Shown here: positions 1-28,800 of the stretch, in pieces
Position numbering within the stretch: position 1 is the stretch's first letter
Layout of the letters: every line of letters begins with the position of its first letter
Virus record (IMG/VR): IMGVR_UViG_3300048575_000179
Location: 1-28,800 of that record
DNA length: 28,800 bases
Reading direction: 5' to 3' (one strand)
From: a virus
Lineage: Duplodnaviria; Caudoviricetes
The notes under the pieces: generated by a model
Told to the model about the DNA's origin: nothing
Databases searched by the model: none
The model's input: the letters and a program-made list of their open reading frames with translations, nothing else
Made by a program: the position numbers and the translations under genes

Positions 1-81
1 GCGGGGCGCCTCGTCATCTCCGGGCGCATGGCCGATGTGTGCGCCGAACTCGAACGCATGGTGCGCCGCGAACAGGGCTGA
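1..81 (+). CDS. 3' end of a small host hypothetical protein (partial)
   Basis: Frame 1 reads AGRLVISGRMADVCAELERMVRREQG* with GC-rich codons. The GR.VISGRMADVCAEL motif is one I recall from small conserved Comamonadaceae proteins. Confidence 0.6.
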   Translation, partial: AGRLVISGRMADVCAELERMVRREQG

Positions 82-181
82 ACGGCGCATGGCCCGCAAG
101 GCGGCGGCCATTCCCGGCATGTCCCACTGACTTACCTGCTGTTGCAACGGCCACGGGGTACCGCCAGGGCACAATGGCGGG

Positions 182-217
182 ATGAACATCGTGATCCTTG
201 ATTATCAACTTCTATAG
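182..217 (+). pseudogene. Truncated 5' end of a host gene, probably D-2-hydroxyacid dehydrogenase family, interrupted by prophage insertion
   Basis: ATG AAC ATC GTG ATC CTT GAT TAT CAA CTT CTA TAG = MNIVILDYQLL*. This matches the M(N/K)I(V/A)ILDDYQ start typical of that family. CACAAT at 170-175 is a plausible -10. Sequence turns AT-rich at about 198. Confidence 0.55.
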
Positions 218-263
218 GTAAATTTTGAATTTTCTTAACTACCTATACAAAAAGTTATACAAA
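196..263. other. Probable prophage attachment junction (att core plus arm-type sites)
   Basis: AT-rich island with palindrome TTGAT-T-ATCAA (198-208), inverted repeat TATAGGTA (213-220)/TACCTATA (240-247) and direct repeat TATACAAA (244-251, 256-263). It lies between host sequence and the last phage terminator. Confidence 0.55.
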
Positions 264-310
264 CTCAACACTCGCCCACATCGCCTTCCCACGCAATGCG
301 CAGGCCATGG

Positions 311-338
311 AAACAAAAAACCCGGCCTAGGCCGGGTT
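311..338 (-). terminator. Rho-independent terminator closing the accessory operons
   Basis: Perfect palindrome AACCCGGCCT/AGGCCGGGTT (319-338) running into TTTTTTGTTT on the minus strand, about 30 nt after the last HTH gene. Confidence 0.85.
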
Positions 339-370
339 CTCTGCCAGCTCGGCAGAACGTGCAACGCACA

Positions 371-559
371 TCATTTTTTTTCCTGCGCCTTGAGCAAAAA
401 AAGCTCAAAGAACGCCGGGTGCATGGCGCGCCTACCGCCCTCCCAGTCCTGCCACCCGCGCAAGGTGCAGTAAATCAGCGCTGCGGCCTGGGTTTGCGTC
501 AGCCCTGCAGCGGCGCGGGCCTCGCGGATGGCGCTCGGGAATGGGGATTCGGGGATCAT
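371..559 (-). CDS. XRE-type HTH repressor, Aca10-like, copy B (62 aa)
   Basis: MIPESPFPSAIREARAAAGLTQTQAAALIYCTLRGWQDWEGGRRAMHPAFFELFLLKAQEKK. ATGA overlap at 556-559. HTH_3 pattern plus W..WE.G.R.MHP...ELFLLK, as I recall for Aca10. Last gene of its operon. Confidence 0.85.
   Translation of the reverse strand: MIPESPFPSAIREARAAAGLTQTQAAALIYCTLRGWQDWEGGRRAMHPAFFELFLLKAQEKK
383..533. repeat. Direct repeat of the HTH gene core (pairs with 1578-1728)
   Basis: Offset 1195 bp. 48 of 50 core amino acids are identical and most nucleotide differences are synonymous. Confidence 0.95.
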
Positions 560-804
560 GGATTGCGCTCCAGCCACTCCCCGGCCTCGCGGGCCAGGCG
601 CATTAGGCGCTGGGCCAGGTCATGCAACGGCACGCCACGCGCCAGCTCGTAGTCCTGGAACTCGCCCAGGGTTTCGGGCGCGACCTTGATGTCGACGAAC
701 CCGTCGCCGCGCCCCACCGTGAATTCCGCGCCGCTGATGTGGCGCAGGCGGCCATTGGGCAACCGGGACCAAGCCCTGTGCCAGTTTCGATGCCTTCCGC
801 TCAT
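556..804 (-). CDS. Hypothetical protein, operon B cargo 3 (82 aa)
   Basis: MSGRHRNWHRAWSRLPNGRLRHISGAEF...; ATGA overlaps at both ends (801-804, 556-559). Confidence 0.8.
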   Translation of the reverse strand: MSGRHRNWHRAWSRLPNGRLRHISGAEFTVGRGDGFVDIKVAPETLGEFQDYELARGVPLHDLAQRLMRLAREAGEWLERNP

Positions 805-1139
805 GGGATTTCCTGTTTTCCGTATGCATCCCGCACCCGCCCCTCCCACACCACGGGGCCGCCCAGCAGTCCAGCGATCTGCCGGGCCGTGGCCCAGGCA
901 GTGGAGCGCTCACCATGGCCCGCATCGGGCAACGAACTGCTGAACAACAAATAAGCCTCCCCCACCCACAGCGCGGCATCCAGCCGGGCCGCGTCATCTT
1001 GCGCGGCGGTGAAGGCCGCGGCGGCCTGCTGCATTGCCTCGACGCCCTCATTTGCGCGCGGATACTTAAAGACGATGGGGGAATCTTCGAGGGTGGCCGC
1101 AATGGCCGCCACCTCTTCAATGACGGCGGCGATCATCAT
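801..1139 (-). CDS. Hypothetical protein, operon B cargo 2 (112 aa)
   Basis: MMIAAVIEEVAAIAATLEDSPIVFKYP...; ATGA overlaps at both ends. Confidence 0.75.
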   Translation of the reverse strand: MMIAAVIEEVAAIAATLEDSPIVFKYPRANEGVEAMQQAAAAFTAAQDDAARLDAALWVGEAYLLFSSSLPDAGHGERSTAWATARQIAGLLGGPVVWEGRVRDAYGKQEIP

Positions 1140-1471
1140 GCGCGCTCGACGTTGAGGGCTTCGGACACATCAACACCCAGGGCCGAGGCACCCAGCGCTG
1201 CCACGTCGTGCGCAGCCCCGTCAAGAGGGACCAGGAACTCTACCTTGTCGCCCTCTGCGCCATCTTCCCAGGCGTGCCAGATCTCGATTTCTGCGGACTC
1301 AATGGCCAGCCAGTCGCGCAGGCTCGGATGGCACTCGGCGATCTGCTGCTCTGCGGCTGCGCGGTCAAAGTTGTCGCCGGATGCCATCAAGCTCCGGTTG
1401 CATGCGTCTGCTGCGGCGCGGGTGTCCACGGTCTTGACAGTGGCGACGATGGTGTATTCAGTGCGGATCAT
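1136..1471 (-). CDS. Acidic hypothetical protein, operon B cargo 1 (111 aa), candidate anti-defence protein
   Basis: MIRTEYTIVATVKTVD...; SD GAGGAG upstream of the ATG at 1471. 21 D/E versus 8 K/R. First gene after promoter B. Confidence 0.8.
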   Translation of the reverse strand: MIRTEYTIVATVKTVDTRAAADACNRSLMASGDNFDRAAAEQQIAECHPSLRDWLAIESAEIEIWHAWEDGAEGDKVEFLVPLDGAAHDVAALGASALGVDVSEALNVERA

Positions 1472-1497
1472 GATGTTTCTCCTCGGAGATCCCTCTA

Positions 1498-1561
1498 CCG
1501 GAGGGCGTCGGCGGCAATCAATTTCGATCACCATGGGGTAGATTATACACGCATTGCGTGC
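1498..1561. repeat. 64-bp promoter/leader direct repeat, copy B (pairs with 3099-3162)
   Basis: 59 of 64 identical at offset 1601 by manual alignment. Confidence 0.95.
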
Positions 1562-1569
1562 ATGATCAA
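1542..1569 (-). promoter_or_regulatory. Sigma70-type promoter B with palindromic operator
   Basis: Minus strand reads TTGATC-N16-TATAAT. The spacer holds the perfect inverted repeat CACGCA-N-TGCGTG (1548-1560), directly abutting the -10. Confidence 0.85.
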
Positions 1570-1748
1570 TCTCTTTTCTGCGCCTTGAGCAAAAAAAGCT
1601 CAAAGAATGCCGGGTGCATGGCGCGCCTACCGCCCTCCCAATCCTGCCACCCGCGCAGGGTGCAGTAGATCAGCTCGGCGGCCCGGGTTTGGGTCAGGCC
1701 TGCAGCGGCACGGGCCTCGCGGATGGCGGTTGGCGTTGGTGATGTCAT
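1566..1748 (-). CDS. XRE-type HTH repressor, Aca10-like, copy A (60 aa)
   Basis: MTSPTPTAIREARAAAGLTQTRAAELIYCTLRGWQDWEGGRRAMHPAFFELFLLKAQKRD. ATGA overlap at 1745-1748. Its stop codon lies within the -35 of promoter B. Confidence 0.85.
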   Translation of the reverse strand: MTSPTPTAIREARAAAGLTQTRAAELIYCTLRGWQDWEGGRRAMHPAFFELFLLKAQKRD

Positions 1749-2494
1749 TTGCTCTCCAGGCACTCGCATGCCTCAATATCCTCAGCTCGCATAGGGCGGC
1801 GCACCCAGCTCTGCACACCATCGTCAGAGATCAGCTCCAGCGACCAAGCGCCGCCATCGGCATCAATTGCCAGGACAATCGCGCGCCCACGCAGCACAGC
1901 AGGGGATAACTCCATCCCCATCATCGCCGCATCCGCCCGAGCAACTCTCGCAGCCTGCACAGCCAAAGCCATGGCCTTGGCCTGCTTGCCAGCCAGCATC
2001 CAAGCATTTGCCCGCATGCCCCACCCTGCAGGCTTTGTGGCCTGTGCAGCGCTGCGCAGTGCCTCGCGCGTGGCTGACGATGCTGGCCGCCCACGCTTGG
2101 CCTGTGCCATGCGGGCACGCGCCTCAGGGAGCGCAGCACGCGCACGCCCAGCAGCGGCGGCATCCACAGGGACGCCGGTACGCGCTTGCAGTAGTTGACG
2201 TGTGCCATCCGTCACACGCCCTACCCCAAGCGCCTTGCGCCACATCCACACCTTTGTGGCGCCAACACCCCACCAATAGCAAACAGCCTCCACCGACTCC
2301 ATGCGCACAGCACGCGCAAGCTCAGGCGTCAGGATCAAGGATGGCCGACCTGTTTTTTTTCGGCGCGGCCATGCGATGGGCGCAGACGTCCATCCTCCGA
2401 CCTCTACGCGCCCATCCACCTCGTCGTCCAGCCAGTCACCAACGATGCATGCAGGAGGGGTGTATGGGCCAGCAAGCAGCTCAGGCACCAGCAC
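1745..2494 (-). CDS. Hypothetical protein with HTH-like and NUMOD3-like segments, operon A cargo 4 (249 aa)
   Basis: GTG start with GGAGG upstream. ESVEAVCYWWGVGATKVWMWRKALG is HTH-like and KRGRPASSATREALRSA is NUMOD3-like. Confidence 0.7.
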   Translation of the reverse strand: MLVPELLAGPYTPPACIVGDWLDDEVDGRVEVGGWTSAPIAWPRRKKTGRPSLILTPELARAVRMESVEAVCYWWGVGATKVWMWRKALGVGRVTDGTRQLLQARTGVPVDAAAAGRARAALPEARARMAQAKRGRPASSATREALRSAAQATKPAGWGMRANAWMLAGKQAKAMALAVQAARVARADAAMMGMELSPAVLRGRAIVLAIDADGGAWSLELISDDGVQSWVRRPMRAEDIEACECLESK

Positions 2495-2714
2495 GGCCTG
2501 CAGCCTCCAGTGCAGCGCGTGCCTTGCGCTGGTCGAGCACGCTTACAGCACCAGCATTGAGCATGGCCAGCACCCCTACAGCAGAGCGACCGAGTGCGCC
2601 GATCTCCATGCCGCGCTGGATGGTGCCAAGCATCTCCCATCCTGGCGGCACAGTGTGCTGGTAGAGGCGCCAGGGGCCGCCTGGCGTGATTGTGAGACGG
2701 GCCCTGTTGGTCAT
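2481..2714 (-). CDS. Hypothetical protein, operon A cargo 3 (77 aa)
   Basis: MTNRARLTITPGGPWRLYQHTVPPGWEMLGTIQRG...; ATGA overlap at 2711-2714. Confidence 0.8.
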   Translation of the reverse strand: MTNRARLTITPGGPWRLYQHTVPPGWEMLGTIQRGMEIGALGRSAVGVLAMLNAGAVSVLDQRKARAALEAAGRAGA

Positions 2715-2884
2715 TGCAGTCGTGCCTCCGTTTCGGCGTTGCCGACATAGCCGTACAGATACCAGCCGGTGGTGTTGGTGTTTGGCATGACACCGCGGAC
2801 ATGGATCTCACCATCGCGGGTAATGCGGTACATGCGAGCGCCAAACTCGGCAACCAGTGCAGCGCGGATTTGAGCGATGGTCAT
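2711..2884 (-). CDS. Hypothetical protein, operon A cargo 2 (57 aa)
   Basis: MTIAQIRAALVAEFGARMYRITRDGEIHVRGVMPNTNTTGWYLYGYVGNAETEARLQ. TAATG overlap with the upstream gene and a GGAGG SD. Confidence 0.8.
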   Translation of the reverse strand: MTIAQIRAALVAEFGARMYRITRDGEIHVRGVMPNTNTTGWYLYGYVGNAETEARLQ

Positions 2885-3075
2885 TAGATGGCCTCCACTT
2901 GTGCCTTGGCCCAGCCCTTGCACCATCCCATACCGTAAGCCTGGGTGCGGGCATTGAACTTGTCCAGCATGGCTTGCGTGATGATCCATGCCTTGCGTTG
3001 CGCGTCCCACTTGCCGCCTGCAGCCTTGATGGACTCGCGGATTTCGTAGGCGTTGGTTACTGCGTAGTTGGTCAT
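2884..3075 (-). CDS. Hypothetical protein, operon A cargo 1 (63 aa), DUF5710-like motif
   Basis: MTNYAVTNAYEIRESIKAAGGKWDAQRKAW...; AAGGAAG SD. The K..G.kWd...K.W pattern recalls DUF5710. Confidence 0.75.
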   Translation of the reverse strand: MTNYAVTNAYEIRESIKAAGGKWDAQRKAWIITQAMLDKFNARTQAYGMGWCKGWAKAQVEAI

Positions 3076-3098
3076 TTTTTCTTCCTTGCCCCTCATTG

Positions 3099-3162
3099 CC
3101 GGGAGGCGCCGGTGGCAATCAATCTCGATCACCATGGGGTAGATTATACACGCATTGCGTGC
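3099..3162. repeat. 64-bp promoter/leader direct repeat, copy A
   Basis: Matches 1498-1561 with 5 mismatches. Confidence 0.95.
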
Positions 3163-3170
3163 GTTTACAT
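3143..3170 (-). promoter_or_regulatory. Promoter A with the same palindromic operator
   Basis: TATAAT at 3148-3143 and operator at 3149-3161. The -35 is a weaker match (ATGTAA). Begins immediately after the Rz stop codon. Confidence 0.8.
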
Positions 3171-3679
3171 CATTCTCCCAAAACTTTTTTAGGCCATGCC
3201 TGCCGCATCATCACTGCATCAGCTGCGTGCCCATCAGCTGCTGCCGCGATTGCTGCACCTCGCTGCGCCAGTCGCTCACCTCGCTCTGCCATGCGCTCGA
3301 ATACGGATGTGCAGGTGCTGGCGTACTCGGCGAGGGCGGGCTGGGCAGCACTGGCGATGCGGTCTGGCAGACCTGCGAAGTCGCCGCGCAGCCCTGCAGT
3401 AGTGCCACGCAGGTCAAGCAGCAGGCGGCCAAGGTCTTGCTGGGCCTGCTGGTTGCGCTGCTGGGTTGTGCGGAAGGTGTCGAGAGCATCTGTGAGTCCT
3501 TTCTGATAACCTGCCATGTTGGCCACGGCTTGGCGCGCGCCGGCCAACTGGGCGCCTGTCTGCTGGTGCTTGAGTTGCTCGACCTGCAGGCCGTACCGCT
3601 GCCCCTGCACCCACCATGCGCCACTGGCGGCAATCCCAGCGGCGGCCACTGCCGCCACCATGTGCGTTGCCAAAGTCAT
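3170..3679 (-). CDS. Rz-like inner-membrane spanin (169 aa)
   Basis: N-terminal TM segment (MVAAVAAAGIAASGAWWV) followed by a Q/A-rich coiled coil. Lies downstream of the endolysin and contains an embedded lipoprotein ORF. Confidence 0.85.
   Translation of the reverse strand: MTLATHMVAAVAAAGIAASGAWWVQGQRYGLQVEQLKHQQTGAQLAGARQAVANMAGYQKGLTDALDTFRTTQQRNQQAQQDLGRLLLDLRGTTAGLRGDFAGLPDRIASAAQPALAEYASTCTSVFERMAERGERLAQRGAAIAAAADGHAADAVMMRQAWPKKVLGE
3211..3489 (-). CDS. Rz1-like outer-membrane lipoprotein spanin embedded in Rz (about 92 aa)
   Basis: Alternative frame MLSTPSAQ...LAACCLTCVALLQG-C lipobox, then a Pro-rich linker (PVLPSPPSPSTPAP) and a C-terminal helix. Confidence 0.75.
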   Translation of the reverse strand: MLSTPSAQPSSATSRPSKTLAACCLTCVALLQGCAATSQVCQTASPVLPSPPSPSTPAPAHPYSSAWQSEVSDWRSEVQQSRQQLMGTQLMQ

Positions 3680-3729
3680 TTCCAGCACCTCCACCAGTAC
3701 CAGACCATCCAGATCATGTAGGGGCTCAT
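3676..3729 (-). CDS. 17-aa Trp-rich peptide MSPYMIWMVWYWWRCWK
   Basis: ATG overlaps the endolysin TGA (3726-3729) and TGA overlaps the Rz ATG (3676-3679). GGAGG SD upstream. Confidence 0.55.
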   Translation of the reverse strand: MSPYMIWMVWYWWRCWK

Positions 3730-4352
3730 CGCTTGGCCTCCCTGGTGGCCAGCGCATCCAACGTGGCGGCAGAGAAATGCCCGTCCCGCCCCCACTCCGC
3801 GCACAGTTCGCGCGTGGCGTCGCGCCGGTCCATCAAGCCAGGCAGCCGCGTCTTGACGCCGCCCACGGTGCCGAACACCCAGCGCGGCATCTGCTGGCAT
3901 GCGCCGACCAGGTTGCCCGCATTGGCCATGGCCAGCAGCGTGGTGTCGGGCGCCAGGGCCGATGGCACGTTGTAGGCCACGTCGATAAAGCTGGCCTGTA
4001 CCCACACGTTGTAGGCGTCCCAGTGCTTGAGCGCGCCGCGCGCGATGCGCTCGGCCTCGCGGTACTTGCGCAGCTCCAGGCGCTCGCAGTCCGCAGGGGT
4101 GTAGTAGCGCCCCGCCACGACCTCGGGGCCCGTGACGCCCGCGCACACCGTCAGCGGCTGCCCCTTGCCTGCGCGGTCAACGTAGGGCGTGCCGATGTGC
4201 CGGCCGCTGCTCTCGTAGTAGCTGCCCAGCTCGCGCGCCAGCACCACGGCGGCGCTGGGTTTGTCCGGGACATGCGTGGCCACCGCGCCGGCGGCGCCGA
4301 TGGCCAGCGCCGTGGCTGCCTGCAGCAGGCGGTTCTTGAGAATTTCTTTCAT
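3726..4352 (-). CDS. Endolysin, GH24 lysozyme with probable SAR anchor (208 aa)
   Basis: Basic N-terminus plus Ala/Gly-rich weak TM (LLQAATALAIGAAGAVA). Motifs E..PYVD..TVCAGVTG, AYNV, W...GG...LPGL..RR. Confidence 0.92.
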   Translation of the reverse strand: MKEILKNRLLQAATALAIGAAGAVATHVPDKPSAAVVLARELGSYYESSGRHIGTPYVDRAGKGQPLTVCAGVTGPEVVAGRYYTPADCERLELRKYREAERIARGALKHWDAYNVWVQASFIDVAYNVPSALAPDTTLLAMANAGNLVGACQQMPRWVFGTVGGVKTRLPGLMDRRDATRELCAEWGRDGHFSAATLDALATREAKR

Positions 4353-4642
4353 TTGTGTCCTTTGATGGCAGACCACAGCCCTACCCCGGCGGCGGCCAGG
4401 GCAACGATGTAGGACATGGGGCGCGCGAGGCGCCCCAGCCAGTTCAAAACTTTGAAGGCGCCCTGCATGGCGCGGAATACCTCCACCAGCTCAGCCGTGC
4501 CGGCCTGGATGGCCTCGGTTGCGGCGGTATTCGCCGCCAGGCCCTCTTCGATGCGCGTCATGCGTGCGGCGCCCTCGCCGAGCTGTTGCTGGATGTCCCG
4601 CACCGTCAGCGGATGGATTTCCGTGCCGAAGTCGTCTTGCAT
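4349..4642 (-). CDS. Holin-like membrane protein (97 aa)
   Basis: Coiled-coil N-terminus with a C-terminal hydrophobic helix (YIVALAAAGVGLWSAI). ATGA-coupled to the endolysin. Confidence 0.6.
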   Translation of the reverse strand: MQDDFGTEIHPLTVRDIQQQLGEGAARMTRIEEGLAANTAATEAIQAGTAELVEVFRAMQGAFKVLNWLGRLARPMSYIVALAAAGVGLWSAIKGHK

Positions 4643-4651
4643 AGCCCTCCC

Positions 4652-4888
4652 TTAGATCTCGATGACGATGGCCGGCCCCAGATCAGGCGCCGGGCCGGTG
4701 ATGGCGCCGCCCTGCACGTAGACGGCTGCGCCCTGGATGGATTCGAAGGGATCGCGCACGCGCGCCTGCGCCCCTCCGGGATAGCCCACAGTGGCCGTGC
4801 CATCGGCATGCACGGCCAGCACGTGCCCGCTGAGCACGGGGTCGGCGGGCAGCAGCTCCGCGAGGCGGCGGTAGATGTCGGTGCTCAT
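4652..4888 (-). CDS. Small tail-tip associated protein (78 aa)
   Basis: Beta-rich OB-like pattern (GHVLAVHADGTATV...AVYVQGG). ATGA-coupled to the upstream tail gene. Confidence 0.65.
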   Translation of the reverse strand: MSTDIYRRLAELLPADPVLSGHVLAVHADGTATVGYPGGAQARVRDPFESIQGAAVYVQGGAITGPAPDLGPAIVIEI

Positions 4889-6783
4889 GCGTTGCGCTCC
4901 ACGTTGATGGTCTGGCGCACCACCGGCATGGATGCCTTGATGCTGATGCCGCGCACCAGGCCGCGCCAGGTATGGCCGATGTCCGCCACCTCAATGAGGT
5001 AGCCCGGCAGCACCGGGCCGGGGTTGTTGCCGCCCGTCAGAAAAGGCAGCGTCATGCGGTGCGCGAGCTTGTTGCCGGCCGCGCCCAGCACCGCGATGCC
5101 GCGCTGGCGCGCCGCATCGGCATGGGTGATGAGCGCATCGGTGACCTGGGGCGCCAGCAGGTCGCCCGCGGTGCCCGCGCGGCGCACGTGGCCCAGCACG
5201 CCCTGGGCTTGGCCGCCCACGTACACCGCGTTGTATGCCGGGCGCGGATCGGGGTCGAGACCGTCCGTGGTGATGATGTCGGCAGGCATCTGCACGTCGG
5301 GCACGGCCGCCCCCCACTCCCATGGCAGTACTGGGTAGCGCGGCGCGAACACCAACTGCTGATCCGTGCGGTGGCTGCGCACCACGGCGCCCACGCTGTC
5401 GGCCACGCGCAGCGCGGCCTGCAGCGGCGTGCCCGTGTTGCTCCACGCGCCGGCTGGCACCAGCCAATCGGCAATGCCCCAGTCCAGCGTGGTGCCCGTG
5501 AACTCCAGCGCACCGGCCACAAGCTGCTGCGCCGTCTGCAAGCTTGTGCCAAGCCAGCTCTGCTGCGGCATGTAGGGCTCGCCCAGCAGTGCTGTGGCGC
5601 TGCGCCCCTGGATGGCGCAGCGGTGCCGGCCGAAGCTGCGGGTGCGGCCGATGCGCTCGACAGCAAACACCCAGTCGAAACCGTCGATCGTGACGCGGAT
5701 GCGCGCCGGCAAGCCGCCCACGGGGGCGAGCTGCTCCAGCAGGTGCTCGGGGCCGCTGGCGCTCAGGCTCCAGCCCATGCCGCCATCGTCGCTGTCGATC
5801 GTGACATCGAGCAACGTCACGGGCTCCAGGCTGGGCAGCAGCACGGCAGAGAGCTGGTGCATGCTCATGTAGACCTCCAAGACAGGAATAACAAAGCGCG
5901 GCGGTTGCGGCCCTGGGCCGCCACGCTGGCAAACAAAAACCACCCGCCCTGTGCCATCGGCCTGGGCGGTGAACACGATGCGCCCCAGCGTCGCAGGGTC
6001 GTAGCACGGCGGCTTGGGCGGAATGACTGGCCGCAGAGACACGCCTGCAGGCGGCGGCATCCCCTCCTGCCAGGGCGCCCGCCACCAGCGGTGCAGCGCC
6101 AGTGCGCTCTGGTGGCAGCCCTGGTAGCCCAGGCGCAGTACATGCCCGGCCTGCCAGGGCGCGGCGCGCCAGACGCGCGCCAGGCGGTTGCCGTCCTGGT
6201 GCCCGAAGCCCACCGGCATGTGCCTGCGCAGGCCCTCCTGCCATCCGGCCAGAAGAGGCGTCAGTGCCATAGACAACGCCTGCTGGTGCGGCCAGGCCGC
6301 GCCCTGCTGGCAGCCCTGGGCGGCCTGCCAGGGCGCCACGCCCTGCAGCGGCTGCGCATCCAGCACCGCAGGCAGCGGGTGCGCCACCTGCGCCGCGCCA
6401 TCCGTGCCGCGCTGCCAGCGCGTCTGCGCAGCAACGGGCTGGGCGGCCGTCGCCTGGTGCGTGGGGCTGGCCTGCGCGCCGTCGCCCGCAGCGGCCACCT
6501 GCCAGGCCGCCCCGGCCGCAGCCACCGTAGGGCGCTGTGTGTTGCTCTTGTACCGCAGCCCGCCCGCGCGCACGCCCAGGCCAGGCAGGGCCGCCGTAGC
6601 CGCCACGGCCACCGCGCAGCGCAGCAGGCCCGCCCGCACGCCCAGGCCGGGCAGCGTGGGCGCGCCAGTGATCAGCACATCCGGCAGCGCCGGTGCTCCC
6701 CCGTCATCGTCGCCAAGCACCAGCTTGCCGCGCCGCTCGATCTGCGGGCCGAGGACAAGGCGCGCGTGCTGGATATCGCCCAT
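4885..6783 (-). CDS. Tail tip/hub-like virion protein (632 aa)
   Basis: Long ORF in the tail module. C-terminal half has baseplate-hub-like motifs (YNAVYVGG, R.GTAGD..AP..TDALIT). Confidence 0.7.
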   Translation of the reverse strand: MGDIQHARLVLGPQIERRGKLVLGDDDGGAPALPDVLITGAPTLPGLGVRAGLLRCAVAVAATAALPGLGVRAGGLRYKSNTQRPTVAAAGAAWQVAAAGDGAQASPTHQATAAQPVAAQTRWQRGTDGAAQVAHPLPAVLDAQPLQGVAPWQAAQGCQQGAAWPHQQALSMALTPLLAGWQEGLRRHMPVGFGHQDGNRLARVWRAAPWQAGHVLRLGYQGCHQSALALHRWWRAPWQEGMPPPAGVSLRPVIPPKPPCYDPATLGRIVFTAQADGTGRVVFVCQRGGPGPQPPRFVIPVLEVYMSMHQLSAVLLPSLEPVTLLDVTIDSDDGGMGWSLSASGPEHLLEQLAPVGGLPARIRVTIDGFDWVFAVERIGRTRSFGRHRCAIQGRSATALLGEPYMPQQSWLGTSLQTAQQLVAGALEFTGTTLDWGIADWLVPAGAWSNTGTPLQAALRVADSVGAVVRSHRTDQQLVFAPRYPVLPWEWGAAVPDVQMPADIITTDGLDPDPRPAYNAVYVGGQAQGVLGHVRRAGTAGDLLAPQVTDALITHADAARQRGIAVLGAAGNKLAHRMTLPFLTGGNNPGPVLPGYLIEVADIGHTWRGLVRGISIKASMPVVRQTINVERNA

Positions 6784-6785
6784 GG

Positions 6786-7166
6786 TCAGCCGATCACAAC
6801 GCCCTGCGGCAGCACCTGCGCGCCCGCATAGATCTGCGTGCCGCTGGTGCCCACCAGCTCGAAGTCACCGCCGCCGCCCGCCGCGGTCACCGTGCCGCTG
6901 GCAATGGGCGCGCCATGGCCATCACACCAGTCCAGGCGCACCGCCACGCCGCTGGCCACGGCGATCTCCGGCTCCAGCGCGGGCTGGAGCAGGATGGCGC
7001 CATCGGCCAGCAGCGTGCCACACGGCTTGGCCAGCAGGCAAGTACCCAGCAGCGTGCCCGCGTCGTCGTACAGGCGCAGGCCGGCTGCGCCCGGCCCGGC
7101 GTCTGCCAAGGCAATGCTCGCGGCATTGCGCGCGGCGTGGTGATCGAGGGTGATCTGCAGCGTCAT
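6786..7166 (-). CDS. Virion structural protein (126 aa)
   Basis: MTLQITLDHHAARNAA...; ATGA overlap at 7163-7166; tail module position. Confidence 0.7.
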   Translation of the reverse strand: MTLQITLDHHAARNAASIALADAGPGAAGLRLYDDAGTLLGTCLLAKPCGTLLADGAILLQPALEPEIAVASGVAVRLDWCDGHGAPIASGTVTAAGGGGDFELVGTSGTQIYAGAQVLPQGVVIG

Positions 7167-7927
7167 GGCGCATCCGGCGGCACGCCGGTCAGCGTGGCCA
7201 CCACCGGACCAGCAGCGGCCGTCTTGTGGTTGCCCCAGGGGTCGATACCCACGGCGATGTAGGCAACGCCAAGCTCCAGGCCCTCGGCGCGGTAATGGCC
7301 CTGGGCGTCGCTCCACCCCTCCCATGCTTTAAAGCCGTCCGCAGCGCGCAGCAGCCACACCCGGCCGCTCTCAAACGGCGCCTCGGGCGACGACGCCGAG
7401 GACTTGAACATCACGCGGTCGGCGATCACGCCCGACGTCACCCGCGCATGCCGCATGTCTTGATACAACCGTCCAGGCAACGGCAGCGATCCCACGCTGA
7501 CGGCGGCCCGGTCATAGACCGCGATCAATATGTCCCCGCTCGTTGTGAAGGTACCGCTCACAAGGGGCAGGATGTAAGCCGTCTCCGGGCTCCATGACGC
7601 GCCGCCATCATCCGAGCGGCTCAGCCGGATGTCCAGTGGATCACGCGGTAAATAGGCGCTTGAACCGCCAAGCCGCAAGCGCACGTAGCGCACCTCCCCA
7701 GGATTGGGCAGGCTGTACCAGATGCTCGCGGGCAGCCCGCTCGACTGCCACGACGTTGCCCCGCTGCGGTCAAACGCGAGGGTGGCATTTCCGCTGCTCG
7801 CGCCAGGCGTGCCCCCCACGGACAGATCGGCCTGGGATGCGTCCAGGAAGTACAGCTCGTTGAGCTGGACGGCGCTGCCGCCCACGCTGCCGGAGATCGT
7901 GAGCCGCCATGCGGCATGCGCGCTCAT
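7163..7927 (-). CDS. Putative receptor-binding/tail fibre protein with discoidin (F5/8 type C)-like domain (254 aa)
   Basis: AWRLTI...QLNEL.F, AFD..ATSW, VRYVRL and S.SDDG.SW motifs. The C-terminus resembles a carboxypeptidase-regulatory-like fold (WSDAQGHYR..GL). ATGA start at 7927. Confidence 0.65.
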   Translation of the reverse strand: MSAHAAWRLTISGSVGGSAVQLNELYFLDASQADLSVGGTPGASSGNATLAFDRSGATSWQSSGLPASIWYSLPNPGEVRYVRLRLGGSSAYLPRDPLDIRLSRSDDGGASWSPETAYILPLVSGTFTTSGDILIAVYDRAAVSVGSLPLPGRLYQDMRHARVTSGVIADRVMFKSSASSPEAPFESGRVWLLRAADGFKAWEGWSDAQGHYRAEGLELGVAYIAVGIDPWGNHKTAAAGPVVATLTGVPPDAP

Positions 7928-9111
7928 AGATCCCTCCACGGGCCCGTGATGTCCACGAAGCCGATACCGTCACGCCGGTAGTAGTAGTAGCCCGGCGCCA
8001 CAGCCATCATCCGGCGCCCCGCGAACTCACCGCCGCCGTCGATCACGTCAAACGCCTTGAAGAGATTGATCAGCCCGGACTGCGGCACATAGGCCACACC
8101 GGGGATGATCGAGCGCGGCACGCCGCTGGCCTGCTCGACCAGCATCATCCGCGAGAGCTTGATCTGCCCATCGATGGCGGATGGCGCGGCACCGAAGTGC
8201 GCATCGGCGCCCGACAGCGTATTGCGCGTGCCAGAGGCTGGAACAGGCTTGGTCCAGATCGCAGTGCCAAGCCCCGTCGCCGCGCGCGGCGATGCGCAAA
8301 ACCCGGAATTGCTGGAGTCAGCTGTCGTGCCGACAAGCGTACCGATGGCGAGGTTGCTGTCCCCACCGGCGCCCGCCGCTGACAATACGGTCCCCCAGGC
8401 ATCACCCCCCGGCGCGAGCGCGATGGGCGTGCCGAACCCGCGCAAGTTCACGCTTTGCGGCACCGACTGCTCCCCGAGGGTCATCATGCCGTTGAGCAGC
8501 AACAACGGATCGGCTGCGAACATGTACGGTATCGCAGTGGTGCCAGAGTACAGCGTCCGCCGCCAGCTGCCGCCCCCGGAGATCATTGCCGCAGTGGGAA
8601 ACATCCCATCCCCGGTGTGCGCATCCGTCATCGACTCATAGCCGACGACGCGCGGCGTCGTCGCCGAGGTGTCGTCAATGCGCAGCACATGTCCGGCAGA
8701 GCGTGGATGGGTGCTGCGGTAGCACGCGATGTTCGTGGCCGAGAAGGGCTTGTCCCACGAGGCCGCAGGGGCGTACTTGATGCCGACCGCGCCGCTGTAG
8801 CTGCCGTCGCCCGCGCCGGTGGCGAACGTCATGGTGTAGGTGCTGCTGGTCAGCACTCTGGCGCGGCCGTTGATCGCGCCGGGCGTGGCGCCGCTGATCT
8901 CGATGACAGCGCCCACCTCCCACGACGTTGCGCTACCGAAAGTGGCTGTGGCAATGCCGCCCACTACCTCCAGCGTAGCAGCCGGGGCCAGGCCCCAGCC
9001 GTTGATGAGCAGCGCATCAAGTACGGCCAGCAGGCTGCCAGCGGTGCCTGTGATCGCGGGCGCGCCGCGCATTGTGTTGGTGATGTAGCTGACGCTGTAG
9101 CTGTCGGGCAC
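7924..9111 (-). CDS. Tail fibre/virion structural protein (395 aa)
   Basis: GTG start with an AAGGAG SD. N-terminal MRGAP.ITGTAGSLLAVLDALL.NGWG motif of phage tail proteins, and G/S/T-rich body. Confidence 0.7.
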   Translation of the reverse strand: MPDSYSVSYITNTMRGAPAITGTAGSLLAVLDALLINGWGLAPAATLEVVGGIATATFGSATSWEVGAVIEISGATPGAINGRARVLTSSTYTMTFATGAGDGSYSGAVGIKYAPAASWDKPFSATNIACYRSTHPRSAGHVLRIDDTSATTPRVVGYESMTDAHTGDGMFPTAAMISGGGSWRRTLYSGTTAIPYMFAADPLLLLNGMMTLGEQSVPQSVNLRGFGTPIALAPGGDAWGTVLSAAGAGGDSNLAIGTLVGTTADSSNSGFCASPRAATGLGTAIWTKPVPASGTRNTLSGADAHFGAAPSAIDGQIKLSRMMLVEQASGVPRSIIPGVAYVPQSGLINLFKAFDVIDGGGEFAGRRMMAVAPGYYYYRRDGIGFVDITGPWRDL

Positions 9112-9132
9112 TCGAAACTCCTTTGAATAAAA

Positions 9133-12100
9133 TCAGGCGGGTGCATCCACATCGCCGCGCACCAGCAGGGTGAAGCTGTCGTCGGGCACGGTCTCCGGCC
9201 CTTGCTGCACTGTGCGCACGCACCACAGCGGGATCTGCGCGCTCACGGTGTTGAGGCGCAGGCAGTTGCCCGCTGCCCAGCCCGCCCCCCAGCCCAGCGG
9301 GTCGATCACGAGATACGGCACGCCCACAGCCGGGTTGATCGGCGCGCACACCGCGCTGGTGCTACCTGTGTCAACTTGACCCACGTGCTCGCCGATCACA
9401 TCGAAGGTGGTCGTGGTGGTGAAGCGCAGCAGCCAGCGCTCGGTGATCGCGCCCCGATTGGTGACCCGAATGGGGTACTGCGCGGCGTCGTATTTGGCCA
9501 GGGGCTTCGTACCGTCGAGCGTGTCCTGCCACTTGCCGTTCCAGGTCTGCTGGCTGAACAGCAGGGACACGCGCGCGAAGATGTCACCCGCTACCAGCGC
9601 GCTGCTCACGTAGCTGCCCTGTGCCGCGTAGTCGTGCGTGAGCGGGCGCGTGAACGTCAGCCCCCCGGTGATCTGCACGTCGCGCACCACAACCATGTCC
9701 TCGATGCGGTGCTCCACCGTCACCGGCTGGCTGTAGCCGGTCACATCGGTAAACGTCACAAGGCCAGTTTCCAGGTTGGCGCTGTACCCGGTGTGGATCA
9801 CCACGCCGTCATGGCCCACGACACGCACGCGCGACAGGCGCGTGCGGGCGCAGTTGATGGTCTGGCCGTTGCTCACCACGGCCGTGACCCGGCCCGTGTG
9901 GCCGACGACGACAAAGCCGCCCGCACGGAAGATGGGCACGCGCCCGTCGCTGGGCAGTCGCACAGGGTCCAGGCCCAGCAGGTCGGCGTCCAGCGGCAGG
10001 TAGCTGTAGGCCACGGCCGTGTAGCGCACGGTGCTGGTGGCCACCGGCGCGGGCCTGAAAATCTTGCCCTCGGCGTCCACGGCGCTCGCGTGAAACCACG
10101 GCTCACCCTCATGGCCCGCCGCCACCACGCGCTCACCGAAGCGCAGCTTGCCCAGGCCGGTCTGGTGATCGACCGTGCCCAGCACGCCCGCAGCAGTGAT
10201 ATCGCCATTCGTCTGCGCCGTCACGGTCTGCACGCCGCCGCCCACGCGCGCGAATTGAATCGACAGCGAGCCGGGGCGCAGCGGCGCACTGGCCGTGCGA
10301 AAGATGTACTCGCTGCTGATCTGCTCGCCCGCCGTGGTGACGCAGCCCAGGCGCAGGAAGTTGTTTTGCTTGCCGGGCTCCCAGCTCGCTAGCGTGGCGC
10401 GGCCGGTGAGGTAGTCCAGCGCGCCACGGGTGAGCCAGCCCGAGCCATCGGCCTTGCGCTGGCGCAGCACGCCGGTGCCGCTGTCCACCCACACGTTGGC
10501 CCAGCTCGTGTACTGCCAGGTGCCATTGACAAGGGCGCCCGGCTCGGCCGCCAGCGTGACGCTGCCCGGCACCACGGCCGCGCGCACGTCGGGCACGAGC
10601 TGGAGCGTGGGCGCGAAGGCGATGGTTTCGCTCTGCGCGCTGGTGCTGCCGGGCGCGTTGTAGGAGAGCTTGACGTAGCCCGATTCGTCGTTCGGGTACA
10701 GGCTGGGCGCGTCGATGTACTCGATGCCGCTGTAGTTGAGCCGAAAGCGCCCTGTGCCCGTGGCCTGGGAGCTGTAGAGGGGGCGGGGGATTTTGACTGT
10801 GACGTCGGTGGCGAACTCCACCGCGCCCGTGGCGTAGTGCACCGTGCCCACCACCGCATCGCCGCGCAGCAGCAGGCCATTGCCATCGTCGCGCGCGTAC
10901 TGCGTGGGATCGACCGAGGTCGCCCAGGGGATGCCCATCTCATTGAGCTGGCGGGCGGTGTACACGTCCAGCACCGCCTCATCGGTCAGCGTGGGCCACT
11001 CCACCTGCAGGCTGCCTGGCGCAATGGCGCCCAGGCTGGCGGCCACCGTCACCCGGCCTGCCCCGTTGCGCGAGGGGTGGGCGAAGTTGTCGATCTGCTT
11101 CGGCCCGGCCACGTACTCCACGGTGATCTCGGCGCCAATGGGCGGCAGCACAGCGGGCACGAAGTCCACGGCATCGGCGCCCGTCCACAGGCGGCCCGTG
11201 GCGTCGCCCGTGAGCAGGCCACTCGCCCCGGCGCTGGCCGTGTGGTGGCCGCTGCCGTCCGCCTTGGGCCATGCCAGCGTCAGCGTGCCCGGCTGCACGG
11301 CCTGGCCGTAGGCCGGGGCGAGTTGCAGGCGCTGGCTGGCCTTGATCCAGGCGGCCGGGTGCAGCGTCTCCTGCGTGGGCACACCCCATGCGATGACGAT
11401 GGCGCTGCCCACGTCCGGCAGCGCGCCCAGGGTGACGACGTAGCTGCCCGTGTCGGGATTGATGGTGCCCGCGCCGTAGGCCGCGTCACCCCCCCTGAGC
11501 TGGCCATCGCCGCCGTCTTGCAGCACGTACCAGCGGCCCTGGGCCATGTAGCTGATGCTGAGGGTGGCGCGCTCGGGCAAGGGGTCGATGAAGCCGACGT
11601 AGCTGAGACTGCGGCTCTCAGGCGTGACGTCGATGCAGGTGCTCTGCGGCGCGCGCAGCAACTGCGCGGCCGGGATGTAGCTGATGGTCTTGAGGCCGTC
11701 CACGCTGCCCGCGTTGAGTGTCAGCAGGCCGCCCGCGTAGTCGATGGCGCCCAGGGTGCCGCTGGGGGTCTTGAGCACGCCCGCCGCGTCGGTGATGGTG
11801 CTGCCGCTGGCCTGCACCGTCAGGCTGCCGGGCAGCACCCCGCCGGGCAGTTGCAGGGCCGTGTTGACGCTCCATGCCACACTGGTCTGGATTTGCACGC
11901 GCGCGCCAGCACGGATGGGCAGGCCCGCCGCCGCATAAGGCTGCTGCGCGGTGATAGGCGCCTCGGCCTGGGCGCTGGGCACGAGCTGGGTGTAGATGCT
12001 GTCCGCGCGCAACGTGAAGTCTCCCAGCGCGGCAGACTGCGCCAGCGGCACGCAGCCGACGTAGGCACCGGCATCGGCCACGATGGTCTCGCGCACGGTG

Positions 12101-12762
12101 GCCGTGTGTGCATCAGCCGCGAACAGGCGGTTCGGTGCGCTGCCGCGCCATGGGTAGCGCAGCGCATCCGACAGGGTCAGGCTCAGGATCCGCGCCGCGT
12201 ATTCGCGCGACGTGCTGCCGTCCATCCAGGTGTACTGGCGCAGCACGCTCTCCACGCCGATCACGCGCACGTATTGTTCCTGGTAGGTCGCCAGGTTCTC
12301 GTCCTGCACCAGGCACAGGGCCGTGCCCACGGGCGGTGCCTCCCACTCGGGGCGGTAAAAGAGCTGGATGACGCGCTGGCCCGCGATATGGTTCTCCAGC
12401 AGGAAACCCGGCAGGGCGGCGCCCCGGAACAGGTAGCTCTCCATGCGCTTTTGCGCGCTGGCGCGTTCCTCGAAGGCGTCCAGCGCCTTGAACAGGGTGA
12501 CCGACACGCGCGGGTCTTGCGGCGGCTCTGCGACGATCACGTTGGCGCCAAAATAAGTATCGGTGTCGTCGGTGCGCACGGCGGCGAACACCTTGCGCAG
12601 TGCCACGCGCCCGCCCGCGCGGTCGAGTTCGGAGATGTCGGGCACGATGGCATTGCTCACGCCATCGGCGATCACGAGGCCCGTGGGCGCACCGCCGCCT
12701 TCGGGCACGTCGGCCATGACGGCGGATTTGAGGAGGGCGATGTCGCCGGTGTGGATGGGCAT
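9133..12762 (-). CDS. Large tail tip protein (1209 aa)
   Basis: Starts MPIHTGDIALLKS (ATG 12762). Repeated PGSL/PGTL and G.IDY.TG motifs. Second gene after the tape measure. Confidence 0.75.
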   Translation of the reverse strand: MPIHTGDIALLKSAVMADVPEGGGAPTGLVIADGVSNAIVPDISELDRAGGRVALRKVFAAVRTDDTDTYFGANVIVAEPPQDPRVSVTLFKALDAFEERASAQKRMESYLFRGAALPGFLLENHIAGQRVIQLFYRPEWEAPPVGTALCLVQDENLATYQEQYVRVIGVESVLRQYTWMDGSTSREYAARILSLTLSDALRYPWRGSAPNRLFAADAHTATVRETIVADAGAYVGCVPLAQSAALGDFTLRADSIYTQLVPSAQAEAPITAQQPYAAAGLPIRAGARVQIQTSVAWSVNTALQLPGGVLPGSLTVQASGSTITDAAGVLKTPSGTLGAIDYAGGLLTLNAGSVDGLKTISYIPAAQLLRAPQSTCIDVTPESRSLSYVGFIDPLPERATLSISYMAQGRWYVLQDGGDGQLRGGDAAYGAGTINPDTGSYVVTLGALPDVGSAIVIAWGVPTQETLHPAAWIKASQRLQLAPAYGQAVQPGTLTLAWPKADGSGHHTASAGASGLLTGDATGRLWTGADAVDFVPAVLPPIGAEITVEYVAGPKQIDNFAHPSRNGAGRVTVAASLGAIAPGSLQVEWPTLTDEAVLDVYTARQLNEMGIPWATSVDPTQYARDDGNGLLLRGDAVVGTVHYATGAVEFATDVTVKIPRPLYSSQATGTGRFRLNYSGIEYIDAPSLYPNDESGYVKLSYNAPGSTSAQSETIAFAPTLQLVPDVRAAVVPGSVTLAAEPGALVNGTWQYTSWANVWVDSGTGVLRQRKADGSGWLTRGALDYLTGRATLASWEPGKQNNFLRLGCVTTAGEQISSEYIFRTASAPLRPGSLSIQFARVGGGVQTVTAQTNGDITAAGVLGTVDHQTGLGKLRFGERVVAAGHEGEPWFHASAVDAEGKIFRPAPVATSTVRYTAVAYSYLPLDADLLGLDPVRLPSDGRVPIFRAGGFVVVGHTGRVTAVVSNGQTINCARTRLSRVRVVGHDGVVIHTGYSANLETGLVTFTDVTGYSQPVTVEHRIEDMVVVRDVQITGGLTFTRPLTHDYAAQGSYVSSALVAGDIFARVSLLFSQQTWNGKWQDTLDGTKPLAKYDAAQYPIRVTNRGAITERWLLRFTTTTTFDVIGEHVGQVDTGSTSAVCAPINPAVGVPYLVIDPLGWGAGWAAGNCLRLNTVSAQIPLWCVRTVQQGPETVPDDSFTLLVRGDVDAPA

Positions 12763-12763
12763 A

Positions 12764-13183
12764 TCAATCTTCCGTGAATCGCAGCACGAGACTGCGGTAG
12801 TAGTCGCTATCGATCTTGTCGGAGTAGTCGATGACAGGCTCTGCAGAGAGCCCTTTTGCCTCGCCCTCGCTGCCCTGCACAAATTTCACGCTGCGTACTT
12901 CGCCGTGCAGAAAGAGCGAGAGAGATAGACGCGGGACACCCGCCCAAACGTGCAGCACACGAAAGTCTCTGCGGGTGATGTAGGCTGTGATGTCCTCCCC
13001 ATTAAGGGTGATGGGCCTACCGCCTTTGAGAAGCTGCGCGTCAATCACGCGCGCGCCAGTAATAGACCGCTCCTCGGACTGCGCGACAGGGGTCCACGCG
13101 AATTCATCCGACCAGATCAAATCAGGAGGCAAGGCAATGCTCTCGCCTGTATCCAAGCGAGTCAGCGTGATGACGTTGTCCAC
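12764..13183 (-). CDS. Distal-tail-like minor tail protein (139 aa)
   Basis: LPPDLIWSDEFAWTPVAQS..RSITGA..GRPITL. Immediately follows the tape measure gene. Confidence 0.7.
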   Translation of the reverse strand: MDNVITLTRLDTGESIALPPDLIWSDEFAWTPVAQSEERSITGARVIDAQLLKGGRPITLNGEDITAYITRRDFRVLHVWAGVPRLSLSLFLHGEVRSVKFVQGSEGEAKGLSAEPVIDYSDKIDSDYYRSLVLRFTED

Positions 13184-16100
13184 TTAGCGCCCCGTCTTCC
13201 ATTTCGACATTTCGAGGCCGCGCAGGAAGCGCTCGATGGCAGCGGCGCCGCTGTCGTCGGTGGCGATGGTTTCGCGCTCGCGCTCGCCCAGGCTCAGGAC
13301 AAGGTTCACCTTGCGCACGGATGCGGCACCAGCGCTGCCACCATCGCCGCCCGTGCCGGGGCTGCCCGCCGCCCTGTCACCGCCCGCTTCCGCGCCCGTG
13401 GCTGGCTGCGTGCTCTGCGCCACGGCCACCACGGCGGCGGCCACGTCCTGCATGGCCTTGAGCAGTGCCTCTTCGCGCTCACGCTGGGCCGCCGCGCTGG
13501 CGTCTTCGCGCTCGCGCTCGATCTGCACGCGCGCCTGGCGCTGCTGCTCGGCTTCATCCAGTTCCCGCAGGCGCTTCTGGTGTGCCTCCTGGGCGGCTTT
13601 CTCGCGCGCCGCCGTGGCCTTGTCTTCGGCGGCGCGCTCGTCGGCCAGGCGCTTGACGCGGGCTGCTGCGGCGGCCTCTGCGCGCTCGGCGTCCAGGCGG
13701 GCCTGTTCGTCGGCTTGCTTTTGCTGCGCAGCCAGCACGGCGGCGCGCTGGCGCTCCTGCGCGGTCAGCTCGGCCTGGCTGCGGTTGCCCGGCTTGTCCT
13801 GCTGTGCGGCCTCGCGCGCCTGGCGCTGCTGCTCCTGCTGCTGCGCGGCGGCCGCTGCGGCGGCGCGCTCTTGCGCTTCGCGGGCCTTGCGGGCGGCCTC
13901 GGCGCGGGCGGCGCGCTCGTCTTCGGCCTTGCGGCGCGCGGCCAGCGCTTCGGCGGCGGCGGCCTCGCGCGCCTGGCGGGCAGCCTCGGCATCGTCCAGG
14001 GCCTTTTTTTGCGCATCGAGGCGCTCCTTGGCGGCCTTGTCCTCTGCGGCGCGGCGCTGTTTGAGGGCCTCGTCGTCGGCCTTCTGGCGCGCGCGCAGGG
14101 CGTCTTCGGCGGCCTGGCGCTCGGCCTCTGCGGCTTCCTTTATTGCGGCCTGGCGCGCGCTGGCCTCGGTGTCGATCTGGCCCATACGCTCGCTGTGGGT
14201 CTGCGTGTTCTGTTCGCGCTCCGCCTGGGCCCGCTCGTCTTCTTCTTTCTTGCGCTTGTCCCGCTCCTTCTCATGGATCTGACCGAGCAACGCGAGCATT
14301 TCCTTTTGCTTGGCGATTTCCTTGTCCAGCTCGGCCAGCTTGGCGTTGTCTTTCCAGATGCGCGCACGCTCCATTTCGAGCTGCAGGCGCTGCAGTTCCA
14401 GCTCGATCTGGTTGCGCTCGCGCTCGGCCTTCGCGGCGGCGATCTCTTCCTCGGTGCCGTCGATTTCGAGCAGGCGCAGGCGCAGATCATCAAGCGCGCG
14501 GTCTCTGCCCTGGGTTGAGTCTTGGAGCTGCTGCTGCGTGGCGTCGATGCGCTCAAGCGCAGAGACCATCTCATTTGCGGCGCCCGACATGCGTACGAAC
14601 TGCGCCTCTGTCACAATGGCGTAGTCGGCTTGCTCCCACATGGCTTTTGTGACGGCGGCCGCGTACTTGCTCGCGGCGTTTTCAGCCGTGAACCACATGG
14701 CGACAAGAGAGTCTGCGGACTGGGTTGCTTGTTCCGCCGCTTTTTCAGTGTCCCTGCCTGCATCCTTTGCCGCGTCACCGACGTCTTTTGCAGCGCCACC
14801 CGCCTCTTCCATTTCCATGCGCAGGTGCCGCACGGATTCCGCCGATTCCCCCATGCTCTTGATGACCGCCTTGCCGGCGCCATCGACCTCCACCTTGAAG
14901 CCATGGGACGCGGCTTGTGCACTGATGGTTGCACTTGCCACGCCATTGTTCGCCGCGATGGCCGCCTCAGCCATCGCACGCCATGCCTCATGAATTTCAC
15001 GCGGAGACGCCGTACCGCTTGCACGGATGACTTCAAACGCCTGTGTTGCCTTCTGGGCCAACGATGCCAGCTCAGCCTGCGGCTTCACGCCGAGCTGCAC
15101 CAGGGCTTCACGAACGGAGTTGATTCCAGGCTTCGCGGCGTCAAGCGCGGCCGCAAGCTCCTGCGCTTTAACCTTGGCCTGATCGAGGAGGCTGTCGGCC
15201 ATCTTCGTGCCGAGTTCCTTGCGCAGGGCGTTGATGCGCGCAATGACTGCATCGATTTCAGCCTGATTCTTCGCGCCATCAAGCATCTTCGACAGCGCCT
15301 GGGCGACGACAGTGCCCGTATCAACGCCTGCTGCCCTCAACTGCGGCAAAGACTGGATCAGCACGCGCATGTCTGCATCGGCCCGCCTGAATGCCTCGCC
15401 AACCCTGCTAGCAGACATGACGACATCGACGCCAAGGCTCTGGGCTGCCTTCAGGGCAATCAGCTCGAGACCATGCTCCAGTTCCTTGCCCTTCACGCCA
15501 GCCTGGTTCATGGCAAGGATGAACTCCTGGCGAAAGCGCGCAAGCTCTTCGCCGCTGAGCTTGCTGATGGCTTCGGGCAACTCCTGGCGCAGGATCTTTT
15601 CAAGATCAGCGCCCTTCTTCTTGGCTTCCTCGATCTGCGCGGCAAGCCCTCTCAGCAAACCCGCCTTCGGGGATGGCTCCTGGGTGATCTTGATGATTTC
15701 CTGCAGCAGCGGCAGGACGCTGCCCGCCTCCTTCGCCGCCGCACCAAGCGCAACAGCGCCCGCGGCACCCGCCTGCTGCATGGAAGCGCCCGCCGCGCCG
15801 GCCGCCGCAGCGACTGCACCGAGCTGCGCTCCAGCGGCATCTGCCGCAGTGCCGACCTTGACAGGGGCCCGCTCTGCATCGCGCATCATTTCCTGGATCT
15901 GCGCCCGGACCTTGGCATTGCGCTCTTCGAACCGCTGGTAAGCGGCATCGACGGTATCGCTGGTGAACACGGCTGCTGCCGCTTCCTTGGCCAGGCGCAG
16001 GCTGCTGACAACCGTCTCGAAGTACCCGACGAGCAGCACGCCGAACTGCCGCGCCAGGGTAGAGTTCTCGCGCAGCATCTCCCCGATCTGGTAGCCGATT

Positions 16101-17833
16101 TCGAATCCGGTCACGCCAACAGCAATATTGATGGTGCGCGGCACCTTCGCGATGCTGGCCGCGAGCAAGTTGGTGGCCCCCGCCGCCAGGGCCGCCTCGG
16201 CGGCATAGGCCCGCAAAGCAGCCGCGCCCTGCACCGCAAGGCTTGCGGTAAGGGCGGCACCCGCAACCGCAGCAATGCGCGCAAGCGTGTCGAGGTTCCC
16301 GGCAAGCGCGTTGATGCCGTTGGCGACATAGCCGGTCACGTTGCTGCTCTTGTCCATCTCGCCGACGAACAGCATCCATTGCGTCTGCAAATTGGTCAAT
16401 GCGCGGCCCACGGTAGCAGGCAACTGGCTGAACTCGGCCTCCAGGGTGGCGCGCTGGTTCTGCAGTGCTCCGATGACGACCTTGGTTGTCAACTGGCCTT
16501 CATTTGCCATCTTGCGCAACTCACCCGTGGTGACGCCCAGGCCAGCAGCCAGAGCCTGCGCAAGGCGTGGCGCCTGCTCCATCACGCTATTGAATTCTTC
16601 GCCGCGCAGCACGCCGGACTGCAGGCCCTGGATCAACTGCGTGATGGCGGCATCCGCGGATGCCGCACTCCCGCCTGAAAGCTGCACAGCCTGATTGATG
16701 GACTTCGTGAGCGCAAGCGCATCGGACTGCGCAAGGTTGAATTCCTTGCCGGCCTGAGAGATTCGGGTGAACAGCGTCCCAGTCCCCTCCAGGGCACTGT
16801 GCGTTTCGACGGCAACACGTTTGATGCCCGCGAATGCACGCTCGAACCCTTCGCCCTCCCCCGTGGCGAGCTTCACGCGCGCGGACAGGTTGAGGAACGC
16901 ATCAGCAGTATCTGTAACATCGCGCAGCAGGCCTGCGGCAAAACCGCCACCCAGGGCAAGGGTGGCGATGTTCTGGATGTTCTGCAGCTGCGTGCTGATC
17001 GAATTCATTCCTTCGCGGAATGTCTTGTTCGTCTTCTCCTGCGCAGCGCCCGCCTGCTGGGTGGCCTGCGTAAGCTTGGCATAGGCAGGGAGGATCTGCA
17101 GGGCCTCCGCACGCGCGGCGTCCAGCGCGCCAGCCAGGTTGCGCTCCGCCTGGGCCAGGTTCGCGGCATCAATGCCTGCGGCGCGCAAACGCTCACGCCC
17201 GGCCTCCATAGCGGTGTTCGCATCCATCTGAGCACCGCGCACGCGGGCCAGGGCCGTGGTGCTGGCCTCATACTGAGCGGAGAGTGCGTTCTGCGCCTGC
17301 TGCGCCGACTTGGTCTGGGTTTCTGCCGACTTGAGCGCAGCACGCTCTTGAGCAATCTGTGCCGTCAGGCGCTGGGCATCCTCCTGCAGTTGCACCTTGC
17401 GCTGCCGGTACTCATCAGTGGACCGCGCAACGCCGATGGTTTGCTGGTTCAGGTCGCGCAGTGCCTGGCGTTGCTGGTCCAGGCTGGAGCGCGCACCCTC
17501 CAGCGCGGCTCTGGCACGGGCTTCCGCCGCCGCAAAGCCCTGGGTTCTTTCCGCCGATTGGGCAAGCTGGACGCCGAGCTGAGACGCTGCATGCTGGGCC
17601 TCGAGCAGCTCGATGCCGAGGGCATCGGCCTCGTTCTTGATGGCGCGAAACCCCTCTACGGCGCCCTGTTTTGCTCCCAGGGCCTGGATTGCATCAGCAG
17701 CACCAAGGGCGTTCTTGCGCAAATCACCGTCGAGTGCTTCACCAAGATCTCGCAGGTGCTTCTCAAGCGACTGCACCGATGCATCGCCGGTGACGGCGGC
17801 CTCGATGTCATACTTGATCTTCGGATCTGTCAT
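13184..17833 (-). CDS. Tail tape measure protein (1549 aa)
   Basis: Ala-rich helical protein with the tape_meas motif QL.QGL.SGVLRGEEFNSVMEQAPRLAQALA..LGVT.GELRKMA.EGQLT. Confidence 0.95.
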   Translation of the reverse strand: MTDPKIKYDIEAAVTGDASVQSLEKHLRDLGEALDGDLRKNALGAADAIQALGAKQGAVEGFRAIKNEADALGIELLEAQHAASQLGVQLAQSAERTQGFAAAEARARAALEGARSSLDQQRQALRDLNQQTIGVARSTDEYRQRKVQLQEDAQRLTAQIAQERAALKSAETQTKSAQQAQNALSAQYEASTTALARVRGAQMDANTAMEAGRERLRAAGIDAANLAQAERNLAGALDAARAEALQILPAYAKLTQATQQAGAAQEKTNKTFREGMNSISTQLQNIQNIATLALGGGFAAGLLRDVTDTADAFLNLSARVKLATGEGEGFERAFAGIKRVAVETHSALEGTGTLFTRISQAGKEFNLAQSDALALTKSINQAVQLSGGSAASADAAITQLIQGLQSGVLRGEEFNSVMEQAPRLAQALAAGLGVTTGELRKMANEGQLTTKVVIGALQNQRATLEAEFSQLPATVGRALTNLQTQWMLFVGEMDKSSNVTGYVANGINALAGNLDTLARIAAVAGAALTASLAVQGAAALRAYAAEAALAAGATNLLAASIAKVPRTINIAVGVTGFEIGYQIGEMLRENSTLARQFGVLLVGYFETVVSSLRLAKEAAAAVFTSDTVDAAYQRFEERNAKVRAQIQEMMRDAERAPVKVGTAADAAGAQLGAVAAAAGAAGASMQQAGAAGAVALGAAAKEAGSVLPLLQEIIKITQEPSPKAGLLRGLAAQIEEAKKKGADLEKILRQELPEAISKLSGEELARFRQEFILAMNQAGVKGKELEHGLELIALKAAQSLGVDVVMSASRVGEAFRRADADMRVLIQSLPQLRAAGVDTGTVVAQALSKMLDGAKNQAEIDAVIARINALRKELGTKMADSLLDQAKVKAQELAAALDAAKPGINSVREALVQLGVKPQAELASLAQKATQAFEVIRASGTASPREIHEAWRAMAEAAIAANNGVASATISAQAASHGFKVEVDGAGKAVIKSMGESAESVRHLRMEMEEAGGAAKDVGDAAKDAGRDTEKAAEQATQSADSLVAMWFTAENAASKYAAAVTKAMWEQADYAIVTEAQFVRMSGAANEMVSALERIDATQQQLQDSTQGRDRALDDLRLRLLEIDGTEEEIAAAKAERERNQIELELQRLQLEMERARIWKDNAKLAELDKEIAKQKEMLALLGQIHEKERDKRKKEEDERAQAEREQNTQTHSERMGQIDTEASARQAAIKEAAEAERQAAEDALRARQKADDEALKQRRAAEDKAAKERLDAQKKALDDAEAARQAREAAAAEALAARRKAEDERAARAEAARKAREAQERAAAAAAAQQQEQQRQAREAAQQDKPGNRSQAELTAQERQRAAVLAAQQKQADEQARLDAERAEAAAAARVKRLADERAAEDKATAAREKAAQEAHQKRLRELDEAEQQRQARVQIEREREDASAAAQREREEALLKAMQDVAAAVVAVAQSTQPATGAEAGGDRAAGSPGTGGDGGSAGAASVRKVNLVLSLGERERETIATDDSGAAAIERFLRGLEMSKWKTGR

Positions 17834-17860
17834 ATGCCTAAATGCGGAAAGGGGGTTGAA

Positions 17861-18025
17861 ATGGTCAAACTGGCTACAGCGCTCATGCAGTTGGGCGTTG
17901 CGCTGTGCTTGCTGCCGCTGGTGGCGGTGCTACTGGGCACTGGGGCCCTACTCCCGTTGTTTCCGTGGGGTGTGGGGATGGCCGCGCTGGGCCTGTTCTT
18001 TGGGCTGGCAGCGCGGCCTCGCTAG
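17861..18025 (+). CDS. Antisense 54-aa membrane protein (moron-like)
   Basis: MVKLATALMQLGVALCLLPLVAVLLGTGALLPLFPWGVGMAALGLFFGLAARPR. GAAAGGGGG SD and two hydrophobic helices. Fills the tube-TMP gap. Confidence 0.6.
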   Translation: MVKLATALMQLGVALCLLPLVAVLLGTGALLPLFPWGVGMAALGLFFGLAARPR

Positions 18026-18060
18026 GGGGATGCTGTCCAGACGCCTGGACGCGCGGGGCG

Positions 18061-18840
18061 TCAGCCGGATGCGGCCGGCAGGTTGACTTCGTAACCTTGG
18101 TCCTTGCCGGGTGGCGTCACGATCTTTCCGCTGAGGGAGATGGGCGAAAAATCCGGTGCGAGGAAGTCGAAGCCGTTACCGGAACCGAGTACGCACTCCC
18201 ACACATCCACCTCGATGGGCGAGCCATCGACCAAGTTCTTGCCATCGAAGCGCGCCTGGCAACGCACCTGAGAAACACGGCCGCCCAGGATCTTCTTGCC
18301 GTCCACCGCCCCCCATGACATGGCGACCTTGATCACGTCATCCTTGCTCGGGCCGTTCGGCGCATCAGGGATGAACATGATCTCGCCACGCAGCCAGTTG
18401 ATGCGGAAGTGGGTTCCAAGGGCGTAGGTCTCGGTCGCGCCGCTATCGGTCAGCACAAGGCCGCTTTCGCTGATGTTGCGCTTGCCGAGGGGGAGCCACA
18501 CACCGAGCTTGGCAACCGTGAAGTCCGTGGCAGGCTGGTTGCCGCTGCCCTGCGTGAGCGCCGTCACGATGCCCTGGAACTGCATGGACAGGGCCTGCAC
18601 ACTCGCAGCAGAGAGGTCGATGGAGATTTCGGTGGGTTTGGGCAGCACCACAGAGGCGCGCGCCTGGCCGTAGTCCCGATGGGAGCGGGATTCGCTGGTT
18701 TTGTCCTCGAAGCTGGGCTTGATCTCGAACTTGTCGGCATCCAGCTCCTCGCCGAAACCGCCATAAGCCTGCGCGACGGTGTCCCAGATGCTGAGGGTAA
18801 CCAGGCCACCGGCCAGGAGTGCGCGAGCGGTAGTAGTCAT
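18061..18840 (-). CDS. Major tail tube protein (259 aa)
   Basis: Size, position before the TMP, AAAGGA SD and beta-rich sequence (VDVWECVL....FDFL..DF..I.LSG). Confidence 0.8.
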   Translation of the reverse strand: MTTTARALLAGGLVTLSIWDTVAQAYGGFGEELDADKFEIKPSFEDKTSESRSHRDYGQARASVVLPKPTEISIDLSAASVQALSMQFQGIVTALTQGSGNQPATDFTVAKLGVWLPLGKRNISESGLVLTDSGATETYALGTHFRINWLRGEIMFIPDAPNGPSKDDVIKVAMSWGAVDGKKILGGRVSQVRCQARFDGKNLVDGSPIEVDVWECVLGSGNGFDFLAPDFSPISLSGKIVTPPGKDQGYEVNLPAASG

Positions 18841-18856
18841 GACCGCGTCCTTTCAG

Positions 18857-18886
18857 AAACAAGAAAGCCCGCACGGGGCGGGCCTT
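18857..18886 (-). terminator. Intrinsic terminator between head-completion and tail tube genes
   Basis: Minus strand AAGGCCCGC-CCCGT-GCGGGCTTT-CTTGTTT. Confidence 0.7.
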
Positions 18887-18914
18887 GGGGTGTGGTGATC
18901 GATCCGCTCTGGGG

Positions 18915-19373
18915 TCAGTTCGGATCGCGGTATTCGAGCGTGAACAGGCCCAGCACGAGACTGCCTCCCACGTCGATGTTTTCCAGCCGGTAGCGCACTT
19001 CGCCCTCGGTCAGTCCGGATTTCGCAACTTCCACGCCGGCCGCTGTCAGCGCATGCATGCCGGTGCTGCGCAAGATGCGCTTCGCGGCACGGTAGTCCCT
19101 GTGGGCCGCCAGGCGTGGATCGGTGCTGCGGTTGATGACGCCCACCGAAAAGCTGTACGCACGGTACTGGCGTTGCGCGGGATCGCCTCCGAGCTTGTCG
19201 GCCTGGTCTTCGATGAAGATGACACGCTCGCCGTCCTGCAGGTCACTGGCACGCACGGGGTTGTCGAGTACCCTGGCACCAGTCAATGCGCCCGCTTCGG
19301 CCAGCAGCCTGAAGAAGGTTGCGCCGATGGCATGGGGAGCGCCGCCAGGCAGCTTGTCCGCCGATACGCTCAT
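18915..19373 (-). CDS. Tail terminator-like (gpU position) protein (152 aa)
   Basis: Synteny, size and ATGA coupling. Confidence 0.6.
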   Translation of the reverse strand: MSVSADKLPGGAPHAIGATFFRLLAEAGALTGARVLDNPVRASDLQDGERVIFIEDQADKLGGDPAQRQYRAYSFSVGVINRSTDPRLAAHRDYRAAKRILRSTGMHALTAAGVEVAKSGLTEGEVRYRLENIDVGGSLVLGLFTLEYRDPN

Positions 19374-19705
19374 GCGGGCACGCTGCCGAGCAGCGCCTCC
19401 ATTTCAGAGCCATCGTTCACGCGCACAGGCTTGTCAAGCACTTTGAAACGTGCACCTTCGAGAACGCCCAGACTGGGCATGCCGGTCACGACTTCCAGTA
19501 TGTCGTCTGCACGCACGTCGCAGCCAGAAGGCATGCGCAGCGTGCGCGCGACGGTCAGGGCCTTGCCGTCCAACGCGTCTTCGTCCGCAATACCCAGGAT
19601 ACCCGCCACCTCCTTCGGCGCAGTTGCGGGACGGTGGCGCATGAAAGTTGCAGCAAAATCGCCTCCGTAGAACACGGTAGACATGTCCTCTCCCATGTCA
19701 AGCAT
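19370..19705 (-). CDS. Head-tail joining protein (gpFII-like, 111 aa)
   Basis: Follows the capsid gene; beta-barrel-like pattern ending RVNDGSEMEALL. Confidence 0.65.
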   Translation of the reverse strand: MLDMGEDMSTVFYGGDFAATFMRHRPATAPKEVAGILGIADEDALDGKALTVARTLRMPSGCDVRADDILEVVTGMPSLGVLEGARFKVLDKPVRVNDGSEMEALLGSVPA

Positions 19706-19710
19706 GGGAA

Positions 19711-20742
19711 TCAGCGCACCTTCGCGCGCATGGTGGCATTCACGCGGTACGGCACCAGCAGCGGTGCGGACTGCAGCAGCAGGTAGCGCATGCTGGGATC
19801 TTGTTCCGGCCAGCTCTTGGGAAAGTACGGCATGGCCTGGAGCGCGTCGTGGTCAAGAATGGCGCCAAAGTGCCGCGTGCCCTCGACCAGCGCGGGTGCG
19901 GCGGTGCACAGTACGGTGAAGGGCGGCAGCAACGCCGCCTGCTGAGCCTCGGTGTCGCCCGGCTCGATGCCCCAGCCACTGTAGGTATAGATGTTGAAAC
20001 CATCCACCACACCCTGAAACACCAGGCCCTCGCGGTTGTGCGCATCCTGCTGCAAGGTGCTGCTGCCGCGATAGCGATCCAGCCGCTCCTTCACATCGGA
20101 GTCGGAGCGGAACACTTTCCATGCGTCAACCGTCATGGTGACGTCCGCGATGCCTGCCCCGGTGCGCTTGACCATGGCATCCGACCAATCCTGGAGATCG
20201 TCTAGTGGCTTCACGCCGGACTCGCCCCAGCGCTTGTCGGCTTGCAGGCTGATGGTGAGGTCGGAATGGCGCCCAAAATCCACGACCACCTTCGGGTACT
20301 GGGGCGCTTCCACGGTGACTTTGCCGTTGTAGAGGATCTGGGCAGCCATCCATTCGAGACGGCGCTCAACCCCTTCAACCTGGTCTTGAAGATCCTGTGC
20401 GACAAGGATCTCGATGCGCTGCTCGGGGCTGAGTTCTCCACCGCCGATCTTCTCGCCCATGATGCGCTTGACCGACCGGCCAGGATGGAACACGCGCTTG
20501 TCCTTGATGTAGGCGGGCTTGAAGGTGTCGGTGCGAAAGCCACGGCTCGCCACCAACTGGCCGGCGACAAGGGGACTCACCAGAGGCGCCATACGGCGCG
20601 GCTTGTTCTCGATGTCGAAGTGGATCTCTTCGCTTTCGTCCTGCTGGACGTTGGTGAAGTAGCGTCCCGCAAGACCCAGGTTGGGCACACGCAGATCTTC
20701 CACGACCGCCACGAGGCTGTCAGTGCTGAAAATATCAGGCAT
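19711..20742 (-). CDS. Major capsid protein, lambda GpE family (343 aa)
   Basis: MAPLVSP.VAG, FKPAYIKDK, RRLEWMAAQ and LLQSAPL motifs. Confidence 0.95.
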   Translation of the reverse strand: MPDIFSTDSLVAVVEDLRVPNLGLAGRYFTNVQQDESEEIHFDIENKPRRMAPLVSPLVAGQLVASRGFRTDTFKPAYIKDKRVFHPGRSVKRIMGEKIGGGELSPEQRIEILVAQDLQDQVEGVERRLEWMAAQILYNGKVTVEAPQYPKVVVDFGRHSDLTISLQADKRWGESGVKPLDDLQDWSDAMVKRTGAGIADVTMTVDAWKVFRSDSDVKERLDRYRGSSTLQQDAHNREGLVFQGVVDGFNIYTYSGWGIEPGDTEAQQAALLPPFTVLCTAAPALVEGTRHFGAILDHDALQAMPYFPKSWPEQDPSMRYLLLQSAPLLVPYRVNATMRAKVR

Positions 20743-20783
20743 GGTTCAAGGCTCCTATGCAATGAATGGATGGATGAATGGCC

Positions 20784-21443
20784 TCAGACCGGAACCTGGT
20801 CGATGAGGAAGACGCCCTTGCTGCGCAGGCCCGCACGCACGGACTCGGCGGTATGGTCCGGGCCAAAGATCACGTCACCAGCGATGAAATCGCCGCGCGT
20901 GTAGGCGATGGTGGGCGCCGGGGCCTCGGTGGCGTCGGTGTCCTCGGCCAGGATGGCTTCGGGCACCTGCGAGCCATCGCTCGCAGAGGACACGCTGAGG
21001 ACAAAGCCGCCGAGACCGGCGGCTACCGCGATCTCGAAGGCATCACCCACATCGAAATCGTCGGAACCGTCTGCGATGGTGAACTTGACCTGGCTGGAGA
21101 ACGTGGCCCCCACAGCGACAGTGCCCAGCGCGTTGCCCTCGGGGTCAGTGACAGCGAAGGTGCCGCCGTTGGCGGCCTCGGCCGTGCAGACCGCCGTGTA
21201 CACGCCGGCCTGCGCGCCATCGAGGCGCGGCGTGACCGGGTCCAGGGAAAGCACGCCGTTGCCGGTATTTCCGGAAACCGCTGCGGCCGTGACCTCGCCG
21301 AGCGTTACCCGGCCCAGCAGTGTGCCGCGCAAATGGCGGCCCACGAGCAGCGAGATGGATTCGCTGATCAACAAGGCGGAATTGCCCGCGATCAGTCCGC
21401 GAGGGACAAAGCCCTCGCTCTTGTAGGTGGCAAGGAACGTCAT
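20784..21443 (-). CDS. Head decoration protein (gpD-like) with inserted domain (219 aa)
   Basis: RGTLLG... and S.ASDGSQVP.AILAED.DAT..Y.RGDF motifs flanking a G/T/A-rich insert. AAGGA SD and ATG at 21443. Confidence 0.85.
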   Translation of the reverse strand: MTFLATYKSEGFVPRGLIAGNSALLISESISLLVGRHLRGTLLGRVTLGEVTAAAVSGNTGNGVLSLDPVTPRLDGAQAGVYTAVCTAEAANGGTFAVTDPEGNALGTVAVGATFSSQVKFTIADGSDDFDVGDAFEIAVAAGLGGFVLSVSSASDGSQVPEAILAEDTDATEAPAPTIAYTRGDFIAGDVIFGPDHTAESVRAGLRSKGVFLIDQVPV

Positions 21444-21489
21444 GTTCTTGATCCTTCGGTGAAAGTGGGAGGCTGGATGGGACCGCTGC

Positions 21490-21879
21490 TCAGCGGCCCC
21501 GCATCTGGTTGAACGCGGCCGCTGCGCGCTTGCCGACAGAACGGTTTGTGTCCTCGCCGGATGCCGCTGGGCTTGCTGCGGCACTGCCGGGGGCGGCTGG
21601 CGGGGCATCCATGCGGTGCTGCTCCACGGCTGCGGCAGTACGCGTAGCCTGTGCCGCCAGCACGGCCTGGGCAGCATCGCCGACCGATGTTTTGCCGTCG
21701 AAAGCGAGCGTCTGGATCAGTTCGGTTTCGCCGTGGGCGCTGAGAGCCAGGATGGCCTGGATACGTGTGCGTTCCCGCGTGGCACCTTCGTGGCGCCCTT
21801 CGGCCCGCGCTGTATCGAGATCAGCCTGGGTGATGGTTTTGGCGGTTTCCTGACCGCCCTGGGGGGTGTTGCCAGACAT
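21490..21879 (-). CDS. Nested in-frame scaffold protein (Nu3-like, 129 aa)
   Basis: Strong internal SD AAAGGAG 5 nt before the ATG at 21879 (MSGNTPQGG...ERTRIQAIL). Confidence 0.65.
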   Translation of the reverse strand: MSGNTPQGGQETAKTITQADLDTARAEGRHEGATRERTRIQAILALSAHGETELIQTLAFDGKTSVGDAAQAVLAAQATRTAAAVEQHRMDAPPAAPGSAAASPAASGEDTNRSVGKRAAAAFNQMRGR

Positions 21880-22812
21880 GCTTGCTCCTTTGTCATCGGC
21901 GTTTGCGCGGGCGGCCTGCCCGGCTGGGAACGACCGCGCGCGAAGCGCGGCCAACTCGGAAATCAGTTGATCGGTGGTGGCCACGCGGCGGGCAAGTCCT
22001 ATGTCCACGGCGGCCTGGCCGCGATAGACAGCGGCCTGGGTGGCGCGGATGGCCTTGGCCGTAAGGCCTGTGTTGCGCTCAACGACTGAGACGAAAAGGG
22101 CGTAGATCCCGTCGATTTCTTCCTGCAGGTCTTGCCGCACGGACTTGGGCAATGCCTCGTAGGGATTGCCATCGATCTTGTGGTCGCCCGCATAGATGTG
22201 CGTGACGCGCACACCTTCCTTCTCCAGGGCTACAGACAGGTCAACGTGGCGCATTACGACGCCAACAGAGCCCGCATAGCCGGTCTGGCTGATAGCAAGC
22301 TGGTCGAACGCGGACCCGCCAAGGTAGGCAGAGGAGGCTGCAAGGCTGTCCGCTATGGCATACATCGGCTTCTTGCCGCGCAATGCATGGATGCGATCGC
22401 TGTACTCGAATGCGCCAGACACTTCGCCGCCGGGAGAGTCGTAGATCTGCAGCACCGCATGGACGTTGGGGTTGTCCATGGCGTCTTCGGCCTGCAAGGC
22501 CAGTTCGTTGTAGCCCAGCAGGTAGCTGGAGTCCGCATCCCTGCGGCTGCGATGCACCAGCACCCCACTGGCGTAAATGACGGCAACACCATCGGTCACC
22601 ACGTAGCCCGCGTCGCCTCGCTTTCCTCGCCTGGTGCTGAACATCTCGGCAGGCAGCACTGCTCCTGCCTCGCGATCCGCGGCCATCAAGTCGAACTCTC
22701 CACCGAGCAGCCTGGGGCCTATGCCAGCAATGATCGCGTCCAGTTTCTGCGGATGTACAAGCAGCGGCGCGTTGAACAGCCGGGCCGCGATGTGCGGATA
22801 CTTCATGTTCAT
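21490..22812 (-). CDS. S49 (SppA/GpC-like) head maturation protease with C-terminal scaffold (440 aa)
   Basis: DSPGGEV, AASSAY, GSVGV and G.HK.DGNPYE.L motifs. Confidence 0.93.
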   Translation of the reverse strand: MNMKYPHIAARLFNAPLLVHPQKLDAIIAGIGPRLLGGEFDLMAADREAGAVLPAEMFSTRRGKRGDAGYVVTDGVAVIYASGVLVHRSRRDADSSYLLGYNELALQAEDAMDNPNVHAVLQIYDSPGGEVSGAFEYSDRIHALRGKKPMYAIADSLAASSAYLGGSAFDQLAISQTGYAGSVGVVMRHVDLSVALEKEGVRVTHIYAGDHKIDGNPYEALPKSVRQDLQEEIDGIYALFVSVVERNTGLTAKAIRATQAAVYRGQAAVDIGLARRVATTDQLISELAALRARSFPAGQAARANADDKGASMSGNTPQGGQETAKTITQADLDTARAEGRHEGATRERTRIQAILALSAHGETELIQTLAFDGKTSVGDAAQAVLAAQATRTAAAVEQHRMDAPPAAPGSAAASPAASGEDTNRSVGKRAAAAFNQMRGR

Positions 22813-22816
22813 GGTT

Positions 22817-23125
22817 TCACTTCCTGGGCGCAGGGCCGGTAAGGGTGCGGTTGACGTCGTTGACCGAGCGCTGCAGTTCCTTCACGTCATCCTTGATCTC
22901 CCTGAGCGTTTCCTTCAGACGCCCGTCCTGCTCGCGGCTGCGCTCGACCACTGCGGCAGCCTGGGACTCGACGACCGTCACGCGCTTGTCCAGTGCGTTG
23001 TAGGCCGTGAAGCCCGAGACGATGAAGCCCACGAAGGTGAGCACATGCCCGAGATTGATGGTGGGATCGAACGCAACGCGGCGGCGCTGCGCGTGCTCGA
23101 CCAGGGGCGAGAGGTCACTGTTCAT
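22817..23125 (-). CDS. Single-TM coiled-coil protein (holin-like, 102 aa)
   Basis: INLGHVLTFVGFIVSGFTAY TM followed by heptad repeats. ATGA-coupled to the portal gene. Confidence 0.75.
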   Translation of the reverse strand: MNSDLSPLVEHAQRRRVAFDPTINLGHVLTFVGFIVSGFTAYNALDKRVTVVESQAAAVVERSREQDGRLKETLREIKDDVKELQRSVNDVNRTLTGPAPRK

Positions 23126-24744
23126 GTGGATTCACCTTCAGGTGGGTTTGCCTCGCCGCCAGCCTTCGGCGGCGCGGCTGCGCCAGCCTTCGGAGTCGGG
23201 AGGATGTTGGCTTTGCGCAGCCGCTCCTCCTCGGCGACCTTCTGGTCGAACGTGTCGTTCCAGTCGGTACCGAACAGCTCCCACTCGGCACGCTCACGGG
23301 ACATGAAGCGCGCATCGACGGCATCGCGGTAAGCCGCCACTTCGTCCTTCGGGTTGATGCTGCCCATGCTGTCGCCGTGCCACAGCGCGCGCGTGTAGGC
23401 CCAGCGCAGCAGGGGGTCGGTGAAAAATCCGGGAGCGGTGACGCGACCTCGCGCCACCGCCTCGGCCATCCATGTTTCGTAGACCGGCTGGCAGAAGGTG
23501 CGCGCCAACCAGGTGCGCACCGAGCGGAAGTAGATGGCGGCATCAAGCAGCGCGGCACGGCTGGCCGAATAGCTGGCGTCGAACTTCTTGATAAGCAGTT
23601 CGTAGGGGATGCCCAGCGCCATGCCGATCTGGCGCAGCACAGCGAGTACGAACGGATCGAAGTTGGGGTTAGGCCGCAGAGGATTGGCAAACTGGGCTTC
23701 CTCGCCCTTTGCGAGATCGACAATGGCCGCAGGCCCCAGCTCGAACACGTTGCCACCTGCGCCACCCTCGCCCGGCGCCCCTTCGCCCTGGAAGACTGGC
23801 GGTACGGCACTGCCGGAATCGCTTTTGATGAAGACGGTGAAGTAGCTGCTGATGACCGCTGCAGCAATCTCGGCCTCGGTGTACCGGGTGAGCTGCTTGA
23901 TGCACCCGACGATGGGAGCCAAGTACGGCACGCCACGTGGCAGTTCCGGGCGCAGCTTACGATAGTGGTGCAGGATGCGGCGACGGCCAGAGCGGCCTAG
24001 ACGTTCATACCAGCGGCCCGCCCAGCGGTTGCCTGCGATGCACGCACCGCCAGGGTGGCGGTCGTAGATGAAGTAGCTCAACGGCACACCGCCAGGCCCC
24101 AGCGTCACGCCGCCGGCCATCGCATCGCTGTCGCGCGCGCCCTGCGGGTTGCCGCAGCGGTCACCCTCCAGCAACTGGATGCGCAAGCGGTAAGGCTGGG
24201 TGTCAGTCGGTTCGCCGTCCGGCAAGATGGTGAAGGTGTCGCCGCTCTCCAGGGTGCTGCGCAGCAGCAGGCCCTGCTGGTCGAAGAAGTTGAGCGTGCC
24301 CGCGATGTCGCACTCAGGGCTGTCGGCCCACAAGCTGAACTCTGCCTGAACATGCATCTTCCACGCCACGGTCTGCTCAACGCTCCAGCCAAGGATGCCG
24401 CGATGCGGCTGCACGCTGAGCGCGAGACCTGTGCCGACTACCCGATCCACGTTGGTGTTGATGGCACCGAGGGCTATCGGGCTGGTACGCACGAGTTCGC
24501 GTGACTGCCCACGCTGCAGCGGCAGATCGCGCAGGCTGTCTGCCTTTGCATCGCGTGGCGCAGGCCGCCACCGGCGTGAGCCTCCGTTATCACGCCCTCC
24601 AGCATCAAAGGCACCGCTCCCGTGCAGCGCCTCGTCACCGCCAAGAGACGCAAGCACGTCGAACTGCATCCGGCTCTTGATACGCTTCAGGGCATAGACC
24701 GGCGCGACACGCTGCACCAGCCTGTCGAGAAGGGAAACGCGCAT
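23122..24744 (-). CDS. Portal protein, lambda family (540 aa)
   Basis: SRELVR, VVGTGL, RGVPYLAP, SYSASRAALL and INPKDEV motifs. Confidence 0.95.
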   Translation of the reverse strand: MRVSLLDRLVQRVAPVYALKRIKSRMQFDVLASLGGDEALHGSGAFDAGGRDNGGSRRWRPAPRDAKADSLRDLPLQRGQSRELVRTSPIALGAINTNVDRVVGTGLALSVQPHRGILGWSVEQTVAWKMHVQAEFSLWADSPECDIAGTLNFFDQQGLLLRSTLESGDTFTILPDGEPTDTQPYRLRIQLLEGDRCGNPQGARDSDAMAGGVTLGPGGVPLSYFIYDRHPGGACIAGNRWAGRWYERLGRSGRRRILHHYRKLRPELPRGVPYLAPIVGCIKQLTRYTEAEIAAAVISSYFTVFIKSDSGSAVPPVFQGEGAPGEGGAGGNVFELGPAAIVDLAKGEEAQFANPLRPNPNFDPFVLAVLRQIGMALGIPYELLIKKFDASYSASRAALLDAAIYFRSVRTWLARTFCQPVYETWMAEAVARGRVTAPGFFTDPLLRWAYTRALWHGDSMGSINPKDEVAAYRDAVDARFMSRERAEWELFGTDWNDTFDQKVAEEERLRKANILPTPKAGAAAPPKAGGEANPPEGEST

Positions 24745-24747
24745 GTA

Positions 24748-24999
24748 TCAATACCTCGGGCGTAGGTAGGAGATACGGCCACGCCCGGTCGATGCCGCAG
24801 TGAGGCGCGCGATCTCCATGCGCACCTCGCGAATGCCGTTTTGCACCTGCTCCAGCTCAGCCCGGCGCGTGCGGCGCGCGGTGCCACCGTTGCCGACCTG
24901 GTACTCCTGGGACTCAAGGATCTTGGTCTCTGCGGCGAGATACCGGGCCAGACGCTGACGCGCATCCTCAAGCTGCGTAGCGATGGTGTTTGCGCTCAT
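24748..24999 (-). CDS. Head completion protein (gpW-like, 83 aa)
   Basis: YLAAE.KIL..QEY.....R..RA.L..V..GI pattern; directly upstream of the portal gene. Confidence 0.75.
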   Translation of the reverse strand: MSANTIATQLEDARQRLARYLAAETKILESQEYQVGNGGTARRTRRAELEQVQNGIREVRMEIARLTAASTGRGRISYLRPRY

Positions 25000-25754
25000 G
25001 CCCAACTGCCTCCGCGCGACTTGAGCGCTGTAATGGCCTTTTCAAACTCGGGACGAAAGCGCTCCAGCGCCACTTTCTGAACCACGCCGGAAAAATCCAG
25101 GCGGCGGCTGTAGTCGGGCGCATTGCTGGTGAACACAAACAACGCACGAATGCGGTGCCCTTCGCGGCGCCAGATGCCGCTGGGACGATTCCCACCGCGT
25201 GGCATGCCGACGAAGAGGTCGTTGGCAAGCTGCCGGCCTTTGGCAAGGCGCTTTCCAGTACCGCGTTCGCGCGTTGCGCTGGCAGCACGGATGTTTTTCA
25301 ATGCGCCGAGGATGGTGCGCACCTCCGCACCCTTGACGTTGCCGCTTGCGTCAAGCGACAGACCTGGGCCAGGCATTGCGTATTGGGATGAACCCAACAC
25401 ACCGGCGTAGCGCATGGCGTTCTCCATGCGTTTGTGCTTGCGCACGCCCCCCTCAACCTCGGGCTGGAGAAAACTCTCGGGTGCGATGCCAGAGCCTTCA
25501 CCCGCGTTCTTGACCATCACACGGGCAGAGAGGTTGTCCTTGCTGGCGGGCTCGATGCGCAGCGCGTTCAGCGTATAGGCAACCGGGTTGGCAAACACGC
25601 GACGCATCTCCGCAGGTAGTTCCGTGCGCTGTGCATGCTGCGCGCAACGGGTGAGTGCGGTGGCGGCTGCGTACGGCAGCATGCGTCTTGGCACGTCACC
25701 AATCTGCGCGGCGACGGTGGCAATGTCGAGGCCACTGCGGCGGACTGTGATCAT
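24996..25754 (-). CDS. Basic neck/tail-completion (gpZ-like) protein (252 aa)
   Basis: PYAAATALTR.A, VF.NP..YTLN, EGG.R..K..E and Y.RRLDF motifs of phage minor tail/neck proteins; Arg-rich. Confidence 0.6.
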   Translation of the reverse strand: MITVRRSGLDIATVAAQIGDVPRRMLPYAAATALTRCAQHAQRTELPAEMRRVFANPVAYTLNALRIEPASKDNLSARVMVKNAGEGSGIAPESFLQPEVEGGVRKHKRMENAMRYAGVLGSSQYAMPGPGLSLDASGNVKGAEVRTILGALKNIRAASATRERGTGKRLAKGRQLANDLFVGMPRGGNRPSGIWRREGHRIRALFVFTSNAPDYSRRLDFSGVVQKVALERFRPEFEKAITALKSRGGSWA

Positions 25755-25769
25755 GCGATTCGGTACCCC

Positions 25770-25806
25770 AAAACAAAGCCCCCGGAGCCTTTCGGCTGCC
25801 GGGGGC
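25770..25806 (-). terminator. tR'-like terminator upstream of the first head-operon gene
   Basis: Minus strand GCCCCCGG-C-AGCC-GAAA-GGCT-CCGGGGGC-TTTGTTTT. Confidence 0.8.
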
Positions 25807-25893
25807 GGGCTTCACAACTGCGTTGTGGACTATGTATTTTCAGCTAGGCGCAATTTCGACACCTACCTGATTTAGGGTGAATTTTCGGGTGTT

Positions 25894-25940
25894 TTGTCAC
25901 ATGGAGTCGAGCGGTAAATTGTCACCTCCAGAGGTGACAA
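25894..25940. promoter_or_regulatory. Late control region with inverted repeat
   Basis: TTGTCACCTC-CA-GAGGTGACAA (25919-25940) plus an extra TTGTCAC at 25894-25900, in a 200-bp AT-richer gap after the Q-like gene. Confidence 0.6.
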
Positions 25941-25955
25941 AAAACCATTTGACAG

Positions 25956-26486
25956 TCACTTTCCAAGTTCGCTACGAATATCCCGTTCATGCTGCATTCT
26001 CAGGAGTTTCTGCCGTTCCAATTCCAGAATTGCGCAAGACGCGGAATAGAGGTGTTTGCGGAATTCCGTCAGTGACCGATAGAAGTGCTGACGGCTAATG
26101 CCCAACGCCGCTGCCGCGCGCTTGACGGGTGCGACGCGGTACACGTAGTAAAGCTCGAATACTCTTTTTTCGAGTTCGTCTGGCTGACACGTGTACGCCA
26201 TATGGAAAGCGGCCAGCTCTGCGCTACAGACCGCATCGGGACCGCCCGGAATCAGTGGGCGCATACGCGTCGCGCTGCTGAGTTGCCCAAGCACAGATCC
26301 CATGCTGGGAGGCGGCCCATACAGCCGCCGCGATGCTTTCCAGCTCGCCCAGCGCTCGCACAGATCATCAAGATCACGCTGTTCATCATTGAGCGGTGGC
26401 GACACGTCGTCTCCATCGGTCAACGGTGCAGGCGCGGCCAGTCGCAAGGCGTCGGAGTCTATGTGGTTGGGGGTCTTCTTAGTCAT
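25956..26486 (-). CDS. Late gene regulator, antiterminator Q/sigma region 4-like (176 aa)
   Basis: L.DLCERWASW N-terminal motif, then VFELYY and the C-terminal HTH VKRAAAALGISRQHFYRSL. Followed by a control region and terminator. Confidence 0.7.
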   Translation of the reverse strand: MTKKTPNHIDSDALRLAAPAPLTDGDDVSPPLNDEQRDLDDLCERWASWKASRRLYGPPPSMGSVLGQLSSATRMRPLIPGGPDAVCSAELAAFHMAYTCQPDELEKRVFELYYVYRVAPVKRAAAALGISRQHFYRSLTEFRKHLYSASCAILELERQKLLRMQHERDIRSELGK

Positions 26487-28594
26487 CGGCGTAGTCCTCG
26501 TGAACGCATGCGCCGCCCGCTGTTGGCGGGCTGCGGATTGAGTTGTGCTGGCGCTGCCATTGGCGCGCGCGCTGGGATGGATGCAGGTGCGGGACTGTCC
26601 AGCGCATGCGGCGGCTGTACAGACGTCTGGACGGCGGGCAACGCAGGCGCATTCAAAAGCGCGGCATCCGCTGGTGCTACTGGCGACGTGGAATCTGTCG
26701 TTGCAGCGACTTCAAGCGCGAACAGCCCACGCGTGGGAGGGATCAGCTTGTCGCGCAGGCGCTTCCAATCCATGGCACTCCACTTGTGCAGGCCCAACTG
26801 GTGCGCCAGGGCGAGGTTGTACACACTCGTGTCCCAGGCCTCATTGCGCACGCCATTGGGCTTGACCCACTTGCGCACGGCATGGCCCTTGCGGTATTCG
26901 GTGCGCGGCTGCTCGGCCACCATCATGTCAGCCCACTCGCTCGGGAGCTGATCGTGAAAATGCATGGCGCCGGGCCCTTCGGTTAGATGCATGCGATTGG
27001 ACAGCCAGTCTTTGGCGGTGTCGGTGCCAACGGCCCACAGCTCGACACCCCCTGGCACCTTGTTTCCACCCCAATCGATGTCCATGCGGTTGGGTGAGCT
27101 GCCAATGATGGGCTTGTTCGGGCGCGGCGTACCGTGGAACACCACGCACCCGAGTGCCTTGCGCGGCGCGCCGTAGTTGTACACGTCCTGCGTGTTGGAG
27201 CCGGCCGAGTCTACTCCGTAGGCGCTAATTCTGATGGGGTTGCCGCTGGCATGCAGCAGCGGCGTGCGCTTGATTTCATCAAGACGCTGCCACACACTTC
27301 CAGGCGTGTCAGGCGGCTCAGTGGGCGAACCATTGAGCACGATGTAATCGATAACCCAGTGTTCCAGTCCCGGTCCCCAGGCTTCGATCTGCAACTCCAG
27401 CCGGTTGGGCTGCGTATCGCCAGCCATGGTCACAACCAGGGCCTGATCAGGAACCACGCGGGGGGTGTAGCTTTCGGCACGCGCGCGCAGTTGTGCGGCC
27501 GTTGTGACGGTTTCGGTGTTCTTGTAGCTCAGCCCGAGGCGGGTGTTGTAAAACACCTGCATGGCTTCATGGTCGCCACGCTTGAGGCGGTCTTTAGCGC
27601 GCGCGTACTGGCGGGCGAGCGAAAGCCAAGTGATGGCGCCGATGGGCATGTAGAACGCCGACATGGTGAAACTGATGGTTTCTCCATCGCCCACGGCAGT
27701 GGGAACCCAGCGCGCCCGGCCGCCGCCGTCCACATCGGGCAGTATGGCGGCCTTGTGGTGTTCTTCAATGTCGCAGCCGCAGCCGGGGCAGGTGAACCAG
27801 GCACGATCCATGAAGCCGGTGTCTTCATCGCGGCGGTAGTGGAAGTTCTTCAGCACCAGTGCGTGCAGGTGGTCGCAATGCGGGCAGGGAACGTGGTATT
27901 CCTCGCGCGTTCCCATCTCGAACAAGGTGTCTATCTTGGAAAAATGCTCGATAGATGGGCTGCTGGTGTAGAAGAACTTGGCCTCGTTCTCGTACTGTGT
28001 TGCGCGCGCCTCTGCAATTTCAACGGGGTCGCCTTCGCCATCCACGTCGAGCTGGGCGCGGTCGATTTCGTCGAAGTAGATATATGGTGCCGAGACTTCC
28101 GCCAGATTGGCCGCCGAACCCGCCGTATTCATGTAGATGGTGGCGTCACCCTTGAAATCCTTGGCCTGGACGGTGTTGCGCGAATCACGGCTCTTGACTG
28201 CCGCCACGCACTCCCGCAGCTCGGGCACGTTGCGGATCATGGCGGCCACGCGCGCACTGAAGCGCTTGACCAGCGTATCGGTGGGCTCCAGCGCCAGGAT
28301 GTTCTTGGGCCTGCGATGAATGAGCGAGGCGATCCAGTTCAAGGCGGTTTGCGTCTTGAACATCTGCGATGCCACACGCGCCACCACCCGCTTGCACGGG
28401 TGATTGGGCGAGAGCACCTGATGCACGCGGCGCGCCGGATAGCTGCGCTGGAATCGGAACGGACCGGGCTGAGGGCTGCTCTTGGGCAGCACCATGAACT
28501 CCTCAGCCCACAAATCGCAGCGCAGCTCGGGGTCAGGGCGCATGGCTTCGATGGCCGTATCCATGACAAGGGCGTAACCATCAGGTCGGTTCAT
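26483..28594 (-). CDS. Terminase large subunit, GpA family (703 aa)
   Basis: Walker B YFDEID, EGDP..AEAR, SSPS, CPHC/CPGC, DTQ.NRLE and RNEAWD..VY motifs. Confidence 0.95.
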   Translation of the reverse strand: MNRPDGYALVMDTAIEAMRPDPELRCDLWAEEFMVLPKSSPQPGPFRFQRSYPARRVHQVLSPNHPCKRVVARVASQMFKTQTALNWIASLIHRRPKNILALEPTDTLVKRFSARVAAMIRNVPELRECVAAVKSRDSRNTVQAKDFKGDATIYMNTAGSAANLAEVSAPYIYFDEIDRAQLDVDGEGDPVEIAEARATQYENEAKFFYTSSPSIEHFSKIDTLFEMGTREEYHVPCPHCDHLHALVLKNFHYRRDEDTGFMDRAWFTCPGCGCDIEEHHKAAILPDVDGGGRARWVPTAVGDGETISFTMSAFYMPIGAITWLSLARQYARAKDRLKRGDHEAMQVFYNTRLGLSYKNTETVTTAAQLRARAESYTPRVVPDQALVVTMAGDTQPNRLELQIEAWGPGLEHWVIDYIVLNGSPTEPPDTPGSVWQRLDEIKRTPLLHASGNPIRISAYGVDSAGSNTQDVYNYGAPRKALGCVVFHGTPRPNKPIIGSSPNRMDIDWGGNKVPGGVELWAVGTDTAKDWLSNRMHLTEGPGAMHFHDQLPSEWADMMVAEQPRTEYRKGHAVRKWVKPNGVRNEAWDTSVYNLALAHQLGLHKWSAMDWKRLRDKLIPPTRGLFALEVAATTDSTSPVAPADAALLNAPALPAVQTSVQPPHALDSPAPASIPARAPMAAPAQLNPQPANSGRRMRSRGLRR

Positions 28595-28800
28595 TCAGCG
28601 AGCCCTCCGAAATAGCTCGACAAGTGCCACTGCAGCCTGCAGCGGTACGACGCCATTTCCAACCTGGCGCAGCTGGTGAGCGCGGGATTCGTCCACCAGA
28701 TAGGCCATCCCATCAGCCAGCATGCAAACGCCGGGTTCAACCGCCGGGGCAAGGTCCGGTCTGTTGGAGACAATTGCCGACCATCGAGGGTCGAGAGGAC
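28591..28800 (-). CDS. 3' end of a DNA cytosine methylase-associated phage ORF (partial)
   Basis: Frame is open to the window edge. The RLNPAF..WLMGWP..WT motif is typical of phage DNA methylase C-termini. ATGA-coupled to TerL. Confidence 0.55.
   Translation of the reverse strand, partial: VLSTLDGRQLSPTDRTLPRRLNPAFACWLMGWPIWWTNPALTSCARLEMASYRCRLQWHLSSYFGGLAE

Follow-up and report, generated by a model that had tools for sequence, protein, structure and literature searches.

Downstream of its lysis genes, this phage carries two tandem operons, and the question raised by this locus is whether they form an anti-CRISPR (acr) or other counter-defence island, as proposed in a preliminary description of the window (the whole stretch of 28,800 nt analysed here). 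Both operons are located on the minus strand with an endolysin gene and an Rz-like spanin gene directly upstream. Operon A is composed of A1, A2, A3, A4 and an HTH gene, and operon B of B1, B2, B3 and a second HTH gene, with adjacent genes overlapping by 1-14 nt at all junctions. The features are as follows.

Promoter A, 3143..3170, minus strand: TATAAT at 3143-3148, operator palindrome at 3149-3161, weak -35
Leader hairpin 1 of operon A, 3114..3133, minus strand: predicted, 7 bp with two G-U pairs
Conserved leader motif of operon A, 3088..3112, minus strand: before the SD; stem-loop, possibly an H-type pseudoknot
A1, 3075-2884, minus strand: 63 aa; weak match to Pfam DUF5710 (E 1.6e-4, below cut-off)
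A2, 2884-2711, minus strand: 57 aa; homologues at 9 viral loci
A3, 2714-2481, minus strand: 77 aa; predicted beta-sheet and C-terminal helix; large family
A4, 2494-1745, minus strand: 249 aa; likely DNA-binding; small beta domain and HTH
Aca10-family repressor copy A, 1748-1566, minus strand: 60 aa; Pfam HTH_31
Promoter B, 1542..1569, minus strand: TTGATC-16-TATAAT; operator at 1548-1560
Leader of operon B, 1491..1532, minus strand: hairpin 1 at 1513-1532, conserved motif at 1491-1511
B1, 1471-1136, minus strand: 111 aa; acidic, pI 4.3
B2, 1139-801, minus strand: 112 aa; stand-alone homologue of the AcrIF25 C-terminal domain
B3, 804-556, minus strand: 82 aa; homologues precede HTH genes
Aca10-family repressor copy B, 559-371, minus strand: 62 aa; match to PDB 7XI5
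Likely intrinsic terminator of operon B, 314..343, minus strand: inverted repeat I12 and T-run
Third operator-like site, 290..302, no strand assigned: imperfect, one mismatch; beyond the operon B terminator

These coordinates agree with the layout described earlier, i.e. tandem minus-strand operons behind the lysis cassette, each with 3–4 overlapping cargo genes followed by a terminal HTH gene of 60 or 62 aa, and each preceded by a TATAAT box that abuts the palindrome CACGCA-N-TGCGTG. The two operons share 92% identity in their promoter/leader blocks (64 nt) and 89% DNA identity in their HTH genes (179 nt). The stop codon of HTH copy A overlaps the -35 of promoter B. Promoter A, with its weak -35, was missed by the consensus promoter scan, as the inverted repeat at 314..343 was by the scan for terminators.

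The resemblance of the HTH proteins to Aca10, which had been noticed from the sequence, was borne out by the match to Aca10 in PDB (7XI5; 57% identity, 32/56 residues, E 5.6e-17), in an alignment spanning residues 4-59 with no gaps, and Pfam HTH_31 scored above cut-off in both copies. The DNA-contact residues Q22, Q37 and R44 are identical to those of Aca10, as is R34, while Q38 is replaced by Asp and G49, a dimer position with a small residue, by Ala. Judged by their sequence, these proteins are members of the Aca10 family that have kept its DNA-binding residues and are associated with a variant operator. Copy B is the last gene of the operon holding the acr homologue B2 (see below); the cargo of operon A includes no named acr. 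Genes of the aca type can also occur in the absence of acr genes (PMC9410906). Searches with Aca10 matched four Ralstonia phage records, with no confirmed match in the genome contigs collection or in plasmids.

The closest parallel is found in Pseudomonas citronellolis, whose acrIC7-acrIC6-aca10 operon (PMC9410881, PMC7913775) likewise ends in Aca10 (57% identity) and combines short cargo genes with an odd-spaced palindrome in the -35/-10 spacer. In contrast to that operon, the phage has two complete tandem operons with one aca each, an operator core that reads CACGCA-N-TGCGTG instead of ACGCTCA-T-TGAGCGT, other cargo including a type I-F inhibitor homologue, and a likely host in the Comamonas group. 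The locus also resembles the Aca-regulated anti-defence clusters described in PMC13551039, in which several operons share one operator type, most cargo is unannotated and the 5' UTR is structured, but the phage differs in having two copies of the aca gene.

The perfect palindrome occurs in two copies in the window (1548-1560 and 3149-3161), compared with 0.003 matches per shuffled window (300 shuffles). Its 13 bp lie within the -35/-10 spacer, i.e. at the same promoter position as the Aca10 operator, and when it is centre-aligned with IR2 of Aca10, TGnGnGTAT is common to both and the right half-site is identical at 7/10 positions. The same or a nearly identical palindrome precedes close homologues of the HTH gene at five loci (L001, L002, L004, L032 and L051), whereas at L011, L014 and L018 both the recognition helix of the HTH homologue and the palindrome are different. 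The operator would represent a natural variant of the Aca10 operator, paired with changes in the recognition helix. A scan for the operator pattern returned 119 loci, mostly from gut phages, only 16 of which had a tblastn match to the phage HTH at E 0.001; the neighbouring genes that were scanned yielded no named Acr.

The preliminary description had regarded all seven cargo genes as unrecognised. This holds for six of them, which have no match to a named inhibitor, but not for B2, which is by sequence a homologue of the known AcrIF25. B2 aligns with residues 49-157 of PDB 8JDH at ca. 50% identity (ca. 53/105, E 4.3e-25; profile match, E 7.5e-34), begins at about residue 48 of 8JDH without the N-terminal RHH domain, and has a 4-residue deletion relative to AcrIF25. 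The shared C-terminal domain (PDB 8JDH, 8JDI) is the part that binds Cas7 (PMC13131331) and that reportedly pulls it from the type I-F Cascade. Since the RHH domain is reported as not essential in PMC13551039, B2 was classified as a homologue of the C-terminal domain. The short form is common and conserved, given that 43/50 homologues are short (≤125 aa) and many alignment columns are invariant. B2 differs from AcrIF25 in standing alone, without RHH and under putative Aca10 control, and would add a naturally occurring minimal version of 112 aa to an inhibitor that disassembles its target in an unusual way. Aca10 had been described with type I-C acr genes, but homology to AcrIF25 points to type I-F instead.

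The phage host, inferred from related prophage genes, is likely a member of the Comamonas group: prophage endolysins in the genus of Comamonas terrae share up to 74-76% identity with the phage endolysin. A check for CRISPR-Cas in this likely host genus detected the type I-F Cas7 (Csy3) in 18/77 genomes, with some spacers that match the window imperfectly. None of 933 spacers matched perfectly, while two matched with 5 mismatches, and none came so close in three shuffles. At ≤8 mismatches, eight matches were counted versus 2, 2 and 6 in the shuffles, a small excess, and a 5'-CC PAM accompanied five of the best eight. The cargo and HTH queries had no match in the 21 Comamonas-group prophage stretches examined, the flanks of which were short.

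None of the seven cargo proteins received a name from Pfam, PHROGs, NCBIfam or PADLOC. The lack of matches was not taken as a sign of novelty because the AcrIF9 homologue that served as control likewise escaped Pfam and NCBIfam. Likewise, A2, A3, A4, B1 and B3 had no naming match to a PDB sequence, a type of search that Acrs without a solved structure escape; A2 had no significant match, A3 and B1 had none, and B3 matched only designed helical repeats. In contrast to the majority of type I-C Acrs, five of the cargo proteins have a basic pI (8.2-11.5).

The family of A3 comprises 571 clusters at 50% identity. Its members usually adjoin a regulator of the HTH or RHH type or are fused with one, with an HTH marker at ≤1.5 kb in 17/24 loci; the adjacent genes include Aca1, Aca10, KorA-like and other HTH genes as well as AcrIF9 and AcrIF25 homologues. 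At locus L152, an AcrIF9 homologue (E 6e-11) is followed by homologues of B2, A3 and A4 in one operon, and at L156 an Aca1 homologue (E 1e-20) is followed by homologues of A3 and A4, so that cargo homologues were indeed found beside aca and acr genes. No structural match was obtained for the A3 model, and the ESM Atlas returned nothing usable for A3 or for B1, whose model was of low confidence. Relatives of B1 share an N-terminal module with long AcrIF25 homologues (21/29 identical). B3 homologues directly precede HTH genes at L148 and L018, A2 homologues have an HTH marker nearby in 6/11 loci, the others including series of short genes in which no aca was seen, and A1 has a single homologue locus (L001).

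A4, with 124 homologues that conserve an N-terminal region of ca. 170 aa, has an HTH marker nearby in just 8/23 loci, shows a scattered distribution with several copies in one planctomycete genome, and has relatives that carry Myb-like tails. In its structure model (pLDDT 90), residues 49-91 align with the DNA-binding domain of GcrA (Z 3.7), the sole match of a wide fold search; no Foldseek match reached E 0.001. The model suggests that A4 likely acts through DNA binding. A role as RNA-polymerase binder was discarded, the SH3/Tudor-like Foldseek matches being too weak (E above 1). The DNA-binding anti-CRISPRs named CasPRs (bioRxiv 10.64898/2026.02.23.707548) provide a conceptual model for such a protein within an acr operon, but they occur in Bacillota, and their defining domains, CapR and AP2, have no Pfam match in A4.

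The acr–aca10 island of this phage is real and belongs to an already known type; its earlier reading as an acr island is supported by the Aca10 homology, by B2, and by the AcrIF9 and Aca1 homologues found beside cargo homologues. We give a probability of ca. 80% to a counter-defence island in which, as far as homology can tell, Aca10-family proteins likely repress both promoters and B2 is predicted to strip Cas7 from the type I-F complex. Upon phage entry, both promoters would be unrepressed and yield a burst of cargo protein until the -35/-10 spacers are filled by Aca10 dimers, encoded by either copy, and both promoters are silenced. B2 would disable the type I-F Cascade, A4 would likely work by DNA binding, other CRISPR or defence systems would be the likely targets of A3 and B1 (with less certainty also of A1, A2 and B3), and the leader RNA would likely tune translation of the first gene whichever Aca ends the operon. 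Judged by gene neighbourhood, fusion partners and, for B1, acidity, new counter-defence proteins are likely to be among the products of the six other cargo genes. With the two verified homologies as anchor, the anti-defence candidates rank in the order A3, B1, then B3, A2, A1 and A4. A3 is the strongest new Acr candidate, with a chance of being a real inhibitor that falls just short of even.

B2 might instead be the sole real anti-CRISPR, the other six being early accessory or selfish genes that use a strong autoregulated promoter and inhibit no defence. Such an explanation, viewed as rather unlikely, would fit the lack of a naming family or PDB sequence match for A1-A4, B1 and B3, and the A4 features that resemble a DNA-binding mosaic. 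However, the absence of Pfam and NCBIfam matches carries little information given the missed AcrIF9 control, and the proximity of A3 to HTH markers, its frequent fusion to RHH- or HTH-like tails and the module common to B1 relatives and long AcrIF25 homologues all speak against it. B2 itself may have drifted, losing type I-F Cascade inhibition or targeting another Cas7-family complex, as its ca. 50% identity, 4-residue deletion and absent N-terminal domain could suggest; Acr homologues such as AcrIC7 may lose or switch activity (PMC7913775). The frequency and conservation of the short form and the presence of type I-F in the likely host group make this improbable.

Very little weight is given to the possibility that both units serve in toxin-antitoxin function or superinfection exclusion, in which case the HTH would be an antitoxin and repressor similar to HigA/MqsA. 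NCBIfam antitoxin-HTH matches exist, although weak and far below cut-off, and Aca10 is similar to HigA2, but the match to Aca10 is much stronger, the cargo is interchangeable before the same HTH, and it contains an AcrIF25 homologue and no toxin family.

Besides the counter-defence cargo, the leader of both operons deserves attention, since its conserved motif also precedes operons that end in other HTH types. The motif could fold as a pseudoknot; no Rfam match came near the gathering score. By eye, the leader is unlike the type I-F repeats of the Comamonas group, and a solitary-repeat RNA anti-CRISPR was therefore rejected. An aca10 RNA motif was predicted in PMC13551039, the main text of which does not contain the word "pseudoknot", and in published tests Aca10 failed to bind it. 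The phage motif differs in that it also precedes operons with other terminal HTH types and allows a pseudoknot to be drawn. A real and Aca-independent pseudoknot, which is considered rather unlikely, would explain this failure, and a motif that works without Aca would provide a new marker for anti-defence operons under any regulator. It is likewise possible, though doubtful, that A3 founds a large unnamed counter-defence family and that at least one of two further proposals is correct, namely that B1 is a second new acidic inhibitor or that an Aca-independent leader pseudoknot is what drives translation, or sets its timing, in acr operons belonging to several Aca families. Finally, this leader motif is also present in the leader probe published for the P. 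citronellolis aca10 operon (Table S6 of PMC13551039).

The two operons are a genuine acr-aca10 island, directly adjoined upstream by an endolysin and an Rz-like spanin gene. Their elements are:

3075 to 1566, minus strand: operon A, with genes A1, A2, A3 and A4, then HTH copy A
1471 to 371, minus strand: operon B, with genes B1, B2 and B3, then HTH copy B
1548-1560 and 3149-3161: operator palindromes CACGCA-N-TGCGTG, abutting TATAAT
314-343: inverted repeat, after operon B

The positions given in the preliminary description are correct for the two operons with their overlapping genes, for both palindromes adjoining TATAAT and for the two HTH genes. In shuffled windows the palindrome occurred 0.003 times per window. 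HTH copy A ends in a stop codon that overlaps the -35 element of operon B, and the two operons therefore adjoin without a gap. Since their ends are 89-92% identical and their middles unrelated, a unit running from promoter-leader to aca was likely duplicated, or captured serially, with cargo exchanged, to give the twin layout. The inverted repeat at 314-343, which was not called in a terminator scan of the window, is likely a transcription terminator; just beyond it, a third operator-like site (290-302, one mismatch) was seen with no matching promoter. Multi-operon Aca control and unannotated cargo were already known from the available text of PMC13551039, and one of the cargo genes is from a known family; the value of the island lies in its candidate genes, A3 foremost, and in its leader motif.

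The likeness of the HTH to Aca10, proposed earlier from sequence alone, was borne out by the match of copy B to PDB 7XI5 (E 5.6e-17; 32 of 56 residues identical by hand count), which the accessible part of PMC9410881 describes as Aca10. Q22, Q37 and R44, reported there as important for DNA binding, are conserved in the window's HTH. In PMC9410881 the operator, located inside the promoter spacer, is given as a 19-21 bp palindrome centred on a single base; that of the window has equal promoter position and symmetry, with TGnGnGTAT common to both on the right half. Sixteen homologue loci were examined, the HTH motif being found by script in 15, five of which had no promoter call. Loci with the closest recognition helices (L001, L002, L004, L032, L051) have an identical or nearly identical palindrome, and three loci with different helices (L011, L014, L018) have different ones. 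The Aca10 copies are predicted to bind the operator and repress the promoters. Many gut phage contigs (L019-L137, e.g. L038, L047, L085) also carry the window's palindrome, in promoters close to consensus that precede short genes and divergent HTH genes, possibly as a distant Aca10-like regulon with candidate cargo.

Each leader has a hairpin where transcription likely starts, then a GC-rich stem-loop immediately 5' of the ribosome-binding site of the first gene, a layout also found ahead of an AcrIF9 operon and of operons ending in other HTH types. The available text of PMC13551039 mentions a predicted aca10 RNA motif, reports that binding of Aca10 to RNA was not observed, and gives an aca10 probe that includes the window's leader motif. 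We aligned 28 leaders; L043, L148 and L166, whose rows were unlike the rest, and L207 and L209, both near-duplicates, were excluded. Pairing of the loop with upstream sequence (H-type pseudoknot) was possible in 28/28 of these motif-picked leaders and held in 85.5% of alignment cells; its score reached 7 or more in 22/28, versus 15.5% of shuffles, and native loop pairing was 3.66 versus 3.23 with swapped partners (sd 0.12; 2/5000). The covariation score, with relatedness among leaders uncontrolled, was reached by 0/500 shuffles, but a control with partners slid by one column gave nearly equal double changes (17 versus 18). The predicted stem-loop is well supported and the pseudoknot only suggested.

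The window covers one virus record (28.8 kb) from end to end. Among phages, the large terminase encoded in it is matched best by those of Pseudomonas phages (ca. 45% identity). Because prophage endolysins of the genus holding Comamonas terrae reach 74-76% protein identity to that of the window, a host in the Comamonas group is likely but not proven. The record begins inside a short plus-strand ORF (1-81), presumably a small conserved Burkholderiales protein, followed by an AT-rich imperfect inverted repeat (200-260); this region may lie near a prophage boundary. A 1549-aa ORF (13184-17833), in which one stretch shows extreme strand bias (AT skew -0.72 at 13.5-14 kb), is probably a tape measure gene with repeats.

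B2 matched residues 49-157 of AcrIF25 (PDB 8JDH) with E 4.3e-25 and about 53/105 identical residues (hand count), and the B2 family profile (41 members) did so with E 7.5e-34. All seven cargo genes had been proposed as new; this match removes B2 from them and leaves the acr-aca10 island itself standing. The C-terminal domain of AcrIF25 binds Cas7 and dismantles type I-F Cascade (review, PMC13131331, available part), and its N-terminal RHH is non-essential (PMC13551039, available text). The short AcrIF25-like form is common, since 43/50 B2 homologues have at most 125 aa within the 61-196 aa range searched.

Csy3 occurs in 18/77 genomes of the likely host genus, and stretches around these 18 loci yielded 933 unique spacers. 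None matched the window perfectly, two matched it at 5 mismatches (none in three shuffles) and eight at 8 or fewer (2, 2 and 6 in three shuffles). CC, the type I-F PAM, lies immediately 5' of the match in 5/8 of the latter. This excess over shuffles and the position of CC suggest that type I-F systems of the genus target relatives of the window's phage.

Building on the observed anatomy, homologies and neighbourhoods, we infer that on phage entry both promoters would fire and cargo build up, after which the near-identical Aca10 copies would shut the promoters down; B2 would disassemble type I-F Cascade and the remaining cargo likely cover other defences.

A PDB sequence search with A2, A3, A4, B1 and B3 gave no meaningful match. 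In L152, an AcrIF9 homologue (E 6e-11) is followed by B2, A3 and A4 homologues, all behind one promoter; in L156, an Aca1 homologue precedes A3 and A4 homologues; and in L001, A1-A2-A3-aca10 lies downstream of lysis genes, close to an Aca2/YdiL-like gene. Eight HTH marker proteins, three of them unverified as Aca families, served to score each locus for a same-strand match within 1.5 kb. Four loci that were duplicates and one that was unpublished were dropped beforehand; near-duplicates remained, several misses are contig ends, and L001 and L018 are circular evidence because they were retrieved through the HTH itself. A marker was found for A1 at 1/1, A2 6/11, A3 17/24, A4 8/23, B2 1/2 and B3 2/2 loci, B1 having no locus.

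The A3 family comprises 571 clusters at E 0.001. Among its best 150 homologues, 64 exceed 100 aa, and about 24 of the printed long ones have, by eye, an RHH-like C-terminal tail; a Pfam HTH was detected in 2/30 homologues scanned. For A4, the conserved 170 aa are confidently predicted to fold into a small beta domain and an HTH, with additional helices. A4 is the weakest Acr candidate because its homologues are also found far from aca genes. Three A4-like genes (L160-L162) were seen in a single planctomycete genome, away from any aca marker, and A4 relatives elsewhere carry Myb-like repeats. B1 is acidic, and 4/9 of its homologues have an N-terminal module; in the single pair compared, 21/29 of its residues are shared with the N-terminal module of a long AcrIF25 homologue. 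A short N-terminal RHH-like module, which resembles a portable autoregulator, was seen fused to unrelated cargo families, B1 and B2 among them (P0192, P0193, P0197, P0199, P0162, P0167, L255:2378-2821, L006). In protein P0198 the C-terminal ca. 45 residues of B1 are joined to a different N-terminal domain, and B1 itself is therefore a mosaic.

Around the lysis genes, the phage of L001 carries three or more operons of this kind; at L001:2724-3565, an Aca2/YdiL-like gene is preceded by a 124-aa gene whose product may resemble the C-terminal part of AcrIC6. Related genes of ca. 70 aa, AcrIF9-like by eye, head operons with A4, A3 or Aca10 homologues (L153:3484-3699, L211:2491-2703, L008:4529-4738).
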